Positions 1-64,000 of a stretch of 64,000 nt of DNA are shown piece by piece. The translations under genes and the position numbers were made by a program. Source of the DNA: an uncultured delta proteobacterium (GTDB lineage Bacteria > Myxococcota_A > Polyangia > Polyangiales > Polyangiaceae). Location: positions 128,001 through 192,000 of the forward strand of contig CAVQUB010000012.1 in the NCBI GenBank assembly GCA_963716725.1. Direction: 5' to 3'. Position 1 is the first letter of the stretch. Every line of letters starts with the position of its first letter. Under the pieces are notes generated by a model. The model was not told the DNA's origin. It saw only the letters and a program-made list of their open reading frames with translations, and searched no databases.

Positions 1-639
1 GTGATCACCAGCGATCGAGGCCTCTGCGGCGCGTTCAACACCAACATCTTGCGGGTCGCCGAGCGCCAGTGGCGTGAACGCGAGGCGCAAGGCCAGAAGG
101 TGCAGATCGCGGTGATCGGCCGGAAGGGGCGCGATTTCTTCAAGCGCCGCAGCGCGCCGATGATGCACGTTTTCTCCGGCGTCTGGGACCGACTCGATCT
201 CGACCAGGCGCGCTCGGTGGCCAAGGTCGTGCTCAAGCCATTCTTGGCGGGCGAGGTGGACGCGATCCTCGTCGTGTACAACGAGTTCAAGAGCGCCATG
301 ACCCAGCGCGTCGTGGCCGAGCCGCTCTTCCCACTGCCCGTGGCGGCGGTGGAGGAGGCCGCCGAGCCGATCTACGAGCGGGAATTCATCTTCGAGCCCA
401 ACAAAGAAGCGCTGCTCGAGCGGCTGGTCCCCATGTACGTCGAGATCAGCGTGCTGCGCGCCTTGCTCGAGAGCATGGCCAGCGAGCTGGGCGCACGCAT
501 GACCGCGATGGACTCGGCTACCAAGAACGCCTCGGAGATGATCGACCGACTGACCCTGAGCTACAACCGCGCCCGCCAGGCGGCCATCACCACCGAGCTC
601 ATGGAAATCATCGGCGGTGCCGAAGCTCTGAAGGGCTGA
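1..639 (+). CDS. atpG: ATP synthase F1 gamma subunit (5'-truncated by window edge)
   Basis: ITSDRGLCGAFN and ARMTAMDSATKNA...YNRARQAAITTELMEIIGGAEAL motifs. Confidence 0.97.
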   Translation: MITSDRGLCGAFNTNILRVAERQWREREAQGQKVQIAVIGRKGRDFFKRRSAPMMHVFSGVWDRLDLDQARSVAKVVLKPFLAGEVDAILVVYNEFKSAMTQRVVAEPLFPLPVAAVEEAAEPIYEREFIFEPNKEALLERLVPMYVEISVLRALLESMASELGARMTAMDSATKNASEMIDRLTLSYNRARQAAITTELMEIIGGAEALKG

Positions 640-775
640 GCCGACCGGCCTATTTGCCCCGGCTGCCGCCGGGTTCTGTCGAAAAACTGGCGGCGCTCGC
701 CCCAGAGTGGGAGATACCGTGGCTCTAGCCGCGGTTGAACCATGCGGCCCCGGCCGGAATCAGAGGAGCGAGAAG

Positions 776-2608
776 ATGTGCGGCATCGTCGGCTACGTCG
801 GACCCAAACAGGCCGCCCCTATCCTGCTCGAGGGGCTGCGACGACTCGAATACCGGGGCTACGACTCGGCCGGCTTGGCCGTGCACGATGGCAACGAAAT
901 CGAGGTGATCCGCGCGGCGGGCAAGCTCGACAATCTCGCCAAGGCCCTCCAGCAGCGGTCGCTGGTCGGGAGCACTGGGCTCGGCCACACCCGCTGGGCG
1001 ACCCACGGGCGACCCAGTGAGCAGAACGCCCACCCCCACGCCGCGGGCGACGTCGCCGTGGTGCACAACGGGATCATCGAGAACTTCCTCGAGCTGAAGC
1101 ACGAGCTTCAGGCGAGCGGCGTCTGCTTCACCAGCGATACCGACACCGAGATCGTGGCACACTTGATTCACCGAGCCCTCGATGCTGGCGCAGCGAGTGT
1201 GTTCGAGGCTCTGCGTCAGACGCTGAGCCAGATCCGCGGCGCGTACGCCCTCGCCGTCGTCAGTCGGCGCGAGCCCGATCGGCTCGTGATTGCCAAGAAT
1301 GCGTCTCCGCTGGTGGTGGGCATCGGCGACGGCGAGACGCTCTGCGGCAGCGACATCCCAGCACTCCTGGGCAGCACTCGCGACATGTTGTTCCTCGAAG
1401 ACGGCGAGATGGCCGAGCTGACGGCGGGTGGGGTGCGTCTCGAGACGCTGGACGGCAGAGCCGTCGAACGAGCGCCCAAGCGCATCGACTGGAGCCCGGT
1501 GCAGGCCGAGAAGGGCGGCTACAAGCACTTCATGCTCAAGGAGATCTTCGAGCAGCCCCGGGCCGTCGAAGACACCCTGCGCGGTCGCGTCAACCTGGAC
1601 GAAGGCGACGTCGTCGAGGCAGAGCTCGGCATCGACGCCGACGCGGCACGCAACATCCAACGCGTGGTGCTGGTGGCTTGCGGGACGAGCCACCATGCCG
1701 CGCTGGTCGGGCGCTACTGGATCGAACAGCTGGCCCGCGTCCCGGCGCACACCGAGCTTGCCAGCGAGGTGCGCTACCGCGACCCGGTCTTTGGACCGAA
1801 AGACCTGGTCGTCGCCGTGAGTCAGTCGGGGGAGACGGCCGACACCCTCGCAGCCGTCAAAGCGGCTCGCGAAGGCGGCGCGCGCGTGCTCGCCATCGTC
1901 AACGTGCTCGACAGCGCCATCCCCCGCGCCAGTCAGGGCGCGCTCTACACCCACGCCGGGCCCGAGATCGGCGTGGCTTCCACCAAGTGCTTCACCACCC
2001 AGCTCGTAGCCCTCTTGCTGTTGGCTGTTCAGTTGGGGCGGCGTCGCGGCGCGCTCGATGCCGAGCGCGGGCGCGAGATCCTGCAGGCGCTCATGGAGTT
2101 GCCCAACGAGATGCGCTGGACGTTGGCACGCAAGGCCGACATCCACCAGGTGGCTCGCCACTGGCACAACGCCCCCCACATGCTCTTCCTCGGTCGAGGG
2201 CTCGGTTACCCCATCGCGCTCGAGGGTGCGCTGAAGCTGAAAGAGATCAGCTACTCCCACGCCGAAGGCTATGCCGCGGGCGAGATGAAACACGGCCCCA
2301 TCGCCCTGATCGATGAGCACATGCCCGTGGTCGTCGTCATGCCTCGCGATCGTCAGTACGAAAAGACGCTCTCGAATCTGCAAGAGGTTCGGGCGCGTGA
2401 CGGACAGGTCATCGCCGTCGTGACCGAGGGTGATACGGAGGCGAAGAAGCTCGCGCAGTGGGTGCTCGAGGTGCCCAAGATGCCGGAGCTCATTCAGCCG
2501 ATTGTGGCGGTGATCCCGCTGCAGTTGCTCGCGTACTACATCGCGGATCTCAAGGGCACCGACGTGGATCAGCCACGCAACCTCGCCAAGACCGTCACCG
2601 TCGAGTGA
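776..2608 (+). CDS. glmS: Glutamine--fructose-6-phosphate aminotransferase
   Basis: MCGIVG start at 776 (Ntn Cys), GHTRWATHG, C-terminal PRNLAKTVTVE. Confidence 0.98.
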   Translation: MCGIVGYVGPKQAAPILLEGLRRLEYRGYDSAGLAVHDGNEIEVIRAAGKLDNLAKALQQRSLVGSTGLGHTRWATHGRPSEQNAHPHAAGDVAVVHNGIIENFLELKHELQASGVCFTSDTDTEIVAHLIHRALDAGAASVFEALRQTLSQIRGAYALAVVSRREPDRLVIAKNASPLVVGIGDGETLCGSDIPALLGSTRDMLFLEDGEMAELTAGGVRLETLDGRAVERAPKRIDWSPVQAEKGGYKHFMLKEIFEQPRAVEDTLRGRVNLDEGDVVEAELGIDADAARNIQRVVLVACGTSHHAALVGRYWIEQLARVPAHTELASEVRYRDPVFGPKDLVVAVSQSGETADTLAAVKAAREGGARVLAIVNVLDSAIPRASQGALYTHAGPEIGVASTKCFTTQLVALLLLAVQLGRRRGALDAERGREILQALMELPNEMRWTLARKADIHQVARHWHNAPHMLFLGRGLGYPIALEGALKLKEISYSHAEGYAAGEMKHGPIALIDEHMPVVVVMPRDRQYEKTLSNLQEVRARDGQVIAVVTEGDTEAKKLAQWVLEVPKMPELIQPIVAVIPLQLLAYYIADLKGTDVDQPRNLAKTVTVE

Positions 2609-2617
2609 GCGCTTCGC

Positions 2618-4249
2618 TCATTTGAACTCGTGCTCCTTCACGAGCAGCCCGGCGCCACCCGCGCCCGCTCCGGCCGTCTGACCTGTTCCGTCCGCTCCGC
2701 CCTGCGCGGCCACGCTCGATACCTGAATGCCGCCGCCGGAGAGCGTGGGCTTCGAGCCGTTGAACGCGATTCCGATGCTCGGGCCGCCCGCGCCGCCTCC
2801 GCCATGACCGCCGGCGCCGCCCTTCGCGCCGGCGCCGCCTGCGCAAGCGCCGGTCCCACCCGCTGCGCCTGCTGCGGCGCTGCCGCCGGCTTGGCCCGCT
2901 CCGCCGGCGCCGCCCTTGCCACCGCTCTGGGCGATGAAGGTCGAGTCGGTGATGCTGACCTCCGAGGCGTGGGACGTGAGCGCGATGCTGGCGCCTCCGC
3001 CCTTGCCGCCTTCGCCGCCAAGTCCTCCGCACCCGCCGCTGCCGCCGCCGCCGCCGGATGCACCGATGGCCGGATTCGGTCCGGTAGGACCGCAGGACGA
3101 CGGCGCCTTGGCCGCGCCGCCGCCTCCGCCACCCTGGCCGTTGTTCCCGTTCAGCCCGAAGCCGCCGGCGCTCGCGGACCATCCGCTCGAGAAGAGAATG
3201 CCCGCGCTCGAGCTGCCCGCGCCGTTGTCGCCGCTCGCGCCCGCCGTTCCGTTCTGGCCTTTGCCGATGGACGCGCAGCTCCAGCCTCCGACAATCGTGT
3301 CGTCCTGTCCGTCCCCGCCCAACCCGCCCGTGACCTTTGGCGCACCGTCGGTTCCGGAGCCGCCCACGCCGGCAGCGACCCCGGCCACGCCACCAAAGCC
3401 ACCCTTGCTCTCCGGAAAACCACAGCCGGTGACGACCTCGGCCCCACCGAGCGCGTCCTTGCCGCAAGCGTTCTTCCCTGGGTTGCCGTTCTTGCCCGGA
3501 TCCGCGACGCCGGGTGTGCTGTAGCCGGCGAGCCCGGCGGCTCCCGCACCGGCCGTCACCGTGAGCCGCGCGAGCTTCACGTTCTTGGAGCCGCCGACCA
3601 CCACGCCCATGCTCGCCGCGCCGGGCGACGTCGCGGCGCCGGCGGAGATCTCGAAGTCCTCGATGCGCGTGCCGAGCACCAGATCCTGCATCTCCACCAC
3701 TCCGCTCGACGGGCCCGTCAGCTTCGTGCGTGAGCCGCTGCTATAGTCCCAGGTGCCGCAGTCGAAGCCTCCGTAGAACTCGACTCCGTCGGAGAAGGCA
3801 TCGAGGGAGATCTGTGTGTCGAAGGCACCCGCGGTCGCGCAAGCGTAGATGCGCTTGTCGTCGAGGGCGGCGGCGCTGATGGCTTGGTCGAATGTCTTGT
3901 ACGGCTTGGCGCGAGTGCCATCGCCGTAGAGATCGTCACCACCTGGTGAGACGAAGACGGCGAAGCTCTCGTGGATCACACAGGGAGCCTCGGACGGAGT
4001 CTTCGTGCCATCGCATCCGGGCCCCCCGCCGCCGAAATTGCTCACCCCCCCACTGCCCGAGGCATTGCCGCTGCCGCCATTGCCGCTGCCGCCGTTGCCA
4101 CTGCCTCCCCCGGCGCCCGAGGCGTTGCCGCTGCCGCCGACGTTTGGATTGTTGGGCGAGTAACCACCGTCACGTTTCGAGCCGCAGGACAGTGACAGCG
4201 CACCGCCGGTGACGAAGATCCCGAGGGCGATCCGAGCTCCGAAGCGCAT
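2618..4249 (-). CDS. Gly-rich (PGRS-like) secreted lipoprotein
   Basis: Signal with lipobox-like LSLSC; FVSPGGDD..GDGTRAKPYKT motif; long GGxGG tracts. Confidence 0.75.
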   Translation of the reverse strand: MRFGARIALGIFVTGGALSLSCGSKRDGGYSPNNPNVGGSGNASGAGGGSGNGGSGNGGSGNASGSGGVSNFGGGGPGCDGTKTPSEAPCVIHESFAVFVSPGGDDLYGDGTRAKPYKTFDQAISAAALDDKRIYACATAGAFDTQISLDAFSDGVEFYGGFDCGTWDYSSGSRTKLTGPSSGVVEMQDLVLGTRIEDFEISAGAATSPGAASMGVVVGGSKNVKLARLTVTAGAGAAGLAGYSTPGVADPGKNGNPGKNACGKDALGGAEVVTGCGFPESKGGFGGVAGVAAGVGGSGTDGAPKVTGGLGGDGQDDTIVGGWSCASIGKGQNGTAGASGDNGAGSSSAGILFSSGWSASAGGFGLNGNNGQGGGGGGAAKAPSSCGPTGPNPAIGASGGGGGSGGCGGLGGEGGKGGGASIALTSHASEVSITDSTFIAQSGGKGGAGGAGQAGGSAAAGAAGGTGACAGGAGAKGGAGGHGGGGAGGPSIGIAFNGSKPTLSGGGIQVSSVAAQGGADGTGQTAGAGAGGAGLLVKEHEFK

Positions 4250-4269
4250 GCTCCCAGTATACTGCCGTC

Positions 4270-5028
4270 GTGCAGCTCTCGCTCGTCGTACTGCTCGCCA
4301 TCGTGGCTTTGGCGCTCTTCGCGGGCGTGCTCGTGGTGAGCCAAGTCGCTGGAACGGCGCTGCGCCGCGCGCTGGCCATGACCCGTTGGACGCTGCGATC
4401 TGCCCGACCCATCGGGGAGTTGACCTCGGGGCCGCGACGAGTTCAGGGTTTCGTCGGGCTCGCCGCCGAGCAGGGTGAGCGCGCGGCGCTGCTCACGAGC
4501 CCTATCAGCGGGCGCCCATGCTTGGCCTACGAACTCGAGCTCTCCGCGGACGGGCGCCGTTGCTACACCGAGAGGCAGACGCTTCCTTGCGTGTTGCGGG
4601 ATGGGTCCGGCGAATTGGAGCTGCCGATGTCCACCGCCGAGCTCGTGATCGAGCGGGTCGAGACCTGGCGGGGGGTGCTCGAGTCTGCCCCACCCCCGGG
4701 TCTCTCTCCAGAATTCTGTCAGAAGCTCGTGGCCGCCAAGAACGCATTCGTCGAACGCGAGCGCCTCGCTGCCAACGTGCGCATCGACCTGACGGTCAAG
4801 AGCATCGGGATTGGCGACGTGCTGCACGTCACCGGCGAGGTGATCCAAGGTGGTCAGAGCGTCACCCTCATATCCGGCCGGCCGGTGTGCGTGTCGGACC
4901 GACCTTTCTCCGAAGTCGCGAAGAGCGAGGGGCTGTTTGCCGTCGGAGGGGTGGCCTTCGCGCTGTTCATCGTGGGCGTGGTAGTGGCCGTGGCCACTGC
5001 CATCCTCGGTCGTACGCGAACACCTTGA
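4270..5028 (+). CDS. Membrane protein with GIDE-like domain
   Basis: N- and C-terminal TM helices; SPISGRPCLAY...VLRDGSG motif resembles bacterial GIDE-domain proteins. Confidence 0.55.
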   Translation: MQLSLVVLLAIVALALFAGVLVVSQVAGTALRRALAMTRWTLRSARPIGELTSGPRRVQGFVGLAAEQGERAALLTSPISGRPCLAYELELSADGRRCYTERQTLPCVLRDGSGELELPMSTAELVIERVETWRGVLESAPPPGLSPEFCQKLVAAKNAFVERERLAANVRIDLTVKSIGIGDVLHVTGEVIQGGQSVTLISGRPVCVSDRPFSEVAKSEGLFAVGGVAFALFIVGVVVAVATAILGRTRTP

Positions 5029-5062
5029 CGAGGACGGCGGCGTTCGCAATTCTTCCGGGTCC

Positions 5063-5830
5063 ATGCCGAGTCGACTTCACCTCGCATCAATGGCTTTGGC
5101 GCTGATCGCGGCCTGCGGAGGGCAGAAACGTGGGCCTGTGTCCAACACGCCACCAGTCGACACGAAGGCGTCGGAGCCCGGCAGTCCCCAGGAGAAGCCC
5201 GCGGCGACGGACGAGAAGTCCGAGGACGAAGGCGGTCCCGTCGAACTACCGACGGCTTGCGCCAAACCGGGCGAGAAGCTCTGCCTGCCGCCGCCCCAAT
5301 TCGTGAAGCGCCTCTGTCAGGGCAACTTCCCCGGCGTCGCGCTGGCGCTGTTCAAGAAAGAGGCGCCGTGGACCCGCGGCTTTCTAACCCGCAAGACCAA
5401 GGCTTGGAACGCTTCGGGCGGAGCGGCTTCCAGTGACGAGCTCGAGTTCGACGAAGAAGTCCTGGTGCTCCGGCACCGAGGCGAGGACATGGGCGGCATA
5501 CAGGTGAGCGGCGCCGGTGGCAGCTACGACGCCCTGCGCTGGAACGGCTCCTGCGTCACGCTGGCCAAAGAAGAGCTCACGCTCAAAAATCCACCCAAGG
5601 CCAAGAACGCGCGGGTCGAGTGGAGACTGATCGACGACGCCATGCGCGAGGTGATGCGCAACGATGCGGAGCTCGACAAGGCCTACAAGGATCGACAGAA
5701 AGAGTGCAAGGGCGCCACGATGGGCACCGTGAGCGACAAATGCGTGAAGCTCGACAACGCCCTGTCCGACGCCATCGTGAGTCACATCCGAGGCGGGGGG
5801 GACGTCGGCAAGCCCGGGCGTATGCCCTGA
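5063..5830 (+). CDS. Hypothetical Cys-containing lipoprotein
   Basis: Lipobox IAAC, low-complexity linker, globular domain with 6 Cys. Confidence 0.75.
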   Translation: MPSRLHLASMALALIAACGGQKRGPVSNTPPVDTKASEPGSPQEKPAATDEKSEDEGGPVELPTACAKPGEKLCLPPPQFVKRLCQGNFPGVALALFKKEAPWTRGFLTRKTKAWNASGGAASSDELEFDEEVLVLRHRGEDMGGIQVSGAGGSYDALRWNGSCVTLAKEELTLKNPPKAKNARVEWRLIDDAMREVMRNDAELDKAYKDRQKECKGATMGTVSDKCVKLDNALSDAIVSHIRGGGDVGKPGRMP

Positions 5831-5867
5831 GCCTTTGCCGGGCCGAGGGGCGGCGCTAGCATGCGCC

Positions 5868-7709
5868 ATGGGCCAAACGCGAATGGCGATCCGTTTCTGC
5901 GTGGGCGTGTTTGTCTCCGTCGGCCTCTCGCTCGGCCTGTCGGCGAGTTGCTCCGCGGGCGGCGGGAGCGGTGGAGGTCCCGCGAGCGGCGGCGCCGGCG
6001 GAAGCGGTGGATCTGACGCCAGCCTCGATCAGTCGGGCAGCGGCGGCACGGGCGGTGGCACGGGCGACGGCGGGCTCCAGATCGACGCTCCGGTCGGCGA
6101 CGGCTGTGCGGCGGCGTGCTCGAGTGACTTCCACCAGGTGCTGAGCTGCTCGGGCGCGCCGATCCAAACCTGCAGCGGCGAGAGCGGCTGCGATCCAACC
6201 AGCGGCACGTGTGAGAACGCCTGCAGCGTCGCCGTGAAGACCAAGCAGAGCGTGGGCTGCGAGTACTACCCGACCTTCATGGAGATGAACGACTCGAGCT
6301 TCTGGAAGGGCAACCAGATCTGTTTCGCGGTGATTGTGGCCAACACCTGGGACACACCGGCAAAGGTCAGCGTCGAACTGAACGGCGTGACCATCGACAT
6401 CGACAAATTCGCCTACCTGCCTCAGGGATCGGGACCGTCGCTCCAACTTCAACCCACCAGCGTCGCTCAGGGCATCGCGCCCGGGGGCGTCGCGATCCTG
6501 TTCTTGGCCGGCGCTCAAGGCAGCGAGAAGGCGCACTGCCCGGTGCCCTCGGCAATGACCGTCGGCCCCATGGTCCAGGGCACGGGCAAGAGCCACTCGT
6601 TCCACCTGAAGACCAACGTGCCCGTCGTCGCATACCAGATCAGCCCCTACGGTGGCGGCAACGCGGCGGTCACCGGCGCGTCGCTCTTGATCCCGACCAG
6701 CGCTTGGGATGTGAACTACATTGCCGTCAACGCTTACAAATACGGCATCGCGCCCCCGTCGATGAACATCATCGCGGTGGAGAACGGCACTGACGTGACC
6801 CTCGTCCCGGTGGCAGCCGTCTCGGGCGGCGGTGGGCTGCCGAGCGGATCGGCCAACGTTCCCCTGAGTTTCAGCCTGAACGCCGGCGAAATGGCCCAGT
6901 TCTCCCAGAACGCCGAGCTCACGGGCAGCGTCATCTCGTCGACCAAGCCCATTGGGCTGATGGCGGGACAAATGTCGATGAACGTGCCCGTCGGCGTCGC
7001 GTACGCTGACCACGCCGAGCAGATGATCCCGCCCGTGCGAGCCATGGGCAGCGAGTACGTTGGCGTCATGCACCGACCCCGCAAGACCGAGCCCGCTGTG
7101 TGGCGGCTGGTCGGAGCCGTGGACGGAACGACGCTCAGCTGGACGGGCGCTGTCACCGGGCCCGCGAGCCTCGCTCGGGGTCAGGTCGTCGAGCTCCAGA
7201 CCGGAACGCCGTTTCAGGTCAAGAGCCAAGACGATCAGCATCCGTTCATGCTCTTCCAGCTGATGACCGGCTCGACCTTCGTCAGCGAGATGAGCGGCTA
7301 CGGGGACGCAGACTTCGTGCTGATGGTGCCGCCGCAGCAGTACATGACGCGCTACGTGTTCTTCGCAGATCCGACCTACCCGGAGACCAACCTGGTGATC
7401 GTTCGCGCCAAGGTGAACGGTGCCTTCGCCGACGTGAACCTCGACTGCGCCGGAAAGGTCGGCGGCTGGCAGCCCATCGGCGACCACGAGTGGACGCGCG
7501 TGGATTTGATGACTGGCAACTTTCAGCCCGTGGGCAACTGCTCCACCGGGCGCCATGAAATGTGGAGTGACGCTCCCTTCGGCGTCACTGTCTGGGGTTG
7601 GGGCACGCCCGAGACGACGACCTTCACCAGCAACGTCTCTTACGGATATCCCGCGGGCATGAACATCGTGCCGATCAACAAAGTCGTGGTGCCCCCCATC
7701 CCCAAATGA
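5868..7709 (+). CDS. IgGFc-binding-domain lipoprotein
   Basis: SVGCEYY, ASLLIPTSAW, DHAEQMIPP, SYGYPAG motifs; start may be 5883. Confidence 0.85.
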   Translation: MGQTRMAIRFCVGVFVSVGLSLGLSASCSAGGGSGGGPASGGAGGSGGSDASLDQSGSGGTGGGTGDGGLQIDAPVGDGCAAACSSDFHQVLSCSGAPIQTCSGESGCDPTSGTCENACSVAVKTKQSVGCEYYPTFMEMNDSSFWKGNQICFAVIVANTWDTPAKVSVELNGVTIDIDKFAYLPQGSGPSLQLQPTSVAQGIAPGGVAILFLAGAQGSEKAHCPVPSAMTVGPMVQGTGKSHSFHLKTNVPVVAYQISPYGGGNAAVTGASLLIPTSAWDVNYIAVNAYKYGIAPPSMNIIAVENGTDVTLVPVAAVSGGGGLPSGSANVPLSFSLNAGEMAQFSQNAELTGSVISSTKPIGLMAGQMSMNVPVGVAYADHAEQMIPPVRAMGSEYVGVMHRPRKTEPAVWRLVGAVDGTTLSWTGAVTGPASLARGQVVELQTGTPFQVKSQDDQHPFMLFQLMTGSTFVSEMSGYGDADFVLMVPPQQYMTRYVFFADPTYPETNLVIVRAKVNGAFADVNLDCAGKVGGWQPIGDHEWTRVDLMTGNFQPVGNCSTGRHEMWSDAPFGVTVWGWGTPETTTFTSNVSYGYPAGMNIVPINKVVVPPIPK

Positions 7710-7752
7710 ACTGCGAGCGATCTCGTCGGGCACCTCGCGCGACTCACCCGTC

Positions 7753-8052
7753 ATGCGTGCCTTCGCGGTCTTCTCCCTGTTTTGCTGGTTGCTCGGCGCC
7801 TGTGGTGGCCAAGTCGAGCGCGATCCCGGGACCGGGGGCGGCTCGTTTCCGTCTTCGCCGCTCGGCCAGTGTCGAGCCGGCAGCCCGTGGGATCCGAACG
7901 TGGACCAGCCTTGCCCGTGGGTCGCCGACGGCCTCTGCTACGCCGACAAAGCGGCGGCCTGCGCCTGTGCCTGCCCGAGCGATCACGACAGCTGGTGCGC
8001 GAGCGATTTGTCGGAACCCGGCGGCGCCCCCGTGAATGTGACCTGCGAGTAG
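7753..8052 (+). CDS. Small Cys-rich lipoprotein
   Basis: Lipobox LGAC; CY..K.AACACAC motif; 99 aa. Confidence 0.65.
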   Translation: MRAFAVFSLFCWLLGACGGQVERDPGTGGGSFPSSPLGQCRAGSPWDPNVDQPCPWVADGLCYADKAAACACACPSDHDSWCASDLSEPGGAPVNVTCE

Positions 8053-8157
8053 GGCGGGGTGCCCGCGCCAACTCTGCGAAATCCTTCGCTCGGAGCTTGG
8101 ACGCGGGTGCCGCGAGCTTGCTCGCGAGGGTGACGTTGTGTCACTTTTCCGCCTGCC

Positions 8158-9198
8158 ATGTTCGGGAAGAATGGGACTCTCGAGACCCCGCGATTGGTGT
8201 CGGTCGAGACCACCAATCACTGCAACGCAAAGTGCGTGTTCTGTCCGAACAACGCCCTCGCGCGTGACAAGGGGCCCATGAGACAGGAGCTCTTCGAGAA
8301 GATCATCGAAGAGTGCCGCGAGTTTCCCTTGCCGGCCATCGAGCCCTTCTTGCAGGGCGACCCCTTCTCCGATCCCAAGATCATCGAGCGGCTCGAGCTG
8401 ATCCGCCGGCGCCTGCCCGCGACCAAGCTGCGCCTCTATACCAACGGCTACGGCATGGCGCCCAAGAAGATCGACGCCATGCTCGGCCTCGGCATCGATC
8501 ACCTCTACGTCAGCTTGAACACGCTCGACCCCGAGAAGTACCGGCAGGTCATGGGCATCCCGCTCCAGCGCACGCTAGAGAACATGGCCTACCTCACCGA
8601 GCCGTCGCGACGGGCGCGCATCGCCGACAAGATCACGTTTCGCATGACGCGGCTCGGGGACACCACGCTGAAGGAGCAGGACGACTTCATCGCCTACTGC
8701 AAGGAGCGCGGCGTCCAGTGCTTCATCGTGGGTCTCTTCAACTACAAGGGCGACATCAACAGCGGCCTGCCGGTGCCCAGCTATGGCTGCGAGCACGTCG
8801 CGCGCCTCGACATCTTGGCCAGCGGTCGCGTGACCTTGTGCTGCATGGACCAAGACGGCGATCACGGCTGGGCCGATCTCGAGCAGATGAGCGTGCTCGA
8901 GGCCTTCAACCACCCGATGGCCAAGAAGTACCGGGACTTCCACCGCACCGGTCGGCGTCGGGAGATCGACCCCTGTGGGACCTGCAACAACTTCTGGCCC
9001 GGGTTTTCCGGGCTATCGCCCATCGAGGCGGCGCGGACGGGCATCGAGTACTGCACGTACATGGCCCGCCACCGCCCCAACGGCCGCAAAGCGCCCCGGG
9101 GCGAAGGTGTCACTCGGGATGGCCTGGTCCAGCTCCAGAAGAAGCACAGCGCGGCCGCCGAGGCCGGCAGTTACCGCGACGCACAGAGCGGCGACTGA
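8158..9198 (+). CDS. Radical SAM protein with SPASM/twitch domain
   Basis: CNAKCVFC (CxxxCxxC); C-terminal C...G.VTLCCMD...PCGTC. Confidence 0.9.
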   Translation: MFGKNGTLETPRLVSVETTNHCNAKCVFCPNNALARDKGPMRQELFEKIIEECREFPLPAIEPFLQGDPFSDPKIIERLELIRRRLPATKLRLYTNGYGMAPKKIDAMLGLGIDHLYVSLNTLDPEKYRQVMGIPLQRTLENMAYLTEPSRRARIADKITFRMTRLGDTTLKEQDDFIAYCKERGVQCFIVGLFNYKGDINSGLPVPSYGCEHVARLDILASGRVTLCCMDQDGDHGWADLEQMSVLEAFNHPMAKKYRDFHRTGRRREIDPCGTCNNFWPGFSGLSPIEAARTGIEYCTYMARHRPNGRKAPRGEGVTRDGLVQLQKKHSAAAEAGSYRDAQSGD

Positions 9199-9204
9199 AG
9201 CGCT

Positions 9205-11568
9205 CTACTGCTTGCCCGTCGCGTGGGCGCGACGCGCGCGGAATTGCAGGTACGTCGAGTACGCGTCCATGTTTCCGGTCGTCTGCGAGGCCGGGACCTT
9301 GTTGAGTGCGCCTTGAACGGAGAGGGGCGTGAGCGACCCGCCCGACTTCGGCACGTCGGGCTGGGTGGGCGTGATGGCGGTGATGGCGCACGTGGCCACC
9401 AGGAAGTTGACCTTGCAGCCACCGACCAGCGCGTCGAGGAGCGAGTTGCAGTTGGCGCTGACCGGTTGGTTCGCGCCGCAGTAGGTGTAGGCCTTCGAGC
9501 CGGTGCAGTTTCGGCACTGGCCGGCGCCCGAGGTGAGCGACGAGGGGATCGGGATCTTCGACAGCGACTCGACCGTGACGGCGCCGCACAGACCTTGGTT
9601 GCTCTGGTTGCCAATCACCTCCGGGAACACCACCAAGCCGCTGGCGAGCGCGGCTGGCGGAGGCGCCGGGACGGTGTCGGTTCCCGAGGTGTTGCCGCGG
9701 ATCTTGGCGTCACGCATCTGAAGCAAGGCCGGGCTGCCGGCCAGGAGCAACGTCAGGTTGACCTGATTTGGGCCCGCGGTGATCAGCGTCGATACCATGG
9801 AGCCGTTGGTCAGCCGGTCCTTCGGCAGGTTGTTTGCGTCGACCTGGGCGGCGTCCAGCTTGAACCACCAATCCAGCGAGGCGGCGCCGTTGCCGGGCCA
9901 GGTTCCCTTGGCCGGGTCGAGGTAGCCCGAGACGATCCCGAGCTCCAGCGCTGGATCGTTGTCTCCTTTGAGATCGTCGAGGCCGATCGACTGCACCAAG
10001 ACGTTGGTTCCACCGTCGTCGATGCCACCTTGCAGATCGGTGTTGATCTGAGTGACCGCCGTGCTCGACAGCGCCTGGCCCAACCGGTTCAGGGTGTAGG
10101 CGCAGAAGGTCGGGGCGGTGCCCTTGATGATGTCGGCGTCGTACAACCGGCTGAAGACCTCGTACTTACAGGCCGAGTCGCAGCCGTCGAGGTTCGACTT
10201 GTTGCCGTCGTCGCAGTGCTCGCCGCTGTCGATCACCGAGTCTCCGCAGAGCGGGGCCTTGACGCACTTGCCGGCCGTGCAGGTCGCGCCGCCGCTGCAG
10301 ACTGTCCCACACACTCCGCAGTTGCTGTTGTCGGTCTGGGCGTTCACGCAGGCGTTGCTGCACAGGGTCTGCCCCGAGCCGCACGCACAAGCGCCCGTCT
10401 GACAGGTGGAGCCCGAAGGGCAGATCTTGCCGCAGGTTCCGCAGTTGTTGTTGTCGGTCTGGGCATTCACGCAGGTGTTGCCACACGCAATCTGACCCGA
10501 CGCGCAGCTGCAGGTGCCGGCGCTGCAGGTCTTGCCGCCGCTGCACACGGTGCCGCAAGCACCACAGTTGCCGTTGTTGGTCTGCGTGTTCACGCAGGCT
10601 CCGCTGCACAACGTGCCGCTGTTCGGACAGCTGCACTTGGCGGCGGCGCAGCTCTGCCCGGCGGCGCAGGCAGTCCCGCAGGCTCCGCAGTTGGTCACGT
10701 CGGACTGCAAGTTGACGCACGAGCTCCCGCATTTGGTGGTGCCACCCGTACAGTTTGCCGTGCACAGCCCCGCAGAGCAGACCTGCCCTGAGTTGCACTT
10801 GGTGCCGCACGCCCCGCAGTTGACCGGATCGGTCTGAGTATTGGCGCATTGGCCGCTGCAGGTGGTCTGGCCCGTGGGGCAGCCGCACTTGCCCGCGGCG
10901 CACGCCTGGCCGCCGGTGCAAGCGTTCCCGCACGCCCCGCAGTGGGCCTGGTCCGTCTGCGTGTTCACGCAAGCACTGCCGCAGAGCGCCTGTCCGGAGG
11001 AACACTCGCACTTGCCCGACGCGCACGAGCTGCCGCCGGCACAAGCGGTGGCGCATGCGCCACAGTGCGCGTTGTTGACCTGCGTGTCGACGCAAGCGCC
11101 GCCGCAGGCCGTCTGACCGCCCGTGCAATTGTCCGCGCACTTTCCGGCCGAGCACACCTGCGCCGCGGTGCAGGCGGTGCCGCACGCCCCGCAGTGAGCT
11201 GCGCTCGCCTGGGTGTCGACGCACTGCCCCTCACACAAAGCTTGTCCCGTTGCGCAGGCGCAGGCCCCGTCTTCACAGGAGCTGCCGCCGGAGCAGGCAT
11301 TGCCGCAACTTCCGCAGTTGGAGTTGTTGTTCTGAGCGTCCACGCAGGCGCCGTCACACTCGATTTCGGTTCCGGTGCAGGGTCCGGCGTCGCTCGCGCC
11401 TGATCCACCGGTGCTGCCGCCCGTGGAGCCACCAGCGCCATCGTTGCCCGCGTCCTTCGCTCCGCCGCTACCACCACCGGGGTCGTCGTCGCCACCGCAA
11501 GCGTTCGCGACAGCAAGCACCAGGACCACGCCGCCGAGCAGTCCGAATATGTTCGTGAACCGCGTCAT
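9205..11568 (-). CDS. Large Cys-rich repeat lipoprotein (Stig1/MXAN_6577-like repeats plus myxobacterial Cys-rich repeat)
   Basis: ATG 11568 with TGGAGG RBS; many CV.xQTD.xNCGACG..C repeats; CGD..ID.GEHCDDGN...DGC motif. Confidence 0.85.
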   Translation of the reverse strand: MTRFTNIFGLLGGVVLVLAVANACGGDDDPGGGSGGAKDAGNDGAGGSTGGSTGGSGASDAGPCTGTEIECDGACVDAQNNNSNCGSCGNACSGGSSCEDGACACATGQALCEGQCVDTQASAAHCGACGTACTAAQVCSAGKCADNCTGGQTACGGACVDTQVNNAHCGACATACAGGSSCASGKCECSSGQALCGSACVNTQTDQAHCGACGNACTGGQACAAGKCGCPTGQTTCSGQCANTQTDPVNCGACGTKCNSGQVCSAGLCTANCTGGTTKCGSSCVNLQSDVTNCGACGTACAAGQSCAAAKCSCPNSGTLCSGACVNTQTNNGNCGACGTVCSGGKTCSAGTCSCASGQIACGNTCVNAQTDNNNCGTCGKICPSGSTCQTGACACGSGQTLCSNACVNAQTDNSNCGVCGTVCSGGATCTAGKCVKAPLCGDSVIDSGEHCDDGNKSNLDGCDSACKYEVFSRLYDADIIKGTAPTFCAYTLNRLGQALSSTAVTQINTDLQGGIDDGGTNVLVQSIGLDDLKGDNDPALELGIVSGYLDPAKGTWPGNGAASLDWWFKLDAAQVDANNLPKDRLTNGSMVSTLITAGPNQVNLTLLLAGSPALLQMRDAKIRGNTSGTDTVPAPPPAALASGLVVFPEVIGNQSNQGLCGAVTVESLSKIPIPSSLTSGAGQCRNCTGSKAYTYCGANQPVSANCNSLLDALVGGCKVNFLVATCAITAITPTQPDVPKSGGSLTPLSVQGALNKVPASQTTGNMDAYSTYLQFRARRAHATGKQ

Positions 11569-11729
11569 GATGGACCTCCAGAGTTCCGCAGACGACGACG
11601 ATACCATCCCGCAGGCCGGAGCCCCGTGTGAGGAACAGACGTACAGGCTCGTGCGGGAACGCCGAGTGGTTCGCCGCGCCCGACGGCAACTTCCGCCGGG
11701 CTGAGACGTACGAAGGGCGGACAATCGAA

Positions 11730-12671
11730 ATGATGAGTCGAATCTTGCTTCTGTCGATTCTGTTGGTGCTCCCGGCGTGCACCAAGCCGGGGCCGAGCGA
11801 GTCGTCACCGAGCGCCCCCGCGGCCAGCCTGCGACCTGCTCCCACAGCGCCGGTGGCAGCCCAGACCGGAGAGTGCCCACTGGCCGTCGTGCCGGGTACC
11901 GCCCTGGGTCCAATACGGATCGGCGAGACGCCGGCCGAACTCGCGCAGCACGGCCTGCCCGTGAAGCCGAAGTCCAAGCACGAGACCACGGAATTCTTCG
12001 AGGTCGGCCCCTACCACGCCAAACTTTGTGGCGGAAAAGTCGTGGACGTTTGGATCGACGACCTGCGGACCGCGCCGGACTGCATCACCATCGCGGGCAA
12101 GAAGCTCGAGCGCAACATCGCTCGGGAGCAACTCGTCGCGATGTTCGCGGACTGCAAGCAAGCACCGCCGCGAACCGGTGGGCAGTTCGAGGAGTGTGAG
12201 CAGGGCGGCGTGCGCATAGGCTGGGGCATGGGCGACTTCATCCAGCTCCGGGTCGCCAAGAAGGGCACCCGTCTCGACGACAGCTGCGAAATGCTCCTCG
12301 ACGACGGCACGCAGGTCCCACTCGGAGCCGGCGAGAAGGCCAAGCTGCTCCAGAAGGTGATTGACCTGGATCTGCTCGCGCCCTTCTGGCATCGAGACGA
12401 GCCCGGGCGCGACCCGCTGAAGCTCATCGAGAATGACCTCGTGGCTGACAAGCCCGAGCTCACGATATTTGGATTGAAGGTGGTCTACCTGAGGCGACAA
12501 GACGCGGAGCAGAAGCGGCTGCCGTTCTTCGAGTTCACGAAGGTCTCGTCCACCGCGACCAAGGCCCGCATCGAGTTCCGCTTCCCCGTGGAGGGAGTGG
12601 TGGGACATGTGGAGTTCGAGAAACGCGGCGATGACTGGCAGCTGAGTGCGAAGCAGGTCGCGGAGCGCTGA
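11730..12671 (+). CDS. Hypothetical lipoprotein
   Basis: MMSRILLLSILLVLPAC lipobox; stop overlaps next start (TGATG). Confidence 0.7.
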   Translation: MMSRILLLSILLVLPACTKPGPSESSPSAPAASLRPAPTAPVAAQTGECPLAVVPGTALGPIRIGETPAELAQHGLPVKPKSKHETTEFFEVGPYHAKLCGGKVVDVWIDDLRTAPDCITIAGKKLERNIAREQLVAMFADCKQAPPRTGGQFEECEQGGVRIGWGMGDFIQLRVAKKGTRLDDSCEMLLDDGTQVPLGAGEKAKLLQKVIDLDLLAPFWHRDEPGRDPLKLIENDLVADKPELTIFGLKVVYLRRQDAEQKRLPFFEFTKVSSTATKARIEFRFPVEGVVGHVEFEKRGDDWQLSAKQVAER

Positions 12672-14272
12672 TGCGACCAATTGCTGCCACAATCTTGCTC
12701 ATCGGGTGCGGGTCGCCCGCAGAACCCAAGGCGCCGCCCGCCCTCGTCGTCGATGCGAGCACGCCAGAAGCGCCCGTCGTCATGGCGAGCAGTTGTGAGA
12801 TGGCGTTCGTTCTCCCGGAGCTGCCGCCGGTGGCGCCCCAGAGCCAGTGTGTGCCGCGGGCGAAGCTCCTGGCCATGCCGGCCGGCGCGCTGACCGCCGA
12901 ACTCGCGGATCTCAGCGCTGCTTCGGCGGATTCCTTCAAACGCAAACGAGACAAGCTCGTCAACCGGGGCAAACCAGCGCTCAAGCGCCTACGCGAGCTG
13001 AGCACCGGCGCGCCGACGGCTTCGGAGCGGGCCCTCGCCGCGGCGCTCGTCACCCGCATCGAGAAGCCCGCTGAGGCCAAACGCCTCGACGACTGGGCGC
13101 CGTCGAACCACGCGCTGATGCTCAGGAACCCCGCGTTCAAGGTGGCCGCCGAGCTGGCGGCCGCCTACGCGTCGTTCCCCGAGCTCGCCTTCGAGGCGCT
13201 GACGCGCGCCCGCGGCGGCGCGGAAGTCAGCCCGCCGCACACCAGCTTCGCCCCGGCGTCTCGCTCCCCGCTCTTCGACGTGGTTCTGCGTGGCCCCGAG
13301 GGCTACGATCGCCTCGCTGATCTAGTCGCGGCGTTTCCCCAAGCGTTCACGCTCTTGGTGAAAGGCGACGCGAAGCGGGGGACCTGCGCCGCGCTCGACT
13401 GGCTCGCTGGCAAGCTGCCCGATGAAACGGACGAGCGGGGTCGGGGCGTGCTCACCGCGCTCGATAGCGACGACCCGCTGGCGTTGTACTTGTTGCGCCG
13501 GGCCTTGCGCGATTGGTCGCCCCGGAACAAAGAAGGCGCCGCGGCCGCCCTGGCGCGGCGCAAAGACCAGAGCGCGGTGGCGGATTTGCTCGCGACCGTA
13601 GGCGACCATGCTGTCGGCCAGAACGTCCGGGTACACCTCTCGGCGATCCTGGGCGCCGAAGAGACCGAGAAGCGACTGGCGCTCTTGGCCCGAGATTGTC
13701 GGAGTGAGCGCCGGGTCGGTGCCGCCCGCGCGCTGCGCTGGAGCGCCGCCGTGACGGGATCCGAAACCTTGGCGATCCTTGCCGGTGATGCCGACACCTC
13801 GGTGCGCGCCGCGGCGCTCGAGTCATTGGCGTGGCTTTCGCTGACGCATCGAGATGCGCGGGTTCCGTTCAGTGATGCGGTGGAACGCAGCGTGATCGCG
13901 GCGACCGGCGATGCAGACGTGAACGTGCGCCGACTGGCGCTGGGGGCCCTCTGGCGCTTGGTTGTCGAGAAACGTCGGCCGGCGAACGACGCGATGCGAT
14001 CGGTGTGGGCGAGGGCGCTCTCGGATCCCGACCGGCGAGCGCGGAACATCTCACTGGTAGAGCTCGACGACTTCTTTCCAGGCGACTCCGATCTGATTCT
14101 GGTTCTGCTCGGAGATCTCGGTCGCGTCCCCGACGAGTGGCCCCACAAGGAGGCGCTGGAGGTGGCTCGGCGCATTTACCGCGTGCCGTCTCGGGCCCGC
14201 GTGTCCGAGTTCGCACGAGGCCCCGTGCCCGAGTTGCGAGCCATCGCCGAGGCGTGGCTCGCCAGGAAGTGA
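12671..14272 (+). CDS. HEAT-repeat lipoprotein
   Basis: LIGC lipobox; D.D.SVRAAALESL and D.DVNVRRLALGAL repeats. Confidence 0.7.
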   Translation: MRPIAATILLIGCGSPAEPKAPPALVVDASTPEAPVVMASSCEMAFVLPELPPVAPQSQCVPRAKLLAMPAGALTAELADLSAASADSFKRKRDKLVNRGKPALKRLRELSTGAPTASERALAAALVTRIEKPAEAKRLDDWAPSNHALMLRNPAFKVAAELAAAYASFPELAFEALTRARGGAEVSPPHTSFAPASRSPLFDVVLRGPEGYDRLADLVAAFPQAFTLLVKGDAKRGTCAALDWLAGKLPDETDERGRGVLTALDSDDPLALYLLRRALRDWSPRNKEGAAAALARRKDQSAVADLLATVGDHAVGQNVRVHLSAILGAEETEKRLALLARDCRSERRVGAARALRWSAAVTGSETLAILAGDADTSVRAAALESLAWLSLTHRDARVPFSDAVERSVIAATGDADVNVRRLALGALWRLVVEKRRPANDAMRSVWARALSDPDRRARNISLVELDDFFPGDSDLILVLLGDLGRVPDEWPHKEALEVARRIYRVPSRARVSEFARGPVPELRAIAEAWLARK

Positions 14273-14293
14273 CGTGTTACTCTCGCTCGTGGG

Positions 14294-14692
14294 ATGAGGG
14301 ACGACGACGCCAGGCAGGCCATTCTCTCGCGACGTGCCCGCTTCATCGCGGCGACGCTTGCCAGCGCGGGGCTCCTGGTATCGACCGCGGATTGCGGAGG
14401 GCAGTCCACCAGCGATGACAAACAAGCGACGGGCGGCAGCGGAGGGATCCCGCAGCCCTGTCTCAGCGGTGGCGCGCAGCCTTGCCTCGGTGCGCCGTCG
14501 GGCGGCGGCAGCGGCGGGACTGGCGGCAGCCCGTACCCCTGTTTGTCGGGCGCCGGCGGCTGGCTCGGTCCGGACGCCGACGTTCCGGACGTGAGCGAGG
14601 TCGACGCGCCGGATGACTCGACCGCCGCCGACGCCGACGACGTTGACGTCGACGACGTTGACGCCGACGGCGCTGCAGGCGGCTCGGGCTGA
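14294..14692 (+). CDS. Small exported protein with repeated PCL motifs and acidic tail
   Basis: SRRARFIAATLA leader; PQPCLS, AQPCLG, PYPCLS. Confidence 0.65.
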   Translation: MRDDDARQAILSRRARFIAATLASAGLLVSTADCGGQSTSDDKQATGGSGGIPQPCLSGGAQPCLGAPSGGGSGGTGGSPYPCLSGAGGWLGPDADVPDVSEVDAPDDSTAADADDVDVDDVDADGAAGGSG

Positions 14693-14722
14693 CCGCGCGC
14701 CGGGCGCGGCCGCCGCCGACCC

Positions 14723-16822
14723 TCAGCGCAGTCCTTCGCCGCCCACGTACTCGTCTTCCCAGTCTTCGCCGTCGAAGGGCCAATACTCTTCGTCAGCCTT
14801 GAGCCAGCGCTCGGCCTTCAGGGAGTCCGCGATCGTCTGGGGCAGGAGTCCCTGGGAGAGCGCCTCGATTTCGACCTCGAGCGAGCGTTTTTCGCCGAGC
14901 ACGGTCTCGACTCGGCCCAGCCGCGCGCGGCGCAGCAGACGCGAGAGGCGACGGTCGAGGCGAATGAGGGCGTCCTTCGCCAACGCGATCTGCTGACCCT
15001 CGACCTTGTCTCGGGTCTTCGAGGCGTCCTGGTGGAGCGCCGCCGCTCGCTCGCGATCCTTCTGGATCACGCCCATCAGATCCACGTCCGTGGTGGCCTT
15101 CATGGCGGCTGCTGCGGCGGGCGTCACCGCCGTGCGCCCTGCGCGCGCGCGAATCTCGAGCGCTTCGAGCTGCTTCTTCAGATCGTCGATCTGAGCCTTC
15201 TTGGCGCTGCTCGTGCGCTCGGCGTCACGCATCAGCCGGCGCACCTCGGCGATCTGAGCTTCGATGCGCTCGATCTTGTCGGGGATGGTGTCCCCGATGG
15301 GGCCGGCGGCCTGGGGGCGGACCTCCTTGGGGGTGGCGAGCTTGCGCGCCGCTTCGTCGAGGTCGCTCAGCGCACCGCGGAGTCCCGAGAGCTGAACGTC
15401 CAGCTGGCCCAGCCGGCGCGCCGCCGTGCCGTACCCCGAGTCGACCCGCATCAGCGCGCCGAGGGTCCGCGCGACCTTCGAGTCGACACCGAGGTTCGCT
15501 GCCGCGGGGTCCGAGCCCTCCCGCACGGTCTCGACCAGGCGTTTGACCGCGGTGTCGTCCTTCGAGATGCGACGTGCCGCGTCGCGCACGGGATCGTAGC
15601 GCTTGAGGAACTCGCGCAGCTTGGCGTCGGCCCGGAAGAACTTGCAAGTGGCGAGGTCGATGTAGGCGTCGAGGATCCAGGCTTCGTCCTCGTAGGGGTG
15701 GTTGACCTTCATCACCCGGAGCTCGTTCATGAGCTCGCGCGCGCCGTCGTAGTCCTTGGCCTCGTAGCGGGTGGTGGAGGCCTCGTACAGCGATTCGGGC
15801 AGCCGATCGGAGTCTCGCGGCACCAGGTAGTAGTAGTAGCGGGCGTCGTCGAACCGGTATTGCTCGTGCGCAACGCGACCCAGACCGAGCCGCGCGAGAT
15901 CGCGAACACGGAAGAAGTCGCTGCCGCCGAAGAGCGGAGCCTTCCTCGGGGTCAGCTTGGGATCCGCGACCTTGCAGAACAGGTTCTCGCCCTTCTTCAA
16001 CTGTCCGCGCTCGACCTCGATCAGTCCGGACAAGTAGGTCGCCTGGGCCCAGAAGCGCGACTTGGGTGAGACGGCGGCGTAGGCCACGAGGGCGTTCGCG
16101 CGGTCCTTCTTCCGCTCGAGCGAGCGCCCTTTCAGGTAGGCGATGTCTCCGCGCAGCTCTTCGGGCGCGCTGGTGGGGACCTTCTTCAGGTCGTCGAGGA
16201 AGACCTCGAGTTGCTCGCTCTCGAGCGCGAGCTCGACCAGCGTGCGAGCGGCGCGCCGATAGTTGGTGTCTTTGGGATCGCCGCTCAGGACCCGAAGCAG
16301 GTAGCCGCGCGCAGGCTCGTACGCGCCCGCGCGTCCCAGGGCGTCCCCCAGCAGAAAGAGCATGGAGCGACCCTCGGGCCCGTTGGCGAAGGGCTCGAAG
16401 CGCGGCTGCTCCACGAAGTACACGAGATCGCCGATGGCCTCGTCGCGCCGACCGTTGGCGATCTTCTCCTCAATCGGAGCGAGCTCGTCGCGCAGGCGTT
16501 GTGCGCTCAGCGGCGCCGTCGCCGACAGCTTTCGCTTCTCGAGGGCCTTCTGGTAGGCCTTGATGCCATCGGATCGCGTGTCGGGCTTGCCGGCGCTGGG
16601 CGCCGTCGCGACGGTCGCCGCTGCGGCGTCGCCCTCGGTCTGCTTGCTGTCATCGGGCGCGTCTGCCCCGTTCGGCTTCTCCGCCGCAGGCTTCTTGTCG
16701 TCGGCGGAGGGAGCCGCCTCGGCGGGCGGAATACCTGGCTTTTCCTTGGGCTGAGCCGTCGCCGGCGTGGTCAAGGCCGAGCATGCGGCGAGGCACGACA
16801 CGAGCAGCGCGAGCCGTCTCAT
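14723..16822 (-). CDS. Secreted TPR protein, GltC-like
   Basis: ATG 16822 with signal peptide; ARLGLGRVAHE...YY.LVPRDS TPR segments; C-terminal EEYWPFDGEDWEDE typical of this myxobacterial family. Confidence 0.7.
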   Translation of the reverse strand: MRRLALLVSCLAACSALTTPATAQPKEKPGIPPAEAAPSADDKKPAAEKPNGADAPDDSKQTEGDAAAATVATAPSAGKPDTRSDGIKAYQKALEKRKLSATAPLSAQRLRDELAPIEEKIANGRRDEAIGDLVYFVEQPRFEPFANGPEGRSMLFLLGDALGRAGAYEPARGYLLRVLSGDPKDTNYRRAARTLVELALESEQLEVFLDDLKKVPTSAPEELRGDIAYLKGRSLERKKDRANALVAYAAVSPKSRFWAQATYLSGLIEVERGQLKKGENLFCKVADPKLTPRKAPLFGGSDFFRVRDLARLGLGRVAHEQYRFDDARYYYYLVPRDSDRLPESLYEASTTRYEAKDYDGARELMNELRVMKVNHPYEDEAWILDAYIDLATCKFFRADAKLREFLKRYDPVRDAARRISKDDTAVKRLVETVREGSDPAAANLGVDSKVARTLGALMRVDSGYGTAARRLGQLDVQLSGLRGALSDLDEAARKLATPKEVRPQAAGPIGDTIPDKIERIEAQIAEVRRLMRDAERTSSAKKAQIDDLKKQLEALEIRARAGRTAVTPAAAAAMKATTDVDLMGVIQKDRERAAALHQDASKTRDKVEGQQIALAKDALIRLDRRLSRLLRRARLGRVETVLGEKRSLEVEIEALSQGLLPQTIADSLKAERWLKADEEYWPFDGEDWEDEYVGGEGLR

Positions 16823-17605
16823 CAGTCCGCCACCTGAGCTCGGAGCTTCACATTGAGCTCGTACTCGCCGTCCTGATCGTCGGGGAAGTCGACGGCCATG
16901 TCGGAGTCGTCTTCGAGCTCGACGCGAGCTTCGACGACCTTGCTCTCGGGGACCACGATGCTCATCTTCGTGTTCTGCCAGGTTTTGTACTCGCGGCCGC
17001 GGGAGTCCACGCGTTCGATTCTCGACTCCCAAGATGTGATGTCCGGGGGCAACGGCGTGTTCGTATACGGGCTTCTCGTCGTTCGCGCTGAATCGATCGC
17101 CTGCGACGTAGACGACGCCGTCGTCGAGGGTCACGACGAACTTGGTGATGCGGGCGTTGTCGCCGTCCGTCTCGACGAAGACCTTGAGCTTGCTCTTGAA
17201 CATCGTGGTGGTCAGTGACGCCACGCGGGCGCGGAGCGCCGCGATGTCGCCGAGCAGGCGGTCGTATTCGGCGGGGGCGGGGGCTGCGCCGCCGTCCGGA
17301 AACTCGTTGGCGCGCGGGGTGAGCGGCGACGGCTTCGTCTTGTCGGCGGGTCCGTCGGCCTGCTTCGGAGGAGGGTCACCGAGATCGGCAGCGGCGGCGC
17401 CGGGGGGCACGCCAGCGCCATCTGGCTTGTCGTCTTTGGCCTTGTCGTCTTTGGCCTTGTCGTCTTTGGCCTTGTCGTCTTTGTCAGCCGCCTTTTTGTC
17501 GGCGTCCTTGGTCGGGCCTGCGCCCTTCTTGGGCTGCGCGAAGGCGACCAGCGCGGACAGAACGATGAGCAGGACGACCCAGAGGTGACGGGGCTTCGGG
17601 CGCAT
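16822..17605 (-). CDS. Secreted hypothetical protein with a +1 frameshift at ~17019 (about 260 aa when repaired)
   Basis: N-part ends GHHILGVE; continuation IERVDSRG...KLRAQVAD* is in another frame; stop overlaps next ATG (TGATG). Confidence 0.7.
17426..17483. repeat. 15-bp tandem repeat (~4 copies) encoding KDDKA
   Basis: cttgtcgtctttggc repeated. Confidence 0.9.
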
Positions 17606-17824
17606 GGTTGGGCCCGGAGGTTATCACGGCCACTCCGGCGGGTGGGCCGCGGGAAATGCCTCCGAAACACGCGGATTCGGCCCCTGGCCCGCGGTTACGC
17701 GGCGCGAGCCCCGGCGGCGGGCCCGCGTGTGCCTGGCCGGCGCATTCGGCAGCTGGGCCGCAGTTGGTTGTTCGAGGTTGCGCGTCTGTTATGCTGGTCG
17801 TTCGGCGCCAGCGGAGGTCGGATT

Positions 17825-18805
17825 GTGCGCGAAACATACATCGGGGTGATCGGAGCACTGGCGCTGGTCGCTTGCGGCCAGGACGACCCCGGCAAGAACG
17901 GGCCGCCGGCAGACGTCACCCTCCCGGATCCTGGACCGAGTGGCTGGCAGTGGGAGACGGGGGCATTCGGCGTCGCGCCGGGGGAGGAGCTGCAGGACTG
18001 CTACTTCTTCCAGGTCCCCGGCGACCAGCCGGTGATGGTCAACCGGATCACCCTGGGCCAAAACCAGGGCACCCACCACATGAACGTCTTCAGGGTCAAG
18101 ACGATCCAGAAGCTTTCGGGCAAGCACGGCGACGTGGTCAAGGGCGGCGAGTGCTGGAACAGCGGCAACTGGGCGGATTGGCCGCTGGTCACCAACAGCC
18201 AGTCCGACGGCAACGTCGAGGACTGGTATCTGCCGGAGCGGGTCGCGCTGAAGTTCGAGCCGGGGGAAGTGCTGATGTTGCAGACCCACTATGTGAACGC
18301 GACCACCCAGAAGACCCCGACCCGCGGCAAGGTGGTCGTCAACTTCTATGGGGCCGAGCCGTCCCAGGTCGACCACGAGATGGGCACGCTGTTCGCGACC
18401 AATCAGAACATCCGAATTTGCCCGGGCGACAAAAAGAAGACCTTCGAGGCGACCTGCAAGATCGCCCAAGCGGGACCGGTGACTGTTTCCGCCGCAAATG
18501 GCCATTTTCACAGCCGAGGCGACCGCTTTGCGATGAACCGTTGGGACTCGATCAACGGCAAGGGGGAGCAGTTCTACGAGAGTTTGGCCTGGGATGAGCC
18601 GGTGTTCACCAAAGATCTGAACGTGCCGATCGCGCAAGATGGTGGCATCTCATGGACGTGCGAGTTCTCGGCTTTGGCCAGCGAGTGCGGCGATCCGAAC
18701 GACGACTGCTGCTTCACCTTCGGCGGCTTCGTCGAGTATCAGGAGCACTGCAACGCGTTCGCGTACTACTGGCCCAAGGGCGCAACCGACAAGAACTGCT
18801 TCTGA
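17825..18805 (+). CDS. Copper type II ascorbate-dependent monooxygenase-like lipoprotein
   Basis: GTG after GGAGG; lipobox LVAC; GTHHMN, LQTHYVN, GHFH, EHC motifs. Confidence 0.75.
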   Translation: MRETYIGVIGALALVACGQDDPGKNGPPADVTLPDPGPSGWQWETGAFGVAPGEELQDCYFFQVPGDQPVMVNRITLGQNQGTHHMNVFRVKTIQKLSGKHGDVVKGGECWNSGNWADWPLVTNSQSDGNVEDWYLPERVALKFEPGEVLMLQTHYVNATTQKTPTRGKVVVNFYGAEPSQVDHEMGTLFATNQNIRICPGDKKKTFEATCKIAQAGPVTVSAANGHFHSRGDRFAMNRWDSINGKGEQFYESLAWDEPVFTKDLNVPIAQDGGISWTCEFSALASECGDPNDDCCFTFGGFVEYQEHCNAFAYYWPKGATDKNCF

Positions 18806-19398
18806 TCGCCCTCGGCGTCGTGGTGGCGAGCGTCACTGGTTGCGACTCCCCGACCGAGCCCCGGGGGACCGGCGGCGCTGCCGGTAATCCGCTGACGGTG
18901 CAGGCGGCGCTCTACACGGCCGAGGGCGATGGCTACGAACCCATCGCGCCGGGTGGAGCGCTCGAGCTCTGGGCCGCACCCCAGGGCGGACGCTGGGCGC
19001 GGATCGGCGCGCGCGTCGGCGGCCTCGACTCGGACACCGCGGAGCTCGTGGCACGGTTGATCGAGCCGGTGACGGGCGCGCTCGTCGCCGAAGCCAGTCG
19101 CACGGCGCCAATGATTGTCACTCCCGACGACCCCGACTTCAAGCACCCGGAACCCAGCGACATGAACCACGTCGTGCATCTGCCGCTGTGTCCCGACGGA
19201 AACGGGCGAGCCGTGCACGGAGTCGGCTACCTGCTGGAGCTGCAAGTGACCGAGCTCTACGGCGACTTCTCGACCGGGTCCGTCGCGTTGCCCGTCGTTC
19301 CCGGTTGCCAGGAGGTTCCGGGGCCCGCGCGGGACTACTGCGAGTGCGAGTGCGGACCGGACTACGTTTTGGGCAAGTGTGTCTGGCCCGAGGGCTAG
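18796..19398 (+). CDS. Hypothetical lipoprotein (start uncertain)
   Basis: Lipobox VTGC; overlaps monooxygenase stop; C-terminal YCECEC..DYVLG. Confidence 0.6.
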   Translation: MLLIALGVVVASVTGCDSPTEPRGTGGAAGNPLTVQAALYTAEGDGYEPIAPGGALELWAAPQGGRWARIGARVGGLDSDTAELVARLIEPVTGALVAEASRTAPMIVTPDDPDFKHPEPSDMNHVVHLPLCPDGNGRAVHGVGYLLELQVTELYGDFSTGSVALPVVPGCQEVPGPARDYCECECGPDYVLGKCVWPEG

Positions 19399-19499
19399 GG
19401 CGCCGCGCGCATGACAGGCCAACGGAGCCAGGCGACCGCTCTGTGTCAGCCTGTGCCAGCAGTCCTGGAGAAAACCCCGAGAAATCCGGCCGCACTCGC

Positions 19500-19515
19500 T
19501 GGCACCCTGCTTGCA
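19500..19515 (+). promoter_or_regulatory. Sigma54 -24/-12 promoter
   Basis: TGGCACCCTGCTTGCA matches TGGCAC-N5-TTGC just upstream of ATG 19528. Confidence 0.7.
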
Positions 19516-19527
19516 GTTGCTCACCCC

Positions 19528-21276
19528 ATGCGCAAGCGCCCCTATCTCCTTTGCGGGTTGGCCGTCTCCCTGATGATGGCCTCCGAGCCCACCGACGCCC
19601 GCGCCTGCGGTGGCACCTTCTGCGACAACGGGCCGCAAGCGATGCCCGTCGATCAGTCGGGCGAGAACGTGCTGTTCGTGATGGACGGCAAGACCGTCGA
19701 GGCCCACGTCCAGATCCAATACGAAGGCGCCGCGGAGCGCTTCGCTTGGATCGTGCCGATGCCGAAGGTACCCGACGTTCAGGTCGGCTCCGCGCTGCTC
19801 TTCAACGCGCTGTTGCAAGGCACGGTGCCCAGCTACGGGTTCACGCAGCAGACCGACGTGTGCGAGGCGGAGGGACCGAGCGACATGGCCAACGGGGCGG
19901 GCGGCTTCGCGGGGGGCTCGGGCGGGGGCTCGGGCGGCGGCGCCGGGAGCGGTCCCCAGGTGGTGTTCGAGAAGACCGTGGGCGCCTTCGAGGTCGTCGT
20001 GCTCCAGGGCGGCACCGCGCAAGAAGTGAGCAAGTGGCTCGGCGACAACAACTACCAGAATATCCCGTCCGCGCCCGAGATCCTCAAGGACTACGTCGAT
20101 CAGAACTACGTCTTCGTGGCCATCAAGCTGACGGCCGGATCGAGCAGCAAGGAGATCCACCCCCTGGTCTTCCGCTACGAGGGCGACGAGCCTTGCGTAC
20201 CGCTGAAGCTGACCGCCGTCGCCGCCACCGAAGACATGGGAGTTCGCACCTTCTTTCTGGGTGATGATCGGGTCGTCCCGACGAATTTCAAGCACGTGAC
20301 GGTCAACCCGGCGCGCATCGACTGGTCGGCGCAGGGGCAGAACTACATGCAGGCGGTCTCGCGCGCCGTGGACAGCCCGGTCGCCAATGGAAAGGCCTTC
20401 GTCACCGAGTACGCCGGCGCGAGCAACGTGGTGAGTCTCGGGATGTTCTACAGCCCGAGCTGGAACTCCCAGGTCCTCGAGGGCATCGCCCCGACGCAGG
20501 TCATCGACCGGCTCGAGGACATGGGGCTGGTGATGTGCAGCCAGTTCCGCTTCAACCCGAACGGCGAGTGCCAGTACAACCATCCCCTGATTCAGTCGCT
20601 CTTGGCCGAGTACCTGCCGGTTCCCGCCGGCCTCGCGCCCGTCGAGTTCTACGCGGAGCTGACCAAGCACGCCGACGAGATCGACCAGACCCAGTGGAAC
20701 GCCGCGGAGTTCGCCGGGGACTTCAAGTTGCGGATCCAAGAGCCGGCCGCGCACGCCGCGAGCATCGTCACCAAGTGGCCCTACCTGACGCGCATGTTCA
20801 CGACCATCTCACCCTCCGAGATGACTGAAGATCCGATGTTCCACGCCCAGCCGGGGCTCGAGACCGTGCAACCTACGAACATGGCGGTGCGCCGCACCAA
20901 CTGCTGCGGCGCGACGACCATGGAGCTGGCGGACGGCAAGAGAGTCGGCATCGATCGGGCGACGGGATCCTGGCCGGTCTGGGACAGCGCCATGCCCTGG
21001 GCCGAATCCATCGAGGAGTTCTCCCTCGCCGGTGATCGACTCACGCTGGTCGACAATGGATCCAAGATCTCCAGCGCGCTCTCCTCGTGGAACGACAAGA
21101 ACAAGCTGACCTGTGAGACGCCGGCGACGAAGGCCGCGACCAACGACACGACCGACGTGATCGACATGTCGGGCACGCCGGGCTGCGGCGTGGCGGGACG
21201 CGGTTCCCTCTCGGGAACGGCGCTGCTGTTGGCCGCGGTCGGTCTCGGTGCCGCGCGACGGCGCCGGCGTCGTTGA
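19528..21276 (+). CDS. DUF2330-domain protein with MYXO-CTERM sorting signal
   Basis: ACGGTFC, QSGENVLF, FAWIVP, YLTRMFTTISP; C-terminal GCGVAG...LLL...RRRRR. Confidence 0.85.
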   Translation: MRKRPYLLCGLAVSLMMASEPTDARACGGTFCDNGPQAMPVDQSGENVLFVMDGKTVEAHVQIQYEGAAERFAWIVPMPKVPDVQVGSALLFNALLQGTVPSYGFTQQTDVCEAEGPSDMANGAGGFAGGSGGGSGGGAGSGPQVVFEKTVGAFEVVVLQGGTAQEVSKWLGDNNYQNIPSAPEILKDYVDQNYVFVAIKLTAGSSSKEIHPLVFRYEGDEPCVPLKLTAVAATEDMGVRTFFLGDDRVVPTNFKHVTVNPARIDWSAQGQNYMQAVSRAVDSPVANGKAFVTEYAGASNVVSLGMFYSPSWNSQVLEGIAPTQVIDRLEDMGLVMCSQFRFNPNGECQYNHPLIQSLLAEYLPVPAGLAPVEFYAELTKHADEIDQTQWNAAEFAGDFKLRIQEPAAHAASIVTKWPYLTRMFTTISPSEMTEDPMFHAQPGLETVQPTNMAVRRTNCCGATTMELADGKRVGIDRATGSWPVWDSAMPWAESIEEFSLAGDRLTLVDNGSKISSALSSWNDKNKLTCETPATKAATNDTTDVIDMSGTPGCGVAGRGSLSGTALLLAAVGLGAARRRRRR

Positions 21277-21290
21277 GCGGAGCAGTAGTC

Positions 21291-21824
21291 TCAGAGCCGG
21301 TCGACACCGTGGAACTGCGCCCCGATCAGGCCGCACAAGGCCTCTAGGTGCTCTCGGTCCACTTCGCCAAAAGCATCGAGCGCATTCGAGTCCACGTCGA
21401 GCACGCCCAGCGTGCGCCCCGCCGGGGTCACGATGGGGACCACGATCTCCGAACGCGTGCGCGCCGAGCAGGCGATGTGATCGGAGAACGCGCTCACGTC
21501 TGGGACCAGTTGGGTGGCCTGGGCGCGGACGGCCGCCCCGCAGACGCCGCGTGAGATCTCGATGCGCAAGCAGCCGTGCCCGCCTTGATAGGGACCTATC
21601 ACCAGCAGGTCCGGGCGTATCAGCCGGTACACCCCGGTCCAGTCGAAGAAGTCGAAGGCTGCGTGCAACTCCGCGACCGTGGTGGAGACCCCCGCGATCC
21701 AGTCGTCCTCGCCGTCGAGCAGCGCGCGGATCGTGGCCGTGACTTCACGGTAGCGCGCGGCGCGATCCCCCGCCGAGGCGGCGAGCGCGAGCGGCGGCAC
21801 GGTGTCTGCGGTCACGTTGCTCAT
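21291..21824 (-). CDS. msrC: GAF-domain protein, free methionine-R-sulfoxide reductase (MsrC)-like
   Basis: WTGVY, GPYQGGHGCLRI..RGVCG, HIAC...SEIVVP, GVLDVDS. Confidence 0.8.
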   Translation of the reverse strand: MSNVTADTVPPLALAASAGDRAARYREVTATIRALLDGEDDWIAGVSTTVAELHAAFDFFDWTGVYRLIRPDLLVIGPYQGGHGCLRIEISRGVCGAAVRAQATQLVPDVSAFSDHIACSARTRSEIVVPIVTPAGRTLGVLDVDSNALDAFGEVDREHLEALCGLIGAQFHGVDRL

Positions 21825-21864
21825 CGGACCACCTCCCGGGATCGGGGCGGGTTCGCGCCGAGGG

Positions 21865-22554
21865 TCAGCTGGTGAAGGGGAAGAACACGCTGAGCCCGCC
21901 CATCAGCGAAACGTCGTTCACGATCTTCTCGACGGCGAAGGGTGCTTGGTGCTTGCGCACGTGATCACGGGCGTCGAGTCGGATGGCCAGCCACTGCGCC
22001 AGGTAGAACTTGAGTCCGAAGCCAGCCGAGCCCGTGAGCCCGAGACCGCCGGACTCGCTGGTGTCCGTGGCCCCGCCGCCCACCGAGAGGTAGAAATCGA
22101 AGCGGTGGATCGGTCCGCCGAACCAGCGCACCTTGCCGTAAGACATCGACCAAATCAGGTGGCCCAGGAAGAGCTGCACGTTCTCTTCTGGCGACTCCGT
22201 GAACTGCACCAGCCCCTGCTGGCGATCGATGATGGCCTGGAGCAGACCGTACTTCTGACGGGTTCGGAAGTACGATGCCTCGAGACCGAGGTCCTCGCTG
22301 AAGTGAAAGGTGTAGGCGCCGCCGTAGACCGGTGCGCCGTCGGCGATGTCTGCCGCGTACCAGCCGCCCATGGGGGAGAGCTCGTGGCGCAACGCCTTCT
22401 TGAAAAGCCGTGGCACGACGCCGCGGTAAGCGCGCTTACCGATCAGCTGCTCCTTGAGTGCCTCGTCGACGCACTGCGCCTCGGCTCTCGACGGAGAAAG
22501 CGTCGCGACGAGCCACGCCATCGCGGCAATGACGAGCAGAAATCGGGGGGCCAA
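21865..22554 (-). CDS. Myxobacterial outer-membrane beta-barrel protein (GltA/GltB/GltH-like)
   Basis: KALRHELSP, YTFHFSEDLGLE, YGK, DFYLSVGGG, C-terminal GLSVFFP; true start may be ATG 22573 if the G6 run has an extra base. Confidence 0.75.
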   Translation of the reverse strand: MAPRFLLVIAAMAWLVATLSPSRAEAQCVDEALKEQLIGKRAYRGVVPRLFKKALRHELSPMGGWYAADIADGAPVYGGAYTFHFSEDLGLEASYFRTRQKYGLLQAIIDRQQGLVQFTESPEENVQLFLGHLIWSMSYGKVRWFGGPIHRFDFYLSVGGGATDTSESGGLGLTGSAGFGLKFYLAQWLAIRLDARDHVRKHQAPFAVEKIVNDVSLMGGLSVFFPFTS

Positions 22555-22659
22555 GCCGAGACACCGATATCATAGGATGGGTCCGGTGCGGCTCGATTAT
22601 GCTCAGGGAGGCCCCGTTTTCGGGGGAGGCTGCCCCCCTCGAGGCCCCAAGGACGCTAG

Positions 22660-24024
22660 ATGTCGACCAAGACCCGGGTCCCGTGGGCCGCGCTCGCCCT
22701 GTCTGCGTGTCTCGCGGCTCCCGCGGGGGCTCGAGCCCAGAGCGCCGCCGCGGCGGGGCCGGACGCCGCCAAACCGTGCACGAACGGTCGGGCCAGCGCG
22801 CTGAGCGAGATCGGCTGTGACCTCGGGCAGGCGCTCGGAAAGCTGCCCGCCGGCGCGCTGGTCGTCGCCGCCCCGCTGACCGGCGACACCCGGCCGGTCG
22901 AGCCCGCGCAGCTCGGAGCGCGGATCGTGTCGGTCGTCGCCGGCGCCCTCGGACTCGCCAGCTCCAGCGAGTCTGCATCCCTGGCGCGGGCTAGGACCCT
23001 GGCGGCGCGTGCGGGCACCCTGGTGTACGTGGTGCCTGAGCTGCAGCGCGGCGAGTTGCGGCTCACCGTCGACGTGTATCCGGTGCCCAAGGGCTTCTGG
23101 GACCGCGTCCGCAATCCAGAACCCAACCCGCGGCAGCACGCGTTCGCGAGCCGCAGAATCGACCCGGAGTTTCGAACCTTCCTGCCTGCCGTGCCGTTCA
23201 TCGCGAAACGCACCGACAAGGCCATGACGGGTGAGCAGAGCCCCGTGGCCGTCGCCTGCGGCGATCTGAACGGTGATGGCGCGCTCGAAGCGGTGCTGGT
23301 CGGTCGTTCGCGGGCTCGAGTCGGGCGCGTGCGCGCCGGACGATTCGTCGCCTCGGCGACGGCGGCGTGGACGCAGCTCTCGCCTCTATCGCGCGCGCCG
23401 CTCCGGGAGCCCATTGCGAGCGTTGCCATCGAGGCCGGTCGCTGGGTCGACATCGGGCTCAGCGATCGACTCGATGCGGTGCGCTTGGATGCGAGCTTCG
23501 CGAACCCGCAGAAGCTCGGTCGTCGGCTGCCTTGGCCTGGCGGCGGCTGTTCGAAGATCGTCGGCACCAGCCTGCGCCCCGAGGTCGAACCCTGCGCCCG
23601 GGGCGACGCGCCGGCGTCGTCTCCGCAGCTGGAAAAGACCGGTGACGCCCTGGCGGGCGCCCTGGTGCTCGGCCGTGACGGCAAGCCGCGACGGGTGCGC
23701 GCGTTCCGCGTATTCAACGAGAGCGCCGTGCTGGTCCGCGACGATGCCGGGCGAAGTGCGCGGCTCGAAGGGGCGGGCGCCCAGCTGGCCGTCGGTGACC
23801 TCGACGGCGACGGTCAACCGGAGATCCTCAGCAGTGGCGACACGCTGGACGACACGGCCGACGCGCTGGTGGTGCACACCTTTCAGGACGACGCGAAGCT
23901 CCTGGAGAGGTTTCGCATGGCAGTGCCCACCGGCGTTCGCGCGCTCGCCGTTTGCCCAGCGGAGGGAGCTGGACTCGCTTCGATCTTGGTGGCGACGCCC
24001 GGGGAGCTTTGGGTGATCCGATGA
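22660..24024 (+). CDS. Secreted FG-GAP/VCBS repeat protein
   Basis: Signal peptide; GDLNGDGALE and GDLDGDGQPE repeats. Confidence 0.7.
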   Translation: MSTKTRVPWAALALSACLAAPAGARAQSAAAAGPDAAKPCTNGRASALSEIGCDLGQALGKLPAGALVVAAPLTGDTRPVEPAQLGARIVSVVAGALGLASSSESASLARARTLAARAGTLVYVVPELQRGELRLTVDVYPVPKGFWDRVRNPEPNPRQHAFASRRIDPEFRTFLPAVPFIAKRTDKAMTGEQSPVAVACGDLNGDGALEAVLVGRSRARVGRVRAGRFVASATAAWTQLSPLSRAPLREPIASVAIEAGRWVDIGLSDRLDAVRLDASFANPQKLGRRLPWPGGGCSKIVGTSLRPEVEPCARGDAPASSPQLEKTGDALAGALVLGRDGKPRRVRAFRVFNESAVLVRDDAGRSARLEGAGAQLAVGDLDGDGQPEILSSGDTLDDTADALVVHTFQDDAKLLERFRMAVPTGVRALAVCPAEGAGLASILVATPGELWVIR

Positions 24025-25343
24025 CCGCGCTTACGCGACGAGCGCTGGCGGGTGCCCTCGCCGCGCTCGCAGCGTCGACCTTGGCTCCGCGCGACAGCGC
24101 CGCGCTGGGACGCAAACCCTACGGCGGCGCGCTGGCACTCAAGTTGCCATGGCCGCTCGACGGCATCGACCCGCACGCCGTGGACGACGTGGTCGCGGCG
24201 CTGTTCGGGGCGGCCATCGCTGACCCGCTCTTTGCGTTGGATGCCCTCGGCCGTCCCTATCCCGCGCTGGCGGCGCAGTTGCCCGAGCCCGTCCCGGGCG
24301 GGACGCGCGTGGTCTTGCGCCCAAACTTGGTCTCGGGCCGCGGCGTGCCGATGGATGCCCGGGACGTGCTCGCGTCGCTGGCGCGAGCCGCGCGGTCGGG
24401 GGGCGCTGCGCTGATGGCGCCGTTGGGCAAGGTCACGTCGGATCCGACGGATCCCCTCGCGTTCGTCTTCAGCCACGCTGATCCGGTGTTTGTCGCGGAG
24501 AAGCTGGCGAGCGGGCTGACGGCGGTGCTGCCCCGGGCCTTCTCTCGAACCAGGCCCGACGGCACGGGCGCGTTTGTCGCCGACATCGGCCGCGATCGGA
24601 TCGTCTTCCGGCGCAACCCGAACGCAGCGCGGGGAGCCGCGTTGCTCGACCGCGTCGAGGTGCGAGCGGCTTCGGATCTCAAGGACGCACTTCGTTCCTT
24701 CGAGGCGGGTGAGATCGATCTGAGCTGGCTGGGTGAGTTCCTGCACAAGCCTCGGCCGGGGGCCGTGAAGTTCGACGCGGGAGTCCTGGGCTGGGTGGTG
24801 CTGCGCTCGGGCAAAGACGCGGGCGTGTGGGGTGCCCCGGGCGTCGCGCAGAAACTGATCGACTCGCTGCCGGCGGGTCGCCTGTCGCATCTGGGTCTGT
24901 CGAACTCGGCGGGCACGGGCCAGGGCGATCCCGCGTGGGGCGGGGACGCAGCGGAGATCGTCGTGGTGGACGGAGCCGTGCATCTCGAGCACATCGCGCG
25001 GGAGATCGCCGCCATCTTCTCGCGGCCGGGGCACGAGCTCAGAGTCGCGTCACGGCCCCGGGCCGAGGTCGACTACCGGCGCCAGCGAGGACGCTACGGA
25101 CTGATGCTCGATTTTGCACGACCCGTTGGGACAGGGCCGAGCGCCGCGCAGCTCGGCATCTTGACAGCGGAGAACCCGAAGCTCGCCATGAAACCGGTGG
25201 TCACCGCCTCGGGAAATCCCCGGGACGTGTCGGCGACCCTGTCGCTCGGCGTGGTGGGTTTGTTGCGTGTTTCCGGCGCTCATGTCGGGTCGCTGCGCGA
25301 CCTGGGCGCGCTCGACTGGGGCGCGACGTGGCGGAAGCCTTGA
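24021..25343 (+). CDS. ABC-type solute-binding protein (family 5-like) with Tat-like signal
   Basis: LTRRAL leader; YGGAL, IDP, PLF.LD..G.PYPALA, DGTGAF. Confidence 0.65.
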   Translation: MTALTRRALAGALAALAASTLAPRDSAALGRKPYGGALALKLPWPLDGIDPHAVDDVVAALFGAAIADPLFALDALGRPYPALAAQLPEPVPGGTRVVLRPNLVSGRGVPMDARDVLASLARAARSGGAALMAPLGKVTSDPTDPLAFVFSHADPVFVAEKLASGLTAVLPRAFSRTRPDGTGAFVADIGRDRIVFRRNPNAARGAALLDRVEVRAASDLKDALRSFEAGEIDLSWLGEFLHKPRPGAVKFDAGVLGWVVLRSGKDAGVWGAPGVAQKLIDSLPAGRLSHLGLSNSAGTGQGDPAWGGDAAEIVVVDGAVHLEHIAREIAAIFSRPGHELRVASRPRAEVDYRRQRGRYGLMLDFARPVGTGPSAAQLGILTAENPKLAMKPVVTASGNPRDVSATLSLGVVGLLRVSGAHVGSLRDLGALDWGATWRKP

Positions 25344-25388
25344 GCGGGCTCGACTTCATGCGGTAGATCCGCGCGCAGGAGACACAGC

Positions 25389-26156
25389 GTGGAAGCAAAA
25401 GACAAGGTTGCACTCGTCACGGGTGGGGCGTCCGGGCTTGGAGCAGCGGCAGTGCGTGCGTTGGTAGCCGCCGGGGCAAAGGTCGTCATCGCGGACCGAA
25501 ACCAAGACGCCGGCGAGGCCCTGGCGAAGGAGCTCGGCGCTGCGACTCGCTTCGCGTCCTGCGACGTCACCAGCGAAGAGCAAATGCTGGCGGCGATCGC
25601 CTTGGCCAAGAAGGATCTCGGTGGGCTCCATGTCGCCTTGGGTTGCGCGGGCATCGGCACCAGCGGCCGCTTGGTGAGCAAGGGTGGCCCACTGCCGCTC
25701 GAGCTGTTTGCGCTCACGGTGAACGTCAACCTGGTCGGCATGTTCAACATGATGAGGCTCGCGGCCCACGCGATGCAGGACAACACCCCGAACGCCGAGG
25801 GAGAACGGGGCGTCATCGTGACCACCGCGAGCATCGCGGCTTTCGACGGCCAGATCGGGCAGGTCGCGTACAGCGCGTCCAAGGCCGGAGTCTCGGGCAT
25901 GACTTTGCCCGTGGCGCGCGAGCTGTCGCGGACCGGCATCCGGGTGGTGTGCATCGCGCCGGGCCTCTTCGACACGCCGATGATGGCGGGGCTGCCCGAC
26001 GAGGCGCGGAAGAGCCTCGAGGCCACTGTGCCCTTCCCCCCGCGGCTGGGCCGCCCCGCGGAGTACGCGCGCTTGGTGCTGTCCATCGTGGACAACCCCA
26101 TGCTCAACGGCGAGACCATCCGGCTCGACGGTGCGCTGCGCATGGCGCCCAAGTAA
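25389..26156 (+). CDS. SDR oxidoreductase, 3-hydroxyacyl-CoA dehydrogenase type II-like
   Basis: [33 protein letters not shown]. Confidence 0.92.
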
Positions 26157-26162
26157 CAGGCG

Positions 26163-26435
26163 CTACCTGGCCAGGCGTCGCGCTCGGAAGGCATCCAGGC
26201 GCGCGCGGAGCGCTGCCTGGATCCCGCGCCGGGTCTCGCGCCCCGAGCGCGGCGCAAAGAGCAGGCCGAGCCCGGCGCCAACGGCGACTCCGAGCACGAA
26301 CGCTCCGGGTCCGGGGACCAACACCGCGGCGCCGATTGAGCTGCCCCGCAGCGCCCGCAGCGCATCCTCGGGCTTCACCTCGGCGAGCTTGGCGACGGCG
26401 ATCTTGCCCAGCTCGGCGGCGACTTGGCTGACCAT
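26163..26435 (-). CDS. YtxH-like small membrane protein
   Basis: GAGLGLLFAPRSGRETR motif. Confidence 0.65.
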   Translation of the reverse strand: MVSQVAAELGKIAVAKLAEVKPEDALRALRGSSIGAAVLVPGPGAFVLGVAVGAGLGLLFAPRSGRETRRGIQAALRARLDAFRARRLAR

Positions 26436-26513
26436 CGGCTCATCCTAGTGCCGCGCGGCAGAAGTTTCGCTGGTTTCTTTTCCGTGTGCGTGTCGTCGGT
26501 GTAACGGGGTGAC

Positions 26514-26950
26514 ATGATCGACTACAGCGCGTTCGCGGGCCGAGCGCACGGTGGTCGTCCGACGGTTCCGCTCGCGCTGAGGGCTGAAGAGCGCGCGCGG
26601 ATCGAGGAGGCGTTGCGACCCGCCAGGGCGGAGCAGCGGCTGGTTCGTCGGGCGCAGGCCGTGTTGATGATGGCGGACGGAGTGCCTGCGACGGACATCG
26701 CCCGGCTCCTCGGGGTGCACGTGCGCACGGTGGACGACTGGCGCAAGCGCTTCGACTGCGCGGCACCTAGCGAGAGACTGGCGGACGCCCCGCGCTCGGG
26801 ACGGCCGCCCTCTCTCTCTCGGACACCGTAGCGGCTCGAGTAGAAGCACCGACGACCTCGCGGCGAGGATCGACGCGTACGTCGCGTGGTATCTGCAGAC
26901 CAACCGACCCTTTCGCTGGTCGTACCGCCCCAAGTCGTGGGCCGAATCCA
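26514..26950 (+). pseudogene. IS630 transposase remnant (HTH part joined to extreme C-terminus; DDE domain missing)
   Basis: RRAQAVLMMADG...IARLLGVH.RTV..WRKRF...LADAPRSGRP, then STDDLAARIDAYVAWY...PFRWSY from ~26845. Confidence 0.85.
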
Positions 26951-27017
26951 GAAAAATCCCCTCACTTTCTGCGAAGAAAGCCGCAACTGTTTCGGAGTGA
27001 GGCCCGACCACACGGGG

Positions 27018-27513
27018 ATGGCACAGGAAGGGCGAAAGCTCGGAAGATTTGGGGATGGGACGGACGAGGTGATCGGTGCGCTGATCGAGGTGCATCGGCA
27101 TCTCGGTCCAGGGCTGATGGAATCCGCATATGAGGCCTGTCTATCTGCCGAGCTGTCCGAACGACGGCTCAAGTTCGAGCGGCAGCGACCGCTACCAATC
27201 CGCTACAAAGGCGTACACCTTGACTGCGCCTATCGCCTCGACCTGGTCGCTTCCAGATCGTATCCTCCTGGAACTCGAGGCGGTCGAGCGGCTGCTCCCG
27301 ATTTACGAAGCGCAGGTCATCACCTATCTGCGCCTTTCGCGGTTGCCCGTCGGCCTGCTCGTCAACTTCAACGTGACCGCGCTCAGAAATGGCCTGCGGA
27401 GGCTAACGCCTGACCACCCCAAATCCTTCCGCTCTTCCGCCCTTCCTGTGAGAGCCCAAATGAGCGCAGGTCTCAGGGGCGAATCCACTCGAACTTCGGC
27501 CGCGCGGCACTAG
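27018..27513 (+). pseudogene. GxxExxY protein (PD-(D/E)XK-like nuclease family), frameshifted at ~27253
   Basis: IGALIEVHRHLGPGLMESAYE...YRLDLV / ILLELEAV...AQVITYL...GLLVNFN. Confidence 0.88.
27022..27450. repeat. ~33-bp imperfect inverted repeats bracketing the GxxExxY core (27022-27054 and 27417-27450)
   Basis: cacaggaagggcgaaagctcggaagatttgggg versus reverse complement cacaggaagggcggaagagcggaaggatttgggg. Confidence 0.85.
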
Positions 27514-27523
27514 CACTCGAACG

Positions 27524-27555
27524 CCACGCGGCGCCCAACCAGGAGCGCCGCGTGG
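27524..27555 (-). terminator. GC-rich hairpin, probable terminator
   Basis: 11-bp stem ccacgcggcgc/gcgccgcgtgg just downstream of the minus-strand gene ending at 27577; weak U tract. Confidence 0.5.
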
Positions 27556-27576
27556 GATCAATGGCGAAAGTTAGAG

Positions 27577-28263
27577 CTACTGCGCGGGGCAGAGCGTGAA
27601 GTGATTGGTCTTCGGCGCGACCGAGGCCTTGCCGATGTGGACCTTCTTCGCCGTCGCTCCCGAGTCGAGCTGTAGATCGAAGCGAACGCAGGCGTCGGCT
27701 GGCGCACGGAAGTCGAAACCCTCGATGTGCCCCAGGGTGTGGAACCGGAAGATCACTTCCCCTCCGGTACCGCGCTTGATGCGATCAGCAAACTCGGTGC
27801 GCGAGGGCCGCACCGTGCCGATGGGCTTCTGCACGCCCTTCACGCGACCGCGAAACTCGCGCAGCGCTTTCCCGGTGGTGGTGCGCAGCTTCCAGATGCC
27901 GGCGGCGTTGCGCCAGATCCAGAAGGCCGCCGGCGCTGCCGGCTCGATGCCATTGGGACGTCCCTCGGCGACGCCCGCAGCCGTCTCTTCGGGCATTCCC
28001 GGTGTGGCAAAGGGATCTTCGAGCGGCTGCTGCGCGGGCAGCGGCACCGCGATCGCCGGAGCGTCCTCGGCGTCGTCGGGGATGTCGGCGTTGGGATCGG
28101 CCGGAGGCGGGGTTGCCGGAGCCCCAGTGGGCACGGCCGTCGGCGCAGGCGCGGGGGCAGGCGCAGGCGCGGGCGCGGGCCCCGGGTTGTTGTGAATCGT
28201 GCAGCCGACGCCCGTCGAGACCGCGAACATGAAAATACCAAGCAGTGCAGTGCGCAAATGCAT
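27577..28263 (-). CDS. Pro/Ala-rich lipoprotein
   Basis: ATG with GGAGG RBS; lipobox GVGC; PAPA linker; beta-rich domain FWIW...WKLRTTT. Confidence 0.75.
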   Translation of the reverse strand: MHLRTALLGIFMFAVSTGVGCTIHNNPGPAPAPAPAPAPAPTAVPTGAPATPPPADPNADIPDDAEDAPAIAVPLPAQQPLEDPFATPGMPEETAAGVAEGRPNGIEPAAPAAFWIWRNAAGIWKLRTTTGKALREFRGRVKGVQKPIGTVRPSRTEFADRIKRGTGGEVIFRFHTLGHIEGFDFRAPADACVRFDLQLDSGATAKKVHIGKASVAPKTNHFTLCPAQ

Positions 28264-28365
28264 CACATTCCTCCCAGAATGAACCCGAGGACTATGCCTC
28301 GGGCGTTGGACGGAGGGGAAGTGCGGACGGTGCAAACCGTCATTCGCTTGAAAACGCAGCAGGAT

Positions 28366-30366
28366 TCAGAGGGCGACGGTCCAGGTCGTCCACTCCTGGT
28401 CGAACTGGGGCGGCAGCACCAGGTCCCAGGCGGCCTCGCTGATGCAGCGCTCGAGCAGCGGGTCTTTCAGCCCGCCCAGGTCGACCCGCGCGACTTCCAC
28501 GATTTCGGCGTAGGTCGACTCGAGCGACACGCTCGCCGTCCCGGCCTTGCCGCCGCAGGCGACGAAGCTGGGGCGCAGCGCGTCCGTGAGCCACTTGTCC
28601 CGGTCGAGCGGCACCACGCGGCCGGAGACACCGACCGTACCGTAGCGAATCAGCGGGTTGATGCTGCCGCGGCCCGAGCCAGTCCCAGACCCGCTCCAGT
28701 CGAGTCCTTCGGTCGAGGGGCGCACTCCCGGCTCGATGGCGAGGTAGCTGGTCACCGGGCTCACCGCGCCGCCGTGCAGAGCGAGCTTCATCATCTCGGG
28801 TTCGGATAGGTCGTTGAGCAAGTCGCTCCCGAAGACGAGCGCCGCCCAACGCTTCCCGGCCGCGGCGTCGGCGTGGATCACGCGCTGAACCCGCTTCGAC
28901 CAGAGCTCACCTTCGGCGCGAACCCAAGCCACGTCGCGCGGGCTGAACAGCAGCCCTTCGAAGCCCTCGCCCTCATCGAGCACGTCGGGGCGCTCGGTGA
29001 CCGCGCCAAGATCCAGATCCGGGGAGTAGAGCCGAAAGTTGTCGACGCGTAGCGGTCGCGCCCACTCCTCGAAGATGGTGTTCATCTGCTTGCGATGCGC
29101 GTGCGCCTCGCTCGCACCCGCGTGCCAGAGCAAGCCGCCGGTGGAGCGCAACGCCGGCGCCCAGACGTGCTGATCGTCACGCACCAGCTTCGGGATATCG
29201 CCGTCGAGCAGGCCCAGGTGCGCGACGGCTCCGCTCGGGCCCAATGCGGCGCGGATGCGCTCGGGTTTGAGCGCGGAGCGCACCAAGGCGTCCGTGGTCA
29301 GCACCAGTCGGCGCGGCCGGCCAGCCGGGGTCGCCGCCAAGATCTTCTCCGCCTCGGCGAGCGCCTGATCGACGGCGCTGCCATTTCGGCGCTCGATCTG
29401 AACCGCTGCCAGATCCCGCCGCGCTCGCTCCACCGGCACCAGCGATCCGTATCGCCGGTGAGTCTTGCGGTCGAAGGTCAGGACTTCCACCGAAGCGTCC
29501 TGAAAGTGGCTCAAGTAGGCCGCCGCCGCCGCTTTCTGAGCGTCCACCTGCTGGTCGGTCAGTGAGCGGGAGGCGTCGATCACCACCACCACCTGGGCTC
29601 TCCGGGGCACGGCGGACACGCGCGGCGAGGCCTCGAGGGAGAAGTGCGTCAGGTAGCGGGTCCCTGTCTGCGCGACCGCGAGCGCACCGCCGAGGGGCTC
29701 CGTCGTCTTCGGGATCAAGCCGAGCTCCGTGTCATTGGCGGGAGCGCCGAGGGCGACGGAAGCCGCCGGTTTGCCATTCACCAAGAGCCTATCGCCGCGA
29801 GCAGGGGCGACCAGCGTCACCGATGCCGGCAGGTCGCGAGTGCCCTGCCGTTCGAGGGTGAAGCGGTGTGCCCCCTTCTCGTAGTGGGTGGGCACGAGCA
29901 TGGTGTACTCGATGGTCTTGGAGTCGTTGGGCGCGACTGGAAAGACCTGGAGCAGAAGCTGCCCTTGATGGCGCCACGAGAGGAGCGCTGGGTCCTTGGG
30001 GTAGTAGCCACCGATGCCGGTGAGTTCTTTGTACTTCGCGGCGGCGGCCTCCGCCTCCATCAGCTCTCCCGCGAACCACTGCGGGCGCCCGCCGAGCGTG
30101 CCGAGGGTCTTCAAACCGACGGCGGTCGCTGCGGCAGGCGTCGATAGCCAGAACATCGCCTGGTCGTGGCGAGAGCCCAGGTTCTCGACGCGCCGCCGAG
30201 AGCGAAGCTCGGCCCAACCGCGGTGCAAGGTCACCTGGACTTCGTGCGCGCGTTCGTAGAGTCGCTCGCTGCGCGTGCCCTGCACCTCGTCGACCGCTCC
30301 CGCCGGTACGGCCATGAACACGAACGACAGCGCGACGGAAAGGGGGCAGCGGCGCACGTCGGGCAT
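28366..30366 (-). CDS. Secreted VIT/VWA-domain protein
   Basis: MIDAS-like DASRS, LTTDA; VIT-like LQVFPVAP; VSPVTSYLAIEPG. Confidence 0.8.
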   Translation of the reverse strand: MPDVRRCPLSVALSFVFMAVPAGAVDEVQGTRSERLYERAHEVQVTLHRGWAELRSRRRVENLGSRHDQAMFWLSTPAAATAVGLKTLGTLGGRPQWFAGELMEAEAAAAKYKELTGIGGYYPKDPALLSWRHQGQLLLQVFPVAPNDSKTIEYTMLVPTHYEKGAHRFTLERQGTRDLPASVTLVAPARGDRLLVNGKPAASVALGAPANDTELGLIPKTTEPLGGALAVAQTGTRYLTHFSLEASPRVSAVPRRAQVVVVIDASRSLTDQQVDAQKAAAAAYLSHFQDASVEVLTFDRKTHRRYGSLVPVERARRDLAAVQIERRNGSAVDQALAEAEKILAATPAGRPRRLVLTTDALVRSALKPERIRAALGPSGAVAHLGLLDGDIPKLVRDDQHVWAPALRSTGGLLWHAGASEAHAHRKQMNTIFEEWARPLRVDNFRLYSPDLDLGAVTERPDVLDEGEGFEGLLFSPRDVAWVRAEGELWSKRVQRVIHADAAAGKRWAALVFGSDLLNDLSEPEMMKLALHGGAVSPVTSYLAIEPGVRPSTEGLDWSGSGTGSGRGSINPLIRYGTVGVSGRVVPLDRDKWLTDALRPSFVACGGKAGTASVSLESTYAEIVEVARVDLGGLKDPLLERCISEAAWDLVLPPQFDQEWTTWTVAL

Positions 30367-30453
30367 GGACAGCGCCTCCCGCGCGGAGTTCCCCCGGCGC
30401 CTCGACCCGCGAAGATTGCGCCGGATTTCCCCGGGCCCCGTAGGTCCGCCGCC

Positions 30454-33400
30454 GTGATACGCTCCCGTACCGCCGTGATCCGCTCGCGCCTCCGCCGCTA
30501 CATCGTCGCGCCGTTGTTCCTGGTTCTTTTGGGGCCAGCGTCGGCCTCCGCCCAGGATCGCGACTCCCCCGCGAGCCCGCCCGCGGCCGCCAGCGACAAG
30601 GGTCGGATCAAGCCCAAGGCCGAGCGGCAGATCGGCGTTCGCGAGCGTCCGACGGTCAAGAAGAAGCAGGCCAAGAAGCAGACGGAGAAGCGCCAAGTCC
30701 GGCTGTCCCTCCAGATCCCGGAGCGGCTCCGCGCGTTGCTGACGAAGAAGATCGATCAGCGCATCGCGAAGAACCGGGCCAAGACCAAGAAGCTGCGATT
30801 CGAAGCCATGCGGCTGCTGGGCAAGTTCATCAACGAGTCGCCCGAAGACGAGCCTGAGATGGCGGAGGCGCTCATGCGCATGGGCGAGCTCGAGTGGGAG
30901 GACTCGCGCGAGCAGTTCCTCGTGAAGTTCGAGGAGTGGGAGAAGCGACCCAGCGATCAGCGAGGGGATCCACCGAATCCGGATTTCTCGCGACCGCGCG
31001 CCCGGTTCTTACGCGTGCTCAAGGACTTCAAGACCTTCGACCAGTACGACCTGGCTCTGTACGTCGATGGGTTCATGGCCAACGAAGAGGCCAAGTTCGA
31101 GGAGGCGCTCGGCCGCTTCAACAAGATCCTCGAGTGGTTCCCCAAGAGCCGATTCGCGCCGGACGCCCACATGGTCCGCGCCGAGTTCGAGTTCACCAAG
31201 GACTTCCCGGATTTCCAGAACGCATTCCGGGAGTACGAAGAGGTCCTCAAGCACAAGGACTCGGAACTCTACGACATCGCGCTCTTCAAGAGCGCCTGGT
31301 GCCTCTGGCGCCTGGACCGACCCGACGAAGCCGCCAAGCGCTTCCTCGCCGTGTTCAAGGCGACCTCGGAGGGCAACACCGGAAAGACCCAGTCCGGAAA
31401 GGACGAGCTTCAGACCGAGGCCCTCAAGAACTTGGTCGCCGTCTTCGTCGAAGACGAGAAGAACCGCGCCGAGGACATGCACCGGTTCCTGGTCAAAGCC
31501 GGCGGCGACAAGTTCGCCGGACGCATCGTGCGCGCGCTGGCCGAGGCGCTCTACGAGCAGTCGCACTACGAGCGGGGTATCGAGGCCTACCGCCTCCTGC
31601 TCAAGCTCGAGCCGATGGCCCCAGACGCTTACAAGTACGGGCTTGCGATCGCACAAGGCCACTCCACCATGGAGAGCTGGGGCAAGCTCCAAGAAGACTA
31701 CCGGTGGCTGCTCAAGGAGTACGTGCAGCCCGCGCCGGGCAGCAAGCAGAAGTCGGGGGCTTGGGTCAAGGCCCACAACCCCGCGACGGTGGCGGCGGCG
31801 GCGGCGGCCATCGAGAAGCAGCTCCGCGACGACGCGGTCGGGCTGCACGGCAAGGCGCAGCACGACAAGACCAGCAAGGGCGAGTTCAGCGGAGCCGTCG
31901 GCCTGTACGAGGTGTACCTGACCCGCTACGCCAAGGGGAAAGAGGCGTACGAGGTTCACTACAACCTCGCCGAAATCTCCTTCTATCACTTGGAGGACGC
32001 CAACAAGGCTGCGGATCACTACATGGCCGCGGTCCGCCTGAACCCCAAGGGGCCTCACTCTCGAGACGCCCTCTACAACGCGCTCGCTGCCCTCGAATTC
32101 GCTCGGTACAAGGAGCTCGAGGCCAAGAAGGCCGCGGGCAAGAAGGCCGAAGAGTCACCAACGGACAAGAAGCTCACCGAGGCGATGGAGCTGTACATCA
32201 AGACGTACCCCAACGACCCGAACATCCCCGAGCTGCTCTTCCGGCAGGGCAAGCTTTACTACGACTACGAAATCTACGACCCGGCGGTCCGGCAGTTCGG
32301 GCTCTTGGTAGAGAAGTACCCGCGAGGCAAATATGCGGAAGGTGCCGGCGAGCTCATTCTCGACAGCTTCAACAAGAGCAAGGACTACGAGAACATCGAG
32401 ACCTGGGCGCGCCGCCTCAAAGCAGCGCCGGCCTTCATGGCGCCCGACAAGCAGACGCGCCTGAACGGGCTGATCGTGGTCGCGGTGTTCAAGCAGGGCG
32501 AGCAGCTCTCCGAGGCCGGCAAGCACGACAAAGCCGCATCGGCGTACCTGCGCGCCGCGAAGGAGTTCCCGACTGAGCCGCGGGCCGCGCAGGCCGCGGT
32601 CAACGCCGAGATGGAAGCCAAGAAGGGTGGCGACCTCGAAACGATGAAGGCCGCCGTGGCGATCCTGATCTCCGATCACCGAGGGCGTGACGAGGCAGCG
32701 CAAGGCGCGTGGATCGCGGCGAACACTTTCCAAGAGGTGGGGCTCTTCAGCGAGGCGGCCGACTATCACGACGTCATCGCCGAGAACTTCCCGAAGTCGG
32801 AGCACCACAAGGACGCCGCGTTCAACTCGGTGCTCTTGCGCACGACCGTGGGCGACACGCAGCGCGCCATCGACAGCGGCAATCGCTTTCGCAAGACCTA
32901 CCCCCGGGACGAGAGCGCCGAGGAGGTCACCTTCTTGATGGGCAAGGCCTACGAGAAGGCCGAAAAGTGGAAGGACGCCGCGGGCATCTACGAGCGCTAC
33001 ACGCACAACGCCAAGACGCCCAGCGGGCAGATCGAAGCCTACGTGCGCCTGGCGTCGGTGCGCGTGAAGCTGGGCGACGAAAAGGGCGCCGGGACCGCGC
33101 TCTCGCGCGCCATGGACACCTACAAGCAGCGTAAGGGTGGCCTCGACGACAGCGGCAAGTACTTCGCCGCCAAGGCCAAGTACCTCCAGGGTGAGCGCAT
33201 CTTGGCGGAGTTCGAGGCCGTAAAAATCGAAGGCGACGTCAAGCAGCTGAAGGGCCGACTGAAGAAGAAGGGCGAGCTCCTGAAGAAGGCCGCCGACACC
33301 TTCCTCGGAACCGCGGAGATGGCCGTGGCCGAGTGGACCACCGCCTCGCTCTATCAGATCGGGTTCACCTACGAGACCTTCACCAAGGCGTTGCTCAATT

Positions 33401-33888
33401 CACCGCCACCGGCGGCACTCAGCAAAGACGAGCAGGAACTCTACAAGCAGCAAATCGACGAGTTCGTGGTGCCGATCGAAGAGCGCGCGCTCGAGGCGTA
33501 CGAGAGCGGTTGGAAGAAGGCCCTGGAACTCGGCATCTTCAATAGCTGGACCGCCAAGATGCGAGCTGCGCTCGGCCGACTCAACTCGGAGCTCTATCCA
33601 CCGCTCAAAGAGATCGGGCTCGAGCTCCAGAGCAAGGGACCGGCGCCGCTGCCTGCGCTCATCGACGGGACTCGGCGTACCAAGGACAATCGCAGCGAGC
33701 CTTATCTGATCCCCGCGCCCGAGCTGCCCGAGCGCAAAGACAAAGACGACAAGAAGGCCGACAAGAAGGCCGACAAGAAGGCCAAAGACGACCCCGCAGA
33801 CAAGACCGACGAGCCTCGGAAGGACGAAAAGCCCTCTGAGAAGCCCACGCTCACGGGCAAGGGCGTGAAGAAGGGCGGCAAAAAGTGA
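30454..33888 (+). CDS. Large secreted TPR protein, GltD/AgmU-like
   Basis: Signal peptide; many TPRs; W..ASLYQIG..YE.F...L.NSPPP...LSKDEQELYKQQI...PIEERA C-terminal signature. Confidence 0.75.
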   Translation: MIRSRTAVIRSRLRRYIVAPLFLVLLGPASASAQDRDSPASPPAAASDKGRIKPKAERQIGVRERPTVKKKQAKKQTEKRQVRLSLQIPERLRALLTKKIDQRIAKNRAKTKKLRFEAMRLLGKFINESPEDEPEMAEALMRMGELEWEDSREQFLVKFEEWEKRPSDQRGDPPNPDFSRPRARFLRVLKDFKTFDQYDLALYVDGFMANEEAKFEEALGRFNKILEWFPKSRFAPDAHMVRAEFEFTKDFPDFQNAFREYEEVLKHKDSELYDIALFKSAWCLWRLDRPDEAAKRFLAVFKATSEGNTGKTQSGKDELQTEALKNLVAVFVEDEKNRAEDMHRFLVKAGGDKFAGRIVRALAEALYEQSHYERGIEAYRLLLKLEPMAPDAYKYGLAIAQGHSTMESWGKLQEDYRWLLKEYVQPAPGSKQKSGAWVKAHNPATVAAAAAAIEKQLRDDAVGLHGKAQHDKTSKGEFSGAVGLYEVYLTRYAKGKEAYEVHYNLAEISFYHLEDANKAADHYMAAVRLNPKGPHSRDALYNALAALEFARYKELEAKKAAGKKAEESPTDKKLTEAMELYIKTYPNDPNIPELLFRQGKLYYDYEIYDPAVRQFGLLVEKYPRGKYAEGAGELILDSFNKSKDYENIETWARRLKAAPAFMAPDKQTRLNGLIVVAVFKQGEQLSEAGKHDKAASAYLRAAKEFPTEPRAAQAAVNAEMEAKKGGDLETMKAAVAILISDHRGRDEAAQGAWIAANTFQEVGLFSEAADYHDVIAENFPKSEHHKDAAFNSVLLRTTVGDTQRAIDSGNRFRKTYPRDESAEEVTFLMGKAYEKAEKWKDAAGIYERYTHNAKTPSGQIEAYVRLASVRVKLGDEKGAGTALSRAMDTYKQRKGGLDDSGKYFAAKAKYLQGERILAEFEAVKIEGDVKQLKGRLKKKGELLKKAADTFLGTAEMAVAEWTTASLYQIGFTYETFTKALLNSPPPAALSKDEQELYKQQIDEFVVPIEERALEAYESGWKKALELGIFNSWTAKMRAALGRLNSELYPPLKEIGLELQSKGPAPLPALIDGTRRTKDNRSEPYLIPAPELPERKDKDDKKADKKADKKAKDDPADKTDEPRKDEKPSEKPTLTGKGVKKGGKK

Positions 33889-34979
33889 AACGGTCGAGCC
33901 TGCTCGGAGCCGCCTCCGCCGCGCTGATCGCCGTGGCCTGTGGTGGAGGTGCCGCCAAGCTCGAGAGGGCGCCCATCTTGCCGCCCGCAAATCCTCAGGC
34001 TCTAGGCAAGATGGTTCAGGCCGTTCAGAGCGCGAACGAGAAACAGAAGGCCATCGCGCTCCTGCGCGACGCCGTCAAGATCGACCCGAACCTGTGGGAA
34101 GCCCGCTACAACCTCGGCGTGCTGTTGGCTCAGGTCGGGGACTTTGCCGAGGCCGAGCAAGAGCTCTCCAAGACCCAGTCCCTCGCGCCCAACGCCGAGG
34201 ACGTGGTGGTGGCCCTGGGCGAGGTCCGCCGGCGCTTGGAGGACCCCAAGGGAGCGGTATCGGTCCTCGAGCCCTTCGTGAAGGCGAACCCCAAAGCGGT
34301 AGCCGCGCGTATCGAGCTCGTCAGCGCCCTGCGCGAAGCCGGCGACGTCGAGTTGGCCATCCGCTACGCACGCGAAGTGCTCTTGCGGCGCTCGAACGAC
34401 CCGAACGCGCTGGCCGAGCTCGCCATGAGCCACCTCGAGCGCGGCGAAGTGGACGCCGCGGAGCTATTGGTCAAGGAGGCCGAGAAGGCCGCGCCAGACA
34501 ACGCGATCGTGGTGCGCACTTCGGGCCTGGTGTCGCTCAAGCGCGGGGACGACGCGGTGGCGTTCAAGCGCTTCGCCCGCGCCAGTGAGCTCGACCCTAA
34601 AGACACCACGGCGCGCTTGAACACCGGAACGGTGCTGCTTCAGGCCGGTATCTACGAGAAGGCAGCCGAGGAGTTCCGCGGTGTATTGGCCGTAAACCCC
34701 GACGAAATCATGGCCAGCATCGGCCTGGCCGCGGCGCTCCGCGGCACCGGGAGTCGCGACAAGACGGGCCCGTTTTACGAGGCGGAGAAGATCCTGAAGC
34801 AAGTCCTCGGCCGCGAGCCCAAGAACCTGTCCGCCCTCTTCAACCTGGGCGTGCTCTACGCCGACTACTTGAAGAAGCCCGGTGATGCGAAGCCGCACTT
34901 GACCAAGTTCGTCGACCTCGCTCCGAAGGCCCATCCGGCTCGCGCGGAAGCCCAGAAGATCTTGAGCGGGACCAAGTAA
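33885..34979 (+). CDS. TPR lipoprotein, GltE-like
   Basis: Lipobox AVAC; TPR array; GTGA overlap with the upstream GltD-like gene. Confidence 0.7.
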   Translation: MKRSSLLGAASAALIAVACGGGAAKLERAPILPPANPQALGKMVQAVQSANEKQKAIALLRDAVKIDPNLWEARYNLGVLLAQVGDFAEAEQELSKTQSLAPNAEDVVVALGEVRRRLEDPKGAVSVLEPFVKANPKAVAARIELVSALREAGDVELAIRYAREVLLRRSNDPNALAELAMSHLERGEVDAAELLVKEAEKAAPDNAIVVRTSGLVSLKRGDDAVAFKRFARASELDPKDTTARLNTGTVLLQAGIYEKAAEEFRGVLAVNPDEIMASIGLAAALRGTGSRDKTGPFYEAEKILKQVLGREPKNLSALFNLGVLYADYLKKPGDAKPHLTKFVDLAPKAHPARAEAQKILSGTK

Positions 34980-35108
34980 CCCGTCACTTGATGGGTGGCG
35001 GCAGGTCGGGCACGCACTCGATCGACACCGTGGTGCTCGACGGAGCCCACGCCAGGCTCAACGGGTCGAACTGGATGCCGCCGGGGCTCGTGATCCAGGA
35101 GCGTGGAT

Positions 35109-35849
35109 TCAGCGCTTCTGGAGCAACAGGAGATAGTTGAAGCCGCGCAGAAAGAACCCGCCTTCGTCGGCGGCTTTGCGGTAGTTGCCCATGTCGAGAG
35201 TCTTGTTGTGGCGCACCACGGCGACGACGTCGTGGGGCACGAAGTGCTTCTTTGCCAGCTCGAAGAGCTCGAAGCCGAGGGGGAAGAACCCGCGATCCTT
35301 CTTGAACACGTCGCAGACGTAGATCGCCAGCATGCAGCGGTCCGAGAGCACCCGCGCGCATTCGTCCAATACTAGGCGCATGGCCCGCTGATATCGGCCG
35401 TCGGCTTTCAGCTTGCCAATGCAGCGCTCGTCGTCGGAGTAATCCAGGTTGTCTGCGTAGGGCGGGTCCATGAACACCAGGTCCACGCTCGCATTCTTGA
35501 GGGGCAGGCTGCGGGCGTCGGCAGCGACGATCTCCGGCCGCGTCGGCGCGAGGTCGAAGCCCAGACCCGTTCGGCCGAGGTCCCGGCAGACGTCCAGCGT
35601 GGTTCCGCTGCCGCAGAAGGGGTCCAGGACCCTCTCGCCCGGCTTCGTGAAGCGGTGGATCACGTTCCAGATCACATAGCTCGGCGTGGCGCCGCGGTAG
35701 TCTCGGTTGCCTTGTTGCTCATTGCCGTAGTGCTGCGATGGGTAGTCCCAGAGCGTGGTGACCTGGGGCCGCAGCTCGGGCTTTTCGAAGCGTTGTCGTG
35801 CGGGCTGTTCGTACTGCCCGCGCGGGCGTGGTGACTTGGTGGGCTTCAC
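35109..35849 (-). CDS. Orphan amino-methyltransferase (N6/N4 DNA MTase or TRM11-like)
   Basis: VLDPFCGSGTT (motif I) followed by DPPY (motif IV); start uncertain. Confidence 0.8.
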   Translation of the reverse strand: MKPTKSPRPRGQYEQPARQRFEKPELRPQVTTLWDYPSQHYGNEQQGNRDYRGATPSYVIWNVIHRFTKPGERVLDPFCGSGTTLDVCRDLGRTGLGFDLAPTRPEIVAADARSLPLKNASVDLVFMDPPYADNLDYSDDERCIGKLKADGRYQRAMRLVLDECARVLSDRCMLAIYVCDVFKKDRGFFPLGFELFELAKKHFVPHDVVAVVRHNKTLDMGNYRKAADEGGFFLRGFNYLLLLQKR

Positions 35850-36023
35850 GCCGTCTCGAGTTCGACGCGAGCCATCGCCCGAGTACGAAGCCGGTTCGCC
35901 CACCAGGTGATGGTCCGACCGATCACGTACAGCAGCGTGGCGGTGCCAGCTGAGAAGGCGCACCCGACACAGGTCTCCATGTGTGACGAGTCTAGCGCCC
36001 GCCGGCCGCCGGCGCATGCCTCA

Positions 36024-37328
36024 TCAGGCGTCGGTGGACGTTTCGGCTTCGTACGCCGTGCGAGCGGCTCCCTGTGCGATCTCACGGGGAAGCACCGCCC
36101 GTCCGAGGGCCAGCCCGCCGACGGCCGCCGTGCCCGAGGCGACCAGCACGGCAAGCTTTGCGGTCTCGAGGGTTGGGCCGGCCGGGAAGGCGAGACCAGC
36201 GACGAACAAGGACATCGTGAAACCGATGCCTCCCACCAGGCCCACGACCAATACGCCGCTCCAACGAACCCCCCGCGGGAGCAGCGTGATGCGAAGCTGG
36301 GCTGCTATCCAGGACGCGCCGGCGATGCCGATGGTCTTGCCGGCGACCAAGCCCAGCGTGATGCCAGCAAAGAGCATCACCCCGCTGCCCGAGATGGCAA
36401 CGCCGGCCAGGGGAACACCAGCGTTGGCCAGGGCGAAAAGCGGCATGATCGCGTACGCGACCGTGCCGTGAAACTGCTGCTGCAGCGCGTCGACCGGCGA
36501 TACGGTTTCGTTCGCCCAGGTCCGCACCGGGGTGAGGAAACCGACGGCGACGCCGGCGAGTGTCGGGTGCACGCCGGCGCGATACACGCCCGCCCACACG
36601 ATCAGCGCGGGGATGATGTACGTGATGGCGGAGCGCGCGCCGAAGAGCTGCAACACCACGATGGCAGCGATGCCGCCGCCCGCGATGACAAATCCGAGGA
36701 AATCGATCCCGGTCGAATAGAAGATGGCGATGACCAGGATCGCGCCGACGTCGTCGATGACCGCCAGGGCGAGGAGCAGCACGCGGAGGGCGGGCGGCAC
36801 ACGGCGTCCGAGCAGCGCGAGCACGCCCACGGCGAACGCGATGTCGGTGGCCATGGGGATGCCCCAGCCGCGCATTGTCGGCTGACCTTGATTCAAGCCG
36901 ATGAAGATTGCGGCGGGCACGACCATGCCGCCGAGCGCCGCCACCAGGGGCAGCGCCGCACGCCGAAGCTCGCTGAGCTCGCCCTGATGGATTTCGCGAC
37001 GGATCTCCAACCCCACGACGAAGAAGAAGATCGTCATGAGCCCGTCGTTGATCCAAAAGTGCAGATCGCGTTCGAAGCGAAAGCCCGCGACGTTCAAACC
37101 GATGGGCGTGTGCCAGAGTGCGGTGTAGGACGCGCTCCACGGCGAGTTCGCCCAGGCGAGGGCGAGCACCGCGGTGGCCAATAGGACGATCCCGCTGGCG
37201 GCCTCGATGGCGATGAATCGCTCGACCGGGCGCAGCAGGCGTCGCACCAGCAGTTGGGCCGGAACCCAAGCCCCCGGCTGGCCGATCTTTGCGGAGGGAT
37301 CGATGTTGCTCTTCGGGCTCGCTTGCAT
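36024..37328 (-). CDS. nhaA: Na+/H+ antiporter NhaA
   Basis: WINDGLM, GWGIPMATDIAFA, LAVIDD, GIGFTMSLF. Confidence 0.95.
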   Translation of the reverse strand: MQASPKSNIDPSAKIGQPGAWVPAQLLVRRLLRPVERFIAIEAASGIVLLATAVLALAWANSPWSASYTALWHTPIGLNVAGFRFERDLHFWINDGLMTIFFFVVGLEIRREIHQGELSELRRAALPLVAALGGMVVPAAIFIGLNQGQPTMRGWGIPMATDIAFAVGVLALLGRRVPPALRVLLLALAVIDDVGAILVIAIFYSTGIDFLGFVIAGGGIAAIVVLQLFGARSAITYIIPALIVWAGVYRAGVHPTLAGVAVGFLTPVRTWANETVSPVDALQQQFHGTVAYAIMPLFALANAGVPLAGVAISGSGVMLFAGITLGLVAGKTIGIAGASWIAAQLRITLLPRGVRWSGVLVVGLVGGIGFTMSLFVAGLAFPAGPTLETAKLAVLVASGTAAVGGLALGRAVLPREIAQGAARTAYEAETSTDA

Positions 37329-37512
37329 GATCAGTCGGACGCTCCCACCGGCTGGCGGCCCGACCAGCCCGAACCTGCAACGGCGACCCGTTGCACCCAG
37401 GAATTCGAGAGTATTTGGGCCGAGTGAGCCGGAGGTCAAGGCTCACGCTCGAAGAACGAGGCCCCACGCGACCTGTGTCGCGCAGGGCCTTGGTTCGCGG
37501 CGACGTACCGCC

Positions 37513-38391
37513 TCAGTTACAGAACCATTTGCTCGAGACGCAGGTGCACTGCAGACCACCCCAAGTGCAGATTTGCCCCGTGCCGATGTTGCAGCTGCTG
37601 CCCGCCTGGGGCGGGCTCGACGGGCACGAGGATCCGCCGGAGCACGACCACTGACCGTTGTTGCAGGTGCAGCGGGCGTTGCCGTACTCGCAGCGGATGC
37701 CGGACAGCGAGGTCTGGCCCGAGATGCAGCTTCCGCTCGGCTGCGTCGCCGGGCAGGTGCCGCAGTCCCAGTCGGGGTTGCTGCCGTAGCACATGCACTG
37801 CTCGGTGCCGTAGAAGCACTGGGGGAAGTCGTTCCCGGCGCCGGTGTTGCACTGCCCGTTGGGAGTGGGCTTGGCCGTTGGGCAAGGATCGCAGTCCCAG
37901 TTGCCGTTCCAACACGTGCACTGCTGATTGCCGTAGGTGCAGTTCTGGAGCGGCGTCTGGCACTGGCCCGTCGGCTGCGTCCCCGGGCAGGTCGACGTGC
38001 CGCCGCCGGTGCCGCCGGTGCCGCCGGTCGTGGTGCCACCGGTGCCGCCGGTCGACGTGCCGCCGGTGCCACCGCTGGTCGAGCCGCCCGCGCCTGCGGT
38101 TCCTCCGCCCGCGCCTGCGGTTCCTCCGCCCGCGCCCGCGGTTCCTCCGCCCGCGCCCGCGGTTCCTCCGCCCGCGCCCGCGGTTCCTCCGCCCGCGCCC
38201 GCGGTTCCTCCGCCCGCGCCCGCGGTTCCTCCGCCGCTTCCCCCGGTTCCACCGCCGGACGAGCCGCCCGTGTTCTTTCCACCGGTCCCGCCGGTGGACT
38301 TGCTGTCCTCCTCGCTATCTCCGCCGCAAGCGGTGGCGACCAGCAGCGCCGAGAACACACTCATCAGTCCGAATCGCGTCAGCCTCAACAT
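37513..38391 (-). CDS. Gly-rich linker, Cys-rich repeat lipoprotein
   Basis: Lipobox ATAC; four CP...P...C...C.YG...C.C...W.C modules. Confidence 0.8.
   Translation of the reverse strand: MLRLTRFGLMSVFSALLVATACGGDSEEDSKSTGGTGGKNTGGSSGGGTGGSGGGTAGAGGGTAGAGGGTAGAGGGTAGAGGGTAGAGGGTAGAGGGTAGAGGSTSGGTGGTSTGGTGGTTTGGTGGTGGGTSTCPGTQPTGQCQTPLQNCTYGNQQCTCWNGNWDCDPCPTAKPTPNGQCNTGAGNDFPQCFYGTEQCMCYGSNPDWDCGTCPATQPSGSCISGQTSLSGIRCEYGNARCTCNNGQWSCSGGSSCPSSPPQAGSSCNIGTGQICTWGGLQCTCVSSKWFCN
38084..38230. repeat. 21-bp tandem repeat x7 encoding GGGTAGA
   Basis: ccgcccgcgcc(c/t)gcggttcct units. Confidence 0.92.
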
Positions 38392-38470
38392 GCAGAAACC
38401 TCCTGAAACCTATCTTTGGGGGATTCGAATCGCGGTCGCTGGCTCCGGCGAAATCCGGGGCCGCACCTCT

Positions 38471-38548
38471 TCAACGGCAGAACCAATCGTTTGAGACGCG
38501 GCTGCACTGCAGCCCGCCCCCAGCGCAGACTTGCCCCGCGGGGAGCGC
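38471..38548 (-). pseudogene. Degenerate copy of the 3' end of the adjacent lipoprotein gene
   Basis: Reads GQVCAGGGLQCSRVSNDWFCR* versus gene end GQICTWGGLQCTCVSSKWFCN*. Confidence 0.7.
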
Positions 38549-38742
38549 CGACACAGCTCTAGCGCCACCCAACCTCGAAACCTTCGCCATCAATCCTCCT
38601 AAAGCAAGCCATCGGCACTATAGCTCGGTTCGGACCACGGCGGCATCCACTCGGAATGAGCCCGGTTTGCACCCGCGTTTGACTCCGGCGCGGTCTTTCT
38701 GCGATGCATTTGCCCCCGGGGTTTCCCGCGGAGTGACGTAAT

Positions 38743-39942
38743 ATGTTCGGTCCGAATTCCAGAATCCCTCCCGCCATCTCAGCGGTGGCCTCGGCGTTGG
38801 GCTTGTCCTTCGCGACCAGCTCGACGCTGGACTACGCCGCTCATCTCGATCGGCGGCTGCACGACCTGCATTGCAGCTTCGTGCCCGGTGCGCCTCCCAC
38901 GGACGCGGCCGAGGCCTGCCGCACCGCGATGTACAGCCCCTACGCGGCCTTCTTTCGCGACAAGTACTGGGGGGGGATTCCGATCTCCCTATTCGCCGTC
39001 GGAGCGTTCACCTTCTTTGCGGGCTTCGCGCTCTACCTCTTGATAGCCGGCGCTCGGGCGCCCCGCCGCGCGGTCGGCTTCTTCGCTCTGGTGGGTGTCA
39101 CCCCCCTCTTGGTGTCCGCGGGCATGGCGACCATCAGCGCCGTCGAACTCGGATCGTTCTGCAAGACCTGCGTGGGCATCTACATCTCGTCGTTCTTGCT
39201 CGCGTTGGGTGCCTTGCTCGGGGCGCTGAGCCTGCGAGGCGACGGCGAGCGACCTCGAGGCAGCTGGCTGGTCCCCGCCGCGTTTCTGCCGGCGCTGGGC
39301 GCAGCCAGCCTAGTGCCGGCTGCGGCGTACGCGAGCTCAATGCCCGATCACCGCCCCTTCCTCGACAAGTGTGGCACGCTGAAGAAAGAGCCGGTCGCCG
39401 CGGACTCGCTCTTGAAGATGACCGGCAAGAAGCCGGTCAAGCCAGCGCTGTTCTTCGAGGACCCCCTGTGTCCCACCTGTCGCGCGTTTCACCAACGCTT
39501 GGGCGTCGAAGGAGTGCTCGAACGCTTGGACGTGCAGCTCGCGCTCTTTCCGCTCGACAGCGAGTGCAACTGGATGCTCTCGAGCGCGATGCACCCTGGG
39601 GCCTGCACCGTCAGCAAGGCGGTGATCTGCGGTAACGAACGCGCGCGCCAGGTCCTCGAATGGGCCTACGACGAGCAGGACGTCCTCGGGCGGGCCGGCA
39701 AGGCGGGCGCGCCGACCCTGCGTGCGGTCATCGAGAAGCGGTGGGGCGCCGACTTCATCAAGTGCATCGACTCCAACGAGACCAAGCAGACCTTGAACAA
39801 ACACCTGCATTTTGCCGCTGAGAACGGGATCGCGGTGTCCACGCCGCAGGTGTTCTTGGGCAAGCAACGGATCTGCGACGAGGACACCGACATGGGACTC
39901 CGCTACACGCTGCGACACCTGGCTCCAGAGGTGGTGCCGTGA
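38743..39942 (+). CDS. VKOR membrane domain fused to DsbA/thioredoxin domain
   Basis: Loop Cys pair, SPYA..GIPISL, FCKTC; then CPTC, FPLDSECN, STP. Confidence 0.88.
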   Translation: MFGPNSRIPPAISAVASALGLSFATSSTLDYAAHLDRRLHDLHCSFVPGAPPTDAAEACRTAMYSPYAAFFRDKYWGGIPISLFAVGAFTFFAGFALYLLIAGARAPRRAVGFFALVGVTPLLVSAGMATISAVELGSFCKTCVGIYISSFLLALGALLGALSLRGDGERPRGSWLVPAAFLPALGAASLVPAAAYASSMPDHRPFLDKCGTLKKEPVAADSLLKMTGKKPVKPALFFEDPLCPTCRAFHQRLGVEGVLERLDVQLALFPLDSECNWMLSSAMHPGACTVSKAVICGNERARQVLEWAYDEQDVLGRAGKAGAPTLRAVIEKRWGADFIKCIDSNETKQTLNKHLHFAAENGIAVSTPQVFLGKQRICDEDTDMGLRYTLRHLAPEVVP

Positions 39943-40646
39943 GCCGTCAGGCTCGGGTGATCGCGCCGGCCGCGGGCGGCCTCGCCACGCTGCTCATGTT
40001 GGGCGCGTTGTCGCTTTCCGTCAGCGCGGGCGTCAAGAGCGCGGGGCAGCGCCTCACGACACCGGAGGCCGAGCAGCCCAAGGTTGCCATTGCCGATCAC
40101 GCCGAGGTGCCTTACTGCACGCCACGCTTCAAGCAGGTGCTCGAGCGCGTACTGCACTCGTGCGGCCTCTCCGGCGGAGAAAACCGCCGGGGCTGCAAGC
40201 CCGCCGACGTGAAGACCTTCGCGTCGATCAGCGACGACGATTTCAACGAACTCTTCACGCCCCTGAAAGAACGCGGCGCGGTCGTGCTCTTCGACACCGC
40301 GAAGGAGGACCTCGACGAAGGGGCGAAGAAGGTCCTCGCCGACCGCTGGGCGGACCGCAAGGGAGCTCGCTACTTCTTCGTGGTGGCCCGCGCTTCCAAG
40401 ACCGGGTCGCCAGAGAAGAACCGCGCCTTGTCGCACCGCCGCGCCAACTCGATCATGTACTTTTTGAAGGAGCTGTCGAAAGATCCCGAGATCGAGAAGA
40501 AGGTCGGACTACTCTGGCTCGGAAACGAATTCGCTCAGCTGTCGAAGGAGTACTGCACGTGGCCGAACTCGCGCACCGGGAAGAAATGCGACGACGAATC
40601 CATCAACCGCTCCGCGTTCGTGTCGTGGGTAGACTGTCGGCTCTAG
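39939..40646 (+). CDS. Secreted Cys-rich OmpA-like (peptidoglycan-binding) domain protein
   Basis: VLFD...L, ASKTG..EKNRALSHRRA.SI, INRS; 6 Cys. Confidence 0.6.
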   Translation: MSRQARVIAPAAGGLATLLMLGALSLSVSAGVKSAGQRLTTPEAEQPKVAIADHAEVPYCTPRFKQVLERVLHSCGLSGGENRRGCKPADVKTFASISDDDFNELFTPLKERGAVVLFDTAKEDLDEGAKKVLADRWADRKGARYFFVVARASKTGSPEKNRALSHRRANSIMYFLKELSKDPEIEKKVGLLWLGNEFAQLSKEYCTWPNSRTGKKCDDESINRSAFVSWVDCRL

Positions 40647-41290
40647 CAGCGCTGGGCATGGTTGCCGCCGCCTGCAACGGCGACAAAAAGCCCGAGCCCA
40701 CCGCGACGGCTCAGCGCAGTCAGGCAGTTACTGCGACCGGCAGACCCGCCGCGACGCCAGCGCCGGCGGCCAGCTCCGTGGCGCTGCCGACGCCCAAGAA
40801 GCCCCCACGGAAGCTCTGTGTCGGCGAGCTGGACCGACCCGGCAAGCCGCTGACGGACAAACCCGCCTCGCGAGCCAGCGCGCCGGGCGCGCGGGCCGTC
40901 CCGGACAAGCTCCGCCCGAGTGCGCAGAGCTGGACCTGGGTGAACTTCTGGGCGGCCTGGTGCGTGCCCTGCAAAGAAGAGATGCCGCGTCTGATCGAGT
41001 TCGAGAAGAAGCTCGGAGGCAAGCTCCGGCTGGTGTTCGTCTCCTTGGATGACGATCAGCGCCAGCTCGACGACTTTTTGAAGGCCCAACCAGAGACCGG
41101 CGTGCGCGCGTCGTACTGGCTCAAAGAGGGCAAGGAGCGCGAGGAGTGGCTGACCGCCGCCGAGATCGAAGAAGATCCGGAGCTGCCCACTCATCTCGTC
41201 GTCGATCCCGAGGGCAAGATCCGCTGTCGCGTGAAGGGCGCGATCGAGGACGCAGACTTCTCGTCCATCGCGCAGATCGTCGGTCGCTGA
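40625..41290 (+). CDS. TlpA-family thiol:disulfide oxidoreductase lipoprotein
   Basis: VNFWAAWCVPCKEEMP; lipobox AAAC. Confidence 0.88.
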   Translation: MGRLSALAALGMVAAACNGDKKPEPTATAQRSQAVTATGRPAATPAPAASSVALPTPKKPPRKLCVGELDRPGKPLTDKPASRASAPGARAVPDKLRPSAQSWTWVNFWAAWCVPCKEEMPRLIEFEKKLGGKLRLVFVSLDDDQRQLDDFLKAQPETGVRASYWLKEGKEREEWLTAAEIEEDPELPTHLVVDPEGKIRCRVKGAIEDADFSSIAQIVGR

Positions 41291-41293
41291 GCG

Positions 41294-42457
41294 ATGCCAC
41301 CACCCGATCTGGAGCTCCCTCGATTTCTCGAGGCGCCGCTCTTCGCGGGGCACCCCTGGGTGTACCGCGATCACGTGCCGCGGGAGTTCCGAGCCGACTC
41401 TGGCACCTTGGTGCGCATTCGCGCCGGCTCGTTCTCGGCCTTTGCCCTCTGGGATGCCGAGTCGCAGATCGCGCTGCGCGTGTACTCGACGCGGGAGCTA
41501 CCGAGCGCTTCTTGGGTCGCCGATCGCGTGCGACAGGCCTGGGAGCTGCGCTCGTTGGTTCGAAGCCAGGAGACCACGGCCTTCCGCTGGCTCTTCGGTG
41601 AGGGCGACGGACTGCCCGGCGTGGTCGTCGATCTCTACGGACGCTTCGCGGTGATCGCGCTCTACGCCGACGGGCTCGAGCGAATCGCCGAGTGGGTCGC
41701 CGAAGCGCTGCGCGGCACCACGGAGCTGGCCGGGATCCTCCTCCGCCGCCGCGGGAGCGACGGCGGGCTCGAGGTCGTCTGGGGTAGGAGGCCGCCGGCC
41801 GAGCTGCTGGTGGAGGAGCATGGCGTGCGGATGTGCGCAGATCTCGAGGCGGGCCAGAAGACGGGCCTCTTCCTCGACCACCGGGAGAATCGCCGCTTCG
41901 TCGGATCCGTCGCCGCCGGGCGGCGCGTGCTGAATCTCTTTTCCTACACCGGCGCCTTCTCGCTCCACGCCGCGCTCCAAGGTGCGGCGCATGTCACGAG
42001 CGTGGACGTCGCTTCCGGCGCCATGGCGGCAGCCCGCGAGAACTTCCGGCTCAACGGCCTCGACGTCGACGCCCACGACTTCGTGGTCGCGGACGTGTTC
42101 GAGTTCCTCGAGCAGACGAAATCCGATGGCAGGGTCTTCGACTTGGTCATCTCGGATCCGCCCAGCTTCGCCAAGAGCAAGCAGCAGCAGAAGCAGGCGC
42201 TGCGCGCCTACGTGAAGCTCAACTCGCTGGCGCTCCGTGCCACCGCGGTTGGTGGGCTCTTCGCGGCGGCCAGCTGCACGTCGCAGGTCGGCCCCGAAGC
42301 GTTTCGTCAGACCCTGGCCGAGGCCGCCAGCCGAGCCAAACGACGCCTTCAGATCATCCACGAAGCGGGCCAGCCCGCCGACCATCCGGTGTTCGCGCAG
42401 CATCTCGAGGGGCGCTACCTGAAGTTCATGGTGGGTCGGGCCCTCGGCCCGGCCTGA
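41294..42457 (+). CDS. rlmI: Class I SAM-dependent rRNA methyltransferase (RlmI-like)
   Basis: GHPWVY, EGDGLPG, GQKTGLFLDHRENR, LNLFSYTGAF, DPPSF, YLK. Confidence 0.85.
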   Translation: MPPPDLELPRFLEAPLFAGHPWVYRDHVPREFRADSGTLVRIRAGSFSAFALWDAESQIALRVYSTRELPSASWVADRVRQAWELRSLVRSQETTAFRWLFGEGDGLPGVVVDLYGRFAVIALYADGLERIAEWVAEALRGTTELAGILLRRRGSDGGLEVVWGRRPPAELLVEEHGVRMCADLEAGQKTGLFLDHRENRRFVGSVAAGRRVLNLFSYTGAFSLHAALQGAAHVTSVDVASGAMAAARENFRLNGLDVDAHDFVVADVFEFLEQTKSDGRVFDLVISDPPSFAKSKQQQKQALRAYVKLNSLALRATAVGGLFAAASCTSQVGPEAFRQTLAEAASRAKRRLQIIHEAGQPADHPVFAQHLEGRYLKFMVGRALGPA

Positions 42458-42468
42458 TCGCCAGGCAC

Positions 42469-42524
42469 AAAAAAGTCGAACCGCACCGGCGACGGGGTGG
42501 ACATCCGTCGCGGGTGCGGTCGAC
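42469..42524 (-). terminator. Intrinsic terminator
   Basis: Long stem gtcgaaccgcacc..gcgacgg / ccgtcgc..ggtgcggtcgac with A6 (U6 on the minus strand). Confidence 0.75.
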
Positions 42525-42732
42525 CGCTCTCGATTCGCTCGGGGATCAGGCGCCGAGCGCATCACCTCCTGGGCTCATGGCTCCGGGCTCTCGGGTTGCG
42601 CGACGCTTCGTCAGGCTCTCTTCGGGTTGGTTTCTCATCGGGCTTGGCTTGGTTATGTTTTTGGGGACGAGGCGCGTCGGATCTGCTTCACGATTGCGGG
42701 TAGCGTTTTCGGTTGGGGCGTGCGGATCGGGA

Positions 42733-43266
42733 TCACTTCAGCTGGGCGAGCACCTCCGTTCTGCTGCCGTCGGCGCGATCCATGGTGGCGATCACGACGG
42801 GCTGGCCAGGTTTCATGCGCACGCTGGCGCTCACCTTCGACTCAGACTGAGAGTTTTCGCGACGTTCGGACTTGCGGATGTCGAAGGCGAGGGGAGACGC
42901 AGCTCCCGAACCGGCGCGGTGGACGGTGATTCGGTACTCGAGATCTCCAACTCGAGAATCGATGCGTGAGACACCACGCTCGGTGACCGGAAACGAGAAA
43001 CGCTCGACCTTGCTTGGCGCGCCGGCGCGGATCTCGCGGATCTCGACGGCGATCAGCGCGGGCATGGCCGCGCCCGCCACAGCCGCCGGCGCCGGGGCGG
43101 GGCGCGGGGGCGGTGCTGGTCGCAGAGCGATGCGGGGGCGCGACTGTGCCGCGGGCACGGTTGCGGTGCGTCGCGGAGGATCCGCGTGCGCGCTCGGTGC
43201 AGCGAGTGAAAGCGCGGCGAAGCACAGCGGTGCGGCGGCGAAGGATTGGACGAGTCGAATTTGCAT
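42733..43266 (-). CDS. Hypothetical secreted protein
   Basis: AAGGAG RBS; signal peptide ending AHA; beta-rich domain. Confidence 0.75.
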   Translation of the reverse strand: MQIRLVQSFAAAPLCFAALSLAAPSAHADPPRRTATVPAAQSRPRIALRPAPPPRPAPAPAAVAGAAMPALIAVEIREIRAGAPSKVERFSFPVTERGVSRIDSRVGDLEYRITVHRAGSGAASPLAFDIRKSERRENSQSESKVSASVRMKPGQPVVIATMDRADGSRTEVLAQLK

Positions 43267-43298
43267 TCAGTGCTCCTTGTCTGGACGAAGCACGGAAT

Positions 43299-43314
43299 TG
43301 CAACGCGCGTGCCA
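43299..43314 (-). promoter_or_regulatory. Sigma54 -24/-12 promoter
   Basis: TGGCACGCGCGTTGCA, a perfect TGGCACG-N4-TTGCA, ~30 bp upstream of ATG 43266. Confidence 0.8.
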
Positions 43315-43445
43315 CGACGCGCTTCGGCGCCGAAAACGCGATAACCCGGCAGATCGCCCGAGATCAGCCCGGCGCGACGGACCACTGTGTTGTCAGGCTG
43401 GCGGGGTGGCGGCGCTCGGCGTGACGAGCTGACAAAGGCGCGTGC

Positions 43446-44165
43446 TCAGAACACGTAGCGGAGCGCGATGCCGCTCGTCCACGCCAGCGCCTGCTCGCCG
43501 CCGCGGTCGCGCCCCAAGACGTCTTGGTAGTTCTTCACGCCGCCGTGAAGCGCGAGGGCCATGTGCGGGTTCACCTGGTACCACTCGAAACCGAGCTGTC
43601 CGCCCCAGTAGAGCCCGAGTTGGTCGGCGTTCCGGTGGCCGTAGTAAAAGAGGACGTCCTCGGTGATCTTTGCGCCACCGGCGCTGCCCTGCACGTAGAT
43701 CCCGAAGCGGTCCATGGGCTTGACCGTCAGCCGCAGGCCGCCGCCGAAGCCGAAGAGTGCGTAGCCTCGAGGCTCCGGTGGTCGGTTCGCGTACGACGTG
43801 TTCGAGAACACCAGATCGCCCTCAGCGAACACCATCAAGAACGACAGGGGCTCGAAGCCGAAATGCAGGTGGAACCAGGGCGAAGTCGGCGAGACGTTCT
43901 TCAGCGGTCCCAGATGCCCGAGCGCGCCGATGCTCGACTCGAGCACGAAGCCGTGGTCGCGCGGCGGGGCCGGCGGGGCCTCTTCTTGATCGTCGGCGTC
44001 GAGGCCGTCCTTGCCCTGCGCCGCGTCGTCGCGGGTGAGCCAGCCGTCGATCTCGGCATCGGTCATCTGCCGGCTCTCGGGCTCATCGGCGGCTCGCGCG
44101 GCGGCAGACCACGACAGGGCGAAGGCGAGGGGCAGCAGCGCGAGGCGGTGGGCGAGGGACGGCAT
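43446..44165 (-). CDS. Outer-membrane beta-barrel protein, CglE-like
   Basis: Signal peptide; amphipathic strands; C-terminal LRYVF. Confidence 0.65.
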   Translation of the reverse strand: MPSLAHRLALLPLAFALSWSAAARAADEPESRQMTDAEIDGWLTRDDAAQGKDGLDADDQEEAPPAPPRDHGFVLESSIGALGHLGPLKNVSPTSPWFHLHFGFEPLSFLMVFAEGDLVFSNTSYANRPPEPRGYALFGFGGGLRLTVKPMDRFGIYVQGSAGGAKITEDVLFYYGHRNADQLGLYWGGQLGFEWYQVNPHMALALHGGVKNYQDVLGRDRGGEQALAWTSGIALRYVF

Positions 44166-44224
44166 CCGAAGCGGCATCACGCTAGCGCGCCCGCCGGCTG
44201 CCGTCATCCCAGGTTCTCGGGCAC

Positions 44225-44271
44225 AAAAAGCCGAAGCCCCACGCCGCTCGCGCGGCGCAGGGCTCCTGGTT
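44225..44271 (-). terminator. Probable intrinsic terminator
   Basis: Imperfect GC stem with A5 tract downstream of the minus-strand gene ending at 44287. Confidence 0.55.
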
Positions 44272-44286
44272 GGGGCCTGATTCGGA

Positions 44287-45852
44287 TCAGGCCTTCGGGC
44301 GGAAGTGGATGCCGCAGCGGTAATAGGTGCCCTTGATGTTCGCGTCCTGGCTGGTCGCGTTCAGCTTGACGATCAGCTTGGTCTCCCCGCTGGGGGTCGT
44401 CAGGTCCTGGAGCACGGCGTTTTTGTCAGCCGCCTCGACGACGGTCCCGCCGGTGATGGCTGAGCTGTCGCCCTTGAGCAGGTTGATGGTGAAGTTGCGC
44501 AGGCCCGAGCCGGAGCGCTGGGCGCCGCAGGCCACGGACACGGTGTCCGCGCCCTGGACCGGCACCACCACCGAGAAGTGGTCGACGTCCGTGGTGGAGA
44601 TCAGATCACCTTCGACGAAGTAGCTGTTCTGGGTGGCGGAGGGCATGGTCAGGACTTCTGCCGTGGCCAGCACGTCGTTCGCGGCTTCCTGCTTCTCGAC
44701 CGGGTTGCCGCCGCCGAAGCCGGAGAGGTCGAAGTAGAAGTCGTTGCCGCCCGTCGGAGCCGTCACGCGCTTGTAGAATGCGAGGTAGTCGGTGCCGGCG
44801 GTCAGCGGGACGTCGATGGTCTGTCCGTTGCCGTCGGCGTCCACCTTCGAGAAGTCCACGTGCGCCAGGATCACCGTCGGCGCGGACTTGGCTGCGATCC
44901 ACACCTCACTGGGCGAGGTCGTCGAGCCGTTGCCGGTGGTGCCGCCCTTCTGGGTGTAGAGGCTGCCGTTGAGCCGGGCGCCCGCGTCGACGGTGACGTC
45001 GGCGGGGACCTTGAAGGACCACACGTCCACGTCGGTTGCGCTGCTGAAGGTGCCGAGCATGGTGCTCAGGTAGTAGCTGCCGGCGGTGGTGGTCGCCTTG
45101 TAGGTGACCGGCGACGCCTGAGCGTCCGTGTCGTTGGGCTCGGTTTCCTTGACCTCGCCGGCCTCGCTGAAGGTCAGCCCCGAGATGTACAAGACGTAAT
45201 TCTTCTTGGTGATTTTCGCCATCGGGGCGCATTTCGAAGGGCCGCCCTTCTCCCAAGCGGTGCACTCCACCACCCGGACGAAGTAAGTGCCGTCGGCCGG
45301 CAGCACGGTCAGCATGAATGGATCGTTGCTGCTGCGGGGATCCGGATCGTCCTGCTCGGCGATCTGCTTGCCGGTGGAATCGTATACGGTGATGACGAGA
45401 TCGACGTAGGTCGGGTCGAAGGGGTCGCCGGCCGAGGCCGCGGGCTTCGCGTCGGTGAGGATCGAGATGGCCTGACCCTTCTTGCCGTCGAACTTGTACC
45501 AGTCCTGATCCTTGTCGATCGGGTCGAGGGCGCCCTGGATGGAATCCTTCTGCGGATCGGTGCCGATCTTGGCCTGGGTCGCGGTCTCCTTGGTGTCGTT
45601 GCCGTCGGGCTTCGCGCCGCCGGTGCCGCCGGAGCCGCCGGAGCCGCCGCTGCCGCCCACGCTGCCGCCGCTGCCGCCCAAGCCGCCGCCCGTGCCGCCC
45701 GCGCCGCCGATGAGGTTGCCGCCGGTGCCGCCGGTGCTGGCTCCGCCGGTGTTGCCGCCGCCGCTGCTGTCGCCGCCGCAAGCCGTGATCATTCCAAGCC
45801 AGCCTGCGCCGGCGATCAGGAGAGTGAGAGAGGTCTTGGTCATGGAAGTCAT
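44287..45852 (-). CDS. Lipoprotein with pre-peptidase C-terminal (PPC)-like domains
   Basis: Lipobox ITAC; ETEPND, DQDWYKF, DVDVWSF, DVDHFS motifs. Confidence 0.78.
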   Translation of the reverse strand: MTSMTKTSLTLLIAGAGWLGMITACGGDSSGGGNTGGASTGGTGGNLIGGAGGTGGGLGGSGGSVGGSGGSGGSGGTGGAKPDGNDTKETATQAKIGTDPQKDSIQGALDPIDKDQDWYKFDGKKGQAISILTDAKPAASAGDPFDPTYVDLVITVYDSTGKQIAEQDDPDPRSSNDPFMLTVLPADGTYFVRVVECTAWEKGGPSKCAPMAKITKKNYVLYISGLTFSEAGEVKETEPNDTDAQASPVTYKATTTAGSYYLSTMLGTFSSATDVDVWSFKVPADVTVDAGARLNGSLYTQKGGTTGNGSTTSPSEVWIAAKSAPTVILAHVDFSKVDADGNGQTIDVPLTAGTDYLAFYKRVTAPTGGNDFYFDLSGFGGGNPVEKQEAANDVLATAEVLTMPSATQNSYFVEGDLISTTDVDHFSVVVPVQGADTVSVACGAQRSGSGLRNFTINLLKGDSSAITGGTVVEAADKNAVLQDLTTPSGETKLIVKLNATSQDANIKGTYYRCGIHFRPKA

Positions 45853-46049
45853 GTGCTTTCCCCGTTGTGCTGTTGAGGTGGCGTGCGGCGTTGCGGCGCA
45901 CCCGAGCGCCACCGCGGCCGCGCAGCATAGAGGGGAGCGGGCGCTTTTCAAGCTGACCCGATTTGCGTATCCAAGTCGCGGGGTTAGCGCCGTCTGGGCG
46001 CACGTGGCCCCGGCCGGGCCGGCGGTTGGGCCGCGGGACGCGCGGCGTC

Positions 46050-46607
46050 TCAGCCCATGAAATCGCTACGGCGGGTCAAGCTGAACAGCGGCAACCCCGC
46101 CTCGCGGATCGTCTCGGCGCCGCCCTCTTCGCGATCGACGAGCGCGAGGATGCCGGTCACCGTGGCTCCTGCCGCTTTCAGCGCGTCGATGGCCTTGAGG
46201 CTCGAGCCGCCCGTGGTGATCACGTCTTCGAGCAGCGCGACGCGTAGCCCCGGACGGAGCGACCTGTCTCCCTCTACCAGCTTGGCGCTGCCGTGATCTT
46301 TGCGTGCTTTTCGCACGTACAGCGCGGGCAGCGGGCGCCCGCGCTGAAAGCTCACCAAGCTCACCGCGCTGGCCAAGGGGCAGCCGCCGAGTTCGACCCC
46401 GCCCACGGCATCGCACTCGGGGATCTCGCCGAGCGCGTCGAACATCAGTTCGCCGGCGAGCGCGTGGCCCTCGGCGGTGAGCACCGCTTGCTTGCAGTCG
46501 ATGAAGAAGTCGCTCTCGCGCCCGGACGCGAGGATGACCTTCTTACGTTCGAAGCTGAGATCGCGAAGCAGCGCCACCAGCCGTTGACGCTTGCCCTCGT
46601 CAATCAC
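46050..46607 (-). CDS. pyrE: Orotate phosphoribosyltransferase
   Basis: LASGRES, RKARKDHG, LEDVITTGGS. Confidence 0.95.
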   Translation of the reverse strand: MIDEGKRQRLVALLRDLSFERKKVILASGRESDFFIDCKQAVLTAEGHALAGELMFDALGEIPECDAVGGVELGGCPLASAVSLVSFQRGRPLPALYVRKARKDHGSAKLVEGDRSLRPGLRVALLEDVITTGGSSLKAIDALKAAGATVTGILALVDREEGGAETIREAGLPLFSLTRRSDFMG

Positions 46608-47200
46608 GATCGCTTGACCTTCTTCTTGCCGCGCACGCCTTTTCCGAGCGAGGGAACCACCGGCGCGGGCGGCCCGGCCGGAGGCTCGGCTGCCGCGATG
46701 GCGACCGGCGCCGGCGCCGGGGGAGCCGGCGCAGCTTCGATGGCGGGCTTCGCGGGCGCGGGCGCTGCCGCGGGCAGCGCGGCCGGTTTCGGCGCGATGG
46801 CGACGGCGGGCCTGGGTTTGCTGCTGAAGCTGTCCGCTCCGCGCCGGGTCGGGACCACCGCGGCGCGGCGCGGAGCCGTGGGCTCGCCCTCGGTCCGAAC
46901 GCGGCCTCGCACCAGCGCGCCTTCGGCGATGCCGATGCGGGGCGCTAGCAGGTCGCCGACCACGCGGGCGCCGCGCTCCAGCATCACCGCCTCGCTGCCG
47001 GTCAGATCGCCGGCGACCTGTCCCGCGACGATGATCTGGGCGCCGCTGACGTTGCCGCTGACCGCACCGTCTTCCGCGACCGTCACGTCGCCGTCCACTT
47101 GAACGTCGCCCTCGACGCGGCCGCGGATCTCGATGGCTCCCGCGCCGCGCACGTTGCCGCGGATAGAGGTGCCGCGCCCGATGATGGATGCTGCCGCCAT
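46604..47200 (-). CDS. Bactofilin with Pro/Ala-rich and basic tail (BacP-like)
   Basis: IIGRGTSIRGNV...GRVEGDV...IAEGALVRGRV beta-helix plus disordered tail. Confidence 0.85.
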   Translation of the reverse strand: MAAASIIGRGTSIRGNVRGAGAIEIRGRVEGDVQVDGDVTVAEDGAVSGNVSGAQIIVAGQVAGDLTGSEAVMLERGARVVGDLLAPRIGIAEGALVRGRVRTEGEPTAPRRAAVVPTRRGADSFSSKPRPAVAIAPKPAALPAAAPAPAKPAIEAAPAPPAPAPVAIAAAEPPAGPPAPVVPSLGKGVRGKKKVKRS

Positions 47201-47207
47201 CGGTCCG

Positions 47208-47534
47208 TCACACGTCCATGTCGACGCTGCCCTTGAACGAGGCACCGTCTGCAATGGTGAAGCGGGCCGACTTCACGTCACCCACCAGCCGACCGCCAGC
47301 TTGGATGTCGACGCGCTCTCGGGCCGCGACGTTGCCGGTGACCTGCCCCGCAACCGTCACGGAGCTCGCGGTCAGATCGGCTTCGACGACCCCGCCGCTG
47401 CCCACCGAGATGGCGTCAGTGGTCGTGAGCGTGCCACGCACCGTACCGTGGACCACGACCTCGTCGTCGCCCGTGAGCTCGCCCTCGATCGAGAGCCCTT
47501 CGCCAATCACCGTTCCCGCCATGCTCGCTCCCAT
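47208..47534 (-). CDS. Bactofilin (BacO-like)
   Basis: TVIGEGLSIEGEL...IADGASFKGSVDMDV; start may be 47522. Confidence 0.9.
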   Translation of the reverse strand: MGASMAGTVIGEGLSIEGELTGDDEVVVHGTVRGTLTTTDAISVGSGGVVEADLTASSVTVAGQVTGNVAARERVDIQAGGRLVGDVKSARFTIADGASFKGSVDMDV

Positions 47535-47544
47535 CGGGGTCGAC

Positions 47545-47898
47545 TCAACGCCGCCCTTCGAAGTCCAAAGTGAATTCGGTGTCGAGCTGCACGTCGACCC
47601 GTGAGCCCGCCTCGATGGCGACGCTCGAGCCCGTGAGGTCGCCCTTGACCTCGGCGCCGGAGCGCACCTGGATCGTCCCGGCGCACTTCGCGTCGCCGAG
47701 CAGCCGGCCCGAGATGTCCAGGGAAGCCGCGCTCACGTCGCCCTCGACCGCGGCGCCGGAGCCGATCTCGACTGGACCCGAGACCGCCACGTCTCCGCTC
47801 AGGGTGCCATCGACCCTGAGGCCGCCCGTGCCCGTGACTCGTCCCGTGAGCTGGGAGCGAGCTCCGATCGCGCTGGTGTCCGAGGTGTGTCGCGCCAT
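47545..47898 (-). CDS. Bactofilin (BacN-like)
   Basis: IGARSQLTGRV...LRVDGTLSGDV...IEAG. Confidence 0.85.
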   Translation of the reverse strand: MARHTSDTSAIGARSQLTGRVTGTGGLRVDGTLSGDVAVSGPVEIGSGAAVEGDVSAASLDISGRLLGDAKCAGTIQVRSGAEVKGDLTGSSVAIEAGSRVDVQLDTEFTLDFEGRR

Positions 47899-47961
47899 GA
47901 ATGCGGGCGCACGCTAATACAGGCCGGCCGGGCTGTCAGCACGAACAATTGCAGGCAGCTC

Positions 47962-48657
47962 TCAGCTCGACGCGGCTGCCAAGACCTCCGCCGCCCGGTT
48001 GACGGTGGAGAACAGCCCCCGCGCAAAGAGCAAGCGTCGCTGGGCCTCGGCGAGGTCCCCGGCGCGCCCGGGTGTGGCCGCCGCCAGCAATATGGCTGCG
48101 GAAACGCTCACGTTGAGGCTCTCCACGAAGCCGCGCATGGGGATGCGGACGGAACGCGACGCCGCGGCGGAGAGCGAGCCGGAGATGCCGTCGCGCTCGT
48201 TGCCGAGCACCAGGCACAGGCGCGGCACCCGAGCCAGGTCGCCAGGGACGAGCTCGCCCTTGGGGTGGGTGGCCACCAGCTCGAAGCCGCGCTCGGTCAG
48301 CTCCTGGATGGCGTGGTCGCTCGAAGCGTGCTCGATCACGTCCACCCACCGCTCGGCGCCCTTGGCCACGTTGCCGGAGACCAAGAACTCCTCGTGGCGG
48401 GGCACGACGTGAATGGTCTGAACCCCGAAGGCGTCGCACGAGCGCAGGACCGCCGCGCCGTTGTGGGGATCGTGAGGCGCGTCCATCAGGAGCGTGACCG
48501 AGTCGAGCCGCGCCCCGATCACTTCCGCGAGTCGTGCGCGCCGGCTGTCGAGCACCAGCGGTTCGAGCACGCGGATCACGTCCTCTGCGGTCCACCCCGG
48601 CGCCCAGGGCAAGACGCCATGGGTAGGAGCAAAGACGTCTTCGGACTCGCGGCGCAT
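47962..48657 (-). CDS. trmH: TrmH/SpoU family RNA methyltransferase
   Basis: DPHNGAAVLRSCDAFG, GNERDG, IPMRGFVESLNVSV. Confidence 0.88.
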   Translation of the reverse strand: MRRESEDVFAPTHGVLPWAPGWTAEDVIRVLEPLVLDSRRARLAEVIGARLDSVTLLMDAPHDPHNGAAVLRSCDAFGVQTIHVVPRHEEFLVSGNVAKGAERWVDVIEHASSDHAIQELTERGFELVATHPKGELVPGDLARVPRLCLVLGNERDGISGSLSAAASRSVRIPMRGFVESLNVSVSAAILLAAATPGRAGDLAEAQRRLLFARGLFSTVNRAAEVLAAASS

Positions 48658-48659
48658 GC

Positions 48660-49676
48660 TCAGGCCAGCGCTTGTCCGAGCGCAGCAGTCACCTTGCGCA
48701 GGTCCGTCATCAGCTCGGCGAACATGGCGAAGGTCAGCGCCTGCGGTCCGTCCGAGAGAGCCTTGGGCGGATCGGGATGGACCTCGACGATGGTTCCGTC
48801 GACGCCGGTGGCAGCTGCCGCGCGGGCCATGGGACCCACCGCCTTGGCCACACCGGTGCCATGGGAAGGGTCGACCATGATGGGCAGGTGGGTGATGCCG
48901 CGAAGGATGGGCAATACGCCCAAATCCAGCGTGTTGCGCGTGATCGTCTCGAAGGTCCGGATGCCGCGCTCACACAGAATGACCTGGTAGTTGCCGCGCG
49001 ACACGATGTACTCCGCCGCCATCAGCCACTCGTTGACGGTGCTGGCGATGCCGCGCTTGAGCATCACCGGTTTGCCCAAGGCCCCCACGGCCTCGAGCAA
49101 CGAGAAGTTCTGCATGTTGCGCGCGCCGATCTGCACGATGTCCGCGACCTCTGCGACCATCTTCAAGGTCTCCGTGTCCTTCACCTCGGTGATCACCGGC
49201 ATGCCGGTGATGTCCCGGGCTTCGGCCAAGAGCGCGAGTCCTTCTTCGCGCAGCCCCTGGAAGTCGTAGGGGCTGGTGCGCGGCTTGAAGGCCCCGCCGC
49301 GCAGGATGCGTGCGCCGTGCTCGTGCACGTGGCGGGCCGTCGCGAGAACTTGGTCGCGACTCTCGACCGAGCAGGGCCCCGCCATCACCACGAACGCGCC
49401 GCCGCCGATCTTCACGCCGCGGACGTCGATCACGGTGTCGTCGGGCTTCACCTCGCGGCTCACGAGCTTCCATGGCTTGCTGACCGCGACCGCCTCCTGC
49501 ACTCCGGGCAGGCGGTTGAACATCGCCGGGTCCAGGGCGCCCTTGTTGCCGGTGATCCCGATGGCGACGCGCACCGCTCCGGGGATCTCATTCGGCGTCA
49601 GCCCGAGCTCGCGGATGCGGTCACAAACCTCGCGGACGTGGTCCGCGGTCGCGCTCGAGCTCATCACGATCAACAT
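48660..49676 (-). CDS. aroF: DAHP synthase class I-beta with N-terminal regulatory domain
   Basis: [34 protein letters not shown]. Confidence 0.95.
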
Positions 49677-49820
49677 GGGCGGGTCTCCGGGGGGGCCGAT
49701 GCTCTAGCACGGCGGCGCGGACGGCCCGGGCGCGCCCCGGGCATTTCCGCGGTAATCTGAGGGTTTTGCAGCAGACCGCTGCCGCCGGCGGGGGGCCGTG
49801 CTTATGCTTCGGGAGGTCAC

Positions 49821-50144
49821 ATGGCATCCAAAAACGTTCAACACTTCAACGACGTGAATTTCGACCAAGAGGTCATCAAGTCCGACAAGCCCGTGCTGGT
49901 CGACTTCACCGCGACTTGGTGCGGGCCCTGCAAGGCGCTGGCACCCATCGTCGAGCAGCTCGCGGACGAGCTCAGCGCGGAGATCAAGGTCGGCAAGCTC
50001 GACATCGACGAGTCGCCGGTCACCGCGGGCAAGTTCGGTATCCGCGGGGTGCCCACGGTGATGGTCTTCAAGAACGGCGAACGCGCTGCACAGCACGTCG
50101 GGCTGACGACCAAGGCCAAGCTCAAGGAGCTCATCGGAGTCTGA
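49821..50144 (+). CDS. trxA: Thioredoxin
   Basis: WCGPC; GGAGG RBS. Confidence 0.96.
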   Translation: MASKNVQHFNDVNFDQEVIKSDKPVLVDFTATWCGPCKALAPIVEQLADELSAEIKVGKLDIDESPVTAGKFGIRGVPTVMVFKNGERAAQHVGLTTKAKLKELIGV

Positions 50145-50176
50145 ACCGTCGACGGCTTCTGGTCGGCGTTCACCTC

Positions 50177-51289
50177 GTGACCCTCGCGGCGCACGTCGCG
50201 CCGGTTCTCGCTTGGGCCTCGCTCGTTCGTTGGTGGATCGCGCTCGCGGTCATGCTGGTGGTGTGGGCGCTCAGCGCCCGTCGCGCCCACGCGCTGTTCG
50301 CGGACCCGCCACGAGCGCGCTGGATCACACGCTACGTGGACGAGCCGATGTTCTTGCACTTCGCCGCGGGGCTCGTGGCGCTGCCGCTGTTTTTGATAGG
50401 GGCGCTGGCGATCGGCGCAGCTTCCATCACAGGCTGCTCGCCCTCCGGAGTTCCGCTCCGCGCCCTCGCGCTGCCCCAGGCGGCACTGGCTGCCTTCGGG
50501 GGCGGCCTGGTGGTCGCTGGCTGGGGCCTGTGGGGGCGGCGGCGCTGGGTGAAGACCCGGCGGATCGAGATCGGAATGCGGCGGCTGCACGGCGACCTCG
50601 ACGGGTATCGGATCGCGCACCTCTCGGACCTGCACATCGGCAGCTACGACCGCCGCGCGCGGGGCCTACAGTGGGCGAGATTGGTCAACGCGACCGAGCC
50701 GGATCTCGTAGTCGTGACCGGTGATCTGGTGACCAGCGGCACGGCCTACTACGACGACGCGGCCGCGGTGATCGGCGCGCTGCGAGCGCCGGATGGCGTC
50801 TACGCGGTCTTGGGCAACCACGATCAATGGGACGACGAAGCCCTCGCTCGCGCGCTGGGCGAAAGCGGCGCGCGCGTGCTCCGCAACGAGTGGGTGAAGA
50901 TCCAGCGCGGCTCGGGCGCGTTGCTCCTGGCGGGAGTGGACGACGCCTACACGAGCAAGGACGATCTGGATCGTACGCTCGCGAACCGTCCTGGCGGCGT
51001 GCCGACGGTGCTCTTGGCGCACTACCCAGACTTCTTTCGAGGCGCTCGCGAGCACGGCGTCGAACTCACGCTCAGCGGCCACACTCACGGCGGACAGTTT
51101 GGCCTGCCCTTCCTCGCCGATCGCCTGAACCTCGCCAGGGCGCTGCGCCAGCGCCCTCGGGGCATGGTCCGTCAGGGCGAGAGCGCGCTCTACGTGAACG
51201 CCGGGCTCGGCACGACGGGGCCGCCGCTGCGGATCGGCGTCGCCCCTGAGATCGCGGTGTTGGTGCTGCGCACGGCAGGCGACGGCTGA
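50177..51289 (+). CDS. Membrane-anchored metallophosphoesterase (start uncertain)
   Basis: DLH, GDL, GNHD, GHTHGGQ motifs with N-terminal TM helices. Confidence 0.88.
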   Translation: MTLAAHVAPVLAWASLVRWWIALAVMLVVWALSARRAHALFADPPRARWITRYVDEPMFLHFAAGLVALPLFLIGALAIGAASITGCSPSGVPLRALALPQAALAAFGGGLVVAGWGLWGRRRWVKTRRIEIGMRRLHGDLDGYRIAHLSDLHIGSYDRRARGLQWARLVNATEPDLVVVTGDLVTSGTAYYDDAAAVIGALRAPDGVYAVLGNHDQWDDEALARALGESGARVLRNEWVKIQRGSGALLLAGVDDAYTSKDDLDRTLANRPGGVPTVLLAHYPDFFRGAREHGVELTLSGHTHGGQFGLPFLADRLNLARALRQRPRGMVRQGESALYVNAGLGTTGPPLRIGVAPEIAVLVLRTAGDG

Positions 51290-51299
51290 GCCGGGCGCC

Positions 51300-51638
51300 T
51301 CAGTCGGGACAGCGTGCGCCGCAGCCGCCTTGGTGTTTGCACTCGTTCAAACCGCGGCAGTCGTTGGCGGCGGTCTTGCACCCGCCCTTGCCCTTGCATT
51401 CGTTCATGCCCATGCAGCAGTCCTTCGCTCCGGCGGGCTCATCCGGCCGTGCGGTGCCTCGAGGGCCTACTGGCAGCGCGGGGTCTTCCTCGGTCGCGCT
51501 CGACGGGGCAGCGGGGATCACCAGCGTTTGGGCATCGCCCGGGGCTGGCGGCGCTTGCCGGGCCGATGCGCACGCCACGGTTGCGCCCGCCATGAGGCCG
51601 ACGGCAGCGGAGCGCGCGACGGTCGACACGGGTTTCAT
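51300..51638 (-). CDS. Exported peptide with BufA2/bufferin-like Cys-rich C-terminus
   Basis: Signal/lipobox TVAC; CCMGMNECKGKGGC...CRGLNECKHQGGC. Confidence 0.65.
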   Translation of the reverse strand: MKPVSTVARSAAVGLMAGATVACASARQAPPAPGDAQTLVIPAAPSSATEEDPALPVGPRGTARPDEPAGAKDCCMGMNECKGKGGCKTAANDCRGLNECKHQGGCGARCPD

Positions 51639-51694
51639 CGCAAAGAGCGTAGTGTGGTCGCGTTTGGGCCACAACGCCCGGGGAGGTCCCCGCC

Positions 51695-53254
51695 TCAGCC
51701 AATGGCTTCGAGCACCAACAACGCGGACGACAGCGGCGCGATGACGGTGGCGATCTCCAAGCCTCGCGCGGTGGTGGTGGGCACGCCGAGGGCGGCGACA
51801 GCGATGCCTTCCTGCCGCCCGTTGATGGCGTGGACCCGGGCACGCCATCGCAGTGCAGCCCTGGTACCCACGAAACGCAACGAGATCGTGCGGGGGACCA
51901 AGTGGAGGCTGGAGACCACCAGGCCCAGCGTGTTCCCGTCCGCAGCGCGCAGTCCCTGCAGCGTCAGCACGCCATCGTCTTCGTAGCCTGTCGCGCAGCG
52001 TTCCGGAGTGGAGGCGCGGCTGAGCCGCATCAGCTCTTCGTGCAGCCCCAGCCTCAACGGCCGCGCATGCTTCGAGAAGAAGCCCGCGATGGCAGAGCGA
52101 TCTTGCTCCGGCTGTCGACCCTCGGGGAAGGCCCGGCGATTGGCGCGGTAGTAGTACGAGCCGGTCACTACGCCCTGCCAGCGCAGCTTGCAGGCCACCG
52201 CGTATGCGGCGAGCGCGCTCGCGAACATCTTCTGGTCCGCCTCGCTCGCCGTGGCAGCGCGAGCGGGTCCGACGTCGAGGAGTTGCTTCGCGAAGTCCCC
52301 CGCCTGCCACTCGGTGTTCCAGAGCGCCGTTCGCTGCATGCCCTTGCGATCGAGCAGCCCGCGAATCGCCCGGGCGAGCCGGCCGTTGGCGGCAGGTGAG
52401 ACATCTGAACCGTAAGTGTGGAAGCTGAAGACGGGCAGATCGAGCTTCGCGGCGAGCAGTCGGTCGAGCCCCGCTGCGAAGCGTGGCTCCCAGCGTTTCC
52501 ACTCGGCGAGAGAGAGCGGAATGCCCGGCCCCACCGCACGCACGGGTGTGTTCGGGTGAGTCGCATTGTAGCGCGCGACGAGGCCAAGAAATTCGGCGAA
52601 CGCCGGGAAGAGCCGCGTCGCGTGGGCTCCCGAGAATCCCCCGAGCCCATCTGGTTCGTTCAAGAACTCCGCGTTGCGCACGGAGTGCTCGAAGCCGTTG
52701 GCCCAGCCGTTGTTGAAGTGCTCGAGACAGCGCGACACCACGCGGGCCCAGCGAGTGAGATCGTCGGGTGGCTGCCCCCCCAGATTGAGGCCGACCCAGC
52801 GATCCGAGCGCCCCACGTCGTACGAGGCCTGCCACAAGACCTCCGCGCCGACGGCACGAGCCGCGCTGACGTGACGATCGATGCCTTCGAAGGAGTAGCT
52901 CGCGATGGCGTCGGGATCGGCGTTTGCATTCTGAAATATACCGCCGAGCGTCAGCGTGTTGGGCAGGCAATCCTGGGGAAAGCGCGCGTGCTCGAGGCCC
53001 AACGCGCGGAAGCCCGCACTCAGATCCGGCTCGCCCTCGAGGATAGGACCGGGTGAACCCTGGACTCCGGACAGGCGATCGAAGGCACCAACGCTCGCGC
53101 CCGCGTCCACTTCGACGCTCACCCCGAGTGCCGGTGTGGCGTCTGACCCCGGAGGAGTCGCGGCTCTCGACCCGCTCCGTCGTCGGCAGCCGACGATGGT
53201 CGACATCAGCGGCCCAACCATCACCCTGCCGAAGCCGCGGCGACTCAGGCTCAC
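51695..53254 (-). CDS. Clan GH-A glycoside hydrolase (GH39-like) with Tat-like signal
   Basis: SRRGF leader; EFLNEPD acid/base; FSFHTY; NTEW nucleophile. Confidence 0.75.
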   Translation of the reverse strand: MSLSRRGFGRVMVGPLMSTIVGCRRRSGSRAATPPGSDATPALGVSVEVDAGASVGAFDRLSGVQGSPGPILEGEPDLSAGFRALGLEHARFPQDCLPNTLTLGGIFQNANADPDAIASYSFEGIDRHVSAARAVGAEVLWQASYDVGRSDRWVGLNLGGQPPDDLTRWARVVSRCLEHFNNGWANGFEHSVRNAEFLNEPDGLGGFSGAHATRLFPAFAEFLGLVARYNATHPNTPVRAVGPGIPLSLAEWKRWEPRFAAGLDRLLAAKLDLPVFSFHTYGSDVSPAANGRLARAIRGLLDRKGMQRTALWNTEWQAGDFAKQLLDVGPARAATASEADQKMFASALAAYAVACKLRWQGVVTGSYYYRANRRAFPEGRQPEQDRSAIAGFFSKHARPLRLGLHEELMRLSRASTPERCATGYEDDGVLTLQGLRAADGNTLGLVVSSLHLVPRTISLRFVGTRAALRWRARVHAINGRQEGIAVAALGVPTTTARGLEIATVIAPLSSALLVLEAIG

Positions 53255-53391
53255 GCTCCCACTCCGCGCCCTTGGGTCATCAACCCCTCATTGAATCATG
53301 CCGCCCGGGGCCGAGGTGACGTTCCGCCCAAGATCGCGGCATTTGAGCGGTCACCGCGCCCGGCGATCCGGAGTAACATCGCTCCGTCCCG

Positions 53392-56300
53392 ATGAAATCC
53401 CACCCGGTCACTCGGCGAGCGCTCCGCGCTGCGGGCGTGGTCGCGACCGCCGGCCTCTTGGTCGGGGGCGTGATGGCGGCGTGCAGCGGCGTGCAGCCAC
53501 CGGCTCGGCCGCGCGACTCGCTGCTCGACTCGGCTCGTGCGCAGAGCACCTTCGCGTCCCCGGCGTCCTGGCGCTACCACCCGCGCACCGAGGCGCCGCT
53601 ACTGTCGCGAGTCGAACTCTCGGACGGAACTCTGCTCTACGCCGGCGAACGCGGCGAGCGCTGGCAGGTCGTGAAGAAGTCCAGCGTCGTGCGCGCGGCC
53701 GCGCGGCTGGCGCCCGAGCCGCTGATCGCCATCCTTCAACTGGAAGATGGCGGCTGGCTCTTCGTCGGGCAGAGCGGGACCGGCTACGAAGCGCGGGAGC
53801 CCCTGGGGCCCTTCGTGCGAACCAGCGCGCCCGTGGACAAGCTCTCGAGGGTCAGCGCTGCGGGCACCAGCGTGGTCGGCATCACTCGCGACGGTCAGTT
53901 GGTCCAGAGCCCCGACGCGGGCGCCACCTGGAATCCGGTCGGTCCCGAGCGCACTCGCTTCGTCGACGTGATGCTCGCGGATTCGAAGAAGGGCATCGCG
54001 CTGGCGGTGCCCGAAGCGATGTTCGAGACAAAAGACGGCGGGTCCGTTTGGACGAAGCTCGACGCGCCGAGCATGGGCGCGCTCGCCCTCGGGTGGGATG
54101 ACAGGGCGGGGATCGCCGTTCAAACTGCGCTTTCGTGGGCGCGATGGGACTCCGCGACCAGTTCCTTCCCGCCGCTGGGGCGCACGCCTGCGAAGGGGCG
54201 TTTCAAGCTTGCCGCGCGTCCGTCGCGGGGGCCCGACGCCAACGCGCTCGCGGAGGGACGAGCGATCGTGGTCGGCGGCCAGTATCTCGAGCTCGCCTCG
54301 GACGACGTCCCGAGCAGTCGCAGCAGGCCATCGTCGTCTCGACAGTGGACGGCGTGGCGGGGGCCGGTGGGGGGACCGCTCGAGTCGAAGCCCCTCGACG
54401 CCGCGGACGGTTGTCAGGCAGTTCGCGTTGCAGGGGCAGACCGGCACCTGTACCTCGCGTGCTCGCGCAGCGGCAGTGGGGTGAATCAGACCATCTTCAT
54501 CCACAAGAGCGACGATGGCGGCAAGACCTTCGAGCGCGAGGACTACTCGGCCGAAGGGCGAATTGGCGAGCTCGTCCTGGCGGTCAATCGCGACGGTGCC
54601 CTGGCGGTGACGGGGATTTGTGCCCCGCACACCAGCTCCCGGGGGTGTCTGCCCTACGGCATTCATCACCGGCGCCTCGCGCCCGTCGACGCCGGCGCCG
54701 AAGGCGGAAGGGACAAACGCGACTCGAAAGCCTCGAAGCCCGACGCCGGGAGCGAGCAGTCGAAGAAGAAGCGTGAGCCGGCCGAGCGACAGTGGGAGCT
54801 CGCGCCCTCGGTGACGCCCTCGCTGAAGGGCGCCGCATTGGCCATGACTTACTCGCCGGACGGGCGCACGTTGCTCGCGGTCGGGCGCCGCACCAAGGAC
54901 ACCGGGCTCGCGGTCTTCATCTCCAAAGACGGCGGAGCGTCGTTTGAAGGACGCGAGATTCGAGCAGCTTCCGGCGGGCGTCGATGACCCGCCGGAGGTC
55001 GAAGAGCGCTGGGCGCGTCCTCCCTCGAGTCCGACTTCGACCATCAGCTCGGTCGGTGCCGCTGAAGATGGCACCTTCTCCATCGTCTTCAAGAATACGG
55101 GAGCGCCGACCTTGGTCGTGGTGGACGACGAGGGCCGGGTGATCTCCCATGCGCGCGCGCCGGGAGAGGCCAACAACGTCGGCGCGGTCGGCACCCGCGC
55201 CATGGCGTTCTCGGAGACGACGCGCATGGCCTGGGAGTCCCTCGACGGAGGCGCGACCTGGGATTCGATTGGGCGGCTGCCCGTGAGCATGTGTCGGCCC
55301 GAGTCTCCACGCTGCACCTCCACCGTGCGCTGCCACGTCGGCGGCTGTGTCATCGGCAGCGAGCTGTCCCGGGTCGGATGGCGCGGGCAGTCCGACGACG
55401 ACCAAGGTGTCTTCACGCCCGGAGGCAGCGCCTTCGGCGACGTCTTCGATCGCAAGGTGCGCACTCCCTTCGCCTGCTCGCTCGACGAGAAGACCTGGCA
55501 GGTCATCGAGGGCGTGGCGACGCCGCCCGCGGCCAAGAGCGCAGCCATCGGCAAGGTCGCCTGGTACGCCCTCGTGCAAGACGAGCAGAAGGCGAGCGCG
55601 CGGGTGATCCACGCGCACGGCGGAGCGAAGCCCCACCTCGAAACGATTCAGCTGCTGGCCCCGGTGACAAAACCCAGCGACTACGCCTTCACCGCCACCA
55701 CCCAGGTCGAAGGCGCAGTCGCGTTGCGGTATCCGGCTCCCGAGGTCGGGCACACCTCCCTCAAGAACGTCGAGGTGAGCTGGGACAACTTGTTCGAGGG
55801 CAAGGTCGTTCGGCAGCGCGTCGCGGACGCCGGCCCGGTTCAGATCAACGACTTCCGACGGAGCGGCTTCGTCGCGCAGCGCGCCCAACCCAACCTGCTC
55901 AGCATCGCCTCCGGTGGTCTCTACCTGCGCATCCACTACTCGGCGGGCGAAGCGCAAACGACGTCATTTCTCGACGGACGCACGGTCACCAGCGTGCCTG
56001 CCGTGACCTGGCCTGGCTCGTCCGCCTACGGCACGCGCGCGGAGATGGTGCACGTGGGCGGGGCGCACGTTCCCATCATGATGGTTGGGGCCGGGGCCGC
56101 GTTGATCCGTGCGCGCCGGGACGGCAGTGGCTGGACCTTCGACGCCCTCGCGACCGGTCTGGCCGAGCCGACCCGCTTCGGTCTGACGCAGGTGCGCGAT
56201 CTGGCCTATTCCAAGGGCGTCGCCGGCCTCTCCGTCGCCGCCTGGGACGTCGAAGGAACGCGGCGCGAGAGCCGGCTGTTTCCCATCCGGGCGACCGGCG

Positions 56301-56755
56301 CAGTCGCGGATCCCGCCATCGCCCTACCCACCCAGCTCGACGCCGGGGAAAGACCCAATCGCTGCGGCAGTGTCCACAAGAGCGACACTCCGCGTGTCGT
56401 TGGCCAATTCCAGGGCGGCACTCGCCATCCGATCATCGTGACGGACACCTCCGAGCCCATGCGCGTGCTGCTCACGGGGCAGGCGGTGATGCACGGCACA
56501 CCGAAGGAGGCTTGCGTCGCGGCCTTCGAGGCCGAGGTCGTGAGCATCGACCCCACCCTGGGTGCGCCGGAGCAAGAGCGCGCCATCGTCGTCATGGACG
56601 ATCTGGAGCACTCGTGGATCTTCCGCACCGCTTACGGCGGGATGGGCGAGCCCCGGGTCGAGTACCGCAGCATGAGCTGCCGATTCGACCCGAGCCTGGA
56701 GCCCCCAGTGGAGATCTTCGGGCAGGCCGGCACGCGAGTGCGCCGCGCCAAATGA
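53392..56755 (+). CDS. Large BNR/Asp-box repeat lipoprotein with a +1 frameshift at ~54959 (about 1120 aa when repaired)
   Basis: Lipobox MAAC; S.DGG.TW repeats on both sides of the break; the second ORF has no convincing start. Confidence 0.72.
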
Positions 56756-56804
56756 GACAGCGCGCGGTGGACACGCTGCGAGCACCGCGTTAGGTCTGGA
56801 GCCG

Positions 56805-58106
56805 ATGATTCCGCGCTACACACCACCAGAGATCGCCGAGCTCTGGTCCGACCGGAACCGCTACGCGGTGTGGCTCGAGGTCGAGCTCTGCGCCTGCGAG
56901 GCGATGGAGCGCGCCGGCCTAGTGCCGCCTGGGACCGCAGCGGAGATCCGGGCACTCGAGCTGAAGCCCGACCCCGATGAAATCGATCGGATCGAGCGCA
57001 CGACGCGTCACGACGTCATCGCCTTCCTGAGTCACGTAGAGCAGAAAGCGGGCGCTCCGGCCCGCTGGCTGCACCGAGGCATGACGTCGAGCGACGTGCT
57101 CGATTCGAGCTTTGCGCTGCTCTTGGTGCAAGCCACGGATCTGCTGCTCTCGCGTTCCGATCGGTTGGTCGCGGCTCTCGAGCGTCGGGCCAAAGAGCAC
57201 GTGAAGACCCCGCTCATCGGTCGCTCCCACGGCATCCACGCCGAGCCCGTCACTTTCGGGATCGTGCTCGGCGGCCATTTGGCCGAGGTGAAGCGCGGCC
57301 GCGCGCGTTTGCGGGCCGCGCGCCGGGAGATCGCCGTGGGCAAGATCGCGGGCGCGGTCGGTACCTACGCGCACCTCTCACCGGAGATCGAGCGCGAGGC
57401 GCTGGCGAAGCTCGGGCTCGAGCCCGAGACGGTGGCAACCCAGGTTGTCGCGCGAGATCGCCACGCCGCGTTCTTCTCCGCCTGCGCGCTTCTGGCGGCC
57501 GCCATCGAGCGCTTGGCCACCAACATCCGCCACTGGCAACGCTCCGAGGTGGGCGAGGCGGAGGAGCTCTTCGGCAAAGGCCAGAAGGGTTCGAGCGCGA
57601 TGCCGCACAAGCGCAACCCCATCCTGAGCGAGAACCTGTGTGGGTTGGCCCGGGTCGTGCGAGCGGCCGTCGTGCCTGCACTCGAGAACGTCTCGCTCTG
57701 GCACGAGCGCGACATCTCGCACTCCAGCGTCGAGCGCATGATAGCCCCGGACGTGACCGCCACCCTCGGGTTCATGCTCGAGCGCACCGTCTCCGTAGTC
57801 GAGGGCCTCGTGGTCTATCCCGAGCGCATGCTGGAGAACCTCGAGCGCTCCGGCGGGCTGTTCTTCAGCGAGGCCGTGATGCTCGAGCTCGTGCAGAAGG
57901 GTCTGGCGCGACAGAACGCCTACGAGCTCGTTCAGCACAACGCCATGGCCGCGTTCAACGGCGCCGGGGAATTCAAGCGCCTGCTCCTGGCAGATCCGAA
58001 AATCCGCGAGCACCTCGCTCCGGCCGAGGTCGAGCGCTGCTTTGATCTCGACCACGCGCTCCGCTGGGCCGAGGCACTGGTCGATCGCGCCGTCGCCGCC
58101 GACTGA
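56805..58106 (+). CDS. purB: Adenylosuccinate lyase
   Basis: MIPRY start; [30 protein letters not shown]. Confidence 0.97.
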
Positions 58107-58158
58107 AGCCCGAAATTGGTCCGGGCCGGCCCATCGGGAGTAAGCCACGACTCCCACC

Positions 58159-58467
58159 ATGGCTATCCTGACGCGCGCGGAACTCGCGCACTACCCCGGA
58201 ATGACGGCTACTGAGCAGGCCTTGGCCGAGCACCGCGAGCGGGGAGGGCCGACGGTTGCGCGAGCGAAGTCGATCTCGAAGGGGTCGGAGCGCGGAGCAG
58301 TGCCGCTGCCTCTGGTGTTGGATCTCCGGCCCTTCCCTGGTCGTGACCGCGCCGATCGGATCAAGGCCTGGCTGGTCGCTCACACGCCGCGGGCGGCCAC
58401 CTGGTCGGACGAAACGCTGCGCGAGCTGTCGTCGAGAATCGCGGCTACGAGCCGCCTCATCGAGTGA
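58159..58467 (+). CDS. Small hypothetical protein
   Basis: Open frame filling the gap between purB and the GT2 gene; start may be 58201. Confidence 0.35.
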   Translation: MAILTRAELAHYPGMTATEQALAEHRERGGPTVARAKSISKGSERGAVPLPLVLDLRPFPGRDRADRIKAWLVAHTPRAATWSDETLRELSSRIAATSRLIE

Positions 58468-59191
58468 CCGCCGCCAGCAGGGCGCGCGGCGCAGCGGTGC
58501 CCAGCACGGATCGACGCAAGATGACTCCTGCGATCGAGGCAAGGTGCCAGGGCCGGAGCCCGCTCGATTCATCGCGATAGACGGGCCGAACGGGCACCTC
58601 GACCACGCGAAAGCTCCCCTGCGCCAACACTCCCAAGATGTCGTTGGGATAGCCGTAGCGAGGCCAGATGCTCCCGAGATCGATGCGCTCGAGGGTCGAG
58701 CGGGCGATGGCCGTGAACCCGCACTGGGTGTCGTCCACGTCCAGGCCCGTTGCCGCGCGCGTGAGCAAGGAGAGCGCCCGGCTGCCCATGCGCCGGGTCA
58801 GCGGCATGTCCGTCGCGGCCGCATGCACGAAGCGATTTCCCTTCACGTAGTCTGCTCGTCCCGCTACGACGGGAGCGATGACACGCGGCAAGTCGTCGGG
58901 ATCCATCTGCGCGTCACCGGCCATCACCGCGACGACGTCCGCTCCGAGCGCGAGCGCGCGGGCGTAGCCCGTGGTGATGGCGGCGCCGACGCCGAGGTTT
59001 CTTGGGTGGCGCACGGTTTCCACGCGCGGATCTTCGACCGAGCGTGCAACGCGGCTGGTGCCGTCCGGGCTCGCGTCGTCCACGACCACGATCGAGTCGA
59101 CGAACTCGGGCATACCGCCCAGCGTCTTGGGCAGGAGCCGCGCTTCGCAGTAGGCCGGAACCACGACTGCTACGCGCGCTCCTTGGAACAT
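58457..59191 (-). CDS. Glycosyltransferase family 2
   Basis: VVVPAY.E, VDDASPD, GDAQMDP, DTQCGF. Confidence 0.9.
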   Translation of the reverse strand: MFQGARVAVVVPAYCEARLLPKTLGGMPEFVDSIVVVDDASPDGTSRVARSVEDPRVETVRHPRNLGVGAAITTGYARALALGADVVAVMAGDAQMDPDDLPRVIAPVVAGRADYVKGNRFVHAAATDMPLTRRMGSRALSLLTRAATGLDVDDTQCGFTAIARSTLERIDLGSIWPRYGYPNDILGVLAQGSFRVVEVPVRPVYRDESSGLRPWHLASIAGVILRRSVLGTAAPRALLAAVTR

Positions 59192-59264
59192 GCTCGTGTC
59201 GGTAGCGTGGTTCGGCGGAGACGTCCATTGGGTTCGATGCGTATCTGGGCTACATCGACCGGCC

Positions 59265-59876
59265 TTGGAACGTCGCCGGGTGCTCGGGCTGGCTTTGGCC
59301 GGCGTCATCGTCTTGCCCGCGGGTTGGTGGCTCTGGTCGCTCGTCCGCTTTCCCAGCGACCGGACGCCGGAGGGCGCCTACCTGCGCGTTGCACGGGCCG
59401 TCAACGAAGGGCGTGCCGAGAAGTTCTTTGCGTACACCGAGACCGAAGCCCAGCACGCGTGCTTCACCATTCGCACCTATCGCAAGCAGGCACGCGATCG
59501 GGTGCTCGCGGCGTATCCCGAACCTGAACGCACCCAACTCGCCGCGGAGTGGGCGCCCGAGGCCTTGGCCGCCGACGGCGCCGACGTGTTCGTGTTGCAC
59601 GCCGCGAAGCGTGGGTGGGTCGATCGCTTGCGCCGCGACCTGTCCGGCATCGCGAAGGTCGAGATCGTGGGCGAGCGCGCCACCGTCCAGACAGTGAAGG
59701 GCACCCGCTATGCCTTTCGCCGGCGGGACAACGGCATTTGGGGCCTGACGCTGTTCACGGCAGCGCTCCACGCCGAGGCCGAGAAAGCGGCACGGGACGC
59801 GGCCTTGATCGAGAAGAACGCCGGGGACTACGAGCGGGTCCGCGGGCGGGAGCGGGGCGCGATCGATGGGGGCTGA
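59265..59876 (+). CDS. Hypothetical membrane-anchored protein (start uncertain)
   Basis: N-terminal hydrophobic helix; SDRTPEGAY; coding-like composition. Confidence 0.6.
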   Translation: MERRRVLGLALAGVIVLPAGWWLWSLVRFPSDRTPEGAYLRVARAVNEGRAEKFFAYTETEAQHACFTIRTYRKQARDRVLAAYPEPERTQLAAEWAPEALAADGADVFVLHAAKRGWVDRLRRDLSGIAKVEIVGERATVQTVKGTRYAFRRRDNGIWGLTLFTAALHAEAEKAARDAALIEKNAGDYERVRGRERGAIDGG

Positions 59877-59907
59877 CGCATCGCGCGTTGTCGCGTAGCC
59901 TTGGACG

Positions 59908-60573
59908 ATGACGGCTCCCGATAGCGACGAGCCGCTGGCCAACCTTCAGCCGGAGGTGCAGCCCGCAGCGGAAGTCGCAGAGGACGTCGCAGAGGATGCG
60001 GATGCGGATGCGGGCGCGGCCGAGAGCGCGCCCTCGGCCACAGAGCCTCCTGTCAGCGGCGCATCCGTGGACGGACTCTTGCGAAGGTTTCTCAGCCTTC
60101 CGCCGATCCGGGTCTCGGCGCCACCGCCCCCGGACCCGCTGGTCAATCGAACCGCATCGACGCTTCCCGCTCCTGGCGAGGCGCCGTCGCTGGAGACCTT
60201 CACTCAGGATCTGGCCGAGGTCGAGCCGCTCTTGGCCGCCGGCAACTGGGACGCGGTGATCGAGGCGCTCTCACAACGCGACACGCTGCCCCCGCCGCTG
60301 GCGTTGCTCTACGCCGTCGCGCTCAACGAGCGCGGAGGCAAGGGCGATCCTCACGGGCTGGCGATCCGCGCCGCCGCCGCGCTCTTGTGCGTGCCCGACA
60401 CCAGCGAGACGGCCCTGGTGGTGGCCAAGCGCCTGCTGCGCACCAACCCCGTCGCGTGGAAGAAGCGGAGTGCGCCCTCAGCCGGCCTTTCGATCTTCAT
60501 CGTGCTGACCGTCGCCACCGTCGGCGCGCTCGTCGGGTTCTTGGTTGGACCTGGCGGTTGGATCTTGCGCTAG
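59908..60573 (+). CDS. Hypothetical protein with C-terminal TM helix
   Basis: Acidic disordered N-terminus, helical core, terminal TM. Confidence 0.6.
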   Translation: MTAPDSDEPLANLQPEVQPAAEVAEDVAEDADADAGAAESAPSATEPPVSGASVDGLLRRFLSLPPIRVSAPPPPDPLVNRTASTLPAPGEAPSLETFTQDLAEVEPLLAAGNWDAVIEALSQRDTLPPPLALLYAVALNERGGKGDPHGLAIRAAAALLCVPDTSETALVVAKRLLRTNPVAWKKRSAPSAGLSIFIVLTVATVGALVGFLVGPGGWILR

Positions 60574-60606
60574 CCTCGCAGAATCACTGTCGCATCCGCG
60601 TCCATT

Positions 60607-61701
60607 GTGGATCCAATCCTCGTTTCAGCAGCCCTCGCGGCTCTGGCTGCCCTCTCGGCGGGATCGGTGGCGGTCATCCGAAGGCGTACGAACCAGGTCG
60701 CCCGCGCTGCTTTGGAGCTCGGCCTCCAATACGATGGCGAGCGGGACGTCCTGAAGGGCCGCAGAGCGGGCGTGAGCGTGGGAGCCGGGGCGGCGCCTGT
60801 TGTCAGGCAGCTGGAGGCGGAGCTCGGGCTTCGCAGGGAGGACGCCCTGAGCCGAAGCGTCTTCCGAGTCGCGGCAGCTCTCGACCCGCCGCTGGATCTC
60901 GGCTTGAAGGTCGAAGGCCGCGGATTCTTCTCGCTGCACGAGGACATCTTCGCGACGGACCACGATTTCGAGCACCGCTATGCGACGCATGTCGACGATC
61001 CCGCTCGAGCCCGTGCGCTGCTCGGCCCGGAGCTTCGGAGGCGGCTCGTGACCGTGGCCGGAATATGGAAAGCCTGGCTGGTCGACGGAGGCGTGTTGCT
61101 CGAATCCGCGAGCCGCCCCAACGCAGCGGAGCTGGTCGCTCTGGTCGACGCGGCGGAGGCGATCGTCGCCGACTTGGAAGAGCGCCGCGCGGACCTTCCG
61201 CTCCCGGCGCAGATCGAGAGCGTCATCGATTCGTGGCGGCGCCAAGCAGGCGAGCTCGAACTGAGCCTGAGCCTCAACCCCGTTCGCGCGGAGGGCAAGG
61301 CCCTTCGGGCGCGCATCGAGCGCGTTCACGCGAGATCCTTCGAGATGGTCGTGACCGCGGCCATCTCACCGCCACTCGGGCTCGAAGTGCAGGCGCGAAG
61401 CACTCAGGACATGGGGCTTGCCGTGACGTCGGCCCGCGACGTGACGACCGGAGAGCTGGCCTTCGACAGCGTTTTCGGCGCCGAGGCCCGCGACGAGAGC
61501 GCGTTTCGCCAGGCCTTCGGCGCCGAGGTGCGCCGTCACCTCCTCGACCTCGCCCCAGCGTACGCCGTGTCCGTGGACGACGCCGGCATCACCCTGCGCG
61601 GCGCGCTGGGCGACGGCGAGGCCTTCGGACGCATGTGTGCGCGAGCGAGCGAAGCTGCGGCGCTCCTTGCTCGGCGGCGCAGCGCGTCGGCCTACCGGTG
61701 A
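60607..61701 (+). CDS. Hypothetical membrane-anchored protein with two similar domains
   Basis: N-terminal TM; repeated PPL.LGL.V...F...F / L..E.RR.L pattern. Confidence 0.6.
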   Translation: MDPILVSAALAALAALSAGSVAVIRRRTNQVARAALELGLQYDGERDVLKGRRAGVSVGAGAAPVVRQLEAELGLRREDALSRSVFRVAAALDPPLDLGLKVEGRGFFSLHEDIFATDHDFEHRYATHVDDPARARALLGPELRRRLVTVAGIWKAWLVDGGVLLESASRPNAAELVALVDAAEAIVADLEERRADLPLPAQIESVIDSWRRQAGELELSLSLNPVRAEGKALRARIERVHARSFEMVVTAAISPPLGLEVQARSTQDMGLAVTSARDVTTGELAFDSVFGAEARDESAFRQAFGAEVRRHLLDLAPAYAVSVDDAGITLRGALGDGEAFGRMCARASEAAALLARRRSASAYR

Positions 61702-61853
61702 AGGTGTGCGTCCAACTCGATCTTCGAGGTCAGCGACCAGACTGCACGAGGTGGGATAGCCACTCGCCAGCAGCCAGCACCCGGCACAGGTCAGCAGCTG
61801 CTCGCGAGAGCACCCGTCACGGTTGGCGAGGTTCCCCGCGCCTTCGCTCCCAG

Positions 61854-62285
61854 CTAACGCGGCTCGCGCGTCTTCGCATCTTCGTAGCGTAGGCCGTCGG
61901 GCTTGCCGAGCTCGACGGGCAGGCCCTCCGCGCGCCAGCCGGGCGTCATGCGACCAAACGCGTCGCGCGTGCCTTCCCAGCCCGTGAACAGGTTCGAGAC
62001 GTCGGTGTAGCCGACCTGGATCAGCATCTCCGCTGCGCGCAGCGAGCGCTGTCCGGAGCGGCAGCCCATCACCAGCTGCTCGTTCTTGCCGAAGCAACGC
62101 TGCATGACCTCGAGGAACTCGGGATTGGGCACCATGCCGGCGCCGCCCGCGTGAAGCAGCGGCACGTTGAACGAGCCCGGCGCGTGTCCTGCTTCGAACT
62201 CCGGTTCGCTGCGCACGTCCACGTAGACGGCACCGGCCTCCAGCAGCGCTTGGGTTTCTTGGGGCGAGACGCTCTTGACGGTCAC
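61854..62285 (-). CDS. Rhodanese-like domain protein
   Basis: YVDVRS..EF.AGH.PG, CRSGQRS. Confidence 0.9.
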   Translation of the reverse strand: MTVKSVSPQETQALLEAGAVYVDVRSEPEFEAGHAPGSFNVPLLHAGGAGMVPNPEFLEVMQRCFGKNEQLVMGCRSGQRSLRAAEMLIQVGYTDVSNLFTGWEGTRDAFGRMTPGWRAEGLPVELGKPDGLRYEDAKTREPR

Positions 62286-62361
62286 GGGGCCTCCATTTTA
62301 GAGCGGCCGAACGTAGTGCCGACCGGGCGTCTCGGCTAGGGTCCCGAACCGGAGAACTGCT

Positions 62362-64000
62362 TTGACCCTTCGCATCGTGCCTTTGGGGGGCTTGGGCGAA
62401 ATTGGCATGAACTGCCTCGCCATCGAGCAACCCGACGGCATCTTGGTGGTCGACGCCGGCATCACGTTCCCGCATCAAGATCTCGGGGTCGACGTCTACC
62501 ACCCGGACTTCAGCTGGCTCGACCAGCATGCCGATCGCGTGGTCGGAGTCTTCCTGACACACGGTCACGAGGACCACGTCGGAGCGCTTCCCTATCTGCT
62601 CGAGCACCTCGACGTTCCGGTCTTCGGACCTCCGCACGCTCTGGCGATGGCCAAGCGCCGGCTGGTGGAGCACGATTTCGCTTCCCACGACCTCGATCTG
62701 CACGAGGTGCGGGCCGGCTCCCTGACTCGGGTCGGCCCCTTCGAGGTCGAGGCGATCCGTGTCTCACACTCCATCGTCGAAGCCAGCGCGCTCTGCATCG
62801 AGACCGCGGAAGGGTTCGTGGTCCACACCGGCGACTTCACCTTCGACGACGCGCCCCCGGACGGTGAGCCCGCCGACGTGGCGCGGCTCGAGGCCATCGG
62901 CAGCCGGGGCGTCGAGCTCTTGCTCAGCGACAGCACCAACGTGGACACGCCCGAGCGAGCCGGATCCGAGCGAGGGGTCGGCGCCGCCCTCGAGCGCATC
63001 GTCAGTCAGGCGCCCGCTCGGGTCGTGATCGCGCTCTTCGCCAGCAACGTGCAGCGCTTGATCTCTCTGGGCGGCATCGCGGCGCGAACCGGGCGCAGGA
63101 TCGCCCTCCTCGGTCGCAGCCTCACGACGCAACGTGAGATCGCGTCGGCTATCGGGCGTTTGAAGTGGCCGAGCAACCTGTTGGTCGCGCCCGAAGAGAT
63201 CAAGAACGTGCCGCGCGATCAGCTGATCCTGCTGGCCGGTGGCACCCAAGCGGAGCCCAACAGCGCCATGAGCCGCCTGGCTTCCGGCGCACACCCTCAC
63301 CTCACGCTCGACGCAGGCGACTCGGTGGTGTTTTCGTCGCGCGTGATCCCGGGCAACGAACGCGCGGTGCTCGCGCTGATGAACGATCTGCTGCGGCGGG
63401 GCCTGACGTTGCACACCCGCGCTACCGATCCGGACGTGCACACCAGCGGGCACGCGGGGCGTTCGGAACAGCGTCGCATGATCGAGCTGACGGCCCCCCG
63501 GGCCTTCGTGCCCGTGCACGGGACCCTCTCCCACCTGCTGCGACACGCCGAGCTCGCTCGCGAAATCGGAGTCGGTGAGGCGCTGGTGGTCGAAAATGGG
63601 CAGTCCGTGCGCTTCTCACGCCAGCAGGGGCTGTCCCGTGGGGAGCGCGTCGCGTGCGGCCGCATCGCAGTCGGACAGGGAGGCGAGCCGCTCTCCGTCG
63701 AGACGCTCGAGCTTCGCGCTGAACTTGGGAGGCGCGGACTGGTCTGCGTCAGCCTGCGCCTCGAAGAGTCGGGGGAAGTCCGCGACTCTCCGCTCGTCGC
63801 GTCGCGCGGCGTGCCGCTGATGGACGGCGATGAGGCTGCTCTGAGGAGCGTGGCGCGCGACGTGACCGCTTCCCTCGCACGGGTGCGTGGTTGGCGCGGC
63901 GTGGATCTCGAAGACGAGGTGCGGCGCGCGGTGCGGCGTCGCGTCGCAGCTATCTCCGGCGCGCGGCCGGTGGTCGAAGTGCTCCTGCAACGGCCCTCGC
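62362..64000 (+). CDS. rnj: Ribonuclease J (runs off window end; absent from ORF track)
   Basis: TTG start LRIVPLGGLGEIGMNC; THGHEDH; HTGDF; FASNVQR; IPGNE; HTSGH; PVHG. Confidence 0.95.
   Translation, partial: MTLRIVPLGGLGEIGMNCLAIEQPDGILVVDAGITFPHQDLGVDVYHPDFSWLDQHADRVVGVFLTHGHEDHVGALPYLLEHLDVPVFGPPHALAMAKRRLVEHDFASHDLDLHEVRAGSLTRVGPFEVEAIRVSHSIVEASALCIETAEGFVVHTGDFTFDDAPPDGEPADVARLEAIGSRGVELLLSDSTNVDTPERAGSERGVGAALERIVSQAPARVVIALFASNVQRLISLGGIAARTGRRIALLGRSLTTQREIASAIGRLKWPSNLLVAPEEIKNVPRDQLILLAGGTQAEPNSAMSRLASGAHPHLTLDAGDSVVFSSRVIPGNERAVLALMNDLLRRGLTLHTRATDPDVHTSGHAGRSEQRRMIELTAPRAFVPVHGTLSHLLRHAELAREIGVGEALVVENGQSVRFSRQQGLSRGERVACGRIAVGQGGEPLSVETLELRAELGRRGLVCVSLRLEESGEVRDSPLVASRGVPLMDGDEAALRSVARDVTASLARVRGWRGVDLEDEVRRAVRRRVAAISGARPVVEVLLQRPS

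Follow-up and report, generated by a model that had tools for sequence, protein, structure and literature searches.

Insertion sequences (ISs) that carry passenger DNA are known as transporter ISs. In Bacillus cereus, MIC231, a mobile insertion cassette (MIC) connected with IS231 of the IS4 family, reportedly has IS4-family terminal repeats and a passenger gene, lacks a transposase, and is flanked by the target duplication of its cognate IS. Within the IS4 family, the IS10 subgroup is described in Table 1 of De Palmenaer et al. by a length of 1200-1350 bp, CT ends, a YREK motif spaced as Y-(2)-R-(3)-E-(6)-K, and 9-bp repeats (De Palmenaer et al. 2008; PMC2266710). GxxExxY genes are widespread and exchanged between phyla, and their function is unknown; the family, PF13366, is listed as 'Unknown, multiple transfers' (PMC3424549). 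A literature search found no paper on how GxxExxY genes move, the name being met as a passing annotation, and no paper describing hairpin-armed GxxExxY cassettes.

The locus compared here with these systems lies in a 64,000-nt window (the whole stretch of DNA that was analysed) from an uncultured delta proteobacterium of the Polyangiaceae. It consists of three nested elements, namely a hairpin-enclosed GxxExxY gene, a 528-bp cassette, and an IS630-family element. The best explanation, with a probability of roughly 0.8, is that an IS10-type mobile insertion cassette inserted into IS630 and was then amplified by IS630 itself. The outermost element comprises the following features:

26445..27513, + strand: IS630-family element of 1069 bp, internally deleted and non-autonomous, with CTAG at both bounds
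26445..26477, + strand: left-end inverted repeat of the IS630 element (33 nt), complementary to 27481-27513 at 82%
26514..26831, + strand: N-terminal transposase ORF of 105 aa, the helix-turn-helix part (Pfam HTH_23, HTH_29, HTH_28)
26833..26948, + strand: remnant of the transposase C-terminus (...DDLAARIDAYVAWYLQTNRPFRWSYRPKSWAE), just past the internal deletion junction at about 26848
27481..27513, + strand: right-end inverted repeat of the IS630 element; its terminal CTAG contains the TAG that served as the ancestral transposase stop

Compared with the full-length copies found elsewhere in the source genome (G000; five copies of 1736-1738 bp), the window copy is missing 667 bp of the transposase core at 26848. 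Full-length copies encode the N-terminal helix-turn-helix ORF and, in a different frame, a 298-aa ORF that matches NF033545 (IS630) with 183 bits (cut-off 100) and PF13358 (DDE_3) with an E value of 6e-24; the catalytic core is absent from the window copy, and the family match was scored on a full-length one. Among the 32 source-genome loci listed, CTAG stands at the left end of every locus that retains the IS630 left end, and at the right end of all except two truncated copies. In an insertion of IS630 at CTAG, any TA duplication would be inseparable from the CTAG itself.

The second element lies near the right end of the first:

26949..27476, + strand: transposase-less cassette of 528 bp with IS10-type ends, carrying the GxxExxY unit, 79% identical over its whole length to free copies in a congeneric genome (G006)
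26949..26969, + strand: left terminal repeat of the cassette in degenerate form (CAGAAAAATCCCCTCACTTTC); 14 of its 21 positions agree with the G006 repeat CTGAGGCATCCCCTCATTTGG
27456..27476, + strand: right terminal repeat of the cassette (CCAAATGAGCGCAGGTCTCAG); 17 of its 21 positions agree with the G006 repeat
26940..26948, + strand: left copy of the 9-bp target duplication, GGCCGAATC, placed by alignment to the G006 copies and by a junction census
27477..27485, + strand: right copy of the 9-bp target duplication, GGGCGAATC, placed in the same way

Within 26949-27476, PF13366 (GxxExxY) is the one family matched, and a transposase is absent. An earlier note on this DNA had described a discrete GxxExxY insertion with definable ends inside an IS630 transposase. 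The discreteness is borne out by the bounds of the cassette, its flanking duplication, and its free copies in the congener. The location needs to be specified further: the insertion does lie in C-terminal transposase codons, but the host copy is a 1069-bp deletion derivative. The insertion target is 28 bp inward of the right CTAG, within the last eight transposase codons, and past ...WAES the transposase reading frame now continues through 16 codons of the cassette. A cassette end of the G006 type (CTGA...) would give an immediate TGA in this frame, whereas the second base of the window cassette is A; this change would have come after insertion.

The junctions had been interpreted as an 8-bp target-site duplication, and the 8-mer CGAATCCA is indeed present at 26943-26950 and 27480-27487. 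Taken alone it is not significant, with 4 matches in the window versus 1.8 expected and at least 4 in 14 of 100 shuffles. The flanking repeat extends to 11 of 12 bases (GGGCCGAATCCA / GGGGCGAATCCA). By homology with the free G006 copies, the duplication at the window locus is placed at 9 bp and overlaps the exact 8-mer by 6 bases, so that the proposed duplication appears to be real, with its size corrected to 9 bp at an 8/9 match. The two window 9-mers, GGCCGAATC and GGGCGAATC, are identical at 8 of 9 positions. A one-base difference, giving an 8/9 match, is found in every source-genome copy: left junctions read GGCCGAA(T/C)C in 17 of 17 cases, and right junctions read GGGCGAATC in 26, GCGCGAATC in 4 and AGGCGAATC in 1 of 31. 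The innermost five bases of the IS630 right terminal repeat recur in the duplication, which is why this repeat was left contiguous. Capture of flanking DNA by IS630 through a new right end was also considered and rejected, the window sequence after the left repeat being unlike the terminal repeat.

The innermost element is the gene with its hairpin:

27060..27402, + strand: GxxExxY (PF13366 / TIGR04256) coding region, with a +1 frameshift at about 27255 and E-L-E instead of E-L-K
27015..27058, + strand: left arm of the inner hairpin, with purine-rich words CACAGGAAGG / GCGAAAG / CTCGGAAG, overlapping the start codon at 27020
27414..27457, + strand: right arm of the inner hairpin; the 44-nt arms are 77% complementary

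In the window, profile positions 4-68 of the GxxExxY family are found at 27060-27254 and positions 69-116 at 27256-27402, in two frames, and an intact frame with the D...E-x-K residues of the PD-(D/E)XK fold was not found in this copy. An intact copy elsewhere in the source genome matches TIGR04256 with 146.5 bits (cut-off 35) and PF13366 with an E value of 3.5e-41, and the G-x-x-E-x-x-Y motif of the protein is GLMESAY. The arms form the closing stem of a predicted RNA fold (z -6.7; none of 100 shuffles equally stable). In having a small gene in the loop of a long inverted-repeat stem, and a patchy distribution across phyla, the unit resembles the 23S rRNA intervening sequences (S23p / PF05635) and the REP-RAYT system, as an analogy only, with no membership claimed. 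It differs from the former by the lack of an rRNA context, from the latter by the lack of an HUH transposase, and from both by arms that are arrays of 7-9-base words.

How the nested unit multiplied can be seen from its copies in the source genome. A comparison with the 529 bases that separate the two 8-mers gave 32 long matches there (465-529 nt, 94-100% identity) and 5 short ones, and all 32 long-match loci lie inside an IS630 element of the window type. Besides the five full-length elements, the copies fall into size classes of about 1069 bp (9 copies, one with a 125-bp duplication), 1253-1257 bp (4 copies) and 641-652 bp (6 copies), with 8 copies of other or truncated sizes. Single-frame, high-scoring gene matches (at least 102 bits) are given by 9 of the 32 gene copies and weaker single-frame matches (82 bits) by 2, while the remaining 21, the window copy included, are split at profile position 68/69; the IS630-driven spread therefore did not need the GxxExxY gene. 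The element resembles passenger-carrying IS630 elements in its DDE_3 / NF033545 transposase, in inserting at CTAG, and in having terminal repeats with a stop codon inside the repeat. It differs from them in that its passenger is itself transposable and entered the last transposase codons, and in that non-autonomous deletion forms retaining the passenger outnumber the five full-length copies.

The cassette is present at 31 of 31 IS630 right junctions in the source genome, so that the search for an empty site, proposed in the earlier note, found no cassette-free copy of the window IS630 among these junctions. Occupation of every IS copy had been named there as an argument against an insertion, and occupation is what was observed, but a past insertion is not thereby excluded: the result means that IS630 moves the cassette in the source genome, not that the cassette never inserted.

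Empty sites were found in related elements. The 86 related IS630 loci examined comprise 80 metagenomic ones and 6 from same-family genomes. Of the 86, 51 show the right end together with the C-terminal ...PKSW, and in 40 of these 51 the distance from the Trp codon to the IS end is 36-49 nt. It is exactly 36 nt in the four closest cassette-free relatives (L199, L201, L204 and L270), whose transposases share 86-90% amino acid identity with the window type; overall, the closest empty sites come from elements 79-90% identical in protein. Each of the four has a single G(C/G)(C/G/T)GAATCC directly before the terminal repeat, and their C-termini read -T-S-x-x-R-H-stop, the stop being the TAG of the terminal CTAG. 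In the window, the last Trp base at 26940 is 573 nt from the IS end at 27513, and subtraction of 537 bp leaves 36 nt. The prediction that removal of 537 bp would rejoin the transposase C-terminus, with its stop in the right terminal repeat, thus agrees with the spacing, the tail and the single-copy target of these relatives. Since they share both the 36-nt spacing and the R-H-stop ending, the rejoined tail PKSWAES+TRTSAARH is ancestral. The window cassette itself gave no blastn match among the 80 closest metagenomic IS630 loci.

The cassette is found free of IS630 in the congener G006. There, matches to the IS630 composite are confined to the cassette part, and the homologous DNA lies outside IS630. 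This genome holds 33 cassette matches, two of them full copies that are 98% alike, and the full cassettes measure 528 bp, the same insert length as in the source genome. The G006 cassette starts with CTGAGGCATCCCCTCATTTGG and ends with its exact reverse complement, forming perfect 21-bp terminal inverted repeats. The terminal repeat has 24 matches in G006, 18 of them exact (control, 0), and all 24 fall within cassette-derived segments; in the source genome, allowing up to 3 mismatches, it has none. Five G006 copies with both ends were compared for flanking direct repeats, which are perfect (9/9) in copies C34 (GACGCGGCG), C17 (ATACCCGAC) and C28 (AGGGTCGTC), match at 8 of 9 bases in C8, and have just 7 bases in common in C4. 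Many G006 copies are internally deleted yet retain both ends and duplications. No cassette match was found in four other congeners, and the search for an orthologous empty site of copy C34 gave no flank match in G000, G001, G002, G003 or G005; the lack of flank conservation in four congeners is the reason why such a site was not found.

These free copies bear on whether the direct repeat is a product of chance or microhomology, the DNA having been captured by illegitimate recombination rather than by transposition. The 8-mer, no rarer in the window than expected by chance, and the one-base difference between the 9-mers would both fit such an origin. The same two end bases, however, are flanked by different repeats of 7-9 bp at the five other sites in G006, and the 528-bp insert length is identical in both genomes, which makes capture by recombination extremely unlikely and brings it close to refutation.

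The identity of the cassette ends points to the IS4 family and, within it, to the IS10 subgroup. Allowing up to 3 mismatches, the terminal pattern of the cassette is found in 29 of 251 genomes of the order (3 matches for a reversed control pattern), many of the matches sitting at contig ends. One of these genomes (G154) holds an autonomous element of 1252 bp with ends CTGAGGGATCCCCTC... / CTGAGGCATCCCCTCAT... and a 9/9 duplication, GATTGTCGG. Its single ORF, of 386 aa, is a transposase that matches the IS4-family model NF033591 with 215 bits (cut-off 152) as well as PF01609, and contains the stretch YGKRFTIEETFRDAK. Four autonomous copies of 1254 bp are present in another genome (G193), three of them with a 9/9 duplication of 9 bp, so that perfect repeats flank 4 of the 5 copies from the two genomes. 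Both elements show all four features of the IS10 subgroup (size, CT ends, the YREK motif and 9-bp repeats). The right end of the G154 IS matches the first 17 bases of the G006 cassette exactly. A third genome (G079) has a gene-less MITE of 240 bp with cassette-type ends and a 9/9 duplication of 9 bp.

With IS10 and IS10A the cassette shares, among the features tabulated for the subgroup, 5'-CT ends and a 9-bp duplication (PMC2266710), and the ends of a plasmid IS10A-family element match 15 of its first 17 bases. It differs from them in its length of 528 bp and in encoding no transposase, and the autonomous relatives in its own order are distant from IS10A, the G154 transposase being about 25% identical to the IS10A and ISVsa5 transposases on enterobacterial plasmids. 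Like MIC231, the cassette has IS4-family repeats, a passenger gene and a target duplication, and is without a transposase. Unlike MIC231, it has ends of the IS10 subgroup and not of IS231, its passenger is a GxxExxY nuclease gene with hairpin arms of its own, and its cognate transposase, which would mobilise it in trans, is absent from both cassette-bearing assemblies. A search of G000 (84% complete) and G006 (73% complete) with the G154 protein gave no IS10-type transposase.

The GxxExxY unit had been put forward as a candidate non-DDE class of mobile element. On such a view, the PD-(D/E)XK nuclease would insert the unit itself, with the ends of the cassette or the arms of the hairpin as its substrate. 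Some observations are in keeping with an active role of the gene. Between an intact G000 copy and a G006 copy, the domain core has a dN of 0.12 and a dS of 0.57, and by these values the gene has been under purifying selection over the longer term, between the G000 and G006 cassette lineages. The arms of the two genomes differ by two compensatory pairs, and none is broken by substitution, in a comparison of two lineages only; the unpaired cells in it are gaps from one alignment row shorter than the rest. Arms of the same style, with about three purine-rich words of 7-9 bases upstream and their complement downstream, surround the nearest GxxExxY genes in other genera and the one IS-free GxxExxY gene of the source genome. 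Loci of GxxExxY genes were moreover fetched from many phyla (79 loci, 77 usable for arm scoring), and the arm scores of 36 of the 77 exceed the 95th percentile of a cross-locus null, with 12 of 77 above the null maximum; among the loci listed, 16 of 16 have their arms in short spacers between adjacent coding regions. Similar arms thus occur around GxxExxY genes without IS10-type ends, and the DDE partner is absent from both assemblies. Against self-mobilisation, the outer ends (CTGAGGCATCCCCTCAT...) and the 9-bp duplication are common to DDE-transposase-bearing elements of the IS4 family (IS10 subgroup) and to a MITE with no gene at all, the element has spread in the source genome regardless of the split gene in 21 of its 32 copies, and many internally deleted G006 copies still have both ends and their duplications. 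A non-DDE class is therefore not what the ends indicate, and insertion by the nuclease itself is considered very unlikely. The view that IS10-type ends are a general feature of GxxExxY genes was likewise rejected: a comparison of ends across GxxExxY loci had been suggested beforehand, and the cassette ends are absent from 79 of 79 fetched loci and from L025-L027.

The favoured explanation, an IS10-type cassette later amplified by IS630, can be set out as a series of steps. The innermost unit is the GxxExxY nuclease gene within its own word-repeat hairpin arms, and the 528-bp cassette around it, with 21-bp repeats of the IS4 family and IS10 subgroup, would be a mobile insertion cassette. Such a cassette would be moved in trans by an IS10-type DDE transposase, probably by a cut-and-paste reaction with a 9-bp staggered cut at the target. 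One copy would have entered IS630 at 28 bp from its right end, duplicating GGCCGAATC, so that the IS630 transposase would have lost its tail only, with 16 cassette codons now being read instead. As the tail alone was lost and the right terminal repeat stayed contiguous, IS630 would have remained mobile. The composite would then have spread to 32 CTAG sites, mostly as internal-deletion derivatives such as the window copy, and the cassette's own ends would have decayed during this spread. The sequences themselves show the anatomy, the census of copies, the empty sites, the free copies with their target duplications and the family of the cognate IS; the part played by an IS10-type transposase and the order of these events are inferred.

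The insertion point in the window is a recurrent one among IS630 relatives. In 11 of the 51 relatives with both landmarks, 555-893 nt separate the Trp codon from the IS end. ORFs from 9 of the 10 metagenomic inserts were tested against profiles, and 8 of the 9 score above the cut-off of PF05635, the 23S rRNA intervening-sequence protein; the exception is the insert ORF of L220, for which no PF05635 match was found. L221 has junctions and ORFs as in L220, and, by reading, both hold a broken gene of the PF05635 kind. In L175, a relative from a genome, the insert resembles the PF05635 carriers by reading alone. On contigs that end before the terminal repeat, L235 and L257 also score above the PF05635 cut-off, and L197 is below it. 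PF05635-type insert genes, some pointing one way and some the other, are flanked by word-repeat arms, for instance arrays of GTTGAC or CGTCCT. Most of the four-helix-bundle carriers have a common W-S-S-stop junction, which points to common descent, and L198 and L227 have other junctions. Relatives L175, L220 and L266, unlike the window element, have a second, decayed IS end further in. The presence of hairpin cassettes of the four-helix-bundle (23S-IVS-protein) type at this 3' position in close IS630 relatives is new here, and a literature search found no paper combining IS630 with a four-helix bundle, an IVS protein or PF05635.

It could be argued from these inserts that elements of this IS630 clade have a dedicated cargo slot at their 3' end, where the GxxExxY cassette took the place of an earlier four-helix-bundle hairpin cassette instead of inserting into an empty element. 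Both the number of inserts at this spot and the prevalence of PF05635 in them (8 of 9 scored) would agree with a slot, as would the fact that occupied elements outnumber empty ones among the closest relatives. A swap is nevertheless very unlikely at the window locus, where the W-A-E-S reading is that of the empty lineage and not the W-S-S-stop of most four-helix-bundle carriers, a remnant of foreign arms outside the CTGAGG-type ends is absent, and removal of 537 bp gives the exact 36-nt spacing. Since the W-A-E-S reading is retained in the window element, its cassette represents a separate event. Survivorship is the simplest reason for the clustering, this being perhaps the sole stretch of such a compact IS where an insertion spares both the transposase and the end of the element, with targeted docking at the IS630 spot as a possible alternative. 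A broader idea, possible but doubtful, is that hairpin-armed small-gene units (GxxExxY, PF05635) belong to a single undescribed class of selfish cassettes that travel on DDE transposons as a habit, may persist through usefulness to their carrier or addiction of their host, and occupy the same spot by docking rather than by survivorship. The nuclease gene has a dN/dS of about 0.2 while carried in the cassette.

For GxxExxY genes, the locus offers one concrete route of movement, in which the gene and its hairpin lie between IS10-type ends, then inside IS630, and are multiplied by DDE transposition. Since a GxxExxY unit can be carried along by ordinary DDE transposition, finding such a gene between flanking repeats does not speak for a novel chemistry of transposition. 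The 32 intact or broken copies in one genome, together with the free copies in a congener, constitute a natural experiment, and the repeated occurrence of hairpin cassettes at one spot of one IS630 clade provides a lead for follow-up.

Four-helix-bundle (PF05635, 23S-IVS-protein) cassettes enclosed by hairpin arms were found in close relatives of the window IS630, downstream of the transposase's last Trp codon and ahead of the right terminal repeat, and the site that they occupy comprises the same few bases as that of the GxxExxY cassette in the window copy. Among the 51 relatives in which both landmarks are present, 11 are occupied (eight of the nine submitted metagenomic inserts scored above the PF05635 cut-off, L220 gave no match, and L220, L221 and L175 were assigned by reading).

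Occupied IS630 relatives
L196, L198, L200, L220-L222, L227, L249, L263, L266: metagenome contigs
L175: related genome G275

The IS630 transposase itself is read in two frames, the second being -1 relative to the first, with the break at a CCCTCTCTCTCTC run. This arrangement is present in four of five full-length copies, and the same split occurs in a 74%-identical, cassette-free element of the related genome G029. Programmed frameshifting or transcriptional slippage may be at work here.

Two-frame site of the IS630 transposase
Window about 26800-26831
Locus L022, about 340-400

IS10-type ends are also found outside the window. In the congener G006, one 9-mer, GGTGCGACC, flanks two cassette end fragments on separate contigs, as would be predicted had a single insertion been divided by recombination among copies. 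The related genome G079 holds 16 such ends and a near-palindromic 240-bp MITE whose ends are of the IS10 type and which is flanked by a perfect 9-bp duplication; a search of G079 with the transposase of the autonomous IS10-subgroup element of G154 gave no match.

IS10-type ends outside the window
G006:C34:1581 (L056): cassette end fragment with the common 9-mer
G006:C9:94347 (L057): cassette end fragment with the common 9-mer
G079:C90:1139-1378 (L187 100-339): MITE

The inner hairpin is a recurrent breakpoint. Two copies in G000, the genome holding the window, lack the left part of the IS630 and start abruptly at window 27009-27011, where the inner hairpin arm begins, and six IS630 forms of 641-652 bp have 26575 joined to 27011, the same point.

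Copies starting at the hairpin arm
G000:C2:111950-112453
G000:C11:120644-121146

The sole GxxExxY gene of G000 outside IS630 has arms of its own, built of CACGCGGGG-type words. Beside it lies a second hairpin of 40 nt, 78% complementary, which has one arm in common with the adjoining GxxExxY unit and an inter-arm distance of only 154 nt. Separately, reading by eye in the related genome G060 places a GxxExxY unit immediately after the N-terminal 40 residues of an apparent four-helix-bundle protein, a fragment that ends at a hairpin arm.

Other GxxExxY units
G000:C14:2120-2464 (L188 421-765): GxxExxY gene
L188 133-164 and 915-948: its arms
L188 910-949 / 1104-1143: second hairpin
L026 about 1520-1640, minus strand: G060 junction of apparent four-helix-bundle fragment and GxxExxY unit, by eye

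Arms of the (T)TCACCACAGAG-CACAGAG-CACAGAG type, with the complement opposite, enclose GxxExxY genes at loci from many phyla (for example L127, L143, L158 and L121). The sample comprised 79 loci (L095-L173), 77 of which were scored for arms, and the score exceeded the 95th percentile of the cross-locus null in 36. In the 16 loci inspected, the arms lie within short spacers separating adjacent coding regions, which, as read from gene starts, appear to have housekeeping roles (carA/carB; ahead of gatB or trpG).
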